A stretch of DNA of 64,000 nt from an uncultured Enhydrobacter sp. (GTDB lineage Bacteria > Pseudomonadota > Gammaproteobacteria > Pseudomonadales > Moraxellaceae): the NCBI GenBank assembly GCA_946222995.1, contig CAMIOS010000009.1:9480-73479 (forward strand), in the 5' to 3' direction. Positions 1 through 64,000 of the stretch are shown piece after piece. The position numbers and the translations under genes are program-made. The notes beneath the pieces are model-generated. The model had not been told where the DNA came from, ran no database searches, and worked only from the letters and a program-made list of their open reading frames with translations. Positions within the stretch are counted from its first letter, which is position 1, and each line of letters opens with the position of its first letter.

Positions 1-1050
1 CTGTGTCTGAATCGGGGCGGTGACTTGTCCAACTTTTAGCGGTTTGATGGCTGCCATGACTTTGTCATAATCTTTAGGAAACATCGCTTGGCTAATTGGT
101 CCGATGTTGCCGCCATCATTTTTACTGCCTTCATCTTGGGAGTATTGTTTTGCCAAGGCTGCAAAATTATCAGGATTGGCATCCAATTTTTGTTTGAGCT
201 GAGCGAGGGTCGCTTGGGCGTTGGCACCATTAATCAAAATCATGGCGACTTCATATTCTGCTTGGTTATCAGCCTTACTTGATAAATTTTGATATTGTTG
301 GGCAATTTCTTGCGCGCTTGGCTCGCCAACGGGTAAGGCTTGTTTATCCAGTACAATATAGCTGACATCTACGCTTTCCGGGCTTTTTAGGTCAGCAGCA
401 TGTTGTTGATAATAAGCGGCGATTTCGCTATCACTGACTTGGACTTGGTTGGCAAATTCTGCCCAATTAAGACGCGCAACTTGCACAGGACGAGACTGCA
501 CCAATTTATTTAAAAAATTGTCAAAATTGGCTTTTGGATAAAACGCCGTACCCAAAATCCCCCGATTAAATTCATTAACCACATTGTCTTGACGTAAAAT
601 ATCAAACAACTGGTCTTTGGTCATGCCCCGTTCTTTTAGGAAATTGGCAAAAACCTCATTGGAGAATTTGCCACTGGCATCTTGAAAATGTGAGTCACTA
701 GCGATAATTTGGGTGATGGCAGCATCTGAGATGGTGTAGCCAAGTTGATCAGCTTGTCGTACGATGAGTGCACGGTCAATTAAGCTTTTTAGGACTTGGT
801 CGTGTAAGGCGGCATCGTTGATAAGGCTGGTATCGCCTTTGACTTGTTCAAGCAATGTTTGACGACGGTCATTAATGGTACCTTGCAATTCTGTGGTAGT
901 GATGGCAGTATCGCCTACTTTAGCAACAGCATTGGGATCATCGCTGTTACGTACAATGGATTCAAACCCAGTAATTGCCAACGGCAATATAAATAAAATT
1001 AATAACCCTTTACCCACCCAACCTTTTAAAAACTCTCGTAATGTTTCCAT
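1..1050 (-). CDS. ppiD: Periplasmic folding chaperone / peptidyl-prolyl isomerase PpiD, N-terminal ~350 aa. The 3' end lies beyond the window start.
   Basis: Reverse strand reads as one open frame from the ATG at 1048-1050 to position 1. It begins METLREFLKGWVGKGLLILFILPLAITGF, a TM anchor followed by a SurA-like chaperone region, as in PpiD. It is absent from the ORF track only because its stop lies outside the window. Confidence 0.7.
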   Translation of the reverse strand, partial: METLREFLKGWVGKGLLILFILPLAITGFESIVRNSDDPNAVAKVGDTAITTTELQGTINDRRQTLLEQVKGDTSLINDAALHDQVLKSLIDRALIVRQADQLGYTISDAAITQIIASDSHFQDASGKFSNEVFANFLKERGMTKDQLFDILRQDNVVNEFNRGILGTAFYPKANFDNFLNKLVQSRPVQVARLNWAEFANQVQVSDSEIAAYYQQHAADLKSPESVDVSYIVLDKQALPVGEPSAQEIAQQYQNLSSKADNQAEYEVAMILINGANAQATLAQLKQKLDANPDNFAALAKQYSQDEGSKNDGGNIGPISQAMFPKDYDKVMAAIKPLKVGQVTAPIQTQ

Positions 1051-1261
1051 CGTTACTCACTTGACTGACCACCGAGCATGCGGTGGACTATTACTTGATA
1101 ATCGCAATTGATTGACAAAAAATAAAACGCTTTATTATAGGTGAACTTCACGATAAAAGCTATGCAGCCATACTATTTGCCCAAAAAAACATCATAACGA
1201 AATGGCCGTGTCGATGCAATTTGGGCATAGTATAAAGCGTAAATAAAATGGCAAAACTCTG

Positions 1262-2812
1262 TTAAAGTTGACTACCAAGTTGTTCAATCATGGCATCAAG
1301 TACCCAAAGACGAGCGGTATATTTGTCATCGGTGGCAATAATGTGCCAAGGGCAGGCTTGGGTATTGGTACGGGCGAGCATATCACTAGCTGCTTGGATA
1401 TACGCATCCCATTTGTTGCGATTGCGCCAGTCTTCTTCGGTGATTTTATATTGCTTATTGGGGGTGTCTTCACGGGCTTTAAAGCGGCTTAATTCTTCAT
1501 TGGCACTAATGGCAAGCCAAAATTTGATGACAATACCACCACTTTGGGTCAAGTCTTGTTCAAACCGATTGATTTCATCATACGCTCGTTGCCACTCGCG
1601 ATCGGTGGCAAAGCCTTCAACACGCTCAACCAACACTCGCCCATACCAACTGCGGTCAAAAATTGCCAAACGGCTGTCTTGTAAGTGGTTGGTTAAGTGC
1701 CGATAGGCTTTTTTATGGTATTGTGATAGATGGCTTAAATCCACGTCGGCAAGTTCATCATGGGGCAGGCGTGTCCAAAATCGCCATAGATAAGGGTGCC
1801 GTAATTCATCTTGGGTCGGGGCAGCAATCGGATGTATTACATATTCTCGTGGGTCGAGCTCAGCGATAATGCGTTTGATAGCCCCACCTTTTCCCGCTGC
1901 ATCCATGCCTTCAAAGACAAGCACAAGGTGGCGTTGCCCCCGTTTTTTTAGTAACTTGAGTAGTTGATGCTGTTTGTCGTTTAATTGCTGTTTATAGTCG
2001 CGTTTACTGATTTTTTGTGTGTCTGGGGTGAGTAATGGCGTAGGGATAGCAGCCAACATAAATTCATCATGGGCAGTTGCAGAGTGGTCGGTATTCACGC
2101 CGTTTGCTTGTAGCTGCTCGATGGTTTTATTTAGCTCAATCAATTTGTGTAAAATATAGTCACCAAATTGATAGGCATTGCTGTCCCTATCTTTACTATA
2201 AAAGCGTTGCCAGCTATTTTGTTTATCCAGTAATTGCTGGCTAAATTTAACAAAGCGTTTGATCTGATTGGATTTTTGCCAATTTAAGTGATAAAGCTGT
2301 TCTAAATTTGTTTTGTCATTTCTTAGTCGTTGTTTTAATAGGTTTTTATCCACTTCAAACCAGCATTTGATGATTTGGGTGCCATTGTTGGTCAAATCTT
2401 GCTCAAAAGCTTCGATATCCGCCATCATTTGTGAAAGTTTATCATGATTAAGCTTGTCGCCACTATCAAACACATAGCGAATTAAATCGGCATACCAATT
2501 GCCAAAATAAATGGCGATTTCGCCATGTCTAGGCAATTGGTAGGTATGGCGTTGCCAAATCGGTTGATAGTGGCTTGGGTGCTGTCCCATGGTGGCATGA
2601 ACTTTGATATGCCGAGCATCCATCCATTGGGTTAAGGCTTTCACTGCCTCACCTTTGCCTGAATCTTCCATGCCATTAATTAGGATCAACACGCCTTGGG
2701 CATGAGGTTTATCTCGTTGTTCGAGAAGTTTGACTTGGGCTTGCTGTAGCTCATAGCTGAGTTGATCTTCATCCTTGATGAGATAGGTAGACAATTTTTT
2801 GGAATGACTCAT
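1262..2812 (-). CDS. ppk2: Two-domain polyphosphate kinase 2 family protein (polyphosphate:AMP phosphotransferase-like)
   Basis: 516 aa with two tandem PPK2 domains. Each has a Walker-A-like P-loop (GMEDSGKGE and GMDAAGKGG), as in PA3455 and Acinetobacter PAP. Confidence 0.85.
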   Translation of the reverse strand: MSHSKKLSTYLIKDEDQLSYELQQAQVKLLEQRDKPHAQGVLILINGMEDSGKGEAVKALTQWMDARHIKVHATMGQHPSHYQPIWQRHTYQLPRHGEIAIYFGNWYADLIRYVFDSGDKLNHDKLSQMMADIEAFEQDLTNNGTQIIKCWFEVDKNLLKQRLRNDKTNLEQLYHLNWQKSNQIKRFVKFSQQLLDKQNSWQRFYSKDRDSNAYQFGDYILHKLIELNKTIEQLQANGVNTDHSATAHDEFMLAAIPTPLLTPDTQKISKRDYKQQLNDKQHQLLKLLKKRGQRHLVLVFEGMDAAGKGGAIKRIIAELDPREYVIHPIAAPTQDELRHPYLWRFWTRLPHDELADVDLSHLSQYHKKAYRHLTNHLQDSRLAIFDRSWYGRVLVERVEGFATDREWQRAYDEINRFEQDLTQSGGIVIKFWLAISANEELSRFKAREDTPNKQYKITEEDWRNRNKWDAYIQAASDMLARTNTQACPWHIIATDDKYTARLWVLDAMIEQLGSQL

Positions 2813-2979
2813 AATTGATCCTTAAAAATTTAGTTATTCTTAAAAATAATGGTTAAATACTGCCGTTAACCTTACTTGATTTAACGTTAACAAACAATTT
2901 ACGATTTGTATTTTAGAAGGTTTTGCATTAAGGTAATGCCAAAATTACACTACAGATCTTAGATAATCATTGGATAATT

Positions 2980-3678
2980 ATGCGTGCATTTGCTGACTTA
3001 CACCAGACATTAGAAGCATTTTGGCAACTCCCTTTTCATAATAACCCCGCGTTAGCCGATAAACTAAATCAAGTACAAGTGTGGCAACGACAGCGCATTC
3101 ACCAAACCCACCAAGCGTTATTTGGTATTGACAAACACCAAGCGATGGGCGAGTTTTTGATTGACAAGCTATACGGGGGTGAAAAGTTTAATCTGCTTGC
3201 CAAACAGCTTGGGCGAATTGTGGGGAAAGCGGAAAAAATCGAAAAATTTATCCCCAAGACTGCCATCGAAACAGGCGTGGGTGGTATTAGCGAGGCGATA
3301 AATGCCATCAAACTGGATTTACAACTGGCACAATATTTGTTTGACCATCAGCTTGACGTGAATGACGCTAACATGATCGCCGCTTATCAAGCTGTGAATG
3401 CCAAAGCCGAACGTGTCCAGCAAATCAACGATCTAAAAGCGATGTGTTATCAAACCGACAAATACATCAAATCCTTTGTATTACAAAAAGCCTTTGCCCT
3501 TGCTAAAGGCACAGCGTATAAATATAAATACGAGCCGCTATACGACTTTATTGCCGAAGGTTTTACCGCCATGAAACCGATAAAAAGTATTGGCAAGTTT
3601 ATTGAGCCGTTTTGTGCCAAAGAACTGCAGATTATTGACAACGTTCATACAGGCAAAGACCAGCCGTTTGACGTATAA
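2980..3678 (+). CDS. Hypothetical protein of 232 aa with no recognisable domain
   Basis: Clean ORF with coding-like composition, sitting directly upstream of ubiE. No motif recognised. Confidence 0.5.
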   Translation: MRAFADLHQTLEAFWQLPFHNNPALADKLNQVQVWQRQRIHQTHQALFGIDKHQAMGEFLIDKLYGGEKFNLLAKQLGRIVGKAEKIEKFIPKTAIETGVGGISEAINAIKLDLQLAQYLFDHQLDVNDANMIAAYQAVNAKAERVQQINDLKAMCYQTDKYIKSFVLQKAFALAKGTAYKYKYEPLYDFIAEGFTAMKPIKSIGKFIEPFCAKELQIIDNVHTGKDQPFDV

Positions 3679-3733
3679 TGCCTTTATCCGATAACACCCT
3701 ATCAAAACTATATGAAATCATTTTTAGGAAACC

Positions 3734-4744
3734 ATGATGAATAACCACCAAACCAACGATAAGTCAGCCAATCAATCAAGCCTGCAAGACAAATTGATCC
3801 AAGATAGCTTTGATAATAACCAGGCACTTACTGACCAAGTCCAGCAAAGCTTTATGAGTCAGCAAACCTTGCCCGAATCTATCCCACAAGGGCAACAGCT
3901 TACCCAACCTGCTAGCAAAACCAAAAAAACGACAAGCACCCATCGCCCAAGCGGGTTTGATAAATCCGCGATTTATAACCCACACACGCCCGAAACCGAT
4001 GGCAACGAAGAAACCCACTTTGGCTATAAAACCGTCAAAAAGGCCGAAAAACAAGAAAAAGTCGCTGAAGTCTTTACCTCGGTTGCCAAAAAATATGACA
4101 TCATGAACGATTTGATGAGCTTTGGTATTCATCGTCTTTGGAAACGCTATGCCATCAGCCTGACTGGGGTGCGGGCAGGACAACAAGTGCTGGATATCGC
4201 GGGTGGTACAGGCGACTTGGCAAAGGCATTTAGTAAAGAAGTCGGGCGTACGGGGCATGTCGTACTGTCCGATATCAATGAAGCCATGCTCGAAGTGGGG
4301 CGTGAGCGTCTGCTCAATGCAGGCTGTAGCAATGTCGATTTTGTGCTGGCCAATGCAGAAAACCTTGACCCATTTGAGGATGAAAGTTTTGATTTGGTGA
4401 CGATTAGCTTTGGTCTTCGCAATGTCACGGATAAAGATGCGGCGTTACGCTCGATGTATCGGGTGCTGAAAAAAGGCGGTCGCTTGCTAGTACTTGAGTT
4501 TTCTAAGCCGGTGTTTGAGCCATTATCCAAGGCATATGATTTATATTCGTTTACCGCTTTGCCGCTTATGGGTAAACTTGTCGCCAATGACAGCGAAAGT
4601 TATCAATACCTTGCGGAAAGTATTCGTATGCACCCTGACCAACGTACGCTTAAAGGTATGATGGAAAATGCAGGCTTTGTGAACTGCGATTACCATAATA
4701 TGACAGGCGGGATTGTCGCTATCCATCGTGGTTTTAAAAAATAA
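3734..4744 (+). CDS. ubiE: Ubiquinone/menaquinone biosynthesis C-methyltransferase UbiE carrying an ~85-aa Gln/Ser/Thr-rich N-terminal extension
   Basis: SAM-binding motif [12 protein letters not shown]. Conserved UbiE block ETHFGYKTV...[27 protein letters not shown]. Followed by ubiJ and ubiB. Confidence 0.9.
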
Positions 4745-5233
4745 TTGATGAATGATTTTGGCAAACGGGAAATTTATATAGACCTAATTAAAGAAAAACA
4801 ATCGACAATAACCATTTCTATTTATCTCGCTAGTTTATTGTTGATTGTTTTTATAGGGTTTTTTATGGTTGATGAAGCCCGATTTCTTTTAGGAATGATT
4901 TTTTGTGCTGGATTGACAGGATTGATGGGGATTTGGATTAGCTTTTTTAATAGTCAAAAAAACTATCAATCAATACCTTATTTAACACTTGATGAAAACG
5001 GCTTCACCCTTAATCAAAATGGTTTAATTAATTTTATATATTGGCAAGATATTGTTATGATAGATATAAAAATCAAAAATACAACAAATGGACATGAAAC
5101 TTACTACGCTATCGAAACTGCTAATCAAGAATATATTTTAAGTCAAGGTAAATTAAGTGCTAACTTTGAGGAAACGTGGATTTTGTTAAAACGCTATACC
5201 GAACATTACGGCACGGCGAAATTTATTTATTAG
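4745..5233 (+). CDS. Small membrane protein (2 predicted TM helices plus a C-terminal soluble domain), orphan/accessory
   Basis: 162-aa ORF abutting the ubiE stop (TTG/ATG start). Markedly AT-rich compared with its neighbours. Hydrophobic segments LASLLLIVFIGFFMV and FCAGLTGLMGIWISFF. Confidence 0.5.
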   Translation: MMNDFGKREIYIDLIKEKQSTITISIYLASLLLIVFIGFFMVDEARFLLGMIFCAGLTGLMGIWISFFNSQKNYQSIPYLTLDENGFTLNQNGLINFIYWQDIVMIDIKIKNTTNGHETYYAIETANQEYILSQGKLSANFEETWILLKRYTEHYGTAKFIY

Positions 5234-5242
5234 GGGTAAAAA

Positions 5243-5884
5243 ATGTTATCTGTTTTAATTTTGGCAGGTATTGAAAAAATCGTTAATCTTGCCTTAGCGA
5301 CTGACCCTATCACCCAAATGGGCTTACAGTCGCTCTCTGGCAAATCCATGCGACTTATGATGAACGAGCCACCGCTTGAATTTGATACCATTTTTAATGA
5401 CAAGCACATCCGTTTTGAACCTGTCACGACAAGCGTTTTTGAGCCAACAGGCACGGACAATTTTGCCAAGCCCGATTGTATCGTCACAGTTGATAATCCC
5501 GTTCATCTATTGCATTTGATGGGTGAACCAAGTGGTAATCTACCGATTGAAGGCGACTATAAAATTTTGATGCAAGTCAAGCAGCTTATCGCAGGGTTCG
5601 ATGCCGATATTATTGGTAAATTACAGCCTTTGATTGGTGTGCCGCTTGCCAGTCAATTACATACATGGGTAGAGGGCGTTAAACAATTGGTCGCTACCCC
5701 TGCCAAACAAGCCTTCGCTGATATTAGCGAGATGGCAAATTGGCAAGTCAAAAATCACGCTGATGACATGGCAGAATATGATGACTTAAAACAAACATTG
5801 CTACGCTTGCGAGCCGATATTGAGCGAGAACAAGCACGCCTTGAGGTGATTAAAAAGGAACAAGCAAATTTAAAAGCCCATTAA
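5243..5884 (+). CDS. ubiJ: Ubiquinone biosynthesis accessory factor UbiJ (SCP2-like)
   Basis: N-terminus MLSVLILAGIEKIVNLAL resembles YigP/UbiJ. C-terminal coiled coil. Located between ubiE and ubiB. Confidence 0.8.
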   Translation: MLSVLILAGIEKIVNLALATDPITQMGLQSLSGKSMRLMMNEPPLEFDTIFNDKHIRFEPVTTSVFEPTGTDNFAKPDCIVTVDNPVHLLHLMGEPSGNLPIEGDYKILMQVKQLIAGFDADIIGKLQPLIGVPLASQLHTWVEGVKQLVATPAKQAFADISEMANWQVKNHADDMAEYDDLKQTLLRLRADIEREQARLEVIKKEQANLKAH

Positions 5885-5944
5885 AAAACTAAGCGAAAAT
5901 CTATCGTCATGCTAAAATAGCTTTATTTTTGACGAGTTTATCCT

Positions 5945-7603
5945 GTGCTACTCTCCCACCGAAAACGCCTACTTGAGCTTTGGGGCATTGCTGCCCATTA
6001 CCGCCTTGACACCCATTTACCCATTGCTGAAACCTCGCAACTTGAGCCAATTGCCAAGTTGATTGCCATGCATCCAAAAGCATGGTTTGCCAAACCCAAC
6101 CCCAATGGCGTTAAGCTCGCCCTTGAGGAAATGGGGACGCTATTTCTCAAACTAGGACAACTGTTATCCACTCGCCGAGATCTGGTCACGCCTGAGATTA
6201 TTGCCCAACTTGTGCATTTACAAGACCGTGTCAAACCCTTTGATGTCAGTATTGCCAAAGCCCAAATCGAAGATAATAAACACGGTTTGGGACAACCGCT
6301 TGCCACCTTGTTTGCTCGCTTTGATGACGTGCCTCTGGCTGCCGCCTCGATTGCCCAAGTGCATACTGCCCGAACCCATGATGGCCGAGAAGTGGTGGTC
6401 AAAGTGGTACGCCCGACCATTCGTGAGCAAATTATCGCCGATTTTGAGCTACTGCGGGATTTGGCAACTTGGGCATCGGCTCGCATTGAGGCGGCTCGTG
6501 CCGTACATATCATTGATGTGGTGGAAGACTATCGCCAAGTCATGCTCAATGAACTTGATTTAACCCTTGAGGCGGCGAATACCACGCAAATGCGCAATAA
6601 TTTTCTTGGCTCAAGCCTGATGTACGTGCCAGAAGTGTATGACGCCAGCAAAAATGTGATGGTCATGGAACGGATTATTGGCGTGCCGATTTCGCAAACA
6701 CACGTGTTTGACGAACTTGGCTATGACAGGGCAGCTTTGGCAGAAAAAGGCTTAACCATCTTTTTTACCCAAGTGTTTCGGGATAACTTTTTTCATGCCG
6801 ATATGCACCCTGGCAACGTATTTGTTGAGACTTTACCCAAAGGCTTAGAAAATCCCAATCCCCGTTATATCGCCCTTGACTGTTCAATCGTGGGTGAATT
6901 GTCAAAATCTGACCAATTACTGATCGCTCGCCTGCTGTTATCGGTGATGAACAATAACTTTACTGGCTTGGTGGATATCATCGCTCGGGCAGGCTGGATA
7001 CCGCCGACCACCGATCGCTATGCCTTGATGCGGGATATGAAGCGCACCGTGTCGCCGATGATTAGTAAGCCGATTAATGAGATTGATTTTGCGGGCGTAT
7101 TGATGTCGATTTTGGATATCGCTCGGCGTTATCATTTAGATATCCCACCGCAGTTGATGTTATTGCTTAAAACCTTGGTGCATGTCGAGGGCTTGGGGCG
7201 GGATTTATACCCCGATTTGGATATTTGGTCGCTTGCCAAGCCGATTTTGACAGGCTGGGTCAAAGAGCAATTTGACCCAATGCAAAAGCTTGCCGAGGTG
7301 CGTAAACAGTTGCCTGAAATGCTGTTAGGGCTTAATGATTTACCCCAGTTACTTGACAATAGTATGCAAAGCCTAGCAAATTTGGGCGGACATCAAGACC
7401 GCCAACTGCGAGAAATTCAGCAAATCCGAGCCGATATGCTTAAAAGCCGTCAGCAAGATTGGGTGGCGATATTGGGTTTTGTGGGTTCGCTGTTTATCGC
7501 TCAAATGCTGGCAAGCCATGCCATGTGGCAGATAAGTAGTTGGCTTGCTCCGCTATTTTATGTCATGGCGGTGTTGTTTGTGGTGTGGCGGTTGTTGGGA
7601 TAA
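5945..7603 (+). CDS. ubiB: Ubiquinone biosynthesis regulatory protein kinase UbiB (ABC1 family)
   Basis: GTG start. ABC1 kinase motifs (ASIAQVH, HADMHPGN) and two C-terminal TM helices. Aligns along the whole length with E. coli UbiB. Confidence 0.9.
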   Translation: MLLSHRKRLLELWGIAAHYRLDTHLPIAETSQLEPIAKLIAMHPKAWFAKPNPNGVKLALEEMGTLFLKLGQLLSTRRDLVTPEIIAQLVHLQDRVKPFDVSIAKAQIEDNKHGLGQPLATLFARFDDVPLAAASIAQVHTARTHDGREVVVKVVRPTIREQIIADFELLRDLATWASARIEAARAVHIIDVVEDYRQVMLNELDLTLEAANTTQMRNNFLGSSLMYVPEVYDASKNVMVMERIIGVPISQTHVFDELGYDRAALAEKGLTIFFTQVFRDNFFHADMHPGNVFVETLPKGLENPNPRYIALDCSIVGELSKSDQLLIARLLLSVMNNNFTGLVDIIARAGWIPPTTDRYALMRDMKRTVSPMISKPINEIDFAGVLMSILDIARRYHLDIPPQLMLLLKTLVHVEGLGRDLYPDLDIWSLAKPILTGWVKEQFDPMQKLAEVRKQLPEMLLGLNDLPQLLDNSMQSLANLGGHQDRQLREIQQIRADMLKSRQQDWVAILGFVGSLFIAQMLASHAMWQISSWLAPLFYVMAVLFVVWRLLG

Positions 7604-8567
7604 ACTCTTTAAAATGCTCAACCAATAACTTAACAATTTCTGGCTGAAATTTTTTCGCCAAATCATGCCCCATGCCTTTTATCAAATGAAAAGTCGCATT
7701 GGGAATTGCTTTTGCCACCGCACGTCCGTGAGCCGGTGGAATTAACCCATCTTTTTCGCCATGAATGACGATAGTTGGCTGCATGATTTTTTTATCGTAT
7801 TTGACAATCGAGCCTGTCGCCAAAATCGCCTGCAACTGCTGTAGCGAGCCTCGAGGGTGATAACAACGCTCAAACCGTAACCGAGCCAACCGTTTGACTT
7901 CTTCAATATCAATATGATTGGGCGAGCCGATTTGCTCAATGACCCACGCCCCAAATGCCACCACATCTTCGACTTGGGTGGTTTTGGGGTGGCTTAACAA
8001 GGTGCGCAGTTGCTTAGGTTTGGTCAGCGGCAAAAACGGCTGATTGTTACTGGTAAATAGCAGCCCCAATTTTTTGACCTTTTTGGGATATTTGGCTGCT
8101 AAAATCTGGGCAATCATCCCGCCCATCGATGCCCCGACCGCATATACCGCTTGTAAGTTGAGTTTATCAATCAGCCGTTTGGTATCTTCCACCATATCAA
8201 ATAAATTATATGCCACCGGGTAGTGCCGATTGGTCAGTCCTACCTGCATACGCGCCATCATTTTGACATTGTTCAGCGGAAAACGCGGAAACGGGCGGGC
8301 GATTTTGCTAGACAAGCCAATATCTCGATTGTCAAAGCGAATTACAAAAAAACCTGCATTAATTAAGGCTTTGAGCAAATCATCGGGCCAAAAAATCAGT
8401 TGGGAGCCTAACCCCATGATTAATAACAACGGCGGATTTGACGGGTCGCCACCGACTTCCACACACAGCGTGATGTCATCATCAATGGCGATATTAGCGG
8501 TCTGCATAAAGTCGTTGATGGGCGAGGGGTGAAAGTCAAAAGCCGTTAAATCCATAGGGGTGTTCAC
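7563..8567 (-). CDS. Alpha/beta-hydrolase fold esterase (EstB-like)
   Basis: Nucleophile elbow GASMGG and an HGxxD-type C-terminal motif. Lies downstream of rubA-rubB, as estB does in Acinetobacter. Its 3' end overlaps the ubiB 3' end by 41 nt (convergent). Confidence 0.75.
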   Translation of the reverse strand: MNTPMDLTAFDFHPSPINDFMQTANIAIDDDITLCVEVGGDPSNPPLLLIMGLGSQLIFWPDDLLKALINAGFFVIRFDNRDIGLSSKIARPFPRFPLNNVKMMARMQVGLTNRHYPVAYNLFDMVEDTKRLIDKLNLQAVYAVGASMGGMIAQILAAKYPKKVKKLGLLFTSNNQPFLPLTKPKQLRTLLSHPKTTQVEDVVAFGAWVIEQIGSPNHIDIEEVKRLARLRFERCYHPRGSLQQLQAILATGSIVKYDKKIMQPTIVIHGEKDGLIPPAHGRAVAKAIPNATFHLIKGMGHDLAKKFQPEIVKLLVEHFKEFIPTTATPQTTPP

Positions 8568-8605
8568 TTTTTTACTAAATTTTTACCAAGAAAATATTGA
8601 AAAGA

Positions 8606-9910
8606 CTACAGCCAATTATCCACTTGTTTGGATAAAGTTAACCGCTGTTTACCCGCTTCTTTACCCACAAGCACAAAGCCTAATAGCTTGTCGGGATCGT
8701 CTTTTGCGGTGGCTGATAAAATCATCCCATCCTCGGTGGGCGTGGTTTGCCAGTTGATTTGCTCGGCGGGGTAGCGAGCGGATACGGGTAGTACCACCAA
8801 CGGCAAACTTGGGGTTTTAATCGCCACCGGCATGGCAGGATAGCTAACAGCGGTCGGGGGTTGTGACGGGTCAGCCAGCGTTTTTGCCAACGCCTTGGCT
8901 TGGTTCATCAAGGGCATGACATACGGCAAAAAACTGCCAGCCACATTGGCACAATCGCCGATGGCATAGATATCAGGCTGTGATGTCTGTAAAAATTCAT
9001 TGACTAAGACGCCTTGTTTGGCGGTGCGGGGCAATTGGGTTTTACTGACAAAATCGTTTGATAAATGGGCAACGTTTAAGCCGGCACTTTCGGCAAGCGT
9101 GGTATTTGCCACCAGCCCAATGGCAGTTAATACCACATCAACCTGATGGGTTATCACGCCGCCTTCGGCAGTTGTTAGGCGAATTTCAACAGCGGCGTTA
9201 TGGGCGGTGATGCTATTTATCATCACACCAAGTTCAAATGTTACCCCGCCTTGTTCAAGGGCATGTTGTAACGCAAGCCCCGCTTGGGGCGGCAATTGAT
9301 TGGCAAGCGGCAAGGTCGCATTGTCAAAAACATGGATCGTCAAGTTATCGTTGGTATTTTTGGTTAATAGGTCATTGGCAAATTCACAGCCAATTAGACC
9401 TGCGCCGATAATACCGATCTTGACCGATGCTTGTTTCGCCAATAAATCGTGGATGGTGTGCTGAAATTTTTTATACTCATCCAAATGATTGACCGCAAAA
9501 ATCTGCTTATTATCCACGGTTATATCGGGTAGCAAGCGAGGATTTGCCCCTGTCGCTAGTACAAGCTGACGGTAGGGCAAAATTTGCTGTTTATCTGATG
9601 CCAAAACGGGATGGACAGTCACAGTTTTTTGCTGTGGATCAATGTGGCTGACATGATAAAAGTTCATCACGGTAATATTAAGGCTTTCAGCCATTTGCTC
9701 GCTGGTGGCGTTGGCGATGTGCTCAGCGGTTTTGTTTTGGGCAAAGGCATTTGATAACGTCGGCTTGGCGTAGCTTTCGCCGTTATCTCGGCAAATTAGC
9801 GTAATCGGTAGCTCGGCATTGAGTTTACGTAGCTCTCGGGCAAGGGTATAACCTGCCATACCAGAGCCGATGATAGCTACAGGCGACTGCACAGGCGGTT
9901 GATTAGCCAT
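8606..9910 (-). CDS. rubB: Rubredoxin-NAD(+) reductase (FAD-dependent pyridine nucleotide-disulfide oxidoreductase)
   Basis: N-terminal FAD fold VAIIGSGMAGYTLARELRK and a second Rossmann fold GIIGAGLIGCEFANDL. Its ATG overlaps the rubredoxin stop (TAATG). Confidence 0.8.
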   Translation of the reverse strand: MANQPPVQSPVAIIGSGMAGYTLARELRKLNAELPITLICRDNGESYAKPTLSNAFAQNKTAEHIANATSEQMAESLNITVMNFYHVSHIDPQQKTVTVHPVLASDKQQILPYRQLVLATGANPRLLPDITVDNKQIFAVNHLDEYKKFQHTIHDLLAKQASVKIGIIGAGLIGCEFANDLLTKNTNDNLTIHVFDNATLPLANQLPPQAGLALQHALEQGGVTFELGVMINSITAHNAAVEIRLTTAEGGVITHQVDVVLTAIGLVANTTLAESAGLNVAHLSNDFVSKTQLPRTAKQGVLVNEFLQTSQPDIYAIGDCANVAGSFLPYVMPLMNQAKALAKTLADPSQPPTAVSYPAMPVAIKTPSLPLVVLPVSARYPAEQINWQTTPTEDGMILSATAKDDPDKLLGFVLVGKEAGKQRLTLSKQVDNWL

Positions 9911-10074
9911 TACATTTCAACCATTTCAAAATCGGCTTTGCCTACGCCACATTCGGGACAAGCCCAGTCATCGGGGATATCTTCCCACTTGGTACCTGCG
10001 GCAATGCCTTCTTCGGGGCAACCCAAGGCTTCATCATAAATCCAGCCACATACAATACATTGATACTTTTTCAT
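9910..10074 (-). CDS. rubA: Rubredoxin
   Basis: 54-aa ORF below the ORF-track cutoff: [54 protein letters not shown]. It has both CxxCG knuckles. Confidence 0.9.
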
Positions 10075-10122
10075 GCGTCTATCCTATTTATCTATTTTAA
10101 CTATCCAATTTAACTATTAAAA

Positions 10123-10139
10123 CTAGCTATGATAGCTAG
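10123..10139. promoter_or_regulatory. Perfect 17-bp palindrome CTAGCTAT-G-ATAGCTAG in the rubA/apt divergent intergenic region. Candidate operator.
   Basis: Seen directly in the sequence, ~50 bp upstream of the rubA start. Both flanking genes diverge from it, so a terminator role is unlikely. Confidence 0.3.
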
Positions 10140-10431
10140 GTTTTTCAATGCCAATAGTAAAGATTGACAACGGGTACACCGACAATCGATCTCTAACTAG
10201 TGTACAAACATTCACTCAAAAATTCAATGTCTAGCCGTTCATTGCCAATTTTAAAACCGATGAGATGCTTAGCTCGATTAATTTGATGAACGATCAAGGG
10301 ACATCACATGCGATTAAGCATTTTAGCCTAGCTTTAAGCGTGGTAAAATAGCTTGACTTTAATTTTATAAGGTATCAAAAATTGATAACCTTTGGCAATC
10401 CTTGAAAACGCTTGTAACTAAGGTACTGATT

Positions 10432-10953
10432 ATGACACAAACAAATTCTTCGCATCCATTTTGGCAGATTATCCGTACGGTACCAAATTTTCCCAAACAA
10501 GGCATTGATTTTTATGATATCACGCCTTTGTTGCGTAACCATATCAAAGCGGTAATTGAAGCGTTATTGGCAGCTTTGCCAGATGGGGTGTTTGAGCAAA
10601 TCGACTGTTTTGCGGGAGTCGAGGCTCGGGGGTTTATTTTTGCTAGCTTGCTTGCAGGACATACGGGCAAGGGGATGATACTGGTGCGTAAAGAGGGCAA
10701 GCTGCCGCCGCCTGTAGCAAATAAAAGCTATGCCCTTGAATATGGCAAAGATACGCTCGAGATGCAAGCGGAGTTGCCGCCTGCCAATGTGTTGGTGATT
10801 GATGATATTTTGGCAACCGGTGGTACATTACGAGCCACGATTGGGCTGTGTGAGGAAGCGGGACATACGGTGATAGGGGCGTTGGTGCTGCTGGATTTGG
10901 TGGATTTGCATCAGCCGCTTGAAGTGCCTGTCTATACCGTTTTAACGGCTTGA
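10432..10953 (+). CDS. apt: Adenine phosphoribosyltransferase
   Basis: PRTase motif VLVIDDILATGGTL. Aligns with E. coli Apt from MTQTNSSHPF. The ORF-track start at 10402 is a TTG upstream. Confidence 0.9.
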   Translation: MTQTNSSHPFWQIIRTVPNFPKQGIDFYDITPLLRNHIKAVIEALLAALPDGVFEQIDCFAGVEARGFIFASLLAGHTGKGMILVRKEGKLPPPVANKSYALEYGKDTLEMQAELPPANVLVIDDILATGGTLRATIGLCEEAGHTVIGALVLLDLVDLHQPLEVPVYTVLTA

Positions 10954-10980
10954 TTTGTTGTTAGATATATGAAATTTGTT

Positions 10981-11005
10981 GTAAGGTGCGGAGAACGCAC
11001 CCTAC
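10981..11005. terminator. Short GC-rich hairpin between the convergent apt and tal genes (weak bidirectional terminator)
   Basis: GTAAGGTGCG-GAGAA-CGCACCCTAC, stem with one mismatch. No strong T-run. Confidence 0.35.
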
Positions 11006-11021
11006 AAGCTAAAATTTGTCC

Positions 11022-11960
11022 TTAGACCAAACTTTCTAATTTTATTACCAATTCTTCCCTTGCTTTGATAAATCCCTCAATCCCAGCACTTAGTAACTCG
11101 CTTGCCATTGGGTCTTGCTCTTGTAACTGTCTAAAGCTCATTTCATCCAATGTTTGCTTTTTCATTTCCTCAAAATGCATATCGGGGAATAATTGACGCT
11201 CAATTTTGACATCCATGCTGGCAAGTTGGTCAATCAAATCGGGGGCGATTGTCAGTAAATCACATCCCGCCAATGCCAAAATCTGCTCGACACTGCGAAA
11301 ACTTGCGCCCATCACTTGGGTGCGATAGCCATGTTGTTTAAAATACGCATAAATACGTTTGACCGATTGCACACCTTTGTCATTGCCAATCGCCACACTA
11401 TTAACGCCCTCATCTCGCTTTTGCCAATCCAAAATTCGACCCACAAATGGCGAGATTAAAGTCACCCCTGCATCAGCACAGGCTTTTGCCTGATGAAGTC
11501 CAAACAGCAGTGTCACATTACAATGAATCCCTTCTTGCTCTAATTGACGAGCAGCTTCAATGCCTTCCCAAGTTCCAGCAATTTTAATCAGCACACGGTC
11601 ACGGCTAATGCCCGCTTGTTCATAGGCTTGGATGTATTCATGGGCTTTGTCGATGGTCGCTGTAGTATCATACGATAGTCGAGCATCCACTTCGGTGGAT
11701 ACCCGCCCATCAATCAATTTAAGAATTTCTGTACCGACATAGATGGTCAATTCATCAATGACCTTATCGATATCATTGTTATGCTTGGCAAGGCTCGCCT
11801 GTAAAATTGGCTGCATGTCTTGGGTGGATAAGGCTTTGGTAATCAAGCTTGGATTGGTGGTCGCATCGACAGGCTTTAGGCGGGCAATAGCGGATAAATC
11901 CCCCGTGTCAGCGACCACGGTAGTCATCATTTTTAATTGTTTTAAAGTGCTAGTCATCAT
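11022..11960 (-). CDS. tal: Transaldolase
   Basis: MMTSTLKQLKMMTTVVADTGD...TTNPSLI matches the TalB N-terminus and active-site region. The ORF-track start is an upstream TTG. Confidence 0.9.
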   Translation of the reverse strand: MMTSTLKQLKMMTTVVADTGDLSAIARLKPVDATTNPSLITKALSTQDMQPILQASLAKHNNDIDKVIDELTIYVGTEILKLIDGRVSTEVDARLSYDTTATIDKAHEYIQAYEQAGISRDRVLIKIAGTWEGIEAARQLEQEGIHCNVTLLFGLHQAKACADAGVTLISPFVGRILDWQKRDEGVNSVAIGNDKGVQSVKRIYAYFKQHGYRTQVMGASFRSVEQILALAGCDLLTIAPDLIDQLASMDVKIERQLFPDMHFEEMKKQTLDEMSFRQLQEQDPMASELLSAGIEGFIKAREELVIKLESLV

Positions 11961-12219
11961 GGGCTCTCTATTTTTTTTCAATAGTTAACAATCATCAGAA
12001 AGGATAGCGAAAGTTAAGGCTAAGTTGTCGTATGATTGTTTAGAAATATTTGCGATAAAACTAGCATATTTTGATGACAAACTATAGCTATTTTTGCAAA
12101 AATTTCACGCCATGTTTTAACGCTATCTATCGTTTTAAATTTTGTGCTAGTATGATCAATTCTGCTTTAGTCATCCAATACTAAAGCTGATCACCTATTT
12201 GCCAAATTTGCATTTGCCA

Positions 12220-13347
12220 ATGAGAATTGCCATGACCAGTCAAATCAATACCCCGCTTAATAATGAGCTAATTGCCCTACGCCAAAAAATCGACCACGTT
12301 GATGAACAAATCCAACGCCTCATCAACGAGCGGGCTGGATATGCTGCCCAAATCGCCCATGCTAAAAAATCACAAGAAGATAATCCGATTTTTTATCGCC
12401 CAGAACGCGAAGCCCAAGTGCTAAAAAAAGTGATGGAACGCAATCAAGCGTTGGGTGGCAATTTGCCCGATGAAAAAATGGCGACCTTGTTTCGCGAAAT
12501 TATGTCGGTATGCCTAGACCTCGAAGCCCCGCAAAAAATCGCCTATCTAGGGCCTGCAGGGACATTTACCCATGCCGCTGCCCTTAAACATTTTGGCAAA
12601 GCAGCAACGACCGTGCCCCTAGCCACCATCAGCGATGTCTTTCGTGAGGTCGAGGCGGGGTCTGCGATGTATGGCGTCGTGCCTGTCGAAAACTCGTCCG
12701 AAGGCGTGGTCAATCATACACTGGATGGGTTTTTGGTGTCGGATTTAAAAATTATCGGCGAGGTCGAGATGCCGATTCACCACCAGTTTTTGGTGGGTGA
12801 GCATACCAAAGTGGGTGCCATTGCAAAAATCTACGCCCATAGCCAAGCCTTAGCCCAATGCCGCCAATGGTTAGATACCCATTATCCCAATGTCGAGCGA
12901 GTGGCGGTATCAAGTAATGGCGAGGCCGCCCGTCGGCTCAAAAATGAGTGGCACTCTGCTGCCATTGCAGGGGATGTGGCAGCCAATGAATACAATTTGC
13001 ATAAACTGTATGAAAATATCGAAGACAACCCGTCTAATACCACCCGCTTTTTGATTGTGGGTCGAGAAGCAATTGCCCCGAGTGGGCAAGATAAAACCTC
13101 GATTTTGGTGGCTGCCAAAGACAAAGCTGGGGCATTGATTCAGATTTTACAGCCCTTAGCCCGTCATGGCGTGTCGATGACCAGTATCGAAACCCGCCCA
13201 GAACGCCCCAATAAATGGGCATATGTATTTTTTATTGATATGCTTGGGCATAGCAATGATGACAATGTGCAAGCGGCATTGGCAGAGATTCGTCCCCAAG
13301 TCAAAGACTTGCGAGTGCTCGGCTCATACCCTAAAGCCGTGATTTGA
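12220..13347 (+). CDS. pheA: Bifunctional chorismate mutase / prephenate dehydratase (P-protein)
   Basis: N-terminal CM helix (LRQKIDHVDEQIQRLINERA), PDT domain and C-terminal ACT domain. Start ATG at 12220 or 12232. Confidence 0.9.
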   Translation: MRIAMTSQINTPLNNELIALRQKIDHVDEQIQRLINERAGYAAQIAHAKKSQEDNPIFYRPEREAQVLKKVMERNQALGGNLPDEKMATLFREIMSVCLDLEAPQKIAYLGPAGTFTHAAALKHFGKAATTVPLATISDVFREVEAGSAMYGVVPVENSSEGVVNHTLDGFLVSDLKIIGEVEMPIHHQFLVGEHTKVGAIAKIYAHSQALAQCRQWLDTHYPNVERVAVSSNGEAARRLKNEWHSAAIAGDVAANEYNLHKLYENIEDNPSNTTRFLIVGREAIAPSGQDKTSILVAAKDKAGALIQILQPLARHGVSMTSIETRPERPNKWAYVFFIDMLGHSNDDNVQAALAEIRPQVKDLRVLGSYPKAVI

Positions 13348-13367
13348 TCGGGTCAAAACTTAAAAAT

Positions 13368-13397
13368 AAAAAAGCAAACCCTTGGGCTTGCTTTTTT
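13368..13397. terminator. Bidirectional rho-independent terminator between pheA and the yihY-like gene
   Basis: AAAAAAGCAAACC-CTTG-GGCTTGCTTTTTT: 13-bp stem with one mismatch, A-run 5' and T-run 3'. Confidence 0.7.
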
Positions 13398-13413
13398 AGT
13401 GTGAGCGAAAACA

Positions 13414-15351
13414 TTATGGCTTGTCTTTATCCGTAATAATCGTTGGGTCTTTTTTACCCAATCGCCCAAGAATTTGATTTTTGACAAAGGTGATAGGATT
13501 GAGATGGCTTAACTTAGCCCGCATTGCTGTATTATCACCCAAATTTTTAAGCGTATGCGGTGCATCCTTAAGCGTTTGGCTAATTTTTTGGTTAAGACGC
13601 GTGGTCACTGCGCTGGTTGCATCAGCGGCGATATGGTCATCCCGCTTGCTATTTGGGTTTTTTAGCGCATCTTGTTGATAGTTAAATGCTTGATTAGGAA
13701 TAAAGTTGCCTGCAACCGTCTGTGACGTTTGTCCCAAATTTTGTGTATTACCTTCCCTATTTGCCGAGGTATTTTGTAAGGTTTGACTTGCCCCGCTGAT
13801 GCCGAATTTTAAGCCATCAGCAGTTAGACCCGCTTTATTTAGATCACTAGATCCAGTCGTATGCTCGCTGCTGATTCCACTTTTACTTTCACTCTGACCT
13901 TCAAAATCAAGCGTGCCATCAAAGCCTGCTGCTTGTTCTTTGTCAGTTTCTTTAATGCGTTTGTCTTCATTAACCACATCGCTGACTTGACCACCCGATA
14001 ATCCCGTTTTTTCACGTCCTTTTGCCAAGCCATTTTCACCTTTACCGGTACCGCTGTTGGATTTTTCAATATCTTTAGCATCAGGCATTTGGCGAGGTTT
14101 GATACGATCAAAAATGGTTGCCATCGGGATACTAAAGTTTTGCTCAAGCAATGTTTCGCTACGAGCCATGACATTAATCCAGTCACCTGCCCATGGCGAC
14201 TGATGTTGTAATTTTTTTAAGTCTTTGGCGTGAGGTAACGGATAAGGTAAATTAGTGTAAAACTCCCAAAAGGTATAATCATTGAGTGAGCGTTTGAGAA
14301 TATATTCATCTTTTTCACTGGTTGCAATCAAATTATTGTCTTGTAAAAAGCTGACATAGGTGTACCAATTTGGCATTTCTTGACGGCCCAATACATCACG
14401 CAAGCCTGCCTCGGATACCGCATTGCCTTTTTTATGCTCACGGTACATCACGTTTAGCATATCCATTAGACTAAACAATGCATGACGCGGATGGACTTCT
14501 TTGGTCTCAAAAATGGTCAAGCAATAACTAATCTCAACGCCCAATAAAATCACATTCCATGAGATATACACCCAAAGCAAAAATAACGGAAAAATGGCAA
14601 ACGCCCCATAGACCGCCTTATAGCTAGTAAAATTATCAACAATCACCCCAAAGGTCAGCTTTAGTAACTCAAAGATGATACCGACCACAATCCCTGCGAC
14701 CAATGCATGTTTAAACCGTACTTGACAACGGGGCACAAACCAATACATTCCCACCAAGCCCATCATCATTACTGCAACGGAGCCAATTTGTACCCAGATA
14801 GCCCAATCAATACCATAACCACCGATTTTTTGGTTTAGAAAACTCAGACTTTGAACGGTACTCGACACGATAAAGGCTGTGCCTAAAATCAGCGGCGCAA
14901 GCGTGATAATCGCCCAATACCGCAAAAAGTTAATCAACGTGGTTTCTTTTTTCTCCACCCGCCAAATCTGGTTAAAAGCAGTTTCGATGGTAATCAATGT
15001 GGACACTGTGGTAAAAAACAACATCACCAAACCAATCACCGTCAAATTTGAAGAATTGGCAGTAAATTGGTTAATATATTTAGCCACTTGAAAGCCCGTT
15101 GAAGGCAACAGATTGCTAAAAATCAATTGTTGGATTTGTTCTTTAGCATTTGCCAACTGTGGAATTGACGATAAAATTACCAAAAGCAGCGTAAAAATTG
15201 GCACAATTGACAACAAGGTGGTATAAGTTAGCGAAGAGGCTTTTTGGGTACAATTATCATCCAAGAAGTTTTTAACCAAATATACCAAAAATTGTACCCA
15301 TTTTTTCTTAAAAAACGGATGGTTTTTTAATTTTGTAAGAAATGCATTCAT
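13414..15351 (-). CDS. YihY/BrkB (virulence factor BrkB / RNase BN-like) family inner-membrane protein with a ~230-aa low-complexity C-terminal tail
   Basis: N-terminal ~400 aa with 6 TM helices and the YihY signature (SLTYTTLLSIVP...). The C-terminal third is rich in G/S/T/N/K/D/Q with no TM. Confidence 0.8.
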   Translation of the reverse strand: MNAFLTKLKNHPFFKKKWVQFLVYLVKNFLDDNCTQKASSLTYTTLLSIVPIFTLLLVILSSIPQLANAKEQIQQLIFSNLLPSTGFQVAKYINQFTANSSNLTVIGLVMLFFTTVSTLITIETAFNQIWRVEKKETTLINFLRYWAIITLAPLILGTAFIVSSTVQSLSFLNQKIGGYGIDWAIWVQIGSVAVMMMGLVGMYWFVPRCQVRFKHALVAGIVVGIIFELLKLTFGVIVDNFTSYKAVYGAFAIFPLFLLWVYISWNVILLGVEISYCLTIFETKEVHPRHALFSLMDMLNVMYREHKKGNAVSEAGLRDVLGRQEMPNWYTYVSFLQDNNLIATSEKDEYILKRSLNDYTFWEFYTNLPYPLPHAKDLKKLQHQSPWAGDWINVMARSETLLEQNFSIPMATIFDRIKPRQMPDAKDIEKSNSGTGKGENGLAKGREKTGLSGGQVSDVVNEDKRIKETDKEQAAGFDGTLDFEGQSESKSGISSEHTTGSSDLNKAGLTADGLKFGISGASQTLQNTSANREGNTQNLGQTSQTVAGNFIPNQAFNYQQDALKNPNSKRDDHIAADATSAVTTRLNQKISQTLKDAPHTLKNLGDNTAMRAKLSHLNPITFVKNQILGRLGKKDPTIITDKDKP

Positions 15352-15633
15352 AGTCGTTTATCAAAGGTTGTTGATTAGGAGTGTTTTATTAAAAAAGGCT
15401 AAACCAAAAATCGTGCCACAATAGTAGAGGTAAAGTTGTAACACGCTAAATTCTCACAGGAAAAAAACGAGAAATATCGGCAAGTATGATATCATATTCA
15501 AAAATTAAGTTTATTGAATTACGGTTAAATGTGATGGAATTTTGCAACAAAATTACACTAGGTACCCATTTGGTAAACCACGTTACATAAAAATTTGGTG
15601 ATACCATTGGCAAAATGGGTAGCATGTGAAAAA

Positions 15634-16248
15634 ATGGATAGCATGATGAATCAGCCTTATATTCTTGTTTTATATTATAGCCAAAATGGCACGACCAAAG
15701 ACTTGGCGTATCAAATCGCCCAAGGCATTGAAGACAGTGGCACCGGCTTAAGTGCACGTATTCGCACGGTGCCCAAAGTCAGCGCCGTCACCGAAGCCAC
15801 CGAATCTGCCATTCCCGATGATGGTGACTTATATGCCACAATGGATGACCTAAAACATTGTGCCGGCTTAGCCGTTGGCTCGCCTACGCATTTTGGCAAC
15901 ATGGCAGCGTCTATGAAATATTTTTGGGACAATACGGTCACCTTGTGGCTAGCAGGCGATTTACAAAATAAACCCGCCTGCGTATTTACCAGTACCGGCA
16001 CCATGCACGGCGGGCAAGAAACCACATTGACCAGCATGATGACGCCCTTGCTACATCATGGCATGATTATTGTGGGTATTCCATATAGCGAAGCGGCTCT
16101 TAATACCACCAATCAAGGCGGTACACCGTATGGGGCAAGCCATGTGAGCGGAGCCAGTCACGATAACATCATGACTGCCGATGAAAAAACCCTTGCCAAA
16201 GCCCAAGGCAAACGTTTGGCAACCATTGCAAACGCTTTGTCAATGTGA
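15634..16248 (+). CDS. wrbA: NAD(P)H:quinone oxidoreductase WrbA (flavodoxin-like)
   Basis: ILVLYYSQNGTT flavodoxin signature. ~200 aa from the internal Met. The upstream part of the track ORF is probably not translated. Confidence 0.85.
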   Translation: MDSMMNQPYILVLYYSQNGTTKDLAYQIAQGIEDSGTGLSARIRTVPKVSAVTEATESAIPDDGDLYATMDDLKHCAGLAVGSPTHFGNMAASMKYFWDNTVTLWLAGDLQNKPACVFTSTGTMHGGQETTLTSMMTPLLHHGMIIVGIPYSEAALNTTNQGGTPYGASHVSGASHDNIMTADEKTLAKAQGKRLATIANALSM

Positions 16249-16269
16249 TAAAAAAAGCCATAAAAATCG

Positions 16270-16680
16270 ATGAGAAAAATAGATACTTCCCTTAAGCCGA
16301 TTTATCCCATTCACCAACGTTTAAAAATCGTTTGGGGATTGTGGCTACTATTTCGGCTAATTGGGGTGGCGATTTTAGCTCACCGGCTGGCAGTTAGTCA
16401 CCCATCTATTATAGGCGGGATAGTGTGGCATGGGCTATGGCTGATCCCTGCATTTATCGCCACGCCTTATATTTTTAAAGGCAAAAGCCCATATGCGTTG
16501 CTGATGATCAGTATGCTCACCTTTATTTATCTAGGGGCAAGTGGCATGGCAGCCCTCAAATATGGCTTTGGGCAGGCGTGGGGATTGATGGCGGTATGGC
16601 TTGTGGATTTTGTGTTGGTCGCTTTGATTAATGGATGGCTTTTTATCCTACTTAAACGCTTGCCAAAAATGCTTGGTTAA
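16270..16680 (+). CDS. Small integral membrane protein (DUF2069-like, 4 TM)
   Basis: 136 aa, four hydrophobic helices. Immediately downstream of wrbA. Family assignment is from memory only. Confidence 0.45.
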   Translation: MRKIDTSLKPIYPIHQRLKIVWGLWLLFRLIGVAILAHRLAVSHPSIIGGIVWHGLWLIPAFIATPYIFKGKSPYALLMISMLTFIYLGASGMAALKYGFGQAWGLMAVWLVDFVLVALINGWLFILLKRLPKMLG

Positions 16681-16837
16681 CACTTGCTTAACATTTGCAA
16701 AAATTCCCAAAACCAATGCCACCACTTATTAACAGCCGAGTACAGCCAAAACGCTATCTATAAGTTGGTATTCTTAAAAAGTTCATTGCGCATAAATACT
16801 ATTAATAAAAATTTAACATAAGTTTAAAGGTCAAAAA

Positions 16838-17548
16838 ATGGCTGTCGCTGTAAAAAATAAAAACCCATTGCCTAAAACCGCTGCCACACCCCCTTCACAG
16901 CGCATGCCCAATAAAAATGTGTTACCATTTTTCCAAAAACTTGCCCAAGCCATCGAAACACCCGAAACTGAGCTAAACTATCACTCAACCTTTGAACTGC
17001 TTATTGCGGTGATTTTATCGGCACAAGCCACCGATGTCAGCGTCAATCTTGCCACTCGCAAGCTTTTTCCAATCGCCAACACACCGCAAGCGATTTTAGA
17101 TTTGGGTGAAGATAGGCTCAAAGACTATATCAAAACCATTGGGCTATATAACAGCAAGGCCAAAAATATCATCAAATGTTGCCAAGATTTAATAACAAAC
17201 TTTGGCGGGGATGTGCCCCAAACCCGAGAAGAACTCGAAAGTTTAGCAGGGGTGGGACGAAAAACCGCCAACGTCGTGCTCAATACTGCGTTTGGTCAGC
17301 CGACCATGGCAGTCGATACGCATATTTTTCGAGTGGGCAATCGCACAGGTCTAGCGACTGGCAAAAACGTGCGGGAAGTGGAAGACGTTTTAGTTGAACG
17401 GATTCCGCAACAATTTATGTTAGACGCCCATCATTATTTGATTTTGCATGGGCGGTATACTTGTAAAGCAAGAAGCCCCGAATGTGGTAAATGCCCGGTA
17501 TTTAATGAATGCATGTTTCAAGACAAAGCTATGTTTGTAGAAAAATAA
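16838..17548 (+). CDS. nth: Endonuclease III
   Basis: HhH-GPD motif and a C-terminal 4Fe-4S cluster loop CKARSPECGKCPVFNEC. Confidence 0.9.
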   Translation: MAVAVKNKNPLPKTAATPPSQRMPNKNVLPFFQKLAQAIETPETELNYHSTFELLIAVILSAQATDVSVNLATRKLFPIANTPQAILDLGEDRLKDYIKTIGLYNSKAKNIIKCCQDLITNFGGDVPQTREELESLAGVGRKTANVVLNTAFGQPTMAVDTHIFRVGNRTGLATGKNVREVEDVLVERIPQQFMLDAHHYLILHGRYTCKARSPECGKCPVFNECMFQDKAMFVEK

Positions 17549-17701
17549 CACCGCTATGCAAAACCAATATAATCTTAGTCTATTTTTTACTTAGAAAAAG
17601 TTTTTTAACAAATAGAGAATTGATAAGGACTTTGCTATAATCAATTCACTTTTGGCTATTGTTTGTTACCAATAGCTTTTACCAACAAAAAGGAAAAACT
17701 C

Positions 17702-18235
17702 ATGGCAGATTTTAACCAAATTTTAGACGCAGGCGATGTAGATGGCGGCGTAATCAATGTTGTTATCGAAATTCCTGCAGGCTCAAACAACAAAATCGAA
17801 TGGAATCGCAAACTTGGCGTGATGCAGCTTGACCGTGTTGAGCCACAATTGTTTGCAAAACCGACCAATTATGGCTTTATCCCACAAACCCTTGACGAAG
17901 ATGGCGATGAGCTAGACGCTTTAATCATCACTGACACGCCATTACCAACGGGCATTTTTATGGAAGCCAAAGTCATTGGCGTCATGAAATTCGTTGACGA
18001 TGGTGAAGTGGATGACAAAATCGTGGTGGTGCCCGCCGATGACCGTCACACTGGCAATGCAATCAACACATTAGACGATTTACCAAAACAATTAATCAAC
18101 CAAATCGAGTTTCATTTCAATCATTATAAAGATTTGAAAAAAGCCGGTACGACTAAAGTTGAACATTGGGGCGATATTGAAGAAGCCAAAGCGGTAATTA
18201 AAGAATCGCAAGCGCGTTGGAAAAAACAATCGTAA
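17702..18235 (+). CDS. ppa: Inorganic pyrophosphatase
   Basis: MADFNQILDAGDVDGGVINVVIEIPAGSNNKIEW matches family I PPase. Confidence 0.9.
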   Translation: MADFNQILDAGDVDGGVINVVIEIPAGSNNKIEWNRKLGVMQLDRVEPQLFAKPTNYGFIPQTLDEDGDELDALIITDTPLPTGIFMEAKVIGVMKFVDDGEVDDKIVVVPADDRHTGNAINTLDDLPKQLINQIEFHFNHYKDLKKAGTTKVEHWGDIEEAKAVIKESQARWKKQS

Positions 18236-18257
18236 TCCATACCGATGGCATAATAAC

Positions 18258-18290
18258 AACCTTTCTAATCACAGTTAGAAAGGTTTTTTG
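18258..18290. terminator. Bidirectional rho-independent terminator (ppa / trmH-like convergent)
   Basis: AACCTTTCTAA-TCACAG-TTAGAAAGGTT followed by TTTTG. Confidence 0.75.
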
Positions 18291-18303
18291 CTGTTAATGG
18301 CAA

Positions 18304-19092
18304 TTAAACTAGGTCGGCATAATTTCGTTGTCGTAGCATTTCATAAAGACATAACGATCCGGCAATCGCCACATTGAGGCTTTCTTGTCCATTAGGTTGG
18401 GGTAGGGCAATGGGGCTGGATTGACTGAATAAAATCTCATCCACACCTTGCCCTTCATGCCCCATAATTAAAGCCAATGGTGGTTTTAAATCCATCGAGT
18501 AAATAATATGATCGGTATGACTACTGGTGGCAAATAACGGGACTTTCACCTTTGCCAAAATCTCCTCTACGCTCACATTTTCATAAATAGCCAAGCTAAA
18601 ATTTGCTCCCATACTGGCTCGTAGGGTTTTTGGGTTATAAGCCTGTGCCGTACCTGTGGTGCAAATCACGATTTTGACCCCAACAGCCGAAGCGGTACGT
18701 AGCAACGTGCCAAGATTGCCATTATCCTGCACGCCATTGATGATTAAACAATCGGTGGTGATATCTTGGTTAAGCGTTAGCGTTGGCATTTTGATCATCG
18801 CCATAATCGGCAAACTATCGCCTAAACTGCGGATTTCTTTATATAAATTGTCGCTGATGGTTAAAGTTTTGACATGTTGAAGGCGAGTTAGCAAGGCATG
18901 AATTTCGTCATTTTCTAATCCATTTTCGCTGACGATGACGGTTTCGGGCATTTGCTGGGCATTTAAACATGCTTCAAGTAAATGCGTGCCTTCAATCACG
19001 GTTTTACCCAACTTTTTGCGTTGGCGGGATTGGGTGAGTAAGGCATGGGCAGTTTTAATCGTTGGATTATCTTTAGAAGTAATTAGCATCAT
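18304..19092 (-). CDS. TrmH/SpoU family RNA 2'-O-methyltransferase (RlmB-like)
   Basis: SPOUT fold motifs ([15 protein letters not shown] and LIMGHEGQG). ATGA overlap with the fbp stop. Confidence 0.75.
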
Positions 19093-20078
19093 TTAGCTTC
19101 TTCATGCAATTTTTTGATATACGCCACTTCATTTTTTGCCCCTAAAACCACTGGCACACGCTGATGGATATTGGTCGGCTCAATGTCTAAAATTCGATTG
19201 ACCGCATCGGTACTTGAACCGCCTGCTTGCTCGATAATTAAACTCATCGGATTGGCTTCATACATCAGACGTAACTTACCCGCTTTTTTCGGGTCTTTGG
19301 TATCAAACGGATAAGTAAACACGCCACCTCGAATCAAAATACGATGTACATCGCCCACCATCGCCGCTACCCAACGCATATTAAAGTTTTTGCCGCGTAC
19401 GCCTTCTTTACCCGCATTGCACTCATCAAAATAGCGCTGCATAGGGGCAAGCCAATGACGGTAATTTGACGCATTAATCGCATATTCTTTGGTATCGGCA
19501 TCGATTTTGACCGCATCATTAATCAAAATAAATTGGTGCATATTGGGGTCATAGCTAAACATCACCACGCCTTCACCGGTGGTCAAAACCAACATGGTTG
19601 ACGTACCGTATAAAATATAGCCAGCTGCGAGCTGCTGAGTCCCTTTTTGCAAAAAGTCATTATCCGTGGCGGTTTGACCTGGGTTGTTATACGGTAAAAT
19701 TGAGAAAATTGTACCGACTGACATATTAATATCAATATTGCTTGAGCCGTCTAATGGGTCAAACAGTACCAACACTTCGCCATCTTTGTTGGCAGGGGTG
19801 GCATTGTCGAGTTCTTCAGATGCCACGCCCGCACAGTATTTATTCATGCTTAACGCTTCAAGCAGCAGGTCGTTGGCGATGACGTCTAATTTTTTTTGTT
19901 CTTCACCTTGTACATTTTCATTGCCTGCTTCGCCCAAGATATCGGCGAGTGCCCCACGTTTAAGCAGTTCGCTGATTTCTTCGCCGACTTTGGTGATGGT
20001 CGCGATGACGCTTTTGACCGCAGGCGTGGTGTTGTGTTCAAATAGATAGTCTTTGAGTGTGGTAACGTGGATAAACAT
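19089..20078 (-). CDS. fbp: Fructose-1,6-bisphosphatase class 1
   Basis: Aligns with E. coli Fbp from [20 protein letters not shown] upstream of that ATG. The ORF-track start at 20135 is probably too long. Confidence 0.9.
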
Positions 20079-20237
20079 GAGATTTCCTTGTTGTAGCTGT
20101 TTTTGTGATGGGTTGTTAGGTGAAAATACTTGCAAGTGATTGTAGCATGTTTTGGGGTGGTTGTTGATAGGGCGGATTTTGATGTTTAAAAAGTTGATTT
20201 GGGTTAAAATAACAACAAATTTAAAAGGATAAAAAAA

Positions 20238-21293
20238 ATGAATATCTTAACCACCCAAACCCTGTCCAATGAAGAGCACAAAAACAAACTTGACCAAGCT
20301 ATGGCAAAGCCAGAACGCACAGGCGAAAATGGCATTCGTCACTTTATCGGTGTTGAAGGGCTAACGAAAGCCCAACTGATGGCAATTATTGAAAAAGCGA
20401 ACGGTTATCTTACTGATAATACTTCTGGCAATGACGACCGCCCCAACAGCATTAAAAATAGCGATGAATTGAGCGGTTGCACCGTGATGAATTTGTTTTT
20501 TGAAAATTCTACCCGCACCCGCACCACCTTTGAAGTCGCCGCCAAACGCCTTGGGGCAAATGTCGTGAGCCTTGATATCGCCAAATCTAGCACCTCAAAA
20601 GGCGAAAGCTTGCGGGACACGCTGTGGAACTTAGAAGCCATGACCGCCGATATCTTTGTGGTGCGTCACTCATCCAGTGGTGCCGCTCATTTTATGGCGA
20701 CCGAAGTCACGCCCAATATCGCCATCATCAACGGCGGTGATGGCTGGCACGCCCATCCGACCCAAGCTATGCTTGATATGCTCACCATTTACCGTGAAGC
20801 GGGCAAGCGGTTTGAGGACTTAAGTGTGGCGATTATCGGCGATATCAAGCACAGCCGTGTCGCTCGCTCGGACATCGCCGCCTTGCAGATTTTGGGCTGT
20901 CAAGATATCCGTGTCATCGCCCCGAAAACCTTGCTACCCAAAGGGATTGAACGTTATGGTGTGAGCGTGTATCACGATATTGATCAAGGCGTGAAAGACT
21001 GTGATGTGATTATCGGCTTACGCATTCAAAATGAGCGGATTGGCTCGCCGTTACTGCCCTCAACGAGCGAGTATTTTAAGGCGTATGGTATCACCCCCGA
21101 ACGCCTTGCCTTGGCAAAACCAGATGCGTTGGTGATGCACCCAGGACCCATGAATCGGGGCGTAGAAATCGCCTCAAGCGTGGCAGATGGCGAGCAATCG
21201 GTGATTTTAAAGCAGGTCAATAATGGCATTGCGGTGCGAATGGCAGTGCTCGCCATGGCGATGGATGGGCAACGACAGGCGAGAGCGAATTAA
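20238..21293 (+). CDS. pyrB: Aspartate carbamoyltransferase catalytic subunit
   Basis: STRTR carbamoyl-phosphate motif, HPTQ, and HPGP...NRG. Confidence 0.9.
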
Positions 21294-21308
21294 AGTTAAG
21301 GGAAAAAT

Positions 21309-21527
21309 ATGACGACGATAACTTTACAATTACCTGATAGCCTTGTGAATCAAGCCAAACAAGCAGGTATTTATAATGAAAAAACGCTTGCTGATAAAGT
21401 GCATGAATTTTTGGCATGGCAACTTAATCAAAACACTGCAAACAATCGAAATCAGTCATCGGTATATGACTTTGTCATGAGTTTACCAAAGGCAGAATAT
21501 GTGGATGATGGGTTGCAGATTCAGTAA
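21309..21527 (+). CDS. Putative ribbon-helix-helix (CopG/VapB-like) antitoxin
   Basis: 72 aa. N-terminus MTTITLQLPDSLVNQAKQ has the RHH beta-strand pattern. Lies 15 nt upstream of a PIN-domain ORF. Confidence 0.45.
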   Translation: MTTITLQLPDSLVNQAKQAGIYNEKTLADKVHEFLAWQLNQNTANNRNQSSVYDFVMSLPKAEYVDDGLQIQ

Positions 21528-21541
21528 GGTATGCGAGATGA

Positions 21542-21919
21542 ATGGAAATGTACTTATTAAACACCAATTTTGTAATTAATTTACAAAAACAAAATCAAGC
21601 GGAACTTCAATTTCTGCTTAATCATCAAGTGGATTTTGCTGATTGTGCGATTAGTGTGATTACGAAACTTGAGATTTTGGGATTTGCAGGTCAGTCTGCA
21701 CAAGAAAAAACGAACATGGCGTTGTTGATTTCAAGGTTTGCGTGTTATGAATTGACCAGCGATATTCAAGAAAAAACGATTGACATTCGAGAACAGCGAA
21801 AAATTAAATTGCCTGATGCGATTATTTTGGCAACGGCTTTGGTTAAGGGTAAAAGATTGGTGACGGCTGACCAAAAATTGCAGTCGGCTCATCAGCAGTT
21901 TTTTGGCAATTTATCGTAG
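21542..21919 (+). CDS. PIN-domain (VapC-like) protein, putative toxin. First catalytic Asp replaced by Asn.
   Basis: MYLLNTNFVI, ...ITKLEIL..., ...LPDAIILATAL..., ...VTADQK... follow the four PIN acidic-residue positions, but position 1 is N (LLNTN instead of LLDTN). Confidence 0.55.
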   Translation: MEMYLLNTNFVINLQKQNQAELQFLLNHQVDFADCAISVITKLEILGFAGQSAQEKTNMALLISRFACYELTSDIQEKTIDIREQRKIKLPDAIILATALVKGKRLVTADQKLQSAHQQFFGNLS

Positions 21920-22055
21920 GACTTTTTATAGAAGGCGAAAATATCGAATCGCTAAAGAATGGTTTGGCAAAGCCTGTGATAGTGCCGACCAAGTAAGCTG
22001 TGATATTTACGGCATATTAAACCAACAAGGTTATTAAAATTAAAAAAGGCAAAAT

Positions 22056-23213
22056 ATGAAAAACTACCTCCCCAAGGGCTGGCAATTTGACACCACCCAA
22101 CTTCCCACAGACACCGAAGGCAAATGGCTATTCCCACCCCTTGTCGATTTATGTGCCCGCCTCCGAGAACCAGGTCACCAATCCCACGGCACACTCAAAT
22201 CCGAAGGCACCTCCGCCCGCCAAAACGGCTTTTTACACGTCGTCATGCCACCCGACACCCAGCCCGTGTTAGAAAATGGCTCACTCCTAGCGGGCTTGCG
22301 AGAACGAGCCTATCAAGATGGCGGAATTTGTCTGCATCTACTCGGCGCGATGACCGCAGGACTAGAGGGCGAAAAACCCGCCAATATGCTAGGTCTCAAG
22401 CAAGGCGGGGCAATCGGCGTAAGTAACGCCCGCCACGGCTTTGCCAATGATGATGTCCTGTTGCAAGCCCTTGAATATGCCGCTACTTTTGGCATTAAAG
22501 TGTTTTTTTATCCCGACGAGCCGACGTTATCCAAAAACGGGGTCGCCCACGACGGCTATATTGCAAGCTATCACGGCTTGGCAGGGATACCGTGGATCGC
22601 TGAAACGGTGGCTTTATCAAAACAGCTACTCATCGTTGAAGAAACAGGCGTATCGGCTCACTTTAGCCAGCTTACCACCAAATCATCCATTGACCTGATG
22701 CGTTGGGCAAAACAAAAAGGTTTGCCTGTCACCTGTGATGTCGCCATGCACCAACTGCACTTGACTGATGATGCCTTGATTGGCTTTAACTCGCTTGCCT
22801 ATGTATTACCGCCGTTACGCAGTAATACCGACAAAAAAGCCCTGCTCGAAGGATTGCAAGATGGTACGATTGATGCGATTTGTAGCCATCACGAACCCCT
22901 TGCCAAAACCGCCAAACAAGCCCCGTTTGCCGAGTGTAAAGCAGGGATTAGCAACTTTGATACCTTTATGGGATTGGGCTGTGAATTGGTAAGAAATGGC
23001 GTTTTGACGGCCGAACAACTGGTGGAAAAAGTCTGTCTAAACCCTGCCAACATTGCCGGCATTACAGAAATTTATCAACAAAAAGGCGGTGCGGTGCTGA
23101 TCGACCCGAATTTAACCTGGACAGTCAGCAAAGACAGCATGCTATCACAAGGTAAAAATACGCCGTTTATCAATAGCGAATTGACAGGTAAGATCGAAAA
23201 CGTATTTTTCTAA
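22056..23213 (+). CDS. Dihydroorotase-like protein PyrC' (non-catalytic ATCase-associated subunit)
   Basis: Amidohydrolase fold downstream of pyrB. The DxHxH Zn motif is replaced by DLCARLREPG, as in Pseudomonas PyrC'. Confidence 0.8.
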   Translation: MKNYLPKGWQFDTTQLPTDTEGKWLFPPLVDLCARLREPGHQSHGTLKSEGTSARQNGFLHVVMPPDTQPVLENGSLLAGLRERAYQDGGICLHLLGAMTAGLEGEKPANMLGLKQGGAIGVSNARHGFANDDVLLQALEYAATFGIKVFFYPDEPTLSKNGVAHDGYIASYHGLAGIPWIAETVALSKQLLIVEETGVSAHFSQLTTKSSIDLMRWAKQKGLPVTCDVAMHQLHLTDDALIGFNSLAYVLPPLRSNTDKKALLEGLQDGTIDAICSHHEPLAKTAKQAPFAECKAGISNFDTFMGLGCELVRNGVLTAEQLVEKVCLNPANIAGITEIYQQKGGAVLIDPNLTWTVSKDSMLSQGKNTPFINSELTGKIENVFF

Positions 23214-23217
23214 TTCT

Positions 23218-23249
23218 AAAAAAAGCGACACAAAATGGGTCGCTTTTTT
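23218..23249. terminator. Rho-independent terminator after pyrC'
   Basis: AAAAAGCGAC-ACAAAATGG-GTCGCTTTTTT. Confidence 0.75.
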
Positions 23250-23261
23250 GAAAAATTGGCA

Positions 23262-23386
23262 TTATTTTTGTTGGGTAGCAGCAGATTTTGTGGTGTCAAC
23301 ATGCCGGTGTTTATGCCCGCCACAAGCGTACCTTATCGATGATAATGCCACACTGCTAGCAATAAGAGTAACAATCAATTTTTTCA
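23262..23386 (-). CDS. Candidate small secreted/His-rich peptide (41 aa). Unannotated sORF.
   Basis: MKKLIVTLIASSVALSSIRYACGGHKHRHVDTTKSAATQQK: signal-peptide-like N-terminus followed by a His-rich segment. Below the ORF-track size cutoff. Confidence 0.25.
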
Positions 23387-23525
23387 TAATGACCTCGAGT
23401 CATAACAGTAAAGGTTAAGTAATTGAATGTCTATTGTACGCTATTTTAGCGCAAGTAGGCGAACGTTAATTTTATTAAGCCAAATTTTTTAACACGTTTT
23501 ATCTTTTATCAGTTAGGATATTGTT

Positions 23526-24047
23526 TTGTCTATTTTTCATTCATCGATACCGCCATCTCATGTTGAGCCAAAATCCGCAAGCCGACCCAATCAGTCAATT
23601 ATTTTGGTATCGGTTTATGAGATTATCAAAGGCGGATTTGCGCTAATTTTTGCCTTAATGGTTTTTTTGTGGCATGACAAATTGCCGTCTTTGGTCGCAC
23701 AATTTACCTATATTTTGCATCAGTTGCTTGGCTCGTTACTTGCCGCGCAAATTGATAATTTGAACCATTTGGCAAGTGTGGCAAATAGCAATTGGCAAAA
23801 GGCGTTTGCGATGGTGGTAGGCTATGCGCTTTTGCGGTTTATTGAGGCGTATGGCTTATATAAAGATAAAACGTGGGCGTATTGGTATAGCGTGTTAGGC
23901 TATGCGATTTTTGTACCGGTTGAGTTATATTATTTGGTGGTAAAGCCGTTTGATTGGGTACATTTGGCAGTATTTTTATTTAATTTGGTGGTGGTGGTAA
24001 TTGTGTACCGCAATATGCAGCAAAAAGGGCTGATCGGAAGCGCGTGA
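23526..24047 (+). CDS. DUF2127-like membrane protein. The true start is probably the TTG near 23592.
   Basis: YEIIKGGFALIFALMVFL... matches the typical DUF2127 N-terminus, with 4 TM. The start codon is uncertain. Confidence 0.5.
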   Translation: MSIFHSSIPPSHVEPKSASRPNQSIILVSVYEIIKGGFALIFALMVFLWHDKLPSLVAQFTYILHQLLGSLLAAQIDNLNHLASVANSNWQKAFAMVVGYALLRFIEAYGLYKDKTWAYWYSVLGYAIFVPVELYYLVVKPFDWVHLAVFLFNLVVVVIVYRNMQQKGLIGSA

Positions 24048-24153
24048 TTCTTCAAGTATTTTTCGACAAAATGTAGTACAGTAGCATTGCTAAAATGAAT
24101 GCTAACATCCATACCAAAATAATATTGTTACAACTAGGTAAAATTTTCTAAAA

Positions 24154-26415
24154 ATGTTCCAAAAAGTATGTATTATCGGCTTAGGACTGATCGGGGCAAG
24201 TCTGGCACAAGCCGTGCTTGACCACCATCTCGCCCGCCAAATCGTCGCCTGTGACTTTCACCAAGCCAGCCTAGATATTGCCTTACAAGACGGCTTAATC
24301 GTAAAAGGCTCAACCGTCCTTGCCGAGGTACTAACCGACTGTGATTTAATCGTGATTGCCGTGCCTGTCAAGGCGGTGTTACCGATTTTTCGCCAACTTG
24401 CCACCGCCCAACAACAAAACATGCTAGCGGATAACTGTATTATTACCGATGTGTGTAGCACCAAGCAAAACATCATCGAAGCGGCTCACCAAGCTTGCAT
24501 TGATATCGGCATTGCTGATTTTAATTTTGTCCCCGCCCATCCCATCGCCGGGGCGGAAAATTCGGGCGTACAGGCTCGAGATGGCAACTTGTTTAACCAT
24601 CGCCACATTATTATTTGCCCCGAGCCAACGACGCAACGTGATGCTGTTACTAAAATCACCGCACTTTGGCAAGCCATCGGGGCAGAAGTCAGTGAAATGT
24701 CGCCTGCCGACCATGACCGAGTGCTAGCCCATACCAGTCATTTACCGCATTTATTGGCGTTTAATCTGGTCACCCAACTTGCCAATCACAATGATAACTT
24801 GAATATCTTTCGCTATGCGGCAGGCGGATTTCGGGATTTTAGCCGGATTGCCGCCAGCGACCCGACCATGTGGCACGATATTTTTTTGGCAAATAAAACC
24901 GCCATTTTACAAGCCATTGATGACTATGAATGCCATTTAACCCAATTAAAAAATTTAATCATTCAGGATAACTCACCGCAAATCATTGCCCAACTGACCG
25001 AAGCCCGCCATGCTCGCCGTCACTTTGGACATATGCTCAATAACCACCAATACGCCAAACAAATGGAACTGACCGCTATGAAACAAACCTATATTATCGC
25101 CCCATCGACCACCTTTACCGGCACCCACACCGTCGCAGGGGATAAATCCATCTCGCATCGCTCAATTATGTTTGGTAGCCTTGCCAATGGCGTGACCACG
25201 GTGACAGGCTTTTTAGAGGGGGAGGATGCGTTATCGACCTTACAAGCCTTTGTCGATATGGGTGTAAAAATCGAGCGTGATGGCGATAAGGTGGTGATTC
25301 ATGGCGTGGGGTTGCATGGCTTAAAAGCCCCCAAAGCCCCGCTGTATATGGGCAACTCAGGCACCAGTATGCGGTTATTATCGGGGATTTTATCCGCTCA
25401 AAAATTCGACAGCGTGATGACAGGCGATGCCAGTCTATCCAAACGACCGATGGAGCGTGTCGCCAAACCCTTACGGAAAATGGGCGCAAAAGTGCAAACC
25501 ACGGGCGAAAAAGGCACGCCACCGGTGAGTATTACCGGTAATCAAACCTTAAAAGGGATTACTTACGATATGCCAATGGCGTCCGCGCAAGTCAAATCTT
25601 GCTTATTGTTGGCGGGACTGTGGGCAGAAGGTACAACCACGATTTCCGAGCCAGAAGTCACCCGTGACCACACCGAGCGTATGCTCACCGCTTTTGGTTA
25701 TCCCGTCAGCAAAGATGGTAATAAAATCAGCGTAACAGGGGGCGGTGAATTGACCGCTTGCGACATTGCGGTGCCGGCGGACATTTCAAGTGCGGCGTTT
25801 TTTATGGTGGCAGGGGCGATTGCCAAGCAAGGCGACGTTACCATTAAACAAGTCGGCATTAATCCCACCCGCACAGGCGTGATTGATATTTTAAAACTGA
25901 TGGGCGCAGCTATCAGCTTACACAATGAAAACGTGGTCGGCGGTGAGCCGGTCGCTGACGTGGTAGTAAAATCGTCTAAACTAAAAGGTATCACCATTCC
26001 CGAACACCTTGTCCCGCTGGCGATTGATGAATTTCCTGTGTTGTTTATCGCGGCAAGTTGTGCTACGGGCAAAACCGTCCTACATGGGGCGGCAGAATTG
26101 CGGGTAAAAGAATCTGACCGTATTCAAGTCATGGCGGATGGGCTAAAAACCTTGGACATTGAGTGTACGGTACTGGATGATGGCATTGAGATTATCGGAA
26201 AGGGCGACTTAGCCCAAAATGGGCAGCCCGTATTTGGCGGCGGTGAAATTGAATGTCACCACGACCATCGCATTGCGATGAGCTTTACTGTGGCAAGCCT
26301 GCGGGCAAGTGATACCATTACCATTCATGGTACCGAAACGGTGAATACCAGTTTTCCAAACTTTGCCCAACTTGTCAATAAAGCGGGATTAAATGTGAAA
26401 GTAGAAACCGCTTAA
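24154..26415 (+). CDS. tyrA-aroA: Bifunctional prephenate dehydrogenase / 3-phosphoshikimate 1-carboxyvinyltransferase (TyrA-AroA fusion)
   Basis: N-terminal ~290 aa has the NAD-binding fold IIGLGLIGASLA and the prephenate DH domain. C-terminal ~450 aa is EPSP synthase (LYMGNSGTSMRLL, ...DHRIAMSF...). Confidence 0.9.
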   Translation: MFQKVCIIGLGLIGASLAQAVLDHHLARQIVACDFHQASLDIALQDGLIVKGSTVLAEVLTDCDLIVIAVPVKAVLPIFRQLATAQQQNMLADNCIITDVCSTKQNIIEAAHQACIDIGIADFNFVPAHPIAGAENSGVQARDGNLFNHRHIIICPEPTTQRDAVTKITALWQAIGAEVSEMSPADHDRVLAHTSHLPHLLAFNLVTQLANHNDNLNIFRYAAGGFRDFSRIAASDPTMWHDIFLANKTAILQAIDDYECHLTQLKNLIIQDNSPQIIAQLTEARHARRHFGHMLNNHQYAKQMELTAMKQTYIIAPSTTFTGTHTVAGDKSISHRSIMFGSLANGVTTVTGFLEGEDALSTLQAFVDMGVKIERDGDKVVIHGVGLHGLKAPKAPLYMGNSGTSMRLLSGILSAQKFDSVMTGDASLSKRPMERVAKPLRKMGAKVQTTGEKGTPPVSITGNQTLKGITYDMPMASAQVKSCLLLAGLWAEGTTTISEPEVTRDHTERMLTAFGYPVSKDGNKISVTGGGELTACDIAVPADISSAAFFMVAGAIAKQGDVTIKQVGINPTRTGVIDILKLMGAAISLHNENVVGGEPVADVVVKSSKLKGITIPEHLVPLAIDEFPVLFIAASCATGKTVLHGAAELRVKESDRIQVMADGLKTLDIECTVLDDGIEIIGKGDLAQNGQPVFGGGEIECHHDHRIAMSFTVASLRASDTITIHGTETVNTSFPNFAQLVNKAGLNVKVETA

Positions 26416-26563
26416 TGGATTATTCCACGTTCAAATATCATCCGAATTATAGAATTTTTATTGGAACATTTATCTGATAATGGGGATTTAGTGGGCTGTC
26501 TATTTATTTGTATAAATGGTGGTAAACATCGTTGACACATAGACGCCAGTTGAAAAATAAGAA

Positions 26564-27523
26564 ATGAATAAGCAAAATACCGAAATCACTACGATAAATA
26601 GCGAACTGCCGACAAGGGCGGTGGATATCAGTGACCACGAAAGACCTAACGTTGTGACCACACCCAAAGGTATCGTCACTGCCTTAACCGCCTTTTTGAT
26701 TTGGGGATTTTTTCCGCTGTATTTTAAATTGCTCAAAAATTATGACGCCACTGAGATCATCGGGCATCGTATTATTTGGACATTTTTTACCATTTTGGCA
26801 ATTTTAGTTATTACCAAACAGTGGCAATGGCTGACCACCATCAAACAAAATCCCAAATGGCTCCTATTTACCGCCATCTCGGGGGCAATTATCTCGATTA
26901 ACTGGCTGGTATATGTGTGGGCGGTTAACCATAACCAAATTTTAGAAGCAAGTCTTGGCTACTACATCGGGCCTTTGATGGGAATTTTGCTGTCGCTTGT
27001 GGTGTTAAAAGAGCGATTACGCCCGTTACAATGGCTTGCCGTTCTACTTGCTGCCATTGGCGTGGCCATACAACTTGTGATGCTTGGTAAATTGCCGTGG
27101 GTATCGCTGCTGCTTGCCAGTAGTTTTTCGGTGTATGGGCTAATGCATCGCCACACGCCACTTAATGCATTGTCAGCGATGTTTATCGAAACCGCGATTT
27201 TGGTGCCTGTATTTCTCGCTTGGTTTGCCATGCACGATGTGGCAAGTAGCCACTTGGCGTTTTGGGCGTCGCCTTCGATTTTTTTGTTGATGTTGGCAGG
27301 TCCGATTACTTTGATACCGCTACTCATGTTTAATAAAGCCACCAAAATGGTCAACTATAGCTTGTTAAGCTTTATGAATTATTTGACCCCCTCGATGATT
27401 TTTTTATTGGCGATCTGGTTGTATCATGAGCGGTTTAATATTAGTAAAATGGTGACGTTCGCCTTTATTTGGACAGGCTTGGCTTTTTTTAGCTATGATT
27501 TGATAAAAAATCGCAAAAATTAG
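26564..27523 (+). CDS. rarD: EamA-family transporter RarD
   Basis: 10 TM. LIWGFFPLYFKLL matches the RarD N-terminal signature. ~33-aa N-terminal extension. Confidence 0.8.
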   Translation: MNKQNTEITTINSELPTRAVDISDHERPNVVTTPKGIVTALTAFLIWGFFPLYFKLLKNYDATEIIGHRIIWTFFTILAILVITKQWQWLTTIKQNPKWLLFTAISGAIISINWLVYVWAVNHNQILEASLGYYIGPLMGILLSLVVLKERLRPLQWLAVLLAAIGVAIQLVMLGKLPWVSLLLASSFSVYGLMHRHTPLNALSAMFIETAILVPVFLAWFAMHDVASSHLAFWASPSIFLLMLAGPITLIPLLMFNKATKMVNYSLLSFMNYLTPSMIFLLAIWLYHERFNISKMVTFAFIWTGLAFFSYDLIKNRKN

Positions 27524-27572
27524 GAATTTATAACCCATAATAAAGGTAACACATAATCAGAGTGAGAACCCT

Positions 27573-28019
27573 ATGACCATGCACGAATCGTTATACTCGG
27601 CTGCCGATGCGTTGGCAAAAGTGAGTAACCGCCCCACGCCTGCAACCTTGACAGGCAATTCGACGGATACCGTATTTATTAAAGGGTTAAAAGTCGATGC
27701 GGTGATTGGCGTATTTGAATGGGAACAACAGATTACCCAACCGCTCATCTTTGATATTGAAATGGTTGGCTGTCAATACCAAGCCTCGCAAACCGATGAT
27801 ATTAAAGACGCCATAAACTACAAAAGCGTGAGTGAGCGGGTGGCAGAAGTGAGCATCGCTAACAAAGTTGCCTTGCTAGAGCGTTTGGCTCAATTGGTAG
27901 CGACCATGATTTTGACCGAATTTGCCCCCGAAAAAGTGACAGTCACCATTCATAAACCCACCGCCATCAAAGAAGCGGACAGCGTGGGGGTAAAAATTAC
28001 CCGTTTTTTACAAAACTAA
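27573..28019 (+). CDS. folB: Dihydroneopterin aldolase
   Basis: LKVDAVIGVFEWEQQITQPLIFDIEM matches the FolB core, with a ~30-aa N-terminal extension. Confidence 0.8.
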   Translation: MTMHESLYSAADALAKVSNRPTPATLTGNSTDTVFIKGLKVDAVIGVFEWEQQITQPLIFDIEMVGCQYQASQTDDIKDAINYKSVSERVAEVSIANKVALLERLAQLVATMILTEFAPEKVTVTIHKPTAIKEADSVGVKITRFLQN

Positions 28020-28061
28020 TGAAAAATGGGATATATAAAAATAGCCTAAGCAAATATTTTT

Positions 28062-28616
28062 ATGCAAATTGAAAAGCACATGCCACAGCCCAGCCATTTA
28101 TTGATACAAGCCTGTATATTATCGCTCGCCAGTAATCAACAGCCTACCAAAAATTTAGCAATTGCTCGGCAACAGCTAAGTAGGCTTGGAAATATTTATG
28201 TCAGCTCAACCTCAGTCAGCCCAAGTGATGCCAAGCAATTGGCAACTTGTCACGCCTCATCCTATATTGATTATCATAACCAAGTCGCTTTTTGGGTATT
28301 ACATCAAGCCACCAGTTATTTGGATGTGGTTCAACTTACCAAAGCCATTGAACAACAAGCCAATCGTGGACAATTTGCCAAGCCATTGGTGACACTAGAT
28401 ATCGATATTATTGCGATTCAGCCCGTCAGCTTGGACACTATTGACGATCTTAATCAAAAGCTCATCGATGAAAAAGGACAGGCGTTTATCAAGTTGGATA
28501 AAGCCGTCAATTGGTTTGGCGTGGCACGACGATTTCCATTACCAAGCTACGATAAAGCAGGATTGGCAAATTTAGCCCGCACCCAACCATTAGAGTTTTT
28601 GGCTGACTTCATTTAA
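28062..28616 (+). CDS. Divergent HPPK (FolK)-like protein
   Basis: Located downstream of folB. LSLASN...VSSTS and PLVTLDIDII align with the FolK LGSN...VSS and PRTLDLDIL blocks. The downstream PHYD/ERxFVL region is not recognisable. Confidence 0.4.
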   Translation: MQIEKHMPQPSHLLIQACILSLASNQQPTKNLAIARQQLSRLGNIYVSSTSVSPSDAKQLATCHASSYIDYHNQVAFWVLHQATSYLDVVQLTKAIEQQANRGQFAKPLVTLDIDIIAIQPVSLDTIDDLNQKLIDEKGQAFIKLDKAVNWFGVARRFPLPSYDKAGLANLARTQPLEFLADFI

Positions 28617-28631
28617 AAAGTAGTCAAAAAA

Positions 28632-30374
28632 TCACTCCTCACACCCACCGATTCCCAATTTTTTCATGCGATAGCGTAATGAGCGAAAGGTCGTATTTAG
28701 TAATTTAGCCGCTTGGGTTTTATTGCCGCCGCTTTGATTAAGCGCCGCCATGATAAGCTGGCGTTCTTGATTCAGTAAATACCCTTCTAAGCCTTCAGAC
28801 GGTAAATGGGTAAGATTGGGCGCGGCAACCAGTGTGGATGGAGTATTGCAGATATGCGGCGCTGGGGTTGGGGTAGGTGACATGATATTAGCCGACATCG
28901 GTGGCAGAGTCTGGATGATATTGTCGTTTTGCTTGGGCTTTGCAACAGTGATACTAGGCTTGATGGTGATGTTGGCATCAAAATTTCCCGTGCCGTATGC
29001 CGAAGCGTTGATGGTTTTTTGGCCAGATGGTCCAAGGGTGCTATGTAGGGTAGTGGCTGTCATCACCTTGTTTTGTTTAGCTGGCTCACTAGAAACAGGC
29101 AAAATTGGCAAATCTTCGCCGTTTTGAGGTGGCTGGTCTAATAGGCCGGCATCAGTGTCAATAACGAGCTGTGGATAAGTAGAGTGTAAACCATCCGATG
29201 CAAGGGTATGATTTGCATTGGGCTGTAAGTTAAGATGCGGTGCGTCAATCTGCAAGCCATCTGACAATGTGATTGCTCGCTCCAAAATATTACGCAATTC
29301 GCGAACATTCCCCGAATACGAATGGCTTAAGAGGGCTTGTTTGGCAATTTTGGTCAATTCGGGCGTGTGTTCAAGCCCCCAATCTTTGGCAATCAATTGC
29401 AAAAAATGCTCGGCAAGCATCGGCACATCATCACGGCGGTCATTAAGGCTGGGAAGTTTGACCTCGATGACATCGATACGGTAGTACAAATCTTGGCGAA
29501 ATTCGCCTTTTTCAACCAATTTTGCTAAATCTTTGTGCGTGGCAGATAACAGACGAACATCCACGGCAATTTCTTGCGTGCTACCAATCGGGCGTATCTT
29601 TTTTTCCTGAATGGCTCGTAGTAGTTTGACTTGCATGGGTAACGGCAAATCCGCCACCTCGTCCAAAAATAACGTACCGCCATTGGCTTGTTGAAACAAG
29701 CCTTCCTTATCGGATGTTGCCCCTGTAAAGCTGCCCTTTTTGTGCCCAAAAAACTCACTTTCCATCAGCTCTGAGGGTATCGCCCCACAGTTAACCGGCA
29801 CAAAACTTGCCGAGCTTCTTGGGCTTAATTGATGAATCAGCTTGGCAACCACCTCTTTTCCTGTTCCAGATTCGCCCCACAAAAAAACTGGCGCTTGGCT
29901 GCGGGCGAGTTTTTGGATGGTTGCTTTGAGTTGTAAAATCGCAGGGGACTGACCGATCAGCGTGTCGGCAAACAAGTCGGGCGTTTCTTCGGTTTGTTGC
30001 TCTTGGGCATCATGAGCCACTTTGATAGCATTTTCCACCAGTTGACGCAAGCGTGGCAATTCAAGCGGTTTATTGACAAAATCAAAAGCACCAAGCTTCA
30101 AAGCCTCAATCGCCAAGTCCATACTGCCATGCGCGGTAATCACCGCAACCGGCGTGGCAGGGTAGGTTTTGGCAATCAGTTTGACAATATCTAAACCCGA
30201 GCCATCAGGCAGGCGTAAGTCGGTCAAGCAAAAATCAAAGCTGTGCTGTGCCAAAAAATTAACGGCTGTTGCGTAATCATAAGCCACCATTGACTCAATC
30301 TGCATCCGCTTTAACGTCATCTGCATTAGGCGGCATAAATCGACTTCATCATCAATGATTAACGCTTTTGGCAT
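28632..30374 (-). CDS. Sigma-54-dependent response regulator (NtrC/PilR-like) with a ~170-aa disordered insertion before the C-terminal Fis-type HTH
   Basis: REC domain (DDEVDLCRL...DLRLPDGSG), AAA+ sigma-54 activator (GESGTGKE, GSFTGA, VRELRN) and C-terminal HTH (TQAAKLLNTTFRSLRYRMKKLGI). No adjacent histidine kinase. Confidence 0.85.
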   Translation of the reverse strand: MPKALIIDDEVDLCRLMQMTLKRMQIESMVAYDYATAVNFLAQHSFDFCLTDLRLPDGSGLDIVKLIAKTYPATPVAVITAHGSMDLAIEALKLGAFDFVNKPLELPRLRQLVENAIKVAHDAQEQQTEETPDLFADTLIGQSPAILQLKATIQKLARSQAPVFLWGESGTGKEVVAKLIHQLSPRSSASFVPVNCGAIPSELMESEFFGHKKGSFTGATSDKEGLFQQANGGTLFLDEVADLPLPMQVKLLRAIQEKKIRPIGSTQEIAVDVRLLSATHKDLAKLVEKGEFRQDLYYRIDVIEVKLPSLNDRRDDVPMLAEHFLQLIAKDWGLEHTPELTKIAKQALLSHSYSGNVRELRNILERAITLSDGLQIDAPHLNLQPNANHTLASDGLHSTYPQLVIDTDAGLLDQPPQNGEDLPILPVSSEPAKQNKVMTATTLHSTLGPSGQKTINASAYGTGNFDANITIKPSITVAKPKQNDNIIQTLPPMSANIMSPTPTPAPHICNTPSTLVAAPNLTHLPSEGLEGYLLNQERQLIMAALNQSGGNKTQAAKLLNTTFRSLRYRMKKLGIGGCEE

Positions 30375-30636
30375 GGCTTTTCCTTTATCATAGCAAACAA
30401 GTGTTTGAATATATAAAAACTAAGCTAAAATTATAGCATAGACTGACCGCTTTCATCAGGCTATTCGCCACTGTAATGGGGCGTTTTATCCACGCTTGGC
30501 CAAACTTCACTCACCAAATTTGGCTAAGTATCCAACCATAAATATTTCGACAAAGCTATTAAAGCGCTTTATGATAAATGGCTGATTTAAACCAGCTTAA
30601 TATAATAAGTCAGCGTGATTAATGATAGGATACCGC

Positions 30637-31698
30637 ATGTTAAAACTTACTTTTTTGGGCACATCGGCGGGTATGCCGACCAAACAACGCAACGTCACCG
30701 CCTTAGCCGTCTCGCTTATCAATCCGCAAAGCAAAGCTAAAAACACGCCATGGGTGTTAATCGATTGTGGCGAAGGGACACAGCAGCAGATTTTGCATAC
30801 GCCGTTATCGCTGTCAAACCTTGAAATGATTTGTATCACCCATGTGCATGGTGACCATTGCTATGGTCTACCTGGGCTGTTATCAAGTATGGGTATGAGT
30901 CGGCGTACCGCACCGCTTAAAATCATAGCCCCGCAAGCGATTGGTAAACTGCTAGATACACTCACCATCACCACCGAATTGTTTTTTCCGTATCCGATAG
31001 CGTTTATTGCCTTAGAGTCGCTAAAGAAAGAACAGGGGTTTGAAACAATCAGCGTGTCATTTAACGCCAATCACCACCTTACGATTGAGCCAATAAGTTT
31101 ATCGCATCGTGTGCCAAGCCATGCCTTCAAAATTTGCCAAACGATTGATAGCGTGGAATTGCTGACCGATAAATTGCGGGCAATTGGTCTTGCCCCAAGT
31201 CCGCTGTGGGGCAAATTGCAAAGTGGCGAAAACATTACCCTTGAAACAGGCGAAACGTTATTGGCAAACGATTTTATTGTGCATCAACACGAGCAAACTG
31301 CCATCATTGTAGGTGGCGATAATGATACGCCAAGTTTGCTTAAGCCCTTTGTTCACGATGTCGGGTTGTTGGTACATGAGGCAACATATACGCATGACAT
31401 CGCCGAAAAGGTGAAAAGCAAAACCGACGGCTTTGATCCCCAACACAGTACCGCAAGGCAAGTGGCAGAATTCGCCGAGGCGGCGGGTGTACCCAACATT
31501 ATCTTGACGCATTTTAGCGGACGCTATCAGCCATTTGAAAATATGGACGATAAAACGCCCAATATGGGACATATCCGAGCGGAAGTCGAGCAATTTTATC
31601 GAGGCAATTGCTGGCTTGCCAAGGATTTTGAGGTATTTGAAGTCCGGCAAGATGTAGTTAACCAATCAAACCATAGTCAACAAAACGCTTCATGTTAA
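30637..31698 (+). CDS. rnz: Ribonuclease Z / RNase BN (MBL-fold tRNA 3' processing endonuclease)
   Basis: LTFLGTSAGMPTKQRNVTA...IDCGEGTQQQ...ITHVHGDHCYGLPGLL closely matches ElaC/RNase Z. Confidence 0.85.
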   Translation: MLKLTFLGTSAGMPTKQRNVTALAVSLINPQSKAKNTPWVLIDCGEGTQQQILHTPLSLSNLEMICITHVHGDHCYGLPGLLSSMGMSRRTAPLKIIAPQAIGKLLDTLTITTELFFPYPIAFIALESLKKEQGFETISVSFNANHHLTIEPISLSHRVPSHAFKICQTIDSVELLTDKLRAIGLAPSPLWGKLQSGENITLETGETLLANDFIVHQHEQTAIIVGGDNDTPSLLKPFVHDVGLLVHEATYTHDIAEKVKSKTDGFDPQHSTARQVAEFAEAAGVPNIILTHFSGRYQPFENMDDKTPNMGHIRAEVEQFYRGNCWLAKDFEVFEVRQDVVNQSNHSQQNASC

Positions 31699-31708
31699 GC
31701 GTTTTTTT
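31683..31708. terminator. Rho-independent terminator overlapping the rnz stop
   Basis: AAACGCTT-CATGTT-AAGCGTTT followed by TTTTAT. Confidence 0.7.
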
Positions 31709-31935
31709 ATATAAAAATAAAATTCATCAATAAAAAATAAGTTATAACTTTTTGTAAACTTACCAGTCACAGAGACTTTTTTCAAAATTCGTTAGGCTTA
31801 GGCATAATAAATTTTCGTTATGGTAAATATTTAGTCATTTAGCTATTTTATAACACGATGATAAATTGTTGAAATCTTAACATTCACTAAAAGTTTGGGA
31901 TTGTCACTTTAGTTAGGCAATTACAAGGAGTATCT

Positions 31936-33057
31936 ATGCAAATCGGTGTCCCAAAAGACAATGCCATGTATGAAAAACGGATTGCCATCACACCCGATAC
32001 GATTAAAAAATTGATTAAACTTGGGCATAACGTGGTGGTTGAGCGTGGGGCAGGGCAAGGCGCATTTATTTTTGATGCGGCACTTGAACAAGCCGGCGCT
32101 AAGATTGTGGAAAATGCTATCACAGGTAGCGATGTGGTATTGACGGTGAATAGTTTGCCTGTCGAGCAGATAGTGCAACTAAAACCAAATGCCATTGTTA
32201 TCGGTATGATGAATCCCTATCGTAACGCGCATTTGGCCGATTATGCCAAGCAACAGGCGAGTGTGTATGCAATGGAATTATTGCCGCGTACGCTTTCAAG
32301 GGCACAAAATATGGATGTACTGTCGTCACAAGCCAATTTAGCGGGTTATAAAGCCGTGATCTTAGCAGCGAATGAATATGGGCGTCCCTTTCCCATGTTT
32401 ATGACCTCGGCAGGCACAGTGAAGCCTGCGCGTGTGGTGATTTTGGGCGTGGGGGTTGCGGGCTTGCAGGCGATTGCGACCGCTCGGCGGTTGGGGGCGG
32501 TGGTTGAGGCGAGTGATTTACGCCCCAGTGTGCGTGACCAAGTGGAGTCGGTAGGCGGTAAATGGCTTGATGTGCCTATGTCCGAGGAAGAAAAAGCCAA
32601 AGCAAAATCGACAGGCGGCTATGCGTGGACACCGTCTGAGCAATATATTCAAGACCAAGCTGCCGTGGTGGATAAAGCGGTGAGTCAAGCCGATATCGTG
32701 ATTACCACCGCGCAGGTGCCAGGACGCAATGCTCCACGTCTAATTCACCAAGCGACCATTGACAAAATGAAGTCGGGCTCGGTGATTTTAGATATGGCGG
32801 TCGAAACGGGTGGTAATGTTGAAGGCTCGGTGGTGGGTCAACATATCGTCACGCCCAACGGTGTGACCATTATGGGAACACCCAATATTCCTTCCACCTT
32901 GGCGGCTCAGTCATCGGCTTTATATGCCAATAATTTATACAACTTCTTTGCCACCTTGGTTGATGAAAATAAAGCATTTGCGTTAAACCCAGACGATGAA
33001 ATTCAAAAAGCCTTGCTGGTTACTCACCAAGGGCAGGTATTGTTAGCCAGTCGCTAA
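31936..33057 (+). CDS. pntAA: NAD(P) transhydrogenase subunit alpha part 1 (dI)
   Basis: MQIGVPKDNAMYEKRIAITPD and the NAD-binding GVGVAGLQAIATARRLGA. Split-alpha arrangement. Confidence 0.9.
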   Translation: MQIGVPKDNAMYEKRIAITPDTIKKLIKLGHNVVVERGAGQGAFIFDAALEQAGAKIVENAITGSDVVLTVNSLPVEQIVQLKPNAIVIGMMNPYRNAHLADYAKQQASVYAMELLPRTLSRAQNMDVLSSQANLAGYKAVILAANEYGRPFPMFMTSAGTVKPARVVILGVGVAGLQAIATARRLGAVVEASDLRPSVRDQVESVGGKWLDVPMSEEEKAKAKSTGGYAWTPSEQYIQDQAAVVDKAVSQADIVITTAQVPGRNAPRLIHQATIDKMKSGSVILDMAVETGGNVEGSVVGQHIVTPNGVTIMGTPNIPSTLAAQSSALYANNLYNFFATLVDENKAFALNPDDEIQKALLVTHQGQVLLASR

Positions 33058-33096
33058 CCTAATTTTCATTTACCTTGTTAAAAGTTAGGAGATTTT

Positions 33097-33450
33097 ATGT
33101 TGTTGACAATTTTAGCGACTGCGACAGCAGCGACGCCATTTGTGGCAATTTTTAGCATTTTTATTATGGCAATTTTCGTGGGTTATTATGTGGTGTGGGG
33201 CGTGACACCTGCCTTACATACGCCATTAATGGCGGTTACCAATGCATTGTCTAGTATCGTGATTGTCGGTGCGATGCTGCAGACAGTGACCATTGAGGGT
33301 CATTTATTCACGCCTACCAGCTTGTTGGGGGCATTTGCGGTATTTTTAGCCAGTATCAATATTTTTGGTGGCTTTGCTGTGACTGAGCGAATGCTTGCCA
33401 TGTTTAAATCCAAGGATAAATCAAAAGCCAAAAGCCAAGGAGACGCTTGA
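33097..33450 (+). CDS. pntAB: NAD(P) transhydrogenase subunit alpha part 2 (membrane)
   Basis: 117 aa, 3-4 TM. Lies between pntAA and pntB. Confidence 0.85.
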   Translation: MLLTILATATAATPFVAIFSIFIMAIFVGYYVVWGVTPALHTPLMAVTNALSSIVIVGAMLQTVTIEGHLFTPTSLLGAFAVFLASINIFGGFAVTERMLAMFKSKDKSKAKSQGDA

Positions 33451-34850
33451 TGAATGAAAATATGAATTGGGTAGCGGCTCACGCGGATTGGTTTTATTTG
33501 GTCGGGGCGGTTTTGTTTATCTTGACTTTGCGTGGTTTATCCAGTCCCAAAACTGCCATTCGTGGCAATCGTTTTGGCATGATTGCAATGGCAATTGCGA
33601 TTGGTACCACATTTTTTCTTGCCCCAAGTCCTGTATTTGTGTTGATTATCGGGGCGATGATTTTGGGAGCAATTGTCGGTACTTGGAAAGCGCGTACGGT
33701 GGCAATGACCCAAATGCCTGAAACCGTTGCATTGATGCACTCTTTGGTAGGGCTATCAGCCGTGGCAATTGCGTTGGCAAGCGTGTTACATACGGGGGTG
33801 CAACATGACACGGTTGGACGTTTTGAGCTGTTCGTTGGCTGTTTTATTGGGGCAATTACCTTTTCTGCCTCGATGTTTGCCTTCGGTAAATTGGCGGCAA
33901 AACCATGGGCAAAAACCCTCAAAGGCGGCTGGGTCAAACCAGTACAGGCAATCTTATTTATCGCGATGCTGGTTTATGGGGTGCTATATTTTACCACAGA
34001 GTCAATGACGGCCTTTTATGCCATGACGGCCTTGGCGGTGGTGTTTGGTTGGATGTGGATTGCACCCATTGGCGGCGGTGATATGCCGGTGGTGGTGTCA
34101 TTGCTAAATTCATTTTCGGGCTGGGCAGCCGCAGGGATTGGTTTTACCCTTGGCAACAGTATGCTCATTATCGCAGGCTCGCTCGTTGGCTCATCGGGAG
34201 CAATTTTATCGTATATCATGTGTAAAGCCATGAACCGCTCTCTACTTAATGTGCTATTTGGCGGCATTACCAGCGCTACAAGTGCCGCATCAGAAGAAGA
34301 CAATACGCCAAAAACCTATCGTACAGGCTCACCGGAAGATGCGGCCTTTATGATGGAAAATTCTAGCAGCGTGGTAATCGTGCCGGGTTATGGTATGGCG
34401 CAGGGGCGCGCCCAAAATGCGGTCAAAGAATTGTACGAGATGCTAAAAGAAGAAGGTGTCAACGTGCGTTTTGCCATCCACCCCGTGGCAGGGCGAATGC
34501 CGGGGCATATGAATGTCTTGTTGGCAGAAGCGGATGTTCCCTATGAAGACATTCTTGAAATGGATGAAATTAACTCCGACTTTGCGGGTACAGATGTGGT
34601 GCTAGTCATCGGGGCAAATGATGTGGTCAATCCTGCGGCTAAAGACGACCCAAACTCCCCGATTTTTGGTATGCCGATACTTGAAGCAGCCAAAGCCCAA
34701 ACCGTGATGGTGATTAAGCGCTCAATGAGCACGGGTTACGCAGGATTGGATAATAGTTTATTTTACCTGGATAAAACCATGATGATTTTTGGTGATGCTA
34801 AAAAAGTGGTGGAAGACATGATTCGCCATCTCAATGGCACAGGCCACTAA
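33447..34850 (+). CDS. pntB: NAD(P) transhydrogenase subunit beta
   Basis: N-terminal TM domain plus C-terminal dIII NADP-binding domain (GYGMAQ...). ATGA overlap with pntAB. Confidence 0.9.
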   Translation: MMNENMNWVAAHADWFYLVGAVLFILTLRGLSSPKTAIRGNRFGMIAMAIAIGTTFFLAPSPVFVLIIGAMILGAIVGTWKARTVAMTQMPETVALMHSLVGLSAVAIALASVLHTGVQHDTVGRFELFVGCFIGAITFSASMFAFGKLAAKPWAKTLKGGWVKPVQAILFIAMLVYGVLYFTTESMTAFYAMTALAVVFGWMWIAPIGGGDMPVVVSLLNSFSGWAAAGIGFTLGNSMLIIAGSLVGSSGAILSYIMCKAMNRSLLNVLFGGITSATSAASEEDNTPKTYRTGSPEDAAFMMENSSSVVIVPGYGMAQGRAQNAVKELYEMLKEEGVNVRFAIHPVAGRMPGHMNVLLAEADVPYEDILEMDEINSDFAGTDVVLVIGANDVVNPAAKDDPNSPIFGMPILEAAKAQTVMVIKRSMSTGYAGLDNSLFYLDKTMMIFGDAKKVVEDMIRHLNGTGH

Positions 34851-34898
34851 ATGTCACACGCCACTAAATGTCATCCTGAAATGTTTTGCCTTATGTTT

Positions 34899-34930
34899 AA
34901 AAAACCCTGATTATGAAATCGGGGTTTTTA
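34899..34930. terminator. Rho-independent terminator after pntB
   Basis: AAAAAACCCTGATT-ATGA-AATCGGGGTTTTTT: 12-bp stem including a G-U pair. Confidence 0.8.
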
Positions 34931-34993
34931 TTTGTTATAATCGGTGTACTTTAGACATTTAACAACTTCAAAGACCTTAAACAAGGAAAACTT

Positions 34994-35191
34994 ATGTCTT
35001 TAAAATGGAACGACACCCTTGAAATCGCCATTCAACTTGCCGAAAAATACCCCGATGTCGATGTGCAATATATCCGCTTTACCGATTTGCACCGTTATGT
35101 CACCGAGCTTGATGAATTTGACGATAATCCCGAAAAATCTACCGAAAAACAACTTGAAGCCATTCAGATGGCGTGGCTTGACGAACTATAA
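34994..35191 (+). CDS. iscX: Fe-S cluster assembly protein IscX (YfhJ)
   Basis: MSLKWNDTLEIAIQLAEKYPDVDVQYIRFTDLHRYVTELDEFDDNPEKSTEKQLEAIQMAWLDEL aligns almost residue-for-residue with E. coli IscX. Confidence 0.8.
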   Translation: MSLKWNDTLEIAIQLAEKYPDVDVQYIRFTDLHRYVTELDEFDDNPEKSTEKQLEAIQMAWLDEL

Positions 35192-35205
35192 TTGAGCCAT
35201 CTAGA

Positions 35206-36054
35206 CTAAGATTTTGGGGCAGGGCTAGGCGGTAATACCCATTGCCAGTCGGCATTAAAAAACCGCCGAAACACCAGCAACGTGCCAATGGTACAGCCCA
35301 GTGTGCTACTGGTGGCGATTAAAAACATGGTAATAATCTGATATAACACCGCTTGGTGCGGGTTAGCGCCTGCCAAAATTTGCCCCGTCATCATCCCTGG
35401 CAAGCTTACCAAACCCACCACCATCATACTATTAATGGTGGGCGTGATGCCGTTTTGAATCGCAGCGACCACATAGCCACGAGCGGCTTCCCATGGTGAC
35501 GCAGATAATGCCAACAAGCTATTTATCATGGCTTGCTCACGGTGTAGACTATTGACCAGCTGGTTCATGGATAGCGAAACGGCGGTCAACGAATTGCCCA
35601 AAATCAATCCCAACAGCGGAATCATCACTTGCGGAAGAAACCAAGCGTGATGCGGCGTAGAAAGTACCCACCAACCACCAAAAATCGCCACCACCCAACT
35701 ACTGACAAACACCGCTGTCAGTGTATCCCAAATCAAGCCTTGATAAGGTTTTTTTACCCGATTTTTGGCAGCGATACTGGCGATTAAGGTCATAAACGTC
35801 AAAATAGCTAAGACTTCATACCATTGTTCACGGGCAAAAATCCATGCCAAAACCAAGCCAATCAAACTCAATTGTATAACGGTACGTAGACTGGCAATCA
35901 TAAGTTCTTTAACAATGCCCAAGCCAAGCCATGCACTAATCGCTATGACTAGTAATAAAGCCACACTTGCCAAGGCAACTTGCTGATAGCTGATGGTTGC
36001 CATCGCACTTGCCACCAATATTAGCATTGCAATTGCCCCTGTGACATCTGCCAA
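35206..36054 (-). CDS. fetB: Iron export ABC transporter permease FetB (UPF0014/YbbM)
   Basis: GLVSLPGMMTGQILAGANP and an overall multi-TM match to YbbM. Confidence 0.8.
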   Translation of the reverse strand: MADVTGAIAMLILVASAMATISYQQVALASVALLLVIAISAWLGLGIVKELMIASLRTVIQLSLIGLVLAWIFAREQWYEVLAILTFMTLIASIAAKNRVKKPYQGLIWDTLTAVFVSSWVVAIFGGWWVLSTPHHAWFLPQVMIPLLGLILGNSLTAVSLSMNQLVNSLHREQAMINSLLALSASPWEAARGYVVAAIQNGITPTINSMMVVGLVSLPGMMTGQILAGANPHQAVLYQIITMFLIATSSTLGCTIGTLLVFRRFFNADWQWVLPPSPAPKS

Positions 36055-36680
36055 TGTCTCGTCCCAAAGTCTAACAGTCGCTGAATTTGCGTCGGTTCAT
36101 GGCTTATCCATACAACTGTTGCGGCAGGATGGGTGTTATACCAATGGGTAATGAATGTTTCGACTTGGTGAGTGGTTGTATTATCAAGCGAGGCGGTTGG
36201 CTCATCAAGTAATAAAACAGCAGGCTGCAGTTGAAGGGTACGAAGCAGATTAACAAGCTGTTTTTCGCCGCCTGATAGCACACGGCTGTCTTGTTGCAAA
36301 AAATTGTCGGATTTGCCGAGTTGGGCTAAATGTTGCAGATGCCAGTCAAGGTTAAAGGTTTGATTTTGATGAAATTTTAATAAAAAAGGCAGTTTTAGAT
36401 TATCCAAAACCGTGCCTTCAATCATTTCACCCATTTGAGCAAGATACGCCACTTGCGAACGCCAGACCGCAGGCGTTAGTTGTTGCAAAGTTTTATCATT
36501 TAACGTCATATGACCCGAACTTATCGGCAACAATGACGCCAACAGTTTTAGTAGTAATGATTTGCCACTGCCTGATTGTCCGGTTAATAAAATAAAATCA
36601 TGCGGCAACACTTGCCCTGCCGCTTGATGGATCAGTATTTTATCAGCTATTTGAAAGGTTAGTTGGTTAAAGTTAAGCAT
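36021..36680 (-). CDS. fetA: Iron export ABC transporter ATP-binding protein FetA (YbbL)
   Basis: Walker A GQSGSGKS, signature LSGGEKQ, Walker B LLLDEPT. Overlaps fetB by 34 nt. Confidence 0.8.
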   Translation of the reverse strand: MLNFNQLTFQIADKILIHQAAGQVLPHDFILLTGQSGSGKSLLLKLLASLLPISSGHMTLNDKTLQQLTPAVWRSQVAYLAQMGEMIEGTVLDNLKLPFLLKFHQNQTFNLDWHLQHLAQLGKSDNFLQQDSRVLSGGEKQLVNLLRTLQLQPAVLLLDEPTASLDNTTTHQVETFITHWYNTHPAATVVWISHEPTQIQRLLDFGTRHWQMSQGQLQC

Positions 36681-36697
36681 AAAATAAGTGAGGTTGG

Positions 36698-37261
36698 TTA
36701 TTGTAGTGTCAATTTATCCCATAAAACTTCTTTACCGCCATCTAAGCGTGCCACCACACGAGCGAGCACAAATAGCCAGTCAGATAACCGATTGATAAAT
36801 TGCGAACTCACAGTCGACACATTGCCATCTCGTTCATTTAATGCCACCAATAATCGCTCACTATCTCGTGCTAGACAACGAGCGATATGCACTTGACTGG
36901 TGGCAATCGAGCCTGCCGGTAGAATGAAGTCCTTGAGCGGTGGTAAATTCTCGTTCCATTCATCAATTTGGCATTCAAGCTCGGCGACATAGTCAGCCAA
37001 AATACCCTTGTATGCTGGCATCGCAAGTTCGCCGCCAAGGTTAAATAACTGGTGCTGAATTCGGCTGAGTTTGTCATCAAATTCCCGATGATTTGCTTGT
37101 ATTAAATAACCACGTAACAGACCGATTTGCGAGTTTAATAAATCCACGTTTCCCATCGCATCAAAGCGTAAATCAGCTTTTGACAGCCGTGAGCCGTCTG
37201 CCATACCCGTTGTGCCGTCATCGCCGGTACGAGTATAAATTTTAGATAGTCGATTGCCCAT
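36698..37261 (-). CDS. PduO-type ATP:cob(I)alamin adenosyltransferase
   Basis: IYTRTGDDGTTGMADGSRLSKADLRFDAMGNVDLLNSQIG matches the MMAB/PduO N-terminal signature. Confidence 0.8.
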   Translation of the reverse strand: MGNRLSKIYTRTGDDGTTGMADGSRLSKADLRFDAMGNVDLLNSQIGLLRGYLIQANHREFDDKLSRIQHQLFNLGGELAMPAYKGILADYVAELECQIDEWNENLPPLKDFILPAGSIATSQVHIARCLARDSERLLVALNERDGNVSTVSSQFINRLSDWLFVLARVVARLDGGKEVLWDKLTLQ

Positions 37262-37365
37262 TTTTAATACTTATCACATTCAAAGATACCAAATCATAGC
37301 ACTTTTGGGAAAATTTCGGTATCATAAATGATTGACTAAAATATTCTTACACTTAAAGGTGCCTT

Positions 37366-38832
37366 ATGACACAACCAATGCCTATCATGATTTACGACTC
37401 TATGAGCGGACAAAAACGTCCCTTTACGCCCATTCACGCAGGCAAAGTCGGAATGTATGTGTGCGGCATGACCGTCTATGATTATTGTCATATCGGGCAC
37501 GCTCGGGTGATGGTAGGTTTTGACATCGTCGTACGCTGGCTGCGTCATCTTGGCTATGATGTCAATTACGTGCGTAACATCACTGACATTGACGACAAAA
37601 TCATCAACCGAGCCAACGAAAACGGCGAAACTATCTTTGCCTTGACCGAGCGCTTTATCCAAGCCATGCACGAGGATGCCGATAAACTTGGCTGCGAACG
37701 CCCCAATCGCGAACCACGAGCCACCGACTTTATTGACCAAATGCAAGACCTTATCCAAACCTTGATGGATAAAAATTTAGCCTATAAAGGTAACTCCTTA
37801 AATGGGCCGGGCGATGTGTATTATGCGGTGGAAAATTTTGCCGACTATGGCAAGCTGTCAAAACGTAAACTTGCCGATATGCAAGCAGGGGCAAGTGAGC
37901 GGGTGCTGTTTACAGGAGCAGGGGGCGAGACCGACAAAAAAAATCCGTTTGACTTTGTGCTATGGAAAGCCGCAAAAGAAAATGAACCGCAAGAGACCAA
38001 ATGGCAGTCACCGTGGGGCGTGGGTCGTCCTGGGTGGCATATCGAATGCTCGGCGATGAGTACCTGCTGCCTTGGGGAAACCTTTGACATTCATGGTGGT
38101 GGGCATGATTTACAGTTTCCACACCACGAGAATGAAATTGCCCAATCGGAAGGAGCAACGGGCAAAACCTACGCCAATAACTGGATGCACGTTGGCTTTA
38201 TCAATGTTGATGGCGAAAAAATGTCAAAATCGCTTGGCAATTTTTTTACCATTCGGGATGTGATGAAAGCGTTTCACCCTGAAACAATTCGCTTTTTTAT
38301 TTTATCCAGCCATTACCGAAGTCCTGTGAATTTCTCGGATACCGCGTTAAAAGAAGCACACACCAGTTTAACGCGTCTGTATCAAGCGTTAAAATCGGTG
38401 GAAAGCCTAAGCATGAATGAAGCGATTACAATAAACAATGATTACCAAACCGCCTTTAACCAAGCCATGAATGACGACTTTAATACGGCGGGGGCGATTG
38501 CGCTACTGTTTAACCTTGTTCGTGACATCAATAAAGCCGTGAATTTAGCCACGCCTAAAGGCGATGCCCAAGCGGTGGCATTGGCGAATTTACTCAAAGA
38601 CTTGGCAAAACCGCTAAACATTTTACAGCTTAATCCAAGCGAATTTTTACAAGCTCAAATCGGTGAAAGTGGCGGTTTAAGCGATGGCGAGATCGAAGCC
38701 CAAATCGAAGCGCGCAAACACGCCAAAGCTAACAAAGACTTTGCCAAAGCCGACCAAATTCGTAATGACTTAAAAGCTCAAGGTATTGAACTGGAAGATG
38801 GTAAAAATGGGACAACATGGCGGAGAATTTAA
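37366..38832 (+). CDS. cysS: Cysteine--tRNA ligase
   Basis: HIGHAR and KMSKS class-I motifs, plus the Zn-binding Cys. Confidence 0.95.
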
Positions 38833-38922
38833 AAAATTGGTTTGACGAATAGCCATTAAATAAGTACAATATGCGGTTAATTTTAAAACTTATTTAATGG
38901 TGTCAATTGAAACGACAAATGA

Positions 38923-40503
<1,581 letters not shown>

Positions 40504-40538
40504 GTGTTAAAGTAAATTTAAACGGATTTTGAACAATG

Positions 40539-40564
40539 AAAAGTCGGGTTATGCTCGGCTTTTT
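40539..40564. terminator. Rho-independent terminator after guaB
   Basis: AAAAGTCGGG-TTATG-CTCGGCTTTTT. Confidence 0.65.
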
Positions 40565-40600
40565 CACTTATATCATGCTTGCTAACCTACAGGGTCATCT

Positions 40601-41305
40601 ATGAAGATATATCCACAAAAATTCTCTGTCATCGCCCTAAGCTGCTTATTCATGCTTAGTGCGTGTGATAAAAAAAATACCAATCAGACGACCACCCCCA
40701 CGGATGCCTCTATTACTAATTCTATGGCTTCTATTGCCACGACTATTGCCACGACTTCAGTTAGCGCATCAGCGAATAATCAAACTATCACAGGGATAAC
40801 CACCCAAAACAGCTTTTCATCGTCAGTTTATCCTAAAATTATGTCCACCATGCTGGTGGGTGGCATTCTGACAGCCTATGCCGATGAAAAACAACTCGAC
40901 GCTAACCAGCGCACATGTTTAATCCAAGCTGATTTATCAAAAGCTGCCCCGCAACTGCAAGCGATTTTTGACCAAAAACAATCCGCTGCCGATAAAAAAG
41001 CCTTTGACGAGATATATAGTGGTCAAACAGGCAAGCAAGCACTTGATTTTACCACGCAGTCGATTCGTTTTGGCATGGGGTTATTGGGCGATCAACCACC
41101 GACGCTTAATCCTAGCGATAAAGCCAAAATTGACGCTTTTAATCAGTCTGCACCTGCTCAACATATCAAAACCTTAATTGACGAAAAACAAGAGTTGACT
41201 ATTATTTTGCCCATTGTCAACGAGCAAATCAAACGTTGTGGTTTTCAAGAAATTCCCATGCAGGCTATTTTAGCTCAACTGCCTGCCTCTAATAGCCAAC
41301 CGTAA
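40601..41305 (+). CDS. Hypothetical lipoprotein
   Basis: Signal peptide plus lipobox LSAC-D. Ser/Thr-rich region after the Cys. No recognised domain. Confidence 0.6.
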   Translation: MKIYPQKFSVIALSCLFMLSACDKKNTNQTTTPTDASITNSMASIATTIATTSVSASANNQTITGITTQNSFSSSVYPKIMSTMLVGGILTAYADEKQLDANQRTCLIQADLSKAAPQLQAIFDQKQSAADKKAFDEIYSGQTGKQALDFTTQSIRFGMGLLGDQPPTLNPSDKAKIDAFNQSAPAQHIKTLIDEKQELTIILPIVNEQIKRCGFQEIPMQAILAQLPASNSQP

Positions 41306-41396
41306 TTTAATTCTAGGAAATAACACACAATCAAAACTGCAATTTTGCTGCAATTTTGCTATGCTATTTGCGACTAAAACATAGGAAAAACCGTAT

Positions 41397-42749
41397 ATGA
41401 GTTATTTTGGTACTGATGGGATTCGAGGTAAGTTTGGCGAAATGCCTATCCATCCGCAATTTTTAATTAAACTTGGCTACGCCACAGGCAAGGTGTTGCT
41501 CGACAACCGAACTGACCACTCTAATCATCACCCAAATGTTATTATTGGCAAAGATACTCGCCTATCTGGCTATGTTATTGAAGCGTGTCTGCAAGCGGGT
41601 TTTAATGCCGCTGGCGTCGATGTTCATATGCTTGGCGTGATTCCTACGCCTGCGATTGCGCATCTTACCCGCAGTTTTCATGCGGATGCGGGCGTGGTGA
41701 TTTCAGCATCGCATAATCCATTTTATGACAATGGCGTAAAAATTTTTTCTAGTGAAGGCAAAAAAATCTCTGACGACATGCAACAAGCAATTAATGAAAA
41801 ACTGGCAGAAATTGAACATACAAATATCAATATAGACAATCCTGAAGCATTGGGGCGTCATTTTCGTGTTGAAGATGCCAAAGGGCGTTATATCGAGTTT
41901 TGTAAAGGTTCATTTCCTTATAATCTTAACCTAAATCGCCTAAAAATTGTTGTCGATTGTGCCAACGGGGCAGGTTATAGCGTCGCCCCAAGAGTGCTTC
42001 GTGAATTGGGGGCGCATGTGGTTAGTATTGGCACTGATCCCAACGGTACTAATATCAATGACAATATTGGCTCAACCCATCCTGCGGCATTGCAACAAGC
42101 AGTTTTAGCCAATCAAGCAGATTTGGGCATTGCGCTTGATGGTGATGGTGATCGTATTATTATGGTCGATGAAAAAGGCAAATTGGTCGATGGTGATGTG
42201 ATTCTCTATATTTTAGCCACCAAAGGTGAGCAAAAAGCCAAAGGCGTGGTGGGCACACTTATGTCCAATATGGGGTTACAACTGGCTTTTGAGCGAGAGG
42301 GTATTGCTTTTGAACGTGCCAAAGTCGGTGACCGTTATGTCATGCAAGGCTTGGAAAAAAATAACTGGACGTTGGGTGGTGAATCTTCTGGACATATTTT
42401 GACCCTTGATAAAGCCACAACAGGTGATGCGATAGTGGCAGGCTTGCAAGTTTTAGCTATCTTGGCTAACACCAATCAAACATTGGGTGACCTCACTAAG
42501 GGCTATAATGAACTGCCGCAGAAACTGATCAATGTCCGCCTACCAATAAAACAAGACCCATATAATTTTCCAAACTTAGTAGAAAAGTTTAATCAAGCTG
42601 AAGATAAGCTAAAAGGTCGTGGTCGTCTACTCATTCGTCAGTCAGGGACAGAGCCACTTATTCGTGTGATGGTCGAAAGCGATGATGAAATTGAATGTGA
42701 TATGCTTGCCAATGAATTAGCGGCTGCGGTCAAAGCAGAAATGGCATAA
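41397..42749 (+). CDS. glmM: Phosphoglucosamine mutase
   Basis: [14 protein letters not shown], active-site SASHNP, and GDGDR. Confidence 0.9.
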
Positions 42750-42774
42750 ATTATTGATAATTATAAGGAAAAAA

Positions 42775-43446
42775 ATGAGTATCGATTTTACCAATCAACG
42801 GCAATCATATGAACAAGGGCAATTACTTGAAGATAACTTGCCAACGTTACCATACCCGTTATTGCAAACTTGGATACAACAAGCCATCGCTGCCAAGCAA
42901 GGGGAGGCCTATGCATTTGCATTAGCCACCTGTGGGCGAGATAATCAACCTAGCGTACGAACTGTGCTAATGCGAGAAATTACCGAGCTTGGGCAAAATG
43001 GTCAAAAAGATGGCGTGGGTTTAACGTTTTATACCAATTATGACAGTGCCAAAGGTAGTGATTTAGCCGCCAACCCGCAAGCCGAAGCGTTATTTTTTTG
43101 GGCAAGTTTAGAGCGACAAGTGCGAATCACAGGACACGTTTATAAGGTTAGCCGTGAACAGTCCGAAACCTACTACCACCAACGCCCTCGTGATAGCCAA
43201 CTTGCAGCTTGGGTCAGTGAACCACAAAGCGGCGTAGTCGACAGTCGGGAGACCATGGAAGCCAAATTCGAGCAAATCTCTCAACACTACGATGGCAAAG
43301 CCGTACCTATGCCTGAGTTTTGGGGAGGCTACCAATTAGTTGCCGAACAAATCGAATTTTGGCAAGGTCGCCCTAATCGGATGCATGACCGTATTGTCTA
43401 TGCGTGGACGGGTAGCGAGTGGATTAAAGAGCGACTCTTGCCTTGA
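42775..43446 (+). CDS. pdxH: Pyridoxamine 5'-phosphate oxidase
   Basis: FMN-binding split barrel, ~223 aa from MSIDF. C-terminal motif EFWQGRPNRMHDR. Confidence 0.9.
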   Translation: MSIDFTNQRQSYEQGQLLEDNLPTLPYPLLQTWIQQAIAAKQGEAYAFALATCGRDNQPSVRTVLMREITELGQNGQKDGVGLTFYTNYDSAKGSDLAANPQAEALFFWASLERQVRITGHVYKVSREQSETYYHQRPRDSQLAAWVSEPQSGVVDSRETMEAKFEQISQHYDGKAVPMPEFWGGYQLVAEQIEFWQGRPNRMHDRIVYAWTGSEWIKERLLP

Positions 43447-43495
43447 CTTGATAAGTCCTTGCTAATCGATTAAATCAGTATTACTCGATAATCTG

Positions 43496-43538
43496 CAAGA
43501 TTTATCCTCCAAAATTCGCAAGAGATGGATAAATCTTG
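43496..43538. promoter_or_regulatory. 12-bp perfect inverted repeat (CAAGATTTATCC...GGATAAATCTTG) with a 19-nt spacer, upstream of nadK
   Basis: Seen directly. Lies between pdxH and nadK. No T-run, so not a typical terminator. Confidence 0.3.
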
Positions 43539-43587
43539 TGTTAAACTTGTGCTAAAATAGCCACTTTCTTCAGTAATCTAGCATCAT

Positions 43588-44535
43588 ATGCCGCCAACGA
43601 CTTCAATTCTTCCCACTGTTTCCTCGCCTGTGTTTCGCCGTATTGGTATCATGGGGCGAGCCAATAAAACCGCCATTATTCAAACCATTTATCAATTGTG
43701 TGATTTTTTTCATGCCCAAGGTTTACCGTTATTGATTGATCATCAGACGGTACGGTTGCCTTTGTTGGAAGCTAAGCGGTTGGGTGAGGTGCAGATTGTG
43801 GAGCGTAACCGTTTAGGCGGTGAGTGCGATTTGGTCGTGGTGGTAGGGGGTGATGGTTCGCTTCTGCATGCCGCCCAAGTACTGGCAAAATATGGCGTGC
43901 CTGTCGTTGGTGTTAATCGTGGTCGGTTGGGATTTTTGGCTGATATTCATCCCGAAAAGTTTGCTGAACAGTTTTCGGCCATTTTAAATGGGCAATACCA
44001 AATCGAGCATCGTTTTTTGCTCAAAATGGCAATCAAGCAAGGTAGCCATGTGATTTATGAAGATATGGCGCTTAATGATGTCGTGTTGCATGCGGGCAAA
44101 TCAGTGCATATGCTGGATTTTAATCTTAAAATCGATGGGCTAGATGTGTATCGTCAACATAGTGATGGACTGATTGCAGCGACCCCAACAGGCTCGACAG
44201 CCTATGCGTTATCGGGTGGTGGTCCGATTGTCCATCCGAGTATGGATGCTATCTGCCTAGTACCTATGCATCCGCATACGCTTTCTAGTCGCCCAATTGT
44301 GGTGAGTGGTAATAGCGAAATCAAAATCCGTATTCACAAAGACAATCGCACCCAACCGATGGTAAGTGCCGATGGTAAGCCCTCTGTGCCACTCAATCAA
44401 AATCAGCGATTGTTAATTCACAAACACCCCAATAAACTCTCGCTCTTACATCCCATCGGTGTGGATTTTTTTGAAGCCTGCCGCACCAAGTTGGGATGGA
44501 ATACGTATGCCGAAGAATTTTCGTTAGACAATTAA
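43588..44535 (+). CDS. nadK: NAD(+) kinase
   Basis: GGDGSLL motif and NRGRLGFL. Full-length alignment with E. coli NadK. Confidence 0.9.
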   Translation: MPPTTSILPTVSSPVFRRIGIMGRANKTAIIQTIYQLCDFFHAQGLPLLIDHQTVRLPLLEAKRLGEVQIVERNRLGGECDLVVVVGGDGSLLHAAQVLAKYGVPVVGVNRGRLGFLADIHPEKFAEQFSAILNGQYQIEHRFLLKMAIKQGSHVIYEDMALNDVVLHAGKSVHMLDFNLKIDGLDVYRQHSDGLIAATPTGSTAYALSGGGPIVHPSMDAICLVPMHPHTLSSRPIVVSGNSEIKIRIHKDNRTQPMVSADGKPSVPLNQNQRLLIHKHPNKLSLLHPIGVDFFEACRTKLGWNTYAEEFSLDN

Positions 44536-44664
44536 GGCGTGTTCTAAATTTTAGTACAAATTAGTATACAAGCAAACTAATGTACTGATTTAAGATGATA
44601 AGCTAGTTTCTATCAGCCCGTTACCCTACTGAATTTTTTAGTTGATAAAAATAACGAGAACCAC

Positions 44665-45384
44665 ATGACCTCCCATTTAACCGAACAACAACAAGCGATT
44701 TTAGCCAATGTCAAAATGCCTGAGGATTGGAAAACTGCCTTGGCCAAAGAGCTGACCAGTGACAATATGGCAAATATTCGCGCCTTTTTAAAACAAGCCT
44801 ATGCCGAGGGTAAAACGATTTACCCAGCGGGCAGTTTAATGTTTAATGCCTTTAATCTAACGCCATTGTCCAATGTCAAAGCGGTAATACTTGGACAAGA
44901 CCCGTATCACGGGGCGGGGCAGGCGATGGGTTTGTCGTTTTCTGTGCCAAAAGCGATCCCAAAGCCGCCCAGTTTGCAAAATATTTTGCGTGAATTGTCC
45001 TCAGATTTGGGCATCGCGCCCTCTCGACATGGGGATTTGACCCATTGGGCACAGCAAGGCGTACTACTGCTTAACAGCATATTATCGGTAGAAGCGCAGC
45101 AGGCGGGAAGTCATCAAGGTAAAGGTTGGGAGCAATTTACTGATGCGGTAATAGACGCGGTCAACACACACTGTGACCATTGTGTGTTTATTTTATGGGG
45201 CAGTTATGCCAAGAAAAAAGGGCGATTTATTGATACCAATAAGCACTTGATTTTGACCGCCACGCACCCATCCCCCTTGGGTGCTAATCGGGGCGGGTTT
45301 TTTGGTACCAAGCCCTTTTCTAAAGCCAATGACTTTCTCATCGCGCATGGTAAAGCCCCGATTGATTGGCGTTTACCGCAATAA
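44665..45384 (+). CDS. ung: Uracil-DNA glycosylase
   Basis: GQDPYHGAGQAMGLSFSV and the HPSPL motif. Confidence 0.9.
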   Translation: MTSHLTEQQQAILANVKMPEDWKTALAKELTSDNMANIRAFLKQAYAEGKTIYPAGSLMFNAFNLTPLSNVKAVILGQDPYHGAGQAMGLSFSVPKAIPKPPSLQNILRELSSDLGIAPSRHGDLTHWAQQGVLLLNSILSVEAQQAGSHQGKGWEQFTDAVIDAVNTHCDHCVFILWGSYAKKKGRFIDTNKHLILTATHPSPLGANRGGFFGTKPFSKANDFLIAHGKAPIDWRLPQ

Positions 45385-45869
45385 CTTCCATGAATAATTT
45401 TACCGCTTTACAACATAGCTATATGCAAATCGCTCTTGCTTGTGCTGAGTATGGGGCAAGTAAAGGCGAAGTTCCTGTCGGCGCCGTAGTGGTCTATCAA
45501 AATCGCATCGTCGCCACGGGTTTTAACCAGCCGATTGTAGCGCAAGATGCCACAGCCCATGCCGAAATCGTTGCTATCCGTCGTGCTTGTCAAGTGGCTA
45601 AAAATTATCGTTTGCCAAAAGGTTGTGAGCTTTATGTCACCCTAGAGCCTTGCACCATGTGTCTAGGGGCAATCATACATGCTAGGGTATCCAAGCTGAT
45701 TTTTGCCGCCACCGAGCCACGAGCAGGCATGATTGTCAGCCAGCAAAACCTTGCACAACACAGTTTTTATAATCATCATTTGCACATCGAACACGGACTC
45801 ATGGCAGACGACAGTCGGCAATTATTACAACAATTTTTTCGGCACAGACGCCAAAGCAAAAAGGTATAA
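45366..45869 (+). CDS. tadA: tRNA adenosine(34) deaminase
   Basis: HAE...PCTMC zinc-binding CDA motifs. Confidence 0.9.
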   Translation: MAFTAITSMNNFTALQHSYMQIALACAEYGASKGEVPVGAVVVYQNRIVATGFNQPIVAQDATAHAEIVAIRRACQVAKNYRLPKGCELYVTLEPCTMCLGAIIHARVSKLIFAATEPRAGMIVSQQNLAQHSFYNHHLHIEHGLMADDSRQLLQQFFRHRRQSKKV

Positions 45870-45894
45870 AAAAAGACGAAAATGCATTTCGTCC
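45870..45894. terminator. Hairpin terminator between tadA and the hopJ-like gene (mainly for the minus-strand transcript)
   Basis: AAAAA-GACGAAA-ATGCA-TTTCGTC. The T-run is on the minus-strand reading. Confidence 0.5.
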
Positions 45895-45923
45895 TTCTGC
45901 TTATCTAACATTTGAAAATGGCC

Positions 45924-46286
45924 TTATTTAGCAACCAAGCAATTTTTCGGCATTAAAAAACCTTGCCAACCAAAAAATGAGAAATTGCGAATATTGGCAT
46001 GATTGGTGCCCTTTGGTTCATCTTTAACCGCTTGATAATGTTCAGCAAATAACTTTAGAGTTGAAAGCTTATCTAGACCACATAACTGTGCTAGACCAAA
46101 AACTTTACAGCTACCTTCATTTTCGCCTGCTGCGTTATGCAGTTCGCCATTGATAAATGGCACAGGCGTATAAGTAAAATGCCGTTCAATAAACCCAAGC
46201 ACTTGCGCAAAATTGGCTGTACCTTTATCCAATTGGGTAAACAATTGCGATAATTCCCGATCTTTTAGCGAAGTAGCAGCGGGCAT
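45924..46286 (-). CDS. HopJ type III effector family protein
   Basis: 120 aa. The central block NGE..NAAGENEGSCKVFGLAQL and C-terminal GTNHANIRNF..GWQG resemble the HopJ (PF08888) family. Recognised from memory only. Confidence 0.5.
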   Translation of the reverse strand: MPAATSLKDRELSQLFTQLDKGTANFAQVLGFIERHFTYTPVPFINGELHNAAGENEGSCKVFGLAQLCGLDKLSTLKLFAEHYQAVKDEPKGTNHANIRNFSFFGWQGFLMPKNCLVAK

Positions 46287-46412
46287 TTAATTACCTTTTA
46301 TTTAATAGATCAGCCAATCTATCATGCACACATCGAGCAAGGGTTAGTGATCTAGGGGAAATTTTTAACATATTATTAAATAATATTTGACTATATTTAA
46401 CAATCTTAACTA

Positions 46413-46925
46413 TTAACGATTATAGTAATCTTCGTCAAACGGGTCGAAATTTTGATTAAAATTACTGTTGTTCTCTACACCTTGCTTATCATAGCTATGA
46501 TTAAAATTGCGATTTTCCAAATGATTCATACTGCCTGATGGCACACGCTCTGAGCCAAAACCCGAATGCGCGGCTTGCGACTGACCTGTACGCTGTATCA
46601 CTCTTGGATATCGGCGTTCTGAATTAAGACCGATTCGTTCAGGGCGCTCACTACTGTGTTCTGTCGCATAACTGCGACCTGTCTCCAAATGCCGATTGTT
46701 ATCAAAATTGCTGTAACCATAGCCGCTATTCTCGTTAGGATAGTCCGTATCTTGACCGGTTTTTTCATGCAAAATACGTTGATAAATTTCTTCGCGGTGT
46801 ACAGCAATATCTTTTGGCGCATTCACTCCCAAGCGGACTTGGTTACCTTTGACACCCAGTACGGTGACGCTTACTTCATCACCAATCATTAAGGTTTCGC
46901 CCACACGGCGAGTTAAAATTAACAT
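46413..46925 (-). CDS. csrA: Carbon storage regulator CsrA with a ~105-aa low-complexity C-terminal extension
   Basis: First 60 aa are canonical CsrA ([51 protein letters not shown]). The ORF then continues to 170 aa, rich in N/S/G/E/R/Y. lysC lies upstream, as in Pseudomonas (lysC-rsmA). Confidence 0.85.
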
Positions 46926-47346
46926 GCGTCACACTCCTTATGTCGCAACTTGTTATAGAAGTAATAGATGCTAAAAAATGAATTAAAAAATTGACGATTA
47001 AAAGCCCGTATAGATGGATAAAACTATACGTTATGCTGCCCAAATGCATAAAGAGCTTTCATACTACAATGTTTTTATCACAAAATCATCTAAAATTTCT
47101 TTAGGGTGTCGGTTATTTAATCACTTAATGCATCAAAAACCATAGAATGGTAATAGCGTGTTTCAAATATCGCTATTATATTTAAGTCATTAAACACGAA
47201 CCTATAACAACAAGTTGAGCCCAAATTTAAAATAAAAATTATTAAAAAATAGGTAGTAATTATAATGCAATTGGCAAAATAAAAAAGGCTAACCGACAGA
47301 AAAATCTATCCATTAGCCCAAATAATTGATAAAAATTACAAATGCT

Positions 47347-48630
47347 TTAGAGTCCAGCAACCTTGCTTTCACCCTCTTCACGGTCTAACCCAAATGCTGT
47401 ATGTAAAGCTTTTACCGCTTTTTCTAGACACTCTTCTTGAATCAGTACCGATACTTTGATTTCACTGGTAGAAATCATTTGGATGTTAATATTGTTTTCT
47501 GCCAATGTTTCAAACATTTTGCTTGCCACACCAGCATGTGACCGCATACCTACACCCACCAACGATACTTTAACCACATTATTATTGCCAAGCACTTCTT
47601 TACCGCCAATTTCGGCAAGATTTTTTTGTAAAATCTCAAGCGTTTTTTCATAATCACCCCGATTAACGGTAAAGGTAAAATCGGTCAATCCATGCTCTGC
47701 AATGTTTTGGATAATCATATCAATTTCGATATTCGCAGCACTTACTGGGCTTAGGATAGAGGAGGCAACCCCAGGACGGTCAGGCACTGCAAGAATTGAT
47801 ATTTTTGCTTCGTCACGGTTAAAGGCGATGCCTGAGATAATGGCTTTTTCCATGTCTTGTCCTTCGTCAGTTGTGATTAATGTGCCCACGTTGTTTTTAA
47901 AGTTATCGTCAAATTTACCATCGACATTGTCATCAAAGCTTGAGAGTACCCGAAGCGGCACTTGGTATTTGCCTGCAAACTCTACTGAACGAATTTGCAA
48001 CACTTTTGAGCCAAGCGAAGCCATCTCTAACATTTCTTCAAAGGTAATTTTATCAAGCTTTTTGGCTTTTGAGGTGACCCGCGGGTCAGTGGTATAAACC
48101 CCATCAACATCGGTATAAATTTGGCATTCATCTGCCGACAATGCCGCTGCCAATGCCACGCCTGTGGTGTCTGAACCACCACGTCCGAGTGTATTAATAT
48201 CGCCGTGGTCATCCATGCCTTGAAATCCAGCGACCACAACCACCATGCCGTTATCAAGGGCGGCACGTAATTGGGTGTCATCAATATGCTGGATACGGGC
48301 TTTGGTGTGGCTGTCATCGGTACGAATAGCGACTTGTCCGCCTGTCATGGACTTGGCATTGATACCAATTTCTTTGAGTGCCATTGCTAATAGCGAGATA
48401 GATACTTGTTCACCTGTGGACACCATTTGGTCATATTCACGGGGGTCTGGGTGCTTGCTGATTTGTTTGGCTAAATCGATAAGGCGGTTGGTTTCACCGC
48501 TCATGGCTGATACCACCACCACAATTTGATGTCCATTATCATGCCAGCGTTTGACTCGTTGTGCCACGTTTTTGATACGGTCGATACTGCCCATTGAAGT
48601 GCCGCCGTATTTTTGTACTATTAACGCCAT
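47347..48630 (-). CDS. lysC: Aspartate kinase (with ACT domains)
   Basis: MALIVQKYGGTSMGS... matches the aspartokinase N-terminus, with C-terminal tandem ACT domains. Confidence 0.9.
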   Translation of the reverse strand: MALIVQKYGGTSMGSIDRIKNVAQRVKRWHDNGHQIVVVVSAMSGETNRLIDLAKQISKHPDPREYDQMVSTGEQVSISLLAMALKEIGINAKSMTGGQVAIRTDDSHTKARIQHIDDTQLRAALDNGMVVVVAGFQGMDDHGDINTLGRGGSDTTGVALAAALSADECQIYTDVDGVYTTDPRVTSKAKKLDKITFEEMLEMASLGSKVLQIRSVEFAGKYQVPLRVLSSFDDNVDGKFDDNFKNNVGTLITTDEGQDMEKAIISGIAFNRDEAKISILAVPDRPGVASSILSPVSAANIEIDMIIQNIAEHGLTDFTFTVNRGDYEKTLEILQKNLAEIGGKEVLGNNNVVKVSLVGVGMRSHAGVASKMFETLAENNINIQMISTSEIKVSVLIQEECLEKAVKALHTAFGLDREEGESKVAGL

Positions 48631-48882
48631 AGTCGTGTTACCCTACCTTGTTTCAAAAAATTGATCAAATAGCCAAATATACCAAACCCAATAAATTTTT
48701 TTGCAGGATGGGCAGGAGTAATACGCGCCCACTTTAATTTTTTGGAATGGTATAAGCTAAAAAGCGTTCGTTATTATCTGTGACCCTCTGCAGAAATAAC
48801 GGTACTTTATATCATATTTGTAAATTATGGGGCAAGGCTATTTTGCAAAAACCTATCGGTTTATTGTCAAAGATGGGCTGAT

Positions 48883-49668
48883 TTAGTCAATACTTTGTAA
48901 GGGTAACACCACAGCGCGTTGCATCGCAGGACGTTGATGGATTTGATGAGCCCAGCGCTGCAAATGGGTGTAACGATGAACTTGTAAAAACTCGGCAGCA
49001 TTATATAGTTTGCCCAGTGCCAATTGACCATACCACGCCCAGATCGCCATATCAGCAATCGTATACGCATCATCACACAAATATTGATGATTGGTGAAAT
49101 GCAAGTCAAGTACATCCAACTGGCGTTTGGTTTCCATGGTAAAGCGGTTAATAGGGTATTCTTGCTTGGTTGGCGCATACGCGTAAAAATGTCCAAAACC
49201 ACCGCCTAAATACGGGGCAGAGCCAATTTGCCAAAATAGCCAGCACAAACATTCGGCTCTTTTAGCAGGGTCATTCGGAATAAACCGCTCAAATTTTTCT
49301 GCCAAATACAGCAAAATCGCACCTGATTCAAATAATTTGACTGCAGGCGTGACACTGTTATCGACAAGGGCAGGGATTTTTGAATTGGGGTTTATCGCCA
49401 CAAAATCCGAGCCAAACTGGTCACCTTTGGATATGTCAATTTTATAGGCATCATAGTCTGCACCCGTCACGCCCAGCTCGGCCAGCTCTTCAAGAAGTAT
49501 ATTGACTTTCACGCCATTGGGTGTGTTAAGACTATATAGCTGTAATGGCTGTTTGCCAATGGGTAGAGTTTGCTCATGGGTCGCCCCTGCGGTGGGGCGG
49601 TTGATATTGGCGAATGTGCCGCCATGGTCGGTGTCGTTTGTCCAAATTTTTGGGGGTTGGTAGCTCAT
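48883..49668 (-). CDS. Nu-class glutathione S-transferase (YghU-like)
   Basis: GGTFANINRPTAGATHEQTLPIGKQPLQLYSLNTPNGVKVNILLEEL closely matches the E. coli YghU N-terminus. Confidence 0.8.
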   Translation of the reverse strand: MSYQPPKIWTNDTDHGGTFANINRPTAGATHEQTLPIGKQPLQLYSLNTPNGVKVNILLEELAELGVTGADYDAYKIDISKGDQFGSDFVAINPNSKIPALVDNSVTPAVKLFESGAILLYLAEKFERFIPNDPAKRAECLCWLFWQIGSAPYLGGGFGHFYAYAPTKQEYPINRFTMETKRQLDVLDLHFTNHQYLCDDAYTIADMAIWAWYGQLALGKLYNAAEFLQVHRYTHLQRWAHQIHQRPAMQRAVVLPLQSID

Positions 49669-49760
49669 GGGTTGTTCCTTACATTACTAGAATTATTAAA
49701 AGTTTAATCTTTTATAGGGTAAGTGGTTAAAAGGTTGGTTTTGTAAACTTTTAGATAGAT

Positions 49761-51614
49761 TTATAAAAAATCCTCAATCGGCAACTTACCCAATACCCAT
49801 ACGATAATTCGCTGCATAAAACTGCTATCAGGCTCATTGGTAAAAACAGCGACAGGGTCATTGCTATTGTCTTGCCAAGTGAGTTTATCATCATGAATTG
49901 ATACCACATAGGACAGCTCTTGTTGCCATTTATCAATCATGCTATCAAGCTGACTGGCAAGCACAGGGCTTTTAATTAAAGCCCCCATCTCCGTATTAAT
50001 CGCCGCTGAACGGGGGTCAAAATTAAACGAGCCAACAAACAAAATCTCACTATCTACCGAAAACGTTTTGGCGTGTAAGCTTGCGGTGCTACGATTGAGC
50101 CAACGATGGCGGTCGCGGTGTTGGCGGCGATAATGTCGACTGGGACGATGGTGGGTTTTTCGCAGACGGATAATCGACTGTTTGCCAGCTTCAGCTTTAG
50201 GCGCTAGTTGACGGCGTTTGGATTTTAGCTCAAACAGATTAACACCCCCTTGTAGCAAGGCTTGGCGATAATGGATATAGCCTGCGTGTACCGCTAACAC
50301 ATCATTGGCAGTCAATGAGTTGGTCAAAATATTTAGCGCAATGCCTTTATGTGCCAAAGCCACAAATCGCTTGCTCCAGTCACCAGAGGGGACAAAGTAG
50401 GGTGATACAATGGTCAAACTACGTTTGGGTGTCAATAAGGTGTGTGAAATTTTATCAATCAAATGCGGTTCGTGTTGTTGGGCTTGTTGCAAAATCTGAT
50501 TGCGGTTATCGTCGTACTCTGTTAGGTCAGCGATGGATTTATATTTTGCCAAATAAGCCGCATCTTCATATTTTGAAATATGATTATGTTGCAAAAGCTT
50601 GTCGGGCAACGCTTTGGTCGGTGGGTCACTGACAAAATTGACTTCGACCCAATTAAACGTGAGTAAACCTTGATCAAACTTTTCTAAAAAATCACTGTTG
50701 TCCACTTGCTGCCGAAACAACTCGGTGATATCAGCATATTCTTTGTGCTGCAATTGGGTCAAATCCACCCTTTTATGCTTGCGAGTAATGATTTTATCAA
50801 GCGGAAAGCTGGCGTCACAATTCCAATAGCGGTCAAAATCGGTAGAAATGTCATTGACCACTTTCCCAATAGCCACCACGTCTAAATCAGCAAAATTCAT
50901 TTTTTCATTGACGCCAAAATACTCATCACCGATATTTCGCCCACCAAAAACGCTAATTTGGTTATCCACAGTAAACGATTTGTTATGCATTCGCCGATTA
51001 AGCCGTTTAAACGCCGTCAAATACCCTAAAATACGAAAGCGCCTGTTCATAAAGGGATTGAAAAGACGTACCTCGATGTTAGGGTGTTGCTGTAGGGTAT
51101 AAAGTACCGCATCCATGCCAGTGGTATTGTTATCATCAAGCAATAATCGCACTCGTACACCACGAGCGGCAGCCTGCTGTACTTCATGAAACAGCAGACG
51201 ACCAGACGCATCATCGTGCCACATATAATATTGCAAATCGAGACTTGACTCAGCAATACGAATCAATAGTAACCGTATATTTAACGCTTCCTCCCCGTCA
51301 TCAATCGGGTAGATACCTGACAAATCCGCTGCTTGCGGCGATAATGAAGGATCCAACTGGGCGGTATCGTGCTGAAAATGTGACAACAATTGACATAAGC
51401 GGTTATTTTCCCCTAAATGTCCCGAGATAAAATAACTGGCAGTCACATCGTCACGATTAGGCAGGCGGTGATTGGCAACGCCTACGATCCCCGCTAACAA
51501 ACAAAAAAGCGCCAATCCTAGCCAAACCCAATAATCATAAATCCAATATAAACCAGATAACCAGTTCGTCCAATCACTATTTAAAATATCTAAAACAATC
51601 AAGTTATTATACAA
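49761..51614 (-). CDS. Phospholipase D family protein / cardiolipin synthase-like (two HKD motifs, N-terminal TM)
   Basis: HKD-1 HNKSFTVDN and HKD-2 HAKTFSVDS. N-terminal hydrophobic anchor. A His/Arg-rich insert (HHRPSRHYRRQHRDRHR) precedes HKD-2. Confidence 0.8.
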   Translation of the reverse strand: MYNNLIVLDILNSDWTNWLSGLYWIYDYWVWLGLALFCLLAGIVGVANHRLPNRDDVTASYFISGHLGENNRLCQLLSHFQHDTAQLDPSLSPQAADLSGIYPIDDGEEALNIRLLLIRIAESSLDLQYYMWHDDASGRLLFHEVQQAAARGVRVRLLLDDNNTTGMDAVLYTLQQHPNIEVRLFNPFMNRRFRILGYLTAFKRLNRRMHNKSFTVDNQISVFGGRNIGDEYFGVNEKMNFADLDVVAIGKVVNDISTDFDRYWNCDASFPLDKIITRKHKRVDLTQLQHKEYADITELFRQQVDNSDFLEKFDQGLLTFNWVEVNFVSDPPTKALPDKLLQHNHISKYEDAAYLAKYKSIADLTEYDDNRNQILQQAQQHEPHLIDKISHTLLTPKRSLTIVSPYFVPSGDWSKRFVALAHKGIALNILTNSLTANDVLAVHAGYIHYRQALLQGGVNLFELKSKRRQLAPKAEAGKQSIIRLRKTHHRPSRHYRRQHRDRHRWLNRSTASLHAKTFSVDSEILFVGSFNFDPRSAAINTEMGALIKSPVLASQLDSMIDKWQQELSYVVSIHDDKLTWQDNSNDPVAVFTNEPDSSFMQRIIVWVLGKLPIEDFL

Positions 51615-51754
51615 ATTATTATTTCCAATTTATCAATTATAATTAAAGTACTTATGCCAGTTCTTGGGTTACTATGCAAAAAATACCGATGGGCTCAAGT
51701 TAGCCGTCGTTATTTAGTTAAGTGATTTGTAAAAATTGGAAATGACTGGGTATA

Positions 51755-52969
51755 TCAGCTTAATAATGCAACCAGTATTTGCTCATAGATTTGTGCCAGT
51801 TTTCCTAAATCATCAACTTCTACTTTTTCATCTATCTGATGAATGGTGGCATTGCGTACGCCTAACTCAACGACTTCTGTCGCTCCATGTTTGCCATTTA
51901 GCGTTGCGATAAAACGACCGTCGGATGTGCCGCCAGAGGTAGATAACTCAGTTTGTATACCCGTCACGTTTTTAATGGCGGTTTGACACGCACCGACCAA
52001 TTTACCTTGTGGCGTTAAAAACGGATTGCCAGAGAGTTTCCATTCAATGTGATAACTTGCTTGGCTATTGATAAAGTGCTTATCAAAAATCGCTTGGGTT
52101 TTTTCTTTTAATTGCGCTTCGTTGGTTTCGGTGGAAAAACGAAAATTAAATTCTGCCGTTAGGGTTTGCGGGATAACATTATTCGCGCCTGTGCCAGCGT
52201 TTAGGTTGGAAATTTGCATACTTGTGGCAGGAAAATGCTCATTACCATTGTCCCATGGTTGTTCACAAAGTTCTGCCAACGCCGCCATCGTCGCGTGTAT
52301 CGGATTGACCGCCAACTGCGGATAGGCGACATGTCCTTGCTTGCCTGTCACCGTCAAAACTCCCCCAAGTGAGCCACGACGACCGTTTTTGATCACATCG
52401 CCAAGCGTGTGCGTACTTGATGGTTCACCGACCAAACAGTAATCAATGATTTGCCCACGAGATTGCAAGGTTTCGACCACTTTGACAGTACCATTGACCG
52501 AAGGACCTTCTTCATCGGAGGTGATAAGATAGGTGATAGTGCCGTTATGCGTTGGATATTTGGTAACAAAACTTTCAACCGCGATAGTAAAGGCAGCAAT
52601 CGCAGTTTTCATGTCCGCCGCCCCGCGTCCATAAAGATAGCCGTCTTTGATGGTTGGCTCAAAGGGGGGATATGTCCATTTAGCCACATCGCCTGTCGGT
52701 ACGACATCGGTATGTCCTGCAAAGCAAATAACAGGCTCGTTGGTTTTTCCTTTTTTAACGGCAAAAAGATTTTTGACTTGCGCATTTCGCCCTGTCTCGC
52801 CTTTGTTGCCAAAGTGTAAAAATTCGCAGTCAAAGCCGCTTTTTTTTAGGCGTTGCACGAGGATATTTTGAGCGTCAAAGTCGGCGGGCGTGACCGATGG
52901 CTGTTTCATCAGTTCAATACTTAAATCAAGCGTGGCTTGCTGATATTGGTCATGTGTTAAGTTTTGCAT
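51755..52969 (-). CDS. dapE: Succinyl-diaminopimelate desuccinylase
   Basis: Aligns with E. coli DapE from MQNLTHDQ ([22 protein letters not shown]). The ORF-track start at 53035 is probably too long. Confidence 0.9.
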
Positions 52970-53126
52970 GGCTTCCCCAAAATTTGCGTTAGAGTAAGTT
53001 TTGTGAATTGTAACATTAACTTTGATAAATAACATGGCTAAAAATTATCAATGTTTTGTCAGAATTTTTGTCGATAAAAACTGCTACACTGTGGTTCTTT
53101 TTGGGTTGTCATTTGCGTGACTTTTT

Positions 53127-53729
53127 ATGAATTTCTCTACTTATCTATACGGCATGAGCGTGTCGTTTTCGCTGATTTTGGCAATAGGGGCACAAAATGC
53201 CTTTGTCTTAAAACAAGGCTTAAAACGTCAATATGTCTTTATCGTCTGTCTGATTTGTGCTTTGTCGGATGCGCTTTTGATTTCGGCGGGCGTGTTTGGT
53301 TTTGGCAAAGTGATTAGCCAATTTCCACAAGTGATTGAATTTGCAAAATATGCTGGGGCGTTATTTTTATTGTGGTATGGGGCGAAAAGTCTGTATAGTG
53401 CCTTGACCCAAACCCAATCCTTGGTTGCCAAAGGTGAAGATGTAGTAAGCTTAAAGCAAGTCGTCGCCTTGTGCGTGGCATTTACTTGGCTTAATCCGCA
53501 TGTGTATCTTGATACGGTGATTTTGCTAGGCACGATTGCATCGCAGTTTGCCGATAAACTAGCCTTTGCGTTGGGGGCGATGAGTGCATCGTTTATGTTC
53601 TTTTTTGCATTGGGATTTGGTGCAAGGTTATTACAGCCGCTCTTTGTCAAGCCAATAGCGTGGAAAGTGCTAGACGTGATGATTGGTTTGACGATGTGGG
53701 CGATTGCGTTAAGTTTGGTTTTAAACTAA
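53127..53729 (+). CDS. LysE/ArgO family amino-acid exporter
   Basis: 200 aa, 6 TM. The N-terminus SLILAIGAQNAFVLKQG matches the LysE family. Confidence 0.8.
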   Translation: MNFSTYLYGMSVSFSLILAIGAQNAFVLKQGLKRQYVFIVCLICALSDALLISAGVFGFGKVISQFPQVIEFAKYAGALFLLWYGAKSLYSALTQTQSLVAKGEDVVSLKQVVALCVAFTWLNPHVYLDTVILLGTIASQFADKLAFALGAMSASFMFFFALGFGARLLQPLFVKPIAWKVLDVMIGLTMWAIALSLVLN

Positions 53730-54356
53730 GCCATCGTTACGCAGCCCATCTTTTCTTAACCAAGTCGCAATCGAAAACCGTTCCCGATGGGTGATTGCCA
53801 CTTGATGGCGTAAGTTACTAACAAAAATCACCAAGCGATTGGCTTGTGGTTGCAATTTTTGCTCAGAACCGTTTTTATCAATCAGCAAAATCTCACCGCC
53901 ATCGTTTTCACCCCAATCATTATTGAGATAAAACACCGCCGATAGCACCCGCTCATCGCGCCCTTTGGGATTGTCGCTGTGCCACTGATAACCAAAGCCA
54001 GCAGGGTAGCGCGCATAATGCGCTTCACATTGGCGTATTCCTGTATAAAGCGTGCGATTAAAAAACTGCCCCAAACTGTCAATCGCTTGCAAATATTGCA
54101 CACCGACAGGACACAGATTATCTATCCAGCGAATACTATCGCCTCGAATGTCAGTCACTCGCTCGCCTTGGGTTAAATGGGCATCTTGATACGCAATCAG
54201 TCCACTCTCTTTTTGTAAGGCGTTAAAAAATATTTTATCAAAACACTCATCAAGCACGATAAAACCATGATCGACAAAGCTGTCGAGTTTGTTATCATCA
54301 ATCAAATCCTGCCAATTGGGATGGTCAAAGTTAAAAAAAGTCATTTTAACACCCAT
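53721..54356 (-). CDS. 2OG-Fe(II) oxygenase superfamily protein (prolyl-4-hydroxylase-like)
   Basis: HxD...H facial triad (WHSDN...RHQV) in a double-stranded beta-helix context. 9-nt convergent overlap with the exporter gene. Confidence 0.7.
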   Translation of the reverse strand: MGVKMTFFNFDHPNWQDLIDDNKLDSFVDHGFIVLDECFDKIFFNALQKESGLIAYQDAHLTQGERVTDIRGDSIRWIDNLCPVGVQYLQAIDSLGQFFNRTLYTGIRQCEAHYARYPAGFGYQWHSDNPKGRDERVLSAVFYLNNDWGENDGGEILLIDKNGSEQKLQPQANRLVIFVSNLRHQVAITHRERFSIATWLRKDGLRNDGLV

Positions 54357-54471
54357 AAATTTTTTATTAAAACCGTTTTAGCCAAAGCGGTGCTTGCAAA
54401 AATTCGCCTATTTTTGATAGCTATGCTACCATACAACCTAATTTTTAACCTATCAATTGGCGACGTTTTTC

Positions 54472-55368
54472 ATGAATTATTTACACAGCTACCATGCAGG
54501 CAACTTTGCCGATGTGGTCAAACACATTCTTTTATTGCAATTGCTTGAACAGCTTAGTCAAAAACCCAAGCCGTTTTATACGCTTGATGCATATGGCGGG
54601 CGCGGACTGTATTCATTGATCAGCGATGAAGCTAAAAAAACCGCAGAAGCCGCGCGGGGTATTACTAAGCTTATCGAGCACGTCAATGCCAATAATGCAA
54701 ATCCTAATCAAGCCGTTCCGCAAGCGGTACAGACGTACCTTGATGATATTAACTTTGCTAAGAAAGTCTATGATAAACATGTCTATCCTGGCTCGCCGTG
54801 GTTTATTGCTCATCATATTGAAAAACATGACGATATCAAAAACCGTGCCGAAGCCTTTGAATTTAAAGCCGATGAGTACGATGCGTTAAATTACCAATTG
54901 CACCAATTGCCGATTGGTATTCAACATCGCAATGCCTATGAAGGCATTTTGGCAGTGATTCCGCCCGCCGAAAAACGGGGGTTGATTTTGATTGACCCGC
55001 CGTTTGAACAAGAACATCGTGATTTTAGCTCGTTGGTCGATTTACTGGCTAAAGCCCATAAAAAATGGGCAACCGGCGTGTATGCGCTATGGTATCCGCT
55101 CAAAAATACCGATGCCGTTGAACTATTTTATAAAAAAATGAAACGCACCGACATTCGCCGTCAATTGGTACTGGAACTCAATGTTTATCCACCCGATTTA
55201 CCGATGGGACTCAATGGGACAGGGATGCTTATTATCAATCCGCCATATCAATTTGATAGTAAAGCCGAAGAAATTTTGCAATACCTTCAGCCGATTTTGC
55301 AACATCCAGACAGCCCGATGATGTCAGTTGAACAACGTACCAAAGTACAATGGCTCGTTGGCGAATGA
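54472..55368 (+). CDS. rlmJ: 23S rRNA (adenine2030-N6)-methyltransferase
   Basis: MNYLHSYHAGNFADVVKH matches the RlmJ N-terminus. DPPFE catalytic motif. Confidence 0.85.
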   Translation: MNYLHSYHAGNFADVVKHILLLQLLEQLSQKPKPFYTLDAYGGRGLYSLISDEAKKTAEAARGITKLIEHVNANNANPNQAVPQAVQTYLDDINFAKKVYDKHVYPGSPWFIAHHIEKHDDIKNRAEAFEFKADEYDALNYQLHQLPIGIQHRNAYEGILAVIPPAEKRGLILIDPPFEQEHRDFSSLVDLLAKAHKKWATGVYALWYPLKNTDAVELFYKKMKRTDIRRQLVLELNVYPPDLPMGLNGTGMLIINPPYQFDSKAEEILQYLQPILQHPDSPMMSVEQRTKVQWLVGE

Positions 55369-55395
55369 TTTAAAATATAAAAACTGGGGCATACC

Positions 55396-56271
55396 ATGAG
55401 CCAAAAAGTTAATAAGCCAGACTTACAACCCACGTTGGATAAAACGCTCAAATCTGAACACGAGCAATTGTATCAAATGGCGGGGCAGGATGACTATGAC
55501 GGCCTGACCTTTGAAGTCATCGAAAATGAAAAAGTCGCTGATAAGACCATTGCCCAAAAAGGCGTGTATTTAATTCCCAATTCATTTACGCTGCTGTCGT
55601 TATTGGCAGGATTTTATGCGATTTTAATTAGCTCGCAAGGGCATTTTATGCACGCATGTGTGGCGATTTTTATTTCAGCAATTTTGGATGGGATGGATGG
55701 GCGTACCGCCCGCATGCTCAATGCTCAAAGTGCCTTTGGTGAACAGCTTGATAGCCTTGCCGATTGTATTGCGTTCGGGCTAACCCCTGCGGTATTGATT
55801 TATCATTATGCCTTGCAACCGCTTGGACGTATTGGCATTGCCTGTGCCTTTGTGTATGCAGCGTGTGCGGCGTTGCGTTTGGCTCGTTTTAATGTGCAAA
55901 TTGGCGTGGTTGATAAAAAATATTTTATTGGTGTGGCAAGCCCACTGGCGGCGATTTTAATCGCAACCTATGTGATGGTAACCCATGATTACCCTAACGC
56001 CTTGCCTCGTAAGGGTTTAACCCTGCAAATATTATCTGCCGTATGGACGCTCGCAGCGGGTTTGTTGATGGTAAGTAACCTTAAATATTATAGTTTTAAA
56101 GAGTTTGACAAAAAACGCGTACCGTTTGTCATGCTGATTTTAATTGTGTTTGTGTTGGGGATTGTGCTGTATGATATTCCCGCAGGCTTGCTGGCAATTA
56201 GTGTGATTTATGCGATGTCGGGCATTGTGTCGGCAATTTGGAATAAAATAAAACGTCCTACTAGCGCTTGA
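55396..56271 (+). CDS. pssA: CDP-diacylglycerol--serine O-phosphatidyltransferase (CDP-alcohol phosphatidyltransferase family)
   Basis: DGMDGRTARMLNAQSAFGEQLDSLAD is the CDP-OH transferase signature. Multi-TM. Confidence 0.85.
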   Translation: MSQKVNKPDLQPTLDKTLKSEHEQLYQMAGQDDYDGLTFEVIENEKVADKTIAQKGVYLIPNSFTLLSLLAGFYAILISSQGHFMHACVAIFISAILDGMDGRTARMLNAQSAFGEQLDSLADCIAFGLTPAVLIYHYALQPLGRIGIACAFVYAACAALRLARFNVQIGVVDKKYFIGVASPLAAILIATYVMVTHDYPNALPRKGLTLQILSAVWTLAAGLLMVSNLKYYSFKEFDKKRVPFVMLILIVFVLGIVLYDIPAGLLAISVIYAMSGIVSAIWNKIKRPTSA

Positions 56272-56276
56272 TTCAT

Positions 56277-56300
56277 AAAGGTGCCAAAAATAGCACCTTT
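56277..56300. terminator. Hairpin between the convergent pssA and uup (AAAGGTGC-CAAAAATA-GCACCTTT)
   Basis: 8-bp perfect stem. Flanking runs are weak. Confidence 0.45.
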
Positions 56301-56314
56301 GTTATATTAAAAAA

Positions 56315-58282
56315 TTAACCATCCAACTCTGACCATCGCTCCATTTTTTCAAGCAATAAGTCATCAATTTTTTCCAGTCTTTGACTGGCTTTGGTGGCAT
56401 TTTCCATATCGCTAATAAACCAACTACCATCCGCCAGTTTGGTTTGTAATTCAGCTTGCTCTGCTTCGAGTTCGGCAATTTCTTTTGGCAAACTATCAAG
56501 TTCGCGTTGTTCTTTATAACTCAATTTTTTCTTTGCTGTTGTTTCGGCTTTGGCAGCTTCTTTAACAGGCTGTGCTTTTGGCTTTTCTATTTTTTCGGTT
56601 TTTTCTTTGGGCTTATTAGCCTCTTCACGTTGTTTTTGAACCAGATAGTCTTGATAGCCACCGACATATTCTTTAACGATGCCATTGCCCTCAGCGTCTT
56701 CATTAAACACCCAAGTGGATGTGACCACATTGTCCATAAAGGTACGGTCATGGCTGATGAGTAAAATCGTACCATTAAAGCTGTCCACCGCTTCCTCTAA
56801 CAGTTCAAGCGTCGCCATGTCCAAGTCATTGGTTGGCTCATCTAACACCAAAATATTGGCAGGCTTGAGCAGTTGTTTGGCAAGTAATACCCGATTACGC
56901 TCGCCGCCCGATAATGCTTTGACTGGCGTTCTGGCGCGCTCAGGGGCAAATAAAAAATCTTGTAAATAACCGATGATATGTTTCTTTTTACCTGCCACTT
57001 CGACATAGTCTGAGCCTTCGGCAACATTTTGCACCACGGTTGCTTCAAGGTTGAGTTGGTCACGCAACTGGTCAAGAAAGGCGATTTGCAAATTCGTGCC
57101 AAGCGTTACCGAGCCTGTTTTACTAATTTCGGGTTGGTCGATGCCCAACTGTTGTGAAAAGATGGCATGAATCAAGGTCGATTTACCCACGCCATTTTTG
57201 CCGATAATGCCGATTCTATCGCCTCGCATGATGGTGGTGTTAAAATCTTTGACCAAAATTTTGTCGCCATACGCCAAATTCAAGTGCTTGACATTGGCAA
57301 CGAGTTTACCGCTGGTTTCACCATCATTCATGCTGATATTGACTTGTCCGACTTGCTCACGACGCGCTCTGCGTTCTTCACGCAATGCTTTTAACGCCCG
57401 TACCCGTCCTTCGTTGCGAGTGCGGCGCGCCTTGATCCCTTGACGAATCCACACTTCTTCCTCCGCCAATTTTTTATCAAAGTTAGCGTTGGCTTTGTCC
57501 TCGGCAGCAAGCTGCATTTCTTTGAGTTCTTGATAGCGGGCATAGCCCCTGTGATTTTTTGATAAGTCGCCCTGCGTCACGTCATAGCTACGCAAAATGC
57601 CACGGTCAAGCTCGACAATGCGGGTGGCGATTTTGTCGATAAATGAGCGGTCATGCGAAATAAATAATAGCGTCAAGCCTTGGGCATTTAATAAAAACTG
57701 CTCGAGCCATTCGATACTCTCAACATCCAAATGGTTGGTCGGCTCGTCAAGCAACAATACATCAGGCTTAGTAATTAAAGCACGGGCAAGTAACACACGG
57801 CGTTTACGCCCGCCCGACAGTTCACTAATATCTGCCTCGCCATCGAGTCCCATCATCGACAGCATGGTCTGAACCTCTCGGGTCAAATCCCAACCGTGTT
57901 TATCATCGATTTTGTGCTGTAACTCTGCCATCAAGTCACACGCCTTCATATCCCCCTCGGCACATTTCATACTGGCGTTGTCATACTGTTTTAGCCAGTT
58001 TGCCACATCGCCCGCACCCGCCATAACAATATCGGTCACTTTGCCTGTGGTTTCGGGAATATCTTGTTCGAGCATGGCGATTTTGAGGTCGCCATTTATT
58101 TGAAATTCGCCACTATCGGGCTTAACTTGCCCATTAATGACTTTAAACAAGGTTGATTTGCCTTCGCCATTGCGCCCTATTAGACACACGCGTTCGCCTG
58201 GCTCAATATTAAAATCCACGCCATCAAGCACAGGTGCGACGCCAAACGCCAAATGAATATCTCGTAAATGAATTAACGCCAT
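56315..58282 (-). CDS. uup: ABC-F family ATPase Uup
   Basis: Two ABC ATPase domains (two Walker A, two LSGG signatures) plus a C-terminal coiled-coil/DNA-binding tail. No TM domain. Confidence 0.85.
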   Translation of the reverse strand: MALIHLRDIHLAFGVAPVLDGVDFNIEPGERVCLIGRNGEGKSTLFKVINGQVKPDSGEFQINGDLKIAMLEQDIPETTGKVTDIVMAGAGDVANWLKQYDNASMKCAEGDMKACDLMAELQHKIDDKHGWDLTREVQTMLSMMGLDGEADISELSGGRKRRVLLARALITKPDVLLLDEPTNHLDVESIEWLEQFLLNAQGLTLLFISHDRSFIDKIATRIVELDRGILRSYDVTQGDLSKNHRGYARYQELKEMQLAAEDKANANFDKKLAEEEVWIRQGIKARRTRNEGRVRALKALREERRARREQVGQVNISMNDGETSGKLVANVKHLNLAYGDKILVKDFNTTIMRGDRIGIIGKNGVGKSTLIHAIFSQQLGIDQPEISKTGSVTLGTNLQIAFLDQLRDQLNLEATVVQNVAEGSDYVEVAGKKKHIIGYLQDFLFAPERARTPVKALSGGERNRVLLAKQLLKPANILVLDEPTNDLDMATLELLEEAVDSFNGTILLISHDRTFMDNVVTSTWVFNEDAEGNGIVKEYVGGYQDYLVQKQREEANKPKEKTEKIEKPKAQPVKEAAKAETTAKKKLSYKEQRELDSLPKEIAELEAEQAELQTKLADGSWFISDMENATKASQRLEKIDDLLLEKMERWSELDG

Positions 58283-58355
58283 AAAATTCTCAAGTAATTA
58301 TCTTTGATTAAAAAATGTTTGTATAATAGCAAAATCCGGTTATTGTAACAGAAAA

Positions 58356-58634
58356 TTGGGGCAAAACTTGATGACAAAAAAACAAAACCATGAAGAATTG
58401 ATGATGACTGAAAAAATGGCAGCATTAGAACAAAAAATGATTGATTTACAAACGCAAGTGGCTTTTATGGAAGATACCATTGATAAACTCGATACCATTG
58501 TCACCGAACAAAGTCAATTAATCACCGACCAACAACGCCAATTGCAACTATTGTATCAAAAGTTAGAAAGCCAAATGCAAGGCTCGCAGATTCAGCCGTT
58601 TCATTTGCTAAATGATAAGCCACCGCATTATTGA
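58356..58634 (+). CDS. slyX: SlyX family protein
   Basis: Coiled-coil LEQKMIDLQTQVAFMEDTIDKLD and a C-terminal ...KPPHY typical of SlyX. Confidence 0.75.
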   Translation: MGQNLMTKKQNHEELMMTEKMAALEQKMIDLQTQVAFMEDTIDKLDTIVTEQSQLITDQQRQLQLLYQKLESQMQGSQIQPFHLLNDKPPHY

Positions 58635-58880
58635 TTTTGTATGATCCTACCTTGGTATTGAGCGTATAGAATATCGGCAAACTCTAATTCATTTCTGCCA
58701 AACGTTTAAACGTTTGACGATGGGTGCGTAACACCAGGTTGGTTTCTGATTTTACAATTTGCATACCATAAACACCTGATAAATCGAGTTTTTAGTTGGC
58801 TTGATTGCTGGGCGGTTAACAATTTTTACACCATATTTTTCTAATTTTTCGCTCATATTTACCTCTTTTTATTGGGTAAT

Positions 58881-58920
58881 AAAAAACCACTATAACATAA
58901 TTTTATTATAGCGGTTTTAT
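58881..58920. terminator. Probable bidirectional terminator between slyX and the DAHP synthase gene
   Basis: AAAAAACCACTATAA-(10-nt loop)-TTATAGCGGTTTTAT: stem with one mismatch, A/T runs on both sides. Confidence 0.5.
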
Positions 58921-58940
58921 TCAACTAATGGCTAAAAAAA

Positions 58941-60038
58941 TCAGTCATTCAATTCACGAGTGGGCAACACATCTTTGACCGCATCACGCAAATCATGCAT
59001 CGCTTTTACCGTGGTATCCCAATCAATACAACCATCGGTAATCGATTTACCGTATTCAAGTTTGCTCAAATCAGATGTTAAATCTTGACGACCGCCTTTA
59101 AGATGACTTTCGACCATCAACCCAATAATTGAGCGATTGCCATTCTTGATTTGCTCGGCAATATTTTGAATGACCATCGGCTGCAAATAGGGGTCTTTAT
59201 TAGAATTGGCATGACTCGAATCCACCATGATTTTGCCCGATACCTTGCCTTTGGCAAGTTCATTTTCAGCTTGAGCCACCGCAGTCGCATCATAGTTTGG
59301 CTTGCCATTGCCGCCACGCAACACCACGTGACCATAAGGATTGCCTTTAGATTTGATGATTGACACGCGACCATCAGCTGATAAGCCTAAAAAGCTATGC
59401 CCCGATTTCACCGCTTGCATGGCATTGACCGCAACTGTCATCCCGCCATCGGTGCCATTTTTAAAGCCCACAGGACAGGATAAACCCGACGACATTTCAC
59501 GGTGGGTTTGGCTTTCAGTAGTGCGAGCGCCAATTGCTGACCAGCTTATTAAATCTTGAATATATTGCGGGGTGTTTGGATCAAGGGCTTCAGTGGCACA
59601 TGGCAAGCCTTTTTCATTTAAATCAAGCAGTAATTGACGGGCAACTCGCAAGCCTTTATTGATATCAAAGCTGTCATTCATGTCTGGGTCATTGATCAGT
59701 CCTTTCCAGCCGACCGTCGTACGCGGTTTTTCAAAGTATACCCGCATCACCACATAGATACTGTCTTCAATTTCTTTGGATAAAGTCAATAATTTATCCG
59801 CATATTCATGAGCTGCTTTGACATCGTGAATGGAACAAGGTCCAATGACCATCAGTAAGCGTTTATCCTTACCATCAAGAATATTTCGGACAGTTTCCCG
59901 CCCTTTTTTGACAGTTTCAATGGCTTTTGGGGTCAAGGGAAGTTCGGTTTTAAGTTCGGCTGGCGTGACCAGCGGTAAGATAGCTTCAAGATTCACGTTA
60001 TCAACGTCGGCAATATCAGTTTTGGCAAAAGTTGTCAT
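58941..60038 (-). CDS. aroG: 3-deoxy-7-phosphoheptulonate (DAHP) synthase, class I
   Basis: Full-length match to the AroG/F/H family (KRLLMVIGPCSIHD, ...GARTTESQ...). The paralogue/regulatory specificity is not assignable. Confidence 0.9.
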   Translation of the reverse strand: MTTFAKTDIADVDNVNLEAILPLVTPAELKTELPLTPKAIETVKKGRETVRNILDGKDKRLLMVIGPCSIHDVKAAHEYADKLLTLSKEIEDSIYVVMRVYFEKPRTTVGWKGLINDPDMNDSFDINKGLRVARQLLLDLNEKGLPCATEALDPNTPQYIQDLISWSAIGARTTESQTHREMSSGLSCPVGFKNGTDGGMTVAVNAMQAVKSGHSFLGLSADGRVSIIKSKGNPYGHVVLRGGNGKPNYDATAVAQAENELAKGKVSGKIMVDSSHANSNKDPYLQPMVIQNIAEQIKNGNRSIIGLMVESHLKGGRQDLTSDLSKLEYGKSITDGCIDWDTTVKAMHDLRDAVKDVLPTRELND

Positions 60039-60049
60039 AATTTCTACAA

Positions 60050-60078
60050 TGTTTCTCTAAAATGTGTTTCTCTAAAAT
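60050..60078. repeat. Two tandem 14-bp direct repeats (TGTTTCTCTAAAAT, period 15) in the 5' leader immediately upstream of the DAHP synthase start
   Basis: Seen directly at 60050-60063 and 60065-60078, 12-40 nt upstream of the ATG at 60038. Confidence 0.4.
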
Positions 60079-60370
60079 TTACGGTCAAAATGTTGAATAA
60101 AAAGTTAATCATTTACTATAAACCAAAAAAAATGTTATGTCATTATCAGAATGGCATAGAACGCTTACTTTTAGTTTATCTAATAACAAAAAAAATTATG
60201 GTTAAAAAAATAGCGCAAATTTCGTTTCAATATACTAGTACAAAATAACAAGCCTGTCAAAATTTTTTCCAATTTTTAAAAAAGTATCAAAAACTGTCTG
60301 ATGGTTTTACTTTTTGTCCATTTCAACATACAATCTTATAGTCTTTCGCTCATCATTATCAAGGCTTACC

Positions 60371-61672
60371 ATGACCCTATCTTTTCCCCAACTTTTAAGC
60401 GAGCAGGCAAGCGAGCAAGTCAACCAGATTACGCCGTTGGCCGTGCGTCCAATCGTCATCGGCATTGTGGCGGGCGAGGTGTCTGGCGATGCATTGGGGG
60501 CAGATTTTATGCGGCAAATGAATAACTTACGCGATGATATCCTATGGGTGGGCGTCGGGGGCACCCAAATGGCAGCTCAAGGCTTAAAATCGGTGATTGA
60601 TATGTCACGGCTTGCGGTCATGGGGCTTGTCGAGGTTATCAAGCATTTGCCCGATTTATTCAAAGCCCGTGATGCGATTTTGGCAGAATTTGATAAACAC
60701 AATATCGATATGTTTATCGGCATTGATGCCCCTGATTTTAATCTGCGACTGGGCAACATGTTAAAGCCCAACGGTATTTTTTGTGTGCAATACGTCAGCC
60801 CGTCGATTTGGGCATGGCGAGAAGGGCGGATTGAAAAAATCAAGCAAGCGACTGACTTGGTGCTTTGCTTGTTTCCGTTTGAATTGCCTGTGTATCAAAA
60901 ACACCATCATCCTGCTGTGTGTGTCGGGCATCCGCTCCTCAAAACCATCAACCCAGCACTTACCAAGACGCCGATAGAAGAACGCCGCCGGGAGTTGATT
61001 TGGGAAAATGACAGTTTGCGGCAATTTTTTGGCAAAGCTTATCAAGGCGAGATGACCAATATGATAGCGGTGCTGCCCGGCTCTCGTACTGGCGAAATAA
61101 AAGCCATTTTGCCAAAAATGCTAGATGCCATTCACAAATTATTGATAGTCGATGATACCTTATGCTTTGTCATTCCCACGGTGAGCGAAAATCATAAATC
61201 CATTGTCGAAAGCTATTTAGATAATGAAACGAGCGAAGTTCGCCAACACGTGGTCGTCGCTTGTGATGAAAGCCAAGCCGATTTTAGTCAACAAATTATG
61301 GCAGCAGCGGATTTAATTTTGCTTGCTTCGGGTACTGCCACGCTTGAGGCGATGCTACTAAATCGCCCGATGGTGGTGATTTATTCGATGAAAAAAAGCA
61401 CCTACTGGCTTGCCAAAAAATTGGTCAAAATACCGTATGTGGCATTGCCGAATATTTTGGCAGGGGAACAAATCGTGCCCGAATTGATACAAGATGCTGC
61501 CAATAGCGAAAATATTTGCCGCGTGGTACAGCAAACCTTAAAAGTAAAAAACTACAATGACCAATTAGCCGACCTACAGGCCACAACTGACTGGCTAAGA
61601 ACACAAAGTAACCTTAATCCTGCCAATGCAGTCATAGACAATTGGTTATTGCACCAAAAAAATCAATGTTGA
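60371..61672 (+). CDS. lpxB: Lipid-A-disaccharide synthase
   Basis: ...VAGEVSGDALGA... matches the LpxB N-terminus. Aligns from MTLSFPQ with an AAGG SD. The track start at 60314 is probably too long. Confidence 0.9.
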   Translation: MTLSFPQLLSEQASEQVNQITPLAVRPIVIGIVAGEVSGDALGADFMRQMNNLRDDILWVGVGGTQMAAQGLKSVIDMSRLAVMGLVEVIKHLPDLFKARDAILAEFDKHNIDMFIGIDAPDFNLRLGNMLKPNGIFCVQYVSPSIWAWREGRIEKIKQATDLVLCLFPFELPVYQKHHHPAVCVGHPLLKTINPALTKTPIEERRRELIWENDSLRQFFGKAYQGEMTNMIAVLPGSRTGEIKAILPKMLDAIHKLLIVDDTLCFVIPTVSENHKSIVESYLDNETSEVRQHVVVACDESQADFSQQIMAAADLILLASGTATLEAMLLNRPMVVIYSMKKSTYWLAKKLVKIPYVALPNILAGEQIVPELIQDAANSENICRVVQQTLKVKNYNDQLADLQATTDWLRTQSNLNPANAVIDNWLLHQKNQC

Positions 61673-61770
61673 CCGATTTTGCTTAGTTAAATGACATGGT
61701 TTTTTTATTGCTATTTTTAACCCCTTTTTTTACAATGGCGGGCATTATTTTTAGCTAGAATCAGACCGTT

Positions 61771-63075
61771 ATGTCCACCACGCCTTTTTACTATCGCCTG
61801 AGCCTATCTCTACTAAAACCGCTCTATAAACTCAAACTTGCTAGCAAAAAAACCTTGCCTAACGAAGTCAATGAGCGTTTTGGTAAAAACTATGCTGCTA
61901 TCAAAACCCAAAAGCCAATAATTTGGTGTCATGCCGTGTCGCTTGGCGAAACCAACACCGCCGAGCCAATTTTGCAAGGATTGCTTAGCGAAGGCTATGC
62001 GTTATGGGTCACCAACACCACCCACACAGGCTATGCCCGAGTCGAGGCGATGTTTGCAAGTGAAATAGCAAAAGGCGAGGTGTATCATAGCTTTGTGCCC
62101 GTCGATGACGGCAAAGTGATCGATAAATTCCTTGATCATGTCAACCCAGTCGGGGCATTGTTTATCGAAACCGAACTATGGGGCACAACCTTAGCTAAAC
62201 TTGAACAACGCCAAATCGCCAGTATTTTGGTCAATGGGCGGTTGTCTGAAAAATCGTTTAACGGCTATCAAAAGGCAAGCAAACTTAGCCAAAGCATGAT
62301 GGATAACTTAAGTCTGATTATTGCCCAAGATGCCGATTCGGCAAAACGCTTTCGCCAACTAGGGGCAACAAGCGATAAAATTCGCATGGCAAGCTCGCTT
62401 AAATGGTCGAGTAAAGCCAATCCACTCATGATAAATCGAGCAAATAGCCTAAGAAAAGAATGGCAATTAGACGTAAGACCGATGATTTTGGCAGCCAGTA
62501 CCCATGAAGGGGAAGAAACACAAATTTTAGAAAGTTTCGCTCAAATTCGCAAAAATTTTGCGGATAAAAATCCCTTGCTCATTATCGTCCCTCGTCACCC
62601 CGAACGTTTTGAGGAAGTAGCAAAACTCATCGAATCACAAAATTACAAAGTTATTCGTCGCAGTCATGATGATAAACCAACGACTGAGCATCATGTCTAT
62701 CTTGCTGACAGTATGGGCGAGCTTGGCGTGTGGTATGCATTGTGTGACATGGCGTTTATTGGCGGTTCAGTCGTGGATATCGGCGGGCATAATCCGATTG
62801 AAGCGGCGATAGTGGGCAAGCCAATTGTGATGGGACAATATACGCAGTCTTGTCAGCAAGTGGTTGATAAGCTAAAACAAGTCGGTGCATTACAGCAAGT
62901 GGCCAATAGCATAGAACTCACCAATGCGTTAGAAAATTGGCTCAGTCATCCCGAACAAGCCAAACAAGCGGGACAGGCGGGTCAAGCATTAGCTGAGCAA
63001 TATCAAGATGCGACCAATCAGCAATTGGCAATGATTAAAGACGTATTGGGTGATAATGAAAAATTACGGGTATAA
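61771..63075 (+). CDS. waaA: 3-deoxy-D-manno-octulosonic acid (Kdo) transferase
   Basis: ...IWCHAVSLGE... N-terminus and a GT-B C-terminal domain. 434 aa, similar in length to E. coli WaaA. Confidence 0.9.
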   Translation: MSTTPFYYRLSLSLLKPLYKLKLASKKTLPNEVNERFGKNYAAIKTQKPIIWCHAVSLGETNTAEPILQGLLSEGYALWVTNTTHTGYARVEAMFASEIAKGEVYHSFVPVDDGKVIDKFLDHVNPVGALFIETELWGTTLAKLEQRQIASILVNGRLSEKSFNGYQKASKLSQSMMDNLSLIIAQDADSAKRFRQLGATSDKIRMASSLKWSSKANPLMINRANSLRKEWQLDVRPMILAASTHEGEETQILESFAQIRKNFADKNPLLIIVPRHPERFEEVAKLIESQNYKVIRRSHDDKPTTEHHVYLADSMGELGVWYALCDMAFIGGSVVDIGGHNPIEAAIVGKPIVMGQYTQSCQQVVDKLKQVGALQQVANSIELTNALENWLSHPEQAKQAGQAGQALAEQYQDATNQQLAMIKDVLGDNEKLRV

Positions 63076-63203
63076 ACCCAAGTGCGGCTAATGGATAATG
63101 AGTTTCCCACCCAAAATGGCAAAATTTTGATTGATGATGTGGGCGATGAATAACTATTAAAAAACTAAAAATCCGGTGTTTAATATAATAAATTTACTTT
63201 TGT

Positions 63204-63539
63204 CTATTTTATGCAGACTTGTCTAACAATACCACGCATGACATGATCACCGCCAAAGACTTGTTTATCCTCTTGTACGGCAGTACGAGATTGTCCCATT
63301 TTCCCTTCCGTGATATCTCGCACTGTTTTTGTAGGGCAATAAACGCGATACGTCATATCATAACTAAAATCATTACCTGGCTCACCACTATAGTAATTAA
63401 AACTCACAACCAATAAACCTTTAGGCTCAGTATTAGGGTGAAAATAATGTTCAATGATATAGCCACGCATTGGAGAAGCAGAAGCGGTTAAGATGATTAG
63501 AGTAGTAAAAGCAAGAATAGTTTGAAAAATACGCTTCAT
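63204..63539 (-). CDS. Small secreted hypothetical protein (signal peptide)
   Basis: MKRIFQTILAFTTLIILTASA signal peptide. ~111 aa. Embedded in an AT-rich stretch. The ORF-track start at 63638 is probably upstream of the real start. Confidence 0.4.
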   Translation of the reverse strand: MKRIFQTILAFTTLIILTASASPMRGYIIEHYFHPNTEPKGLLVVSFNYYSGEPGNDFSYDMTYRVYCPTKTVRDITEGKMGQSRTAVQEDKQVFGGDHVMRGIVRQVCIK

Positions 63540-63647
63540 GTGTTGTCCAAAACAAACATTATTAATTGACTTTATTTTAGACAAAAATTTAGAAAAAGAA
63601 AACCCTTTATTGCAATCATAAAGGGTTTCAATAATCACAAAGAAAAA

Positions 63648-64000
63648 TTATTTCATACACCAGCCATGACTGGCGATAAATGATTGACCTGTCATCGCAT
63701 TGGTTGGAAAAGCGCTCAAGAATAACGCCAACTGCGCGATATCATCCACTGTGGTAAACTCGCCATCCACCGTTTCGCCAAGCATCACTTTTTTCACCAC
63801 CTCTTCTTCGCTAATGCCTTTTTCTTTGGCTTGTTCAGGAATTTGTTTTTCAACCAGCGGCGTACGTACAAAGCCTGGACAAATCACATAGGAACGAACA
63901 TTGTGGGCAGCCCCTTCTTTGGCAAGGGTACGGCTTAGACCTAATAACCCATGTTTAGCAGTCACATACGGTGATTTAAGCGGTGAGGCTTCATGCGAAT
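63648..64000 (-). CDS. SDR-family oxidoreductase (3-hydroxybutyrate dehydrogenase-like), C-terminal part. The N-terminus lies beyond the window end.
   Basis: C-terminal block ...[35 protein letters not shown]...[13 protein letters not shown] resembles BdhA. The frame stays open to position 64000. Confidence 0.65.

Follow-up and report, generated by a model that had tools for sequence, protein, structure and literature searches.

A two-gene cassette lies between pyrB and pyrC' in the genome of an uncultured Enhydrobacter sp. (Moraxellaceae), and our analysis indicates that it is probably a chromosomal type II VapBC system that has long resided in this slot and is now decaying here. It was studied within a window of 64,000 nucleotides (contig CAMIOS010000009.1, positions 9,480 to 73,479), the coordinates of which are used throughout. 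We propose a model whereby the cassette would lie inside the pyrB-pyrC' transcription unit, most likely being read through from the pyrB promoter, and whereby the pair and the Sel1 gene downstream of it would have occupied the slot since before the Moraxella/Psychrobacter-group split, or would have been exchanged only by way of this slot, most lineages having lost the cassette later by deletion. Decay in the present species would then have proceeded in three steps: the first catalytic Asp of the toxin was replaced by Asn, a change now fixed in all contigs sampled from the species; in some strains, that of the window included, a nonsense codon cut off the conserved Arg-containing tail of the antitoxin; and the adjacent Sel1 gene shrank to a 3' stump. 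This kind of module is already known, and the locus is mainly a clean natural example of it and not a new system.

Layout and composition of the locus

A preliminary description of this DNA had placed two same-strand ORFs between pyrB and pyrC', and both are present where it put them. The locus is made up as follows:

20238..21293, + strand: pyrB, ATCase catalytic chain, the 5' flank of the slot (NCBIfam NF002032; Pfam OTCace_N and OTCace)
21294..21308, + strand: spacer of 15 nt from pyrB to the antitoxin, holding the antitoxin ribosome-binding site AAGGGA
21309..21527, + strand: antitoxin ORF, 72 aa, a shortened allele, with a DUF6364/RHH-like N-domain at about residues 1-45
21525..21527, + strand: premature TAA in the antitoxin, CAA (Gln) in the sister allele
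21528..21560, + strand: former 3' end of the antitoxin (GMRDEWKCTY*), now untranslated, with a 13-nt overlap with the PIN start
21548..21919, + strand: PIN (VapC-family) toxin gene, 123 aa (alternative ATG at 21542, 125 aa)
21560..21562, + strand: PIN codon AAC, Asn5, at the site of the first catalytic aspartate
21920..22055, + strand: remains of a Sel1-repeat gene (tblastn), after which comes the pyrC' ribosome-binding site
22056..23213, + strand: pyrC', 385 aa, dihydroorotase-like, presumably the inactive ATCase partner, the 3' flank of the slot

The pyrB product scores 382 bits against the NCBIfam ATCase equivalog NF002032 (cutoff 263). The pyrC' product reaches only 347 and 332 bits with the best NCBIfam dihydroorotase (DHOase) models, the cutoffs of which are 644 and 442, and falls below every DHOase equivalog cutoff; direct reading of the sequence finds VDLCARLREPG at the DHOase signature position, with C-A-R in place of HxH. 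Active DHOases carry the metal motif D-x-H-x-H at that position, that of the PROSITE DHOase signature. The low scores together with the missing metal motif thus fit the earlier assumption that the protein is inactive, and it is presumably an inactive dihydroorotase homologue. The pair is of the type in which a DHOase homologue without HxH comes after the catalytic ATCase chain. PyrC' is 87% identical to that of Moraxella osloensis, the nearest named species. Since alignments to the NCBIfam models begin only at profile position 46, N-terminal clipping of pyrC' by an insertion was also suspected, and it was ruled out by the length of about 385 aa and the alignment from residue 1 in 80 of the 80 relatives listed.

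The segment from 21294 to 22055 is less GC-rich than its flanks, as had been noticed at the outset (0.362, against 0.507 for pyrB and 0.498 for pyrC'); GC for the whole window is 0.437, and only 3.2% of its 762-bp windows reach a value this low or lower. The pyrB and pyrC' flanks are themselves unusually GC-rich relative to the window average. A crude consensus scan of the cassette on the + strand found no promoter-like or terminator-like site, and because only a 15-nt spacer follows pyrB, the co-transcription with pyrB that had been presumed earlier appears plausible. An Rfam search over 19900-23600 returned chance-level matches only; neither a PyrR-type leader nor any other RNA element was among them.

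Identity of the two cassette genes

The second ORF encodes a VapC-type PIN protein. The profile search that the preliminary description had called for bore out its PIN assignment, with a match to Pfam PF01850 (E=7.7e-10, 39.9 bits) above the gathering score of 23.6, and the best PDB sequence match is 7by2_B, 'Ribonuclease VapC' (phmmer E=1.5e-10). The AlphaFold2 model has a pLDDT of 93.8, and a Foldseek search with it again recovered 7by2_B (E=3.5e-7, TM 0.78, 31% identity), the top 25 PDB matches all being VapC, FitB or archaeal PIN-domain chains. Because close PIN homologues are all 119-123 aa long and begin at the second Met, translation likely starts at 21548, which gives 123 aa. The protein does not reach the tRNA(fMet)-specific VapC models (23.2 of 140 bits for NF047863 and 12.2 of 143 for NF010285), against which its orthologues score 20-25 bits, and PADLOC gave no match for either the antitoxin or the PIN protein.

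The first ORF is a small same-strand gene directly 5' of the toxin gene, as in VapBC modules, and orthologues of 76-83 aa lie 5' of every related PIN gene. In those relatives the two genes overlap by 1-13 nt, whereas here the antitoxin ends 14-20 nt before the PIN start; a gap between the ORFs had been described correctly, its figure of 15 nt being trivially off (14 nt to the ATG at 21542 and 20 nt to 21548). The antitoxin is modular, with an N-domain and a C-tail. The C-terminal module of the family reads ...YDF..LP...DGL.IQ..LRDEW, and SVYDFVMSLPKAEYVDDGLQIQ, the first half of this toxin-binding module, is kept in the 72-aa protein. A Pfam search of the window antitoxin found no RHH family match; DUF6364 matched at 17.1 bits (E=0.0076), below its cutoff of 27.3, and it matches 11 of 17 members of the antitoxin family with a best E of 1.2e-6, a family signal that is consistent but weak. 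When the antitoxin profile was run against PDB sequences there was no significant match, only four sub-threshold ones, which include 9kkd_A (RHH, E=0.69) and 7by2_A (E=0.83). The latter is the partner chain of the best PDB match of the PIN protein, and it aligns with the antitoxin from residue 1 onwards, across the region of the β-strand and helix 1. The AlphaFold2 model, built from a 17-sequence alignment and with a pLDDT of only 62.6, begins with an extended stretch and continues with two helices, an arrangement that an RHH fold would allow. Judged by its homologue before every related PIN, its modular architecture and the match to 7by2_A, the first ORF is the cognate antitoxin, a conserved partner that bears out the toxin-antitoxin-like character first ascribed to the cassette. 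Its N-domain is probably of the ribbon-helix-helix, DNA-binding type, a weak assignment.

Two substitutions in the cassette and a neighbouring gene stump

Of 99 full-length homologues, 97 have Asp at the first catalytic PIN position, and Asn is confined to the window protein and a relative 98% identical to it. All 107 sequences compared share E42 and D90, and D108 lies within an LVTAD motif, as read straight from the sequence of the window copy alone. The window PIN protein therefore lacks one of the four acidic residues of a VapC (Asn5), where the orthologues of other lineages have Asp, and keeps the other three together with the RKIKLPDAIILATA core. The Asn5 codon AAC is found in seven of seven contigs of this species, the corresponding codon being GAC or GAT in L083, L087, L097 and L101. 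The D6A and E43A mutants of VapC1 are non-toxic, and some natural VapCs tolerate Asn at the fourth acidic position (PMC4229260); here, Asn is at the first. By analogy with the VapC mutants D6A, D7A and D7N, Asn5 should abolish or cripple metal-dependent RNA cleavage, with loss of toxicity.

The premature TAA is carried by five of the seven contigs (the window and L093-L096), and L081 and L082 have CAA. Between the window and L081, which are 99% identical in DNA, the change from CAA to TAA is the sole difference inside the antitoxin gene, and reading through the TAA yields the 83-aa antitoxin of L081. The antitoxins of L083, M. bovis, L097, L101, L098 and L104 end in ...LR(D/N)EW, and it is this conserved tail that the stop takes off. 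VapB Arg64 and FitA Arg68 enter the active site of the toxin and contact Asp7, Glu42 and Asp98 (PMC3384007), and by analogy the Arg of the LRDEW tail would be the plug of the active site in the present family.

There are no frameshifts, both ORFs are otherwise intact in the seven contigs, and the PIN protein is 98-100% conserved between alleles. Because Asn is present in all seven contigs and the stop in only five, the toxin probably failed before the antitoxin. Given both the Asp-to-Asn change in the active site and the nonsense-shortened antitoxin, it is more probable that the window cassette is a relic than that it still works as an addiction module. Two considerations go against decay: the shortened antitoxin may still bind the toxin through its retained aromatic YDF...DGL segment, and, because the ORFs are otherwise intact and the alleles lie only a few bases apart, there may be ongoing selection on a modified function.

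The third damaged gene is the Sel1 remnant, which consists of the last 29 codons and the stop (21948-22037; IAKEWFGKACDSADQVSCDIYGILNQQGY*). Its ribosome-binding-site region is kept, the ATG has become ATC, and about 135 nt are deleted internally in comparison with L085. In tblastn searches, Sel1 proteins from the same slot (L085; L003, M. osloensis FLMOS1; L013, M. catarrhalis; L022; L017) matched it at E=2e-14 to 7e-8 with 46-72% identity.

The intact frames also speak for a reading in which the pair has been rewired, the Asn5 PIN protein acting as an attenuated nuclease or an RNA- or protein-binder and the short antitoxin as a DNA-binding regulator, both expressed with pyrB-pyrC' and responsive to pyrimidines. 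The seven contigs in which the frames are preserved come from independent samples, three acidic residues and the core persist, some natural VapCs have one Asn among their four acidic residues (PMC4229260), and the cassette stays in the operon across deep lineages, with spacings down to 16 and 13 nt in L097, which hints at selection for the location. We nevertheless hold this to be unlikely: the Asn sits at the most conserved of the acidic positions, the cassette has been lost without replacement in most lineages, within-species variation is too low for selection to be measured, and no evidence ties VapBC to pyrimidine regulation.

Occupancy of the slot in relatives and age of residence

The same gene pair is found at the same junction, 9-16 nt 3' of the pyrB stop, in at least five diverged lineages of the Moraxella/Psychrobacter group. 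The identical slot is occupied, at 65-77% PIN identity, in M. bovis, in one lineage basal to Psychrobacter and in two uncultured lineages of the Moraxella group. The cassette, described at the outset as wedged between pyrB and pyrC', is not a new arrival in this genome. Between the pyrB stop and the antitoxin start lie 15 nt in the window and in L083; M. bovis and L104 have 9 nt there, and L097 has 16 nt. The pair lies directly 3' of pyrB in L083/L085 (PIN 77% and PyrC' 88% identical to the window), in L097 (PIN 65%, PyrC' 75%), in M. bovis L087-L092 (PIN 69%, PyrC' 67%, PyrB 72%) and also in L104. The lineages that bear it span three deep branches of the PyrC' tree, and the order pyrB-antitoxin-PIN-Sel1 is found in both M. 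bovis-like and M. osloensis-like clades. PIN and antitoxin identities are never clearly above those of the flanking genes, the sole exception being the window against M. bovis (69%, against 67% and 72%). Long-term dN/dS is 0.13-0.28, deeper comparisons being saturated with dS undefined. Between the window and L083, dS is 0.67-1.0 in the cassette and about 1.8 in pyrB and pyrC', a difference that could reflect later lateral exchange or be an artefact of composition.

The cassette is missing from the pyrB-pyrC' gap in 77 of the 77 nearest species representatives that have both genes on a contig. The comparison of this gap across relatives thus confirmed the expected absence from close relatives, and the cassette is nevertheless not private to this genome, given the at least five diverged lineages that carry it. 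Under a vertical scenario, this patchy distribution requires many independent losses. In M. osloensis and Psychrobacter, pyrB and pyrC' are directly adjacent (55-125 nt), and the 56-nt gap of M. osloensis retains ATTTAGCGAAAAAAATGACAAAG, which resembles the ribosome-binding site and start of the antitoxin, so that the empty slot looks like a deletion scar. The window and most Moraxella sensu stricto have 0.7-2.5 kb of accessory genes between pyrB and pyrC', and in Moraxella the slot is often filled by other small genes, namely Sel1-repeat proteins, HepT/MNT-like pairs, SMI1/KNR4 and Uma2. From the sequences compared, we infer vertical descent in preference to slot-specific exchange. A related PIN cassette was also seen in L101, between sufB/D-like and sufC genes.

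The segment has no inverted terminal repeats, transposase, integrase or other recombinase of the kind that marks a mobile element. The sole repeat that brackets it is a 15-nt imperfect direct repeat, AAGGGAAAAATATGA / AAAGGCAAAATATGA, and its two copies are two ribosome-binding-site and ATG regions. A search of plasmids found no relative above 44% identity, and a scan of metagenome contigs with the PIN protein returned the L097 contig only, which had already been found. A search for tRNA genes across the window gave none, and a tRNA-linked island was rejected on that ground.

These observations bear on whether the locus could be a working vapBC module for addiction or stress, gained by recent horizontal transfer and inserted between pyrB and pyrC'. 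Its low GC content (0.36, where the whole window averages 0.44 and the flanks 0.50), its absence from M. osloensis and the other 76 nearest representatives, the lower dS of the cassette relative to its flanks in the comparison with L083 and the bracketing repeat would all suit recent arrival, and yet we judge this to be quite improbable. The same junction is occupied in five diverged lineages, the cassette is at least as diverged as the host genes save for the near-tie with M. bovis, neither mobility genes, terminal repeats nor a close plasmid copy were detected, and the repeat amounts to the start regions of two genes. The Sel1 stump, moreover, speaks of a slot that is losing genes and not gaining them, and a working module is at odds with both the catalytic substitution and the shortened antitoxin.

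Implications of the proposed long residence and decay

Long residence followed by decay, the reading that we prefer, has several consequences. The decay of the toxin-antitoxin pair would seemingly have taken the order that theory predicts, the toxin active site first (fixed) and the antitoxin second (still polymorphic). The pair has kept a single place inside an operon while its hosts diverged to the level of genera, something unusual for modules deemed highly mobile. More generally, the pyrB-pyrC' gap is a recurrent parking slot for accessory genes in Moraxella, which is relevant to annotation and strain typing. Annotations of the present locus should mark the 72-aa ORF as a truncated antitoxin and record the active-site substitution in the PIN gene.

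A bolder proposal, to which we give little credence, is that the cassette is kept in the operon for a reason and slaved to a pyrimidine-regulated pyrB promoter, the Asn5 pair being a domesticated, non-lethal RNA-binding or regulatory version of it. If this were true, RNA cleavage and growth arrest would be tied to the supply of nucleotides in those lineages whose toxin is intact, and the suf cassette of L101 would suggest a family specialised for life inside essential operons. Each lesion is a one-base substitution, which would suit an error of sequencing or assembly, in the stop, in the Asn codon or in both, with the real module intact. This is scarcely credible, since the TAA is shared by the window and four other contigs, which differ in sample and assembler (ERZ501005, SRR33524912, ERZ25964914, SRR29763468), the AAC is in seven contigs, two of which carry CAA, and neither lesion is a homopolymer indel.

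Comparison with known systems

The VapBC system of Klebsiella pneumoniae (PDB 7BY2/7BY3) is the best match of the PIN protein in both sequence and fold, and likewise consists of two genes with the antitoxin first; its chains are named 'Ribonuclease VapC' and 'CopG family transcriptional regulator'. In contrast to the toxin, the antitoxin shows no significant match (E=0.83), the C-terminal toxin-binding module of the window family has no detectable counterpart in the K. pneumoniae system, and the window copy differs in having Asn at the first catalytic Asp and a shortened antitoxin. The PIN fold is also like that of Shigella flexneri VapBC/MvpAT (3TND) and Neisseria FitAB (2H1C/2BSQ), with TM 0.72-0.78, although sequence identity is only about 20%. 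In these two systems, the acidic active site is plugged by an Arg near the antitoxin C-terminus (PMC3384007). The crystallised laboratory VapC mutant D7N (5ED0; D7A is 5ECW) carries the substitution that occurs naturally here as Asn5. The N-domain of Shigella VapB, however, is of the AbrB type and not of the RHH type, and the Shigella and Neisseria systems are plasmid-borne or stand-alone and do not lie inside a biosynthetic operon.

As to the host operon, Pseudomonas-type pyrB-pyrC' (PMC7053772) likewise has a catalytic pyrB followed by a dihydroorotase-like gene without the metal-binding HxH, whereas in the window the two genes are separated by accessory genes. The closest counterparts of the whole arrangement are the cassettes of M. 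bovis (CP087823, CP030241), L083/L085, L097 and L104, which share the slot, the gene order and the pyrB junction, with identities to the window of 65-77% for the PIN protein and 57-72% for the antitoxin; the M. bovis PIN protein carries the NCBI name 'type II toxin-antitoxin system VapC family toxin'. Unlike the window copy, these orthologous cassettes keep the catalytic Asp and the ...LR(D/N)EW tail, and their antitoxin gene overlaps the toxin start, and the M. bovis slot additionally holds a Uma2 endonuclease gene and full-length Sel1 genes.

Layout of the pyrB-pyrC' junction

As the preliminary description had it, a two-ORF cassette lies between pyrB and pyrC'; the ORF list gives the same order, all on the + strand, and a gene remnant follows the PIN ORF:

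20238-21293, +, pyrB (ORF list; ATCase equivalog)
21309-21527, +, 72-aa ORF, putative antitoxin (ORF list)
21542-21919, +, 125-aa PIN ORF, likely start 21548 (ORF list)
21948-22037, +, Sel1 remnant, last 29 codons and stop (E=2e-14 to 7e-8 against five same-slot Sel1 proteins)
22056-23213, +, pyrC', dihydroorotase-like gene, 385 aa (ORF list)

The pyrB product scores 382 bits against the NCBIfam ATCase equivalog NF002032 (cutoff 263), and the pyrC' product resembles dihydroorotases yet falls under all NCBIfam equivalog cutoffs. Active dihydroorotases carry a D-x-H-x-H motif, and direct reading finds VDLCARLREPG at that position, which fits the expected inactive pyrC'. An ATCase-pseudo-DHOase complex is described for Pseudomonas (PMC7053772). 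The 762-bp intervening segment is indeed less GC-rich (0.362) than pyrB (0.507), pyrC' (0.498) and the window (0.437), and only 3.2% of 762-bp windows have an equal or lower GC content.

A perfect 10-nt inverted repeat (21187-21196 and 21247-21256, ATGGCGAGCA / TGCTCGCCAT, arms 50 nt apart) lies within the pyrB 3' end, just upstream of the cassette. Elsewhere in the window, an ORF of 162 aa that starts with TTG (4745-5233, +) has a GC content of 0.294, far below all other large ORFs (mean 0.449, sd 0.033); its product looks like a small membrane protein, and a foreign origin is possible.

Identity of the two proteins

The second ORF is a PIN-domain protein, as proposed: it exceeds the gathering score of Pfam PIN (PF01850, E=7.7e-10), its best PDB sequence match is 7by2_B, 'Ribonuclease VapC' (E=1.5e-10), and its AlphaFold2 model (38-sequence alignment, pLDDT 93.8) places VapC and FitB toxins at the top of a Foldseek search of the PDB. 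The M. bovis orthologue is already named by NCBI 'type II toxin-antitoxin system VapC family toxin'; against the tRNA-fMet-specific VapC equivalogs of NCBIfam, the window PIN reaches only 23 bits (cutoff 140). Close homologues are all 119-123 aa and begin at what is the second Met here, which makes 21548 the likely start.

The RHH half of the same proposal found no significant match in Pfam or NCBIfam. A profile search covering 1.84 billion representative proteins indicates that the antitoxin is modular, with an N-terminal domain of ~45 residues (MTTITxQLPDELvxxAKqaGvfNE..L...FL), common to small proteins with other C-terminal tails, and a C-terminal module (vYDFvMxLPkA.Y..DGL.IQ..LRdEW) found too behind unrelated N-domains. 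DUF6364 matches 11 of 17 family members (best E=1.2e-6), and PDB sequences give only near-threshold matches, among them the CopG-family RHH protein 9kkd_A (E=0.69) and 7by2_A (E=0.83), partner chain of 7by2_B. AlphaFold2 models the protein poorly (pLDDT 62.6), with two helices after an extended N-terminus; on sequence and model, a ribbon-helix-helix fold is plausible.

The same pair at the same junction in relatives

PyrC' relatives were scanned in one genome per species; the 80 closest loci, ranked by PyrC' similarity, were used, with 99 further loci beyond. Among these 80, the nearest PyrC' is that of M. osloensis (87% amino-acid identity), which places the window in a related species outside the scanned collection. 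The cassette is missing from all 77 loci that have both genes on one contig; the gap is 55-125 nt in M. osloensis and Psychrobacter. The pair is nevertheless present in other, diverged lineages; it is not private to this genome, and a recent insertion here is unlikely. All closest PIN homologues traced to contigs, down to 65% identity, sit at the pyrB-pyrC' address:

Same species (L081/L082): PIN 98% identical
Uncultured relative (L083-L086): PIN 77%, PyrC' 88%
M. bovis complete genomes: PIN 69%, PyrC' 67%
Lineage at the base of the Psychrobacter branch (L097): PIN 65%, PyrC' 75%
M. bovis-like contig (L104)

In the PyrC' tree, the cassette is found on three deep branches, and a grade formed by the window and L083 leads to M. 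osloensis, itself without the pair. In no lineage pair does the identity of the cassette clearly exceed that of its flanks, the closest case being the window and M. bovis (PIN 69%, PyrC' 67%, PyrB 72%), and long-term dN/dS is 0.13-0.28. Neither terminal repeats nor a recombinase was found at the cassette, and the top copy in a plasmid search is at most 44% identical. The simplest reading is an old slot resident that was repeatedly lost. In the 56-nt gap of M. osloensis, ...ATTTAGCGAAAAAAATGACAAAG... is still present; it looks like the ribosome-binding site plus first codons of the antitoxin and leads directly into the pyrC' ribosome-binding-site region. This is no more than suggestive of a deletion scar, the sequence being of low complexity. 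Later exchange of the cassette through homologous flanks may also have occurred, the hosts being naturally transformable: between the window and L083, dS is 0.67-1.0 for the cassette but ~1.8 for pyrB and pyrC'. A composition effect is another possible cause of the low value.

An imperfect 15-nt direct repeat (21298-21312 and 22045-22059, AAGGGAAAAATATGA / AAAGGCAAAATATGA) brackets the window segment exactly, one copy being the ribosome-binding-site and ATG region of the antitoxin, the other that of pyrC'; the deletions in M. osloensis could have arisen through such repeats. In a record titled 'Streptomyces cinereus JCM 3040' (BMPS01000002.1, 113337-122494), the pyrB-pyrC' locus shares 86-87% amino-acid identity with the window and has exactly the M. 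osloensis layout, including the 56-nt gap; this public assembly looks contaminated or mislabelled.

More distant PIN relatives sit elsewhere, one (53% identity) between a sufB/D-like gene and sufC, and one (41%) beside a threonine dehydratase gene. The former (L101:373-1004 and L102), whose antitoxin has only the C-terminal ...LPKADYGDDAVNIQRQMRDEW module in common with the window family, is a second case of a TA pair inside an operon of functionally coupled genes.

Lesions in the window copy

Over 846 bases (21230-22075), the window is 99% identical to L081, and the sole antitoxin difference is TAA (21525-21527) for CAA; read through, the window antitoxin is the 83-aa L081 protein. All orthologous antitoxins, even distant ones with other N-domains, end in ...LR(D/N)EW, a tail absent from the 72-aa window protein. 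The PIN begins MYLLNTNF, compared with LLDTNF in homologues: in a 107-sequence alignment, 97 of the 99 full-length homologues have Asp as the first catalytic residue, Asn occurs there only in the window protein and in a relative 98% identical to it, and E42 and D90 are invariant. By these sequence criteria, the window copy looks degenerate.

Across the seven contigs of the species, AAC (Asn) is found in all, and the antitoxin has TAA in five and CAA in two. From this distribution the toxin lesion is probably the older, the viable order of loss; recombination or recurrent mutation could also lie behind the pattern. In other lineages (L083, L087), the antitoxin stop directly follows ...DEW, as TGA/TAA overlapping the PIN ATG (GAATGGTGATG, GAATGGTAATG); in the window's species it is now AAA (GAATGGAAATG; 21543-21550), which makes the full-length allele four residues longer (KCTY) and adds an upstream ATG at 21542. 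The Sel1 remnant falls in the 136 bp between PIN and pyrC'; its old ribosome-binding-site region is recognisable, its ATG has become ATC, and ~135 nt are missing relative to L085.

A hotspot for accessory genes

The pyrB-pyrC' gap is a hotspot for accessory genes. In Moraxella sensu stricto it measures 0.7-2.5 kb and in most cases contains at least one secreted Sel1-repeat protein; a Sel1 gene is also retained there in a single strain of M. osloensis (FLMOS1, L003), and the order pyrB-antitoxin-PIN-Sel1-pyrC' occurs in the M. osloensis-like (L085) and M. bovis-like (L104, L087-L092) clades.

Other occupants were seen. Two uncultured Moraxella (L019:2372-3068 and L028:1555-2257) carry a different two-gene module upstream of Sel1 genes: its HepT-like member matches NTase_sub_bind (E=2.4e-34), and the other is a small nucleotidyltransferase of MNT type (E=1.3e-11). 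SMI1/KNR4 (SUKH-1) proteins, typical of the immunity type, lie in L017 (2768-3409) and L021 (3362-3997), the latter with an additional 327-aa multi-pass membrane protein (2268-3251) without family match. In M. bovis (L087:5375-5917, CP087823; L088), a Uma2-family endonuclease gene matching the PADLOC candidate defence system PDC-S03 (E=7.7e-25) starts 2 nt past the PIN stop, so that the slot reads antitoxin-PIN-Uma2-Sel1-Sel1.

Discussion

We propose that lineages with intact copies possess a standard VapBC-type module, in which the N-domain would serve for antitoxin dimerisation and an aromatic-plus-arginine tail would grip the PIN nuclease. Only 9-16 nt separate the pyrB stop from the antitoxin start in all these cassette-bearing lineages, unusually little room for a promoter of its own, and in L097 the PIN stop lies just 13 nt upstream of pyrC'. 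Because of this minimal upstream room, and because a crude scan found no promoter-like or terminator-like + strand site between pyrB and pyrC', the cassette is probably co-transcribed with both genes. In the window genome, the PIN has probably lost its catalytic activity or had it crippled, and the antitoxin would be dispensable, the segment being a transcribed relic that merely extends the pyrB-pyrC' spacer, with pyrC' retaining its own ribosome-binding site. Both reading frames are still open, as they would be had the cassette been rewired to a non-lethal function, which we consider unlikely. Read as a relic, the cassette is an apparent snapshot of stepwise TA decay; a further point of interest is its long persistence at a single site within an operon whose genes are functionally coupled.

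In NTHi VapC1, D6A and E43A abolish growth inhibition, although expression of D6A was poor (PMC4229260). The antitoxins of Shigella VapBC and Neisseria FitAB insert an arginine from near their C-terminus into the active site, where it touches Asp7, Glu42 and Asp98 (PMC3384007); by analogy, the RDEW tail may be the equivalent plug. Of known systems, Klebsiella pneumoniae VapBC is nearest in the PDB, its toxin 7by2_B being the best PDB sequence match of the window PIN, with a similar fold (TM 0.78), whereas the match to its antitoxin 7by2_A stays below threshold. The best structural matches of the window PIN model include an engineered Shigella VapC D7N (5ED0).

Follow-up and report, generated by a model that had tools for sequence, protein, structure and literature searches.

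The stretch of DNA analysed here (the window) is 64 kb in length and comes from a Moraxella-lineage bacterium with a GC content of 43.7%. It contains one copy of csrA, an ORF on the reverse strand that begins with ATG and whose bounds coincide exactly with positions 46413 to 46925. The TAA stop codon is followed immediately by a second in-frame stop, TAG (46410–46412), generating the tandem stops TAA TAG. The AAGGAG Shine-Dalgarno sequence of csrA includes a GGA. The gene for aspartate kinase, lysC, lies directly upstream of csrA here, as it does at every related Moraxellaceae locus examined, and its product is up to 90% identical to LysC of Moraxella osloensis-group genomes. This lysC-csrA synteny indicates that the csrA of the window is the orthologous chromosomal copy; rsmA of Pseudomonas also sits just downstream of lysC. 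The region between lysC and csrA contains only weak promoter-like matches. On the other side of csrA is a gene of the HopJ family, whose product matches a protein of known structure (PDB 2QHQ) that is annotated as being of unknown function. No terminator was found between csrA and hopJ. The order gst-lysC-csrA-hopJ occurs in 15 Moraxella genome loci, and the locus is conserved in Moraxella, Faucicola, and Enhydrobacter. Table 1 lists the features of the locus.

Table 1. Features of the csrA locus, with positions in the window and the evidence for each.
Feature	Positions	Strand	Evidence
lysC (aspartate kinase), upstream gene and synteny anchor	47347..48630	-	Pfam AA_kinase and ACT domains
lysC-csrA intergenic region, 421 nt, presumably the csrA promoter and leader	46926..47346	-	ORF coordinates
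Shine-Dalgarno sequence AAGGAG, 8 nt 5' of the csrA ATG	46934..46939	-	Direct sequence reading
csrA coding sequence, 170 codons plus TAA stop (46413-46415)	46413..46925	-	ORF list, sequence, CsrA profiles
Canonical CsrA RNA-binding core, aa 1-54 (β1-β5 and start of helix α1)	46764..46925	-	PF02599, NF002469, 1Y00, conservation, AlphaFold2
Disordered low-complexity linker, aa 55-132, rich in Ser/Gly/Arg/Glu/Asn/Tyr	46530..46763	-	pLDDT <50, alignments, composition
Basic patch E-R-R-Y-P-R, aa 103-108, inside the linker	46602..46619	-	Conserved in the window's sub-clade
Motif 1, M-N-H-L-E-N-R, aa 133-139	46509..46529	-	Conservation, pLDDT >50 at 136-139
Asn-rich spacer, aa 140-154	46464..46508	-	Variable length and sequence, pLDDT <50
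Conserved acidic-aromatic C-terminal tip, aa 155-170	46416..46463	-	Consensus, dN/dS, pLDDT
HopJ-family gene, 120 aa, 126 nt past the csrA stop	45924..46286	-	PF08888, 109.8 bits

Members of the CsrA family fold as an interleaved homodimeric β-sandwich that binds GGA motifs. A sequence-only reading of the window had assigned the first ~60 residues of the ORF to CsrA, and this assignment is confirmed by profile matches and by alignment to E. coli CsrA. The Pfam CsrA profile (PF02599) matches residues 1–51 with 85.3 bits (cut-off 27), the NCBIfam CsrA equivalog NF002469 matches residues 1–59 with 113.3 bits (cut-off 73), and TIGR00202 matches with 95.3 bits (cut-off 70.1). E. coli CsrA (PDB 1Y00) aligns to residues 1–59 with an E value of 2.8e-26. 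Residues 1–54 are ~90% identical between the two proteins, which share the segments MLILTRR and VHREEIY and differ up to residue 54 only by T19S, I32L, E39D, V40I, S41A, Q52L, and A53H. The conserved RNA-binding residues of CsrA are those of strand β1 (L2–R7) and of the region V40–I47, to which R44 belongs. R44, which is critical for RNA binding by CsrA (PMC7366521), matches 1Y00 as well. The core is essentially invariant among Moraxella homologues: all 39 invariant alignment columns fall within residues 1–51, and dN is ~0 at dS 1.0–1.4. An AlphaFold2 model of the monomer contains the expected strands, with pLDDT values of 78–88 in the core.

Canonical CsrA of gammaproteobacteria is 61–65 amino acids in length. 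The protein in the window resembles canonical CsrA and RsmA (E. coli 1Y00; Pseudomonas RsmA/RsmE 1VPZ, 2JPP) in core residues 1–54, where it scores above the equivalog cut-offs, and differs from them in its length of 170 amino acids; the extra 115 residues lack a counterpart in solved CsrA structures, Pfam, and NCBIfam. The observation that the frame stays open past the core, for a further ~110 codons in an intact 170-codon ORF, holds up. The length was also described as unusual. It is indeed far above the published family average of 65–75 residues (PMC7366521), but a long tail is the norm for the whole clade to which this bacterium belongs.

Several results show that the long frame is genuine. 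A 170-residue CsrA with 99% identity to that of the window, and the same length, was found in two independent assemblies, and all complete Moraxella genomes sampled encode CsrA proteins of 136–173 amino acids. In 103 distinct homologous tails, ranging from 25 to 141 amino acids, the same frame is kept to the same C-terminal motif. The ratio pN/pS is 0.16–0.34 in the annotated csrA frame and 1.0–2.4 in the two alternative frames, which are also interrupted by stop codons. Across the tail, dN/dS is 0.07–0.13, as estimated by the Nei-Gojobori method at saturated dS values of 1.6–2.2. Together, the independent copies, the homologues, dN/dS, and the frame control rule out a sequencing error or missed stop at codon ~62, which the sequence-only reading had allowed for; fusion of csrA to a foreign downstream ORF is likewise ruled out, as both conserved motifs of the tail are already present in relatives with CsrA of only 81–84 amino acids, and the homology of their terminal motifs with the window's means that nothing foreign has been joined. 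Frame-shifted tails in a few database homologues (P0078, P0081–P0084, P0121, and P0122) indicate that errors or truncating variants do happen in this region, but with the ORF of the window intact and purifying selection confined to the annotated frame, it is exceedingly improbable that the ORF is an artefact of a missed stop, frameshift, or fusion that yields no single translated protein. Judged by these sequence comparisons, csrA with its long tail is almost certainly a real, coding, and selectively maintained gene.

Residues 55–170, which amount to ~115 residues, contain 16 Asn, 13 Ser, 11 Arg, 10 Gly, 10 Glu, 8 Tyr, 7 Asp, and 6 Phe, with only 9 aliphatic residues among 116. This count agrees with the original description of a tail rich in Asn, Ser, Gly, Tyr, Arg, and Glu. 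The tail was also said to be disordered, which the AlphaFold2 monomer model predicts, with pLDDT <50 at residues 53–152 and 57–68 at residues 151–170. No recognisable domain was found in the tail among Pfam, NCBIfam, and PDB sequences. Low complexity does not extend along the whole tail, however: its C-terminus is a near-invariant acidic-aromatic tip of 16 residues, and another conserved motif lies ahead of this tip.

The composition of the tail is conserved even though the sequences diverge. In 88 long tails, Arg accounts for 9.8% of residues (sd 0.9) and Lys for 1.0%; aromatics make up 12.7%, aliphatics 6.6%, Asn plus Gln 18%, and Gly plus Ser 16%. The corresponding figures for the other proteins of the window are 3.9% for Arg, 5.7% for Lys, and 27% for Ile, Leu, Val, and Met combined. 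The net charge of the tails ranges from −1 to −7, and the local net charge at the patch ERRYPR, shared by the protein of the window with homologues P0002, P0003, P0006, and P0009, is +3. Between species the linker is rich in indels, many of them in-frame in the alignments, and its dN/dS is 0.09–0.14. In the M. osloensis group, whose members are closely related and offer very few substitutions, linker dN/dS is 0.2–1.5, so much of the linker may be weakly constrained. Copy numbers of short units also vary: HERTG is present two or three times in M. osloensis, NQN runs occur in P0009, and ER-x-Y units occur in P0002. The tail of the window itself contains no detectable DNA tandem repeat. An explanation of the tail at the level of RNA was rejected: an Rfam scan of the whole window returned no matches, only three GGA motifs occur in the tail coding region, and no significant structure was found in the csrA-hopJ spacer (z = −1.09).

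Conservation within the tail is concentrated at two sites, H135/L136 and the last 16 residues. H135 and L136 of motif 1, which has the family-wide form M(N/S)HLEN, are invariant or nearly so among homologues. The tip lies at the extreme C-terminus and conforms to the consensus FNxxFDPF(D/E)(D/E)DY(Y/F)NR in ~75 listed homologues. Its dN/dS is ~0 wherever dS can be estimated, and every pair compared differs by 0–3 non-synonymous changes per 16 codons. AlphaFold2 places a short helix at residues 165–169 of the monomer, with pLDDT values of 57–68 across the tip. When a profile of the last ~50 amino acids of the tail was searched against 1.84 billion representatives, it retrieved five matches, all of them Moraxella CsrA or mis-framed fragments thereof. 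No match to a non-CsrA protein was found in this set, which rules out a module common to other proteins.

Relatives were located in a genome scan in which the last 51 amino acids of the tail alignment served as the query. The comparison of CsrA lengths across Moraxellaceae that had been suggested at the outset gives a consistent picture. CsrA is 133–186 amino acids long in Moraxella, Faucicola, and Enhydrobacter, and close relatives have lengths of 133, 141, 146, 157, 165, 167, 170, 173, and 186. Psychrobacter-like and Acinetobacter genomes encode CsrA proteins of 81–84 amino acids in which the two tail motifs lie back to back, in the form HERSMQxHMSHLEQGxFxPxFDDDDYFNR; the shorter tip FDDDDYFNR is found in those of 81–83 amino acids. 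The short and long proteins have in common the HxHL(E/Q) motif, a terminal acidic-aromatic sequence that ends in (F/Y)NR, and the lysC-csrA synteny of their genes. They differ in that the Moraxella proteins have 50–100 disordered linker residues between helix α1 and motif 1. Acinetobacter differs further in having a more degenerate tip (YNDEYNQDKYNR) and no hopJ after csrA. In the AlphaFold2 monomer model of a short form (P0088), helix α1 is predicted to continue through MSHLE, the equivalent of motif 1, and the tip is modelled with low confidence. Because the short proteins hold both motifs adjacent to one another, the long tail represents an expanded linker. In Psychrobacter-like and Acinetobacter CsrA the tail has ~28 residues; the Moraxella tail inherited both motifs from such short proteins and is an enlarged form of theirs. 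None of the long-tailed lineages sampled has reverted to a short linker. Our literature search turned up no study of long CsrA tails in Moraxella.

The organization of the tail resembles that of two other bacterial nucleic acid-binding proteins. The C-terminal tail of SSB consists of a disordered linker and the acidic tip DDDIPF, and Hfq has an acidic C-terminal tip. Like these proteins, CsrA of Moraxella combines a small oligomeric nucleic acid-binding core with a compositionally biased linker of variable length, predicted to be disordered, and a conserved acidic-hydrophobic peptide at the end. SSB and Hfq are analogues, not homologues: their tails have no sequence or fold relationship to that of CsrA, and docking of the CsrA tip on partner proteins or on its own core is a hypothesis. 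Homology to the OB fold of SSB was not detected, as the only matches above cut-off in Pfam and NCBIfam are to CsrA. The similarity lies in design and does not reflect descent.

We favor, with modest confidence, an overall explanation in which the locus encodes an orthologous, functional CsrA composed of a standard core and a selected disordered tail that carries a docking tip. More tentatively, the analogy with SSB and Hfq suggests a model in which the tip acts as a tethered docking peptide. The CsrA dimer would carry two flexible tethers, each with a docking peptide at its end. The binding site for the tip would be on a partner protein or else on CsrA's own basic RNA-binding face, and docking would tune the supply of CsrA for mRNAs that contain GGA. 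The linker would set the reach of the tip and could add weak Arg/Tyr-mediated contacts with RNA or protein.

The short CsrA type of 81–84 amino acids has been studied experimentally in A. baumannii and A. baylyi. In A. baylyi ADP1, the C-terminal domain of CsrA is lost when IS1236 inserts near the 3' end of its gene (PMC12442408). The truncation causes a >1000-fold loss of competence in stationary phase and alters growth on some carbon sources (PMC12442408), and after full-length csrA is restored, compensatory mutations appear in csrA, hfq, and rnd (PMC12442408; PMC11426457). These genetic results point to a role of the homologous short tail in CsrA function. The authors further regard core mutations such as R31C as phenocopies of the truncation (PMC11426457), which suggests that the tail supports CsrA activity. 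This reading argues against a purely auto-inhibitory tail, although it does not separate an effect on stability from docking.

The sequence-only reading proposed effects on dimerisation or RNA binding and also condensate formation. On this last view, an alternative explanation, the tail is a self-association or condensate domain whose richness in Arg, Tyr, Asn, Ser, and Gly recalls the prion-like domains of eukaryotic RNA-binding proteins. It would make CsrA cluster in a multivalent, RNA-dependent manner, with the tip as an additional sticker. The composition fits, with few aliphatics, abundant Asn, Gln, Ser, and Gly, and Tyr and Arg; the preference for Arg over Lys is maintained across the 88 divergent tails in a genome in which Lys exceeds Arg. 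The tail is also predicted to be disordered, and, in general terms, a dimer of CsrA would display two tails to target RNAs that are themselves multivalent. However, the aromatic residues are not significantly more evenly spaced than in shuffled tails. In the window-type tail the coefficient of variation of aromatic gaps is 0.66, where shuffled versions average 0.81, and equal or greater evenness is seen in 25% of shuffles; in the other tails this fraction is mostly 0.1–0.45, falling below 0.05 in 3 of the 40 tails listed. In addition, the net charge of the tail is negative, and constraint is strongest at the discrete terminal peptide and at the HL motif rather than over most of the tail's length. 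The 28-residue tails of the Psychrobacter-like and Acinetobacter proteins keep the tip with almost no linker, indicating that the ancestral function needs no long low-complexity region. We consider a condensate domain unlikely.

It is similarly improbable, in our estimation, that function is limited to the tip and perhaps motif 1, with the long linker a largely neutral by-product of slippage and duplication that serves at most as an entropic spacer. Features expected of such a linker are present: the wide spread of lengths among close relatives, the visible changes in short-unit copy number, the elevated dN/dS inside the osloensis group, and the existence of short-tailed relatives that work with the two motifs adjoining. 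Yet linker dN/dS between species is far from ~1, the composition is tightly kept (above all Arg over Lys), and the motif ERRYPR is retained in a sub-clade. The lack of a present-day tandem repeat in the DNA of the window's tail, together with the failure of any long-tailed lineage sampled to return to a short linker, also speaks against neutrality.

The neighboring gene raises a further model, in which the tip of Moraxella and Psychrobacter-like CsrA is the docking site for the adjacent HopJ-family protein and the two form a protein-based partner-switch or antagonist module for CsrA in a gammaproteobacterial lineage, like FliW-CsrA or CesT-CsrA; the longer Moraxella linker would serve to adjust the reach or the valency of the tip-HopJ contact. 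FliW is a protein antagonist of Bacillus, Geobacillus, and Campylobacter CsrA that binds a C-terminal extension (PDB 5DMB). The two systems are alike in having a C-terminal extension as a possible protein-docking surface and a small, co-oriented gene adjoining csrA. They differ in that the extension of FliW-regulated CsrA is ~20 residues long and unrelated in sequence; the alignment with Geobacillus CsrA (5DMB_D) ends at residue 56 of the query, and no part of the tail aligns. At every locus examined, fliW is absent next to csrA, where the neighbors are lysC and hopJ. A csrA whose product bears the canonical tip is followed on the same strand, after 8–126 nt, by hopJ in 41 metagenome loci anchored on HopJ, in the 15 Moraxella genome loci, and in a Psychrobacter-like locus (L022); three lineages with a degenerate tip have no hopJ neighbor. 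This co-occurrence could equally reflect plain lineage synteny, or equally hopJ being an mRNA target of CsrA, as has been reported in Vibrio alginolyticus (PMC12298160). Although hopJ is a candidate operon partner of csrA, binding of its product to the tip is speculative, and we regard the model as quite unlikely. If true, docking of the tip would provide the first cellular function for the HopJ family (PF08888).

CsrA, which ranks among the most thoroughly studied global regulators acting after transcription, is usually viewed as a minimal RNA-binding dimer of ~7 kDa whose activity is set by sponge RNAs or, in a small number of lineages, by FliW or CesT. The present analysis identifies a whole clade, including human- and animal-associated Moraxella, in which CsrA has tripled in size. 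In this respect CsrA is matched by Hfq, whose C-terminal extension is also unusually long in this bacterial family; PMC11472050 cites (as its ref. 35) an unusual Gly-rich C-terminus of Hfq in Acinetobacter. By analogy, this parallel suggests that Moraxellaceae may regulate RNA-binding hubs through tethered peptides. A selected tail would explain the large effects of C-terminal truncation of CsrA in A. baylyi ADP1, and the tip, motif 1, and the length of the linker would be mutable handles on CsrA control in these bacteria. A tip that binds a protein partner, or one that drives condensation, would constitute a new mode of CsrA control.

The window gene csrA encodes a protein that matches the Pfam CsrA family PF02599 over residues 1–51 (85 bits; cut-off 27) and the NCBIfam CsrA equivalog NF002469 over residues 1–59 (113 bits; cut-off 73). 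Its top match among solved structures is E. coli CsrA (1Y00; residues 1–59, E 2.8e-26), from which it differs through residue 54 at only seven positions, all conservative; the β1 segment MLILTRR and the R44-bearing segment VHREEIY are the same in the two proteins. These matches bear out the sequence-only reading of a textbook CsrA at the N-terminus, and the protein is a CsrA family member on every testable feature. A FliW-type identity was rejected: the extension of FliW-type CsrA is unrelated to the window tail (the 5DMB alignment ends at residue 56), and fliW is absent among the csrA neighbors. The gene ends in TAA followed by an in-frame TAG, and a Shine-Dalgarno sequence read 8 nt 5′ of its ATG (AAGGAG) contains a GGA. 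The region separating lysC from csrA is unusually long and AT-rich with only weak promoter-like matches, and may include a long leader through which csrA is regulated. E. coli csrA has such a leader. The 64-kb window contains one csrA copy and, in a search for it, no hfq; a scan of both strands of the whole 64 kb with Rfam models at gathering thresholds gave no hit of any kind, so that tRNAs, rRNAs, riboswitches, and sponge RNAs of the Csr/Rsm type were all missing from its results.

Features of csrA, its flanks and the CsrA tail (nucleotide positions in the window; aa, residues of CsrA)
Feature	Position	Strand	Source
csrA open reading frame, 170 codons, ATG start, no interruption	46413..46925	-	ORF list
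lysC-csrA intergenic region, 421 nt	46926..47346	-	
hopJ (PF08888), same strand as csrA, 126 nt downstream	45924..46286	-	
Linker, in-frame indels throughout	aa 55-132		alignments
Sub-clade motif ERRYPR, inside linker	aa 103-108		alignments
Motif 1, M(N/S)HLEN(R/Q); H135 and L136 invariant or nearly so	aa 133-139		alignments
Asn-rich spacer, short	aa 140-154		alignments
Tip, FNxxFDPF(D/E)(D/E)DY(Y/F)NR-COOH, near-invariant	aa 155-170		alignments

The tail that follows the core (residues 1–54) is real, coding, and under selection. A protein of the same length and 99% identity (P0001; loci L020 and L021) comes from two independent assemblies, homologs with 75% and 62% identity have 186 and 164 residues, respectively, and 103 distinct tails of 25–141 residues among the retrieved homologs keep the frame up to a common C-terminal motif. 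Nei-Gojobori comparison of species pairs gave, for the window and locus L016, a core dN of about 0 at a dS of 1.04 and dN/dS values of 0.089 for the linker and 0.073 for the whole tail; tail dN/dS was 0.070 between M. boevrei and M. macacae and 0.13 in two further pairs. The last 16 codons contain 0–3 non-synonymous differences in every pair, with dN/dS of about 0 where dS is estimable. When nucleotide alignments of csrA tails were offset by one or two bases as a control, pN/pS rose from 0.16–0.34 in the annotated frame to 1.0–2.4 in the shifted frames, which contained many stop codons, indicating that the tail is translated in the annotated frame and maintained by selection. The independent copies, the in-frame homologs, the dN/dS values, and the frame-specific purifying signal contradict the sequencing error near codon ~62 about which the sequence-only reading had worried, and effectively exclude an error or chance open frame as the source of the long csrA.

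Searches of Pfam, NCBIfam, and the PDB returned no match to residues 60–170. The composition of the tail (N16 S13 R11 G10 E10 Y8 D7 F6; 9 aliphatics in 116 residues) shows exactly the N/S/G/Y/R/E bias that had been claimed for it. Across 88 long tails, the means are 12.7% aromatics, 9.8% Arg (sd 0.9), 1.0% Lys, 15% D+E, 18% N+Q, 16% G+S, and 6.6% aliphatics, and net charge across long tails is −1 to −7; other window proteins contain 3.9% Arg, 5.7% Lys, 2.6% Tyr, and 27% I+L+V+M. The disorder also claimed for the tail agrees with AlphaFold2 prediction from a 41-sequence alignment, in which pLDDT is 78–88 in the core, below 50 at residues 53–135 and 140–152 with a small rise at the HLEN motif, and 57–68 over the last 20 residues, where a short helix spans 165–169. 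This predicted profile is typical for a disordered tether with a short binding motif at its end. In the model of a short-tailed homolog, helix α1 extends through MSHLE (pLDDT 53–61) and the tip has low confidence; both models are monomers and hence blind to docking on the dimer.

Motif 1 and the tip are present in CsrAs of 81–83 residues from Psychrobacter-like contigs (ending ...HERSMQMHMSHLEQGNFAPPSFDDDDYFNR) and in 84-residue Acinetobacter CsrAs (ending ...HERAMHEHLQNLDQDYQPSFYNDEYNQDKYNR), which makes both of them ancestral features of the family. Expansion between helix α1 and motif 1 gave rise to the tail seen in Moraxella. In the M. osloensis group (L006, L010, L012, and L039–L046 compared with L007–L009), 146-residue and 141-residue alleles differ by one copy of a 15-nt unit (HERTG) immediately past helix α1. 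Because the copy number of short units varies (HERTG x2/x3 in M. osloensis, NQN runs in P0009, ER-x-Y units in P0002), slippage or duplication is suggested as the route of linker growth; a search of the window's own tail found no DNA tandem repeat. When 1.84 billion representative proteins were searched with a profile built from the final ~50 residues, five matches were retrieved (three Moraxella CsrAs and two mis-framed pieces of csrA); the tail module is confined to this lineage of CsrA.

Scanning genomes for the tip pattern yielded 15 loci, 14 of which belong to Moraxella, Faucicola, or Enhydrobacter; the remaining contig is labeled "Streptomyces", evidently in error. This locus (L014; BMPS01000008.1, labeled Streptomyces cinereus JCM 3040) carries gst-lysC-csrA-hopJ with the gene order of M. 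osloensis-group loci and with their per-gene identity to the window, and is almost certainly Moraxella contamination. The comparison of CsrA lengths proposed in the sequence-only reading gave 133–173 residues across the tip-pattern loci, beside 170 in the window: 173 in M. boevrei, 167 in M. macacae, 157 in F. mancuniensis, 140–146 in the M. osloensis group, 136 in Moraxella sp. TY6, and 133–165 in uncultured Moraxella. The F. atlantae protein has 147 residues and already carries the annotation "carbon storage regulator". Published CsrA lengths average 65–75 residues with a variable C-terminus (PMC7366521). The long tail is thus highly unusual for the family overall, as had been claimed, but it is the norm within the Moraxella-lineage clade. 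All tip-pattern loci share the order gst-lysC-csrA-hopJ, with tadA and udg next in line on the opposite strand, and this conserved neighborhood identifies the window gene as the usual chromosomal csrA of an organism in the Moraxella lineage. Identity to the window copies is 83–91% for LysC and only about 50% for whole CsrA, which indicates that within the neighborhood the core evolves slowest and the tail fastest. The closest tail identity among GTDB representatives, a set that lacks the window's species, is 52–54%. Deposited proteins of the long-tailed type are already annotated as CsrA; we found no paper on the Moraxella CsrA tail, and no description of its architecture, tip, origin, or clade-wide spread.

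The longest CsrA encountered (P0087, 196 residues; loci L027 and L028) has an Acinetobacter-like core and a 140-residue Pro/Gln/Asn/Tyr-rich tail, lies between lysC upstream and an M61 peptidase gene downstream, and may be an independent linker expansion. Two metagenomic proteins (P0004, 143 residues; P0005, 167 residues) are tandem CsrA-CsrA fusions of two complete domains joined by a ~20-residue linker and could be single-chain "dimers".

No terminator-like structure was found between csrA and hopJ, which may form an operon; the sole solved relative of HopJ (2QHQ) is annotated "unknown function". In a HopJ-anchored metagenome scan of 80 loci, csrA lies directly upstream of 41/41 close hopJ relatives with enough upstream sequence (gap 8–124 nt), and all 41 CsrAs, short and long alike, bear the canonical tip; csrA is absent from the 2.5 kb upstream of each of ~30 more distant HopJ loci. 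Across L001–L022, L029–L071, and the window (Moraxella and Psychrobacter-like), hopJ in every case lies 8–126 nt downstream of a csrA whose product has the tip, and in the same orientation. Three lineages with degenerate tips, namely Moraxella sp. ZY210820 (95 residues, ...GWNQYR), the 196-residue form (...DDDRYSGFFNR), and Acinetobacter, have other downstream neighbors. This gene order fits a fliW-csrA-like module in which HopJ would be the partner of the tip, a reading that we consider very unlikely. Simple synteny within the lineage would account for the adjacency equally well, and so would targeting of hopJ mRNA by CsrA, which EMSA demonstrated in Vibrio alginolyticus (PMC12298160).

In SSB, an oligomeric core that binds nucleic acid is followed by a linker, variable in length and biased in composition, and then by a conserved acidic-hydrophobic peptide at the C-terminus; Hfq, with its acidic C-terminal tip, is of comparable design. 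The resemblance of long-tailed CsrA to both is one of design only; it leads us to favor, tentatively, a model in which the tail acts as a tethered docking peptide and so tunes how much CsrA is available. The tip would dock either on a partner protein or on the dimer's own basic, RNA-binding face, and this binding would adjust availability; the linker would set its reach, possibly with additional weak Arg/Tyr contacts. Moraxellaceae Hfq has an unusually long Gly-rich C-terminus, according to Sharma et al. 2018 as cited in PMC11472050. Essentially neutral expansion of the linker around a functional tip would fit its variable length and the higher dN/dS among very close relatives, but is improbable given dN/dS values near 0.1 between species and the conserved preference for Arg over Lys. 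We consider it similarly unlikely that the tail is a condensate-forming domain: its composition fits, but aromatic spacing is not significantly even and the strongest constraint falls on discrete motifs that also occur without the linker.

A pointer from published experiments comes from Acinetobacter baylyi ADP1, where IS1236, inserted in csrA "near the C-terminus", "removes its C-terminal domain" (PMC12442408). When remade, this truncation reduced stationary-phase competence more than 1000-fold and altered growth on glucose and vanillate, and cassette insertion into csrA itself was not achievable (PMC12442408). In evolving populations with full-length csrA restored, mutations recurred in csrA (e.g. 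R31C), hfq, and rnd, which the authors read as recapitulating the effect of truncation (PMC11426457). Some database Moraxella csrA entries (P0078 of M. atlantae, 119 residues; P0081–P0084, 110–115 residues; P0121; P0122) carry a +1 shift at varied linker positions and share one out-of-frame stop. Indel errors made in assembly may account for them, or else natural loss of the tail, which would be comparable to the IS1236 truncation. The A. baylyi truncation and the evolved mutations show that a short tail homologous to that of Moraxella matters for CsrA output, and they hint that tail loss lowers, rather than raises, CsrA activity.
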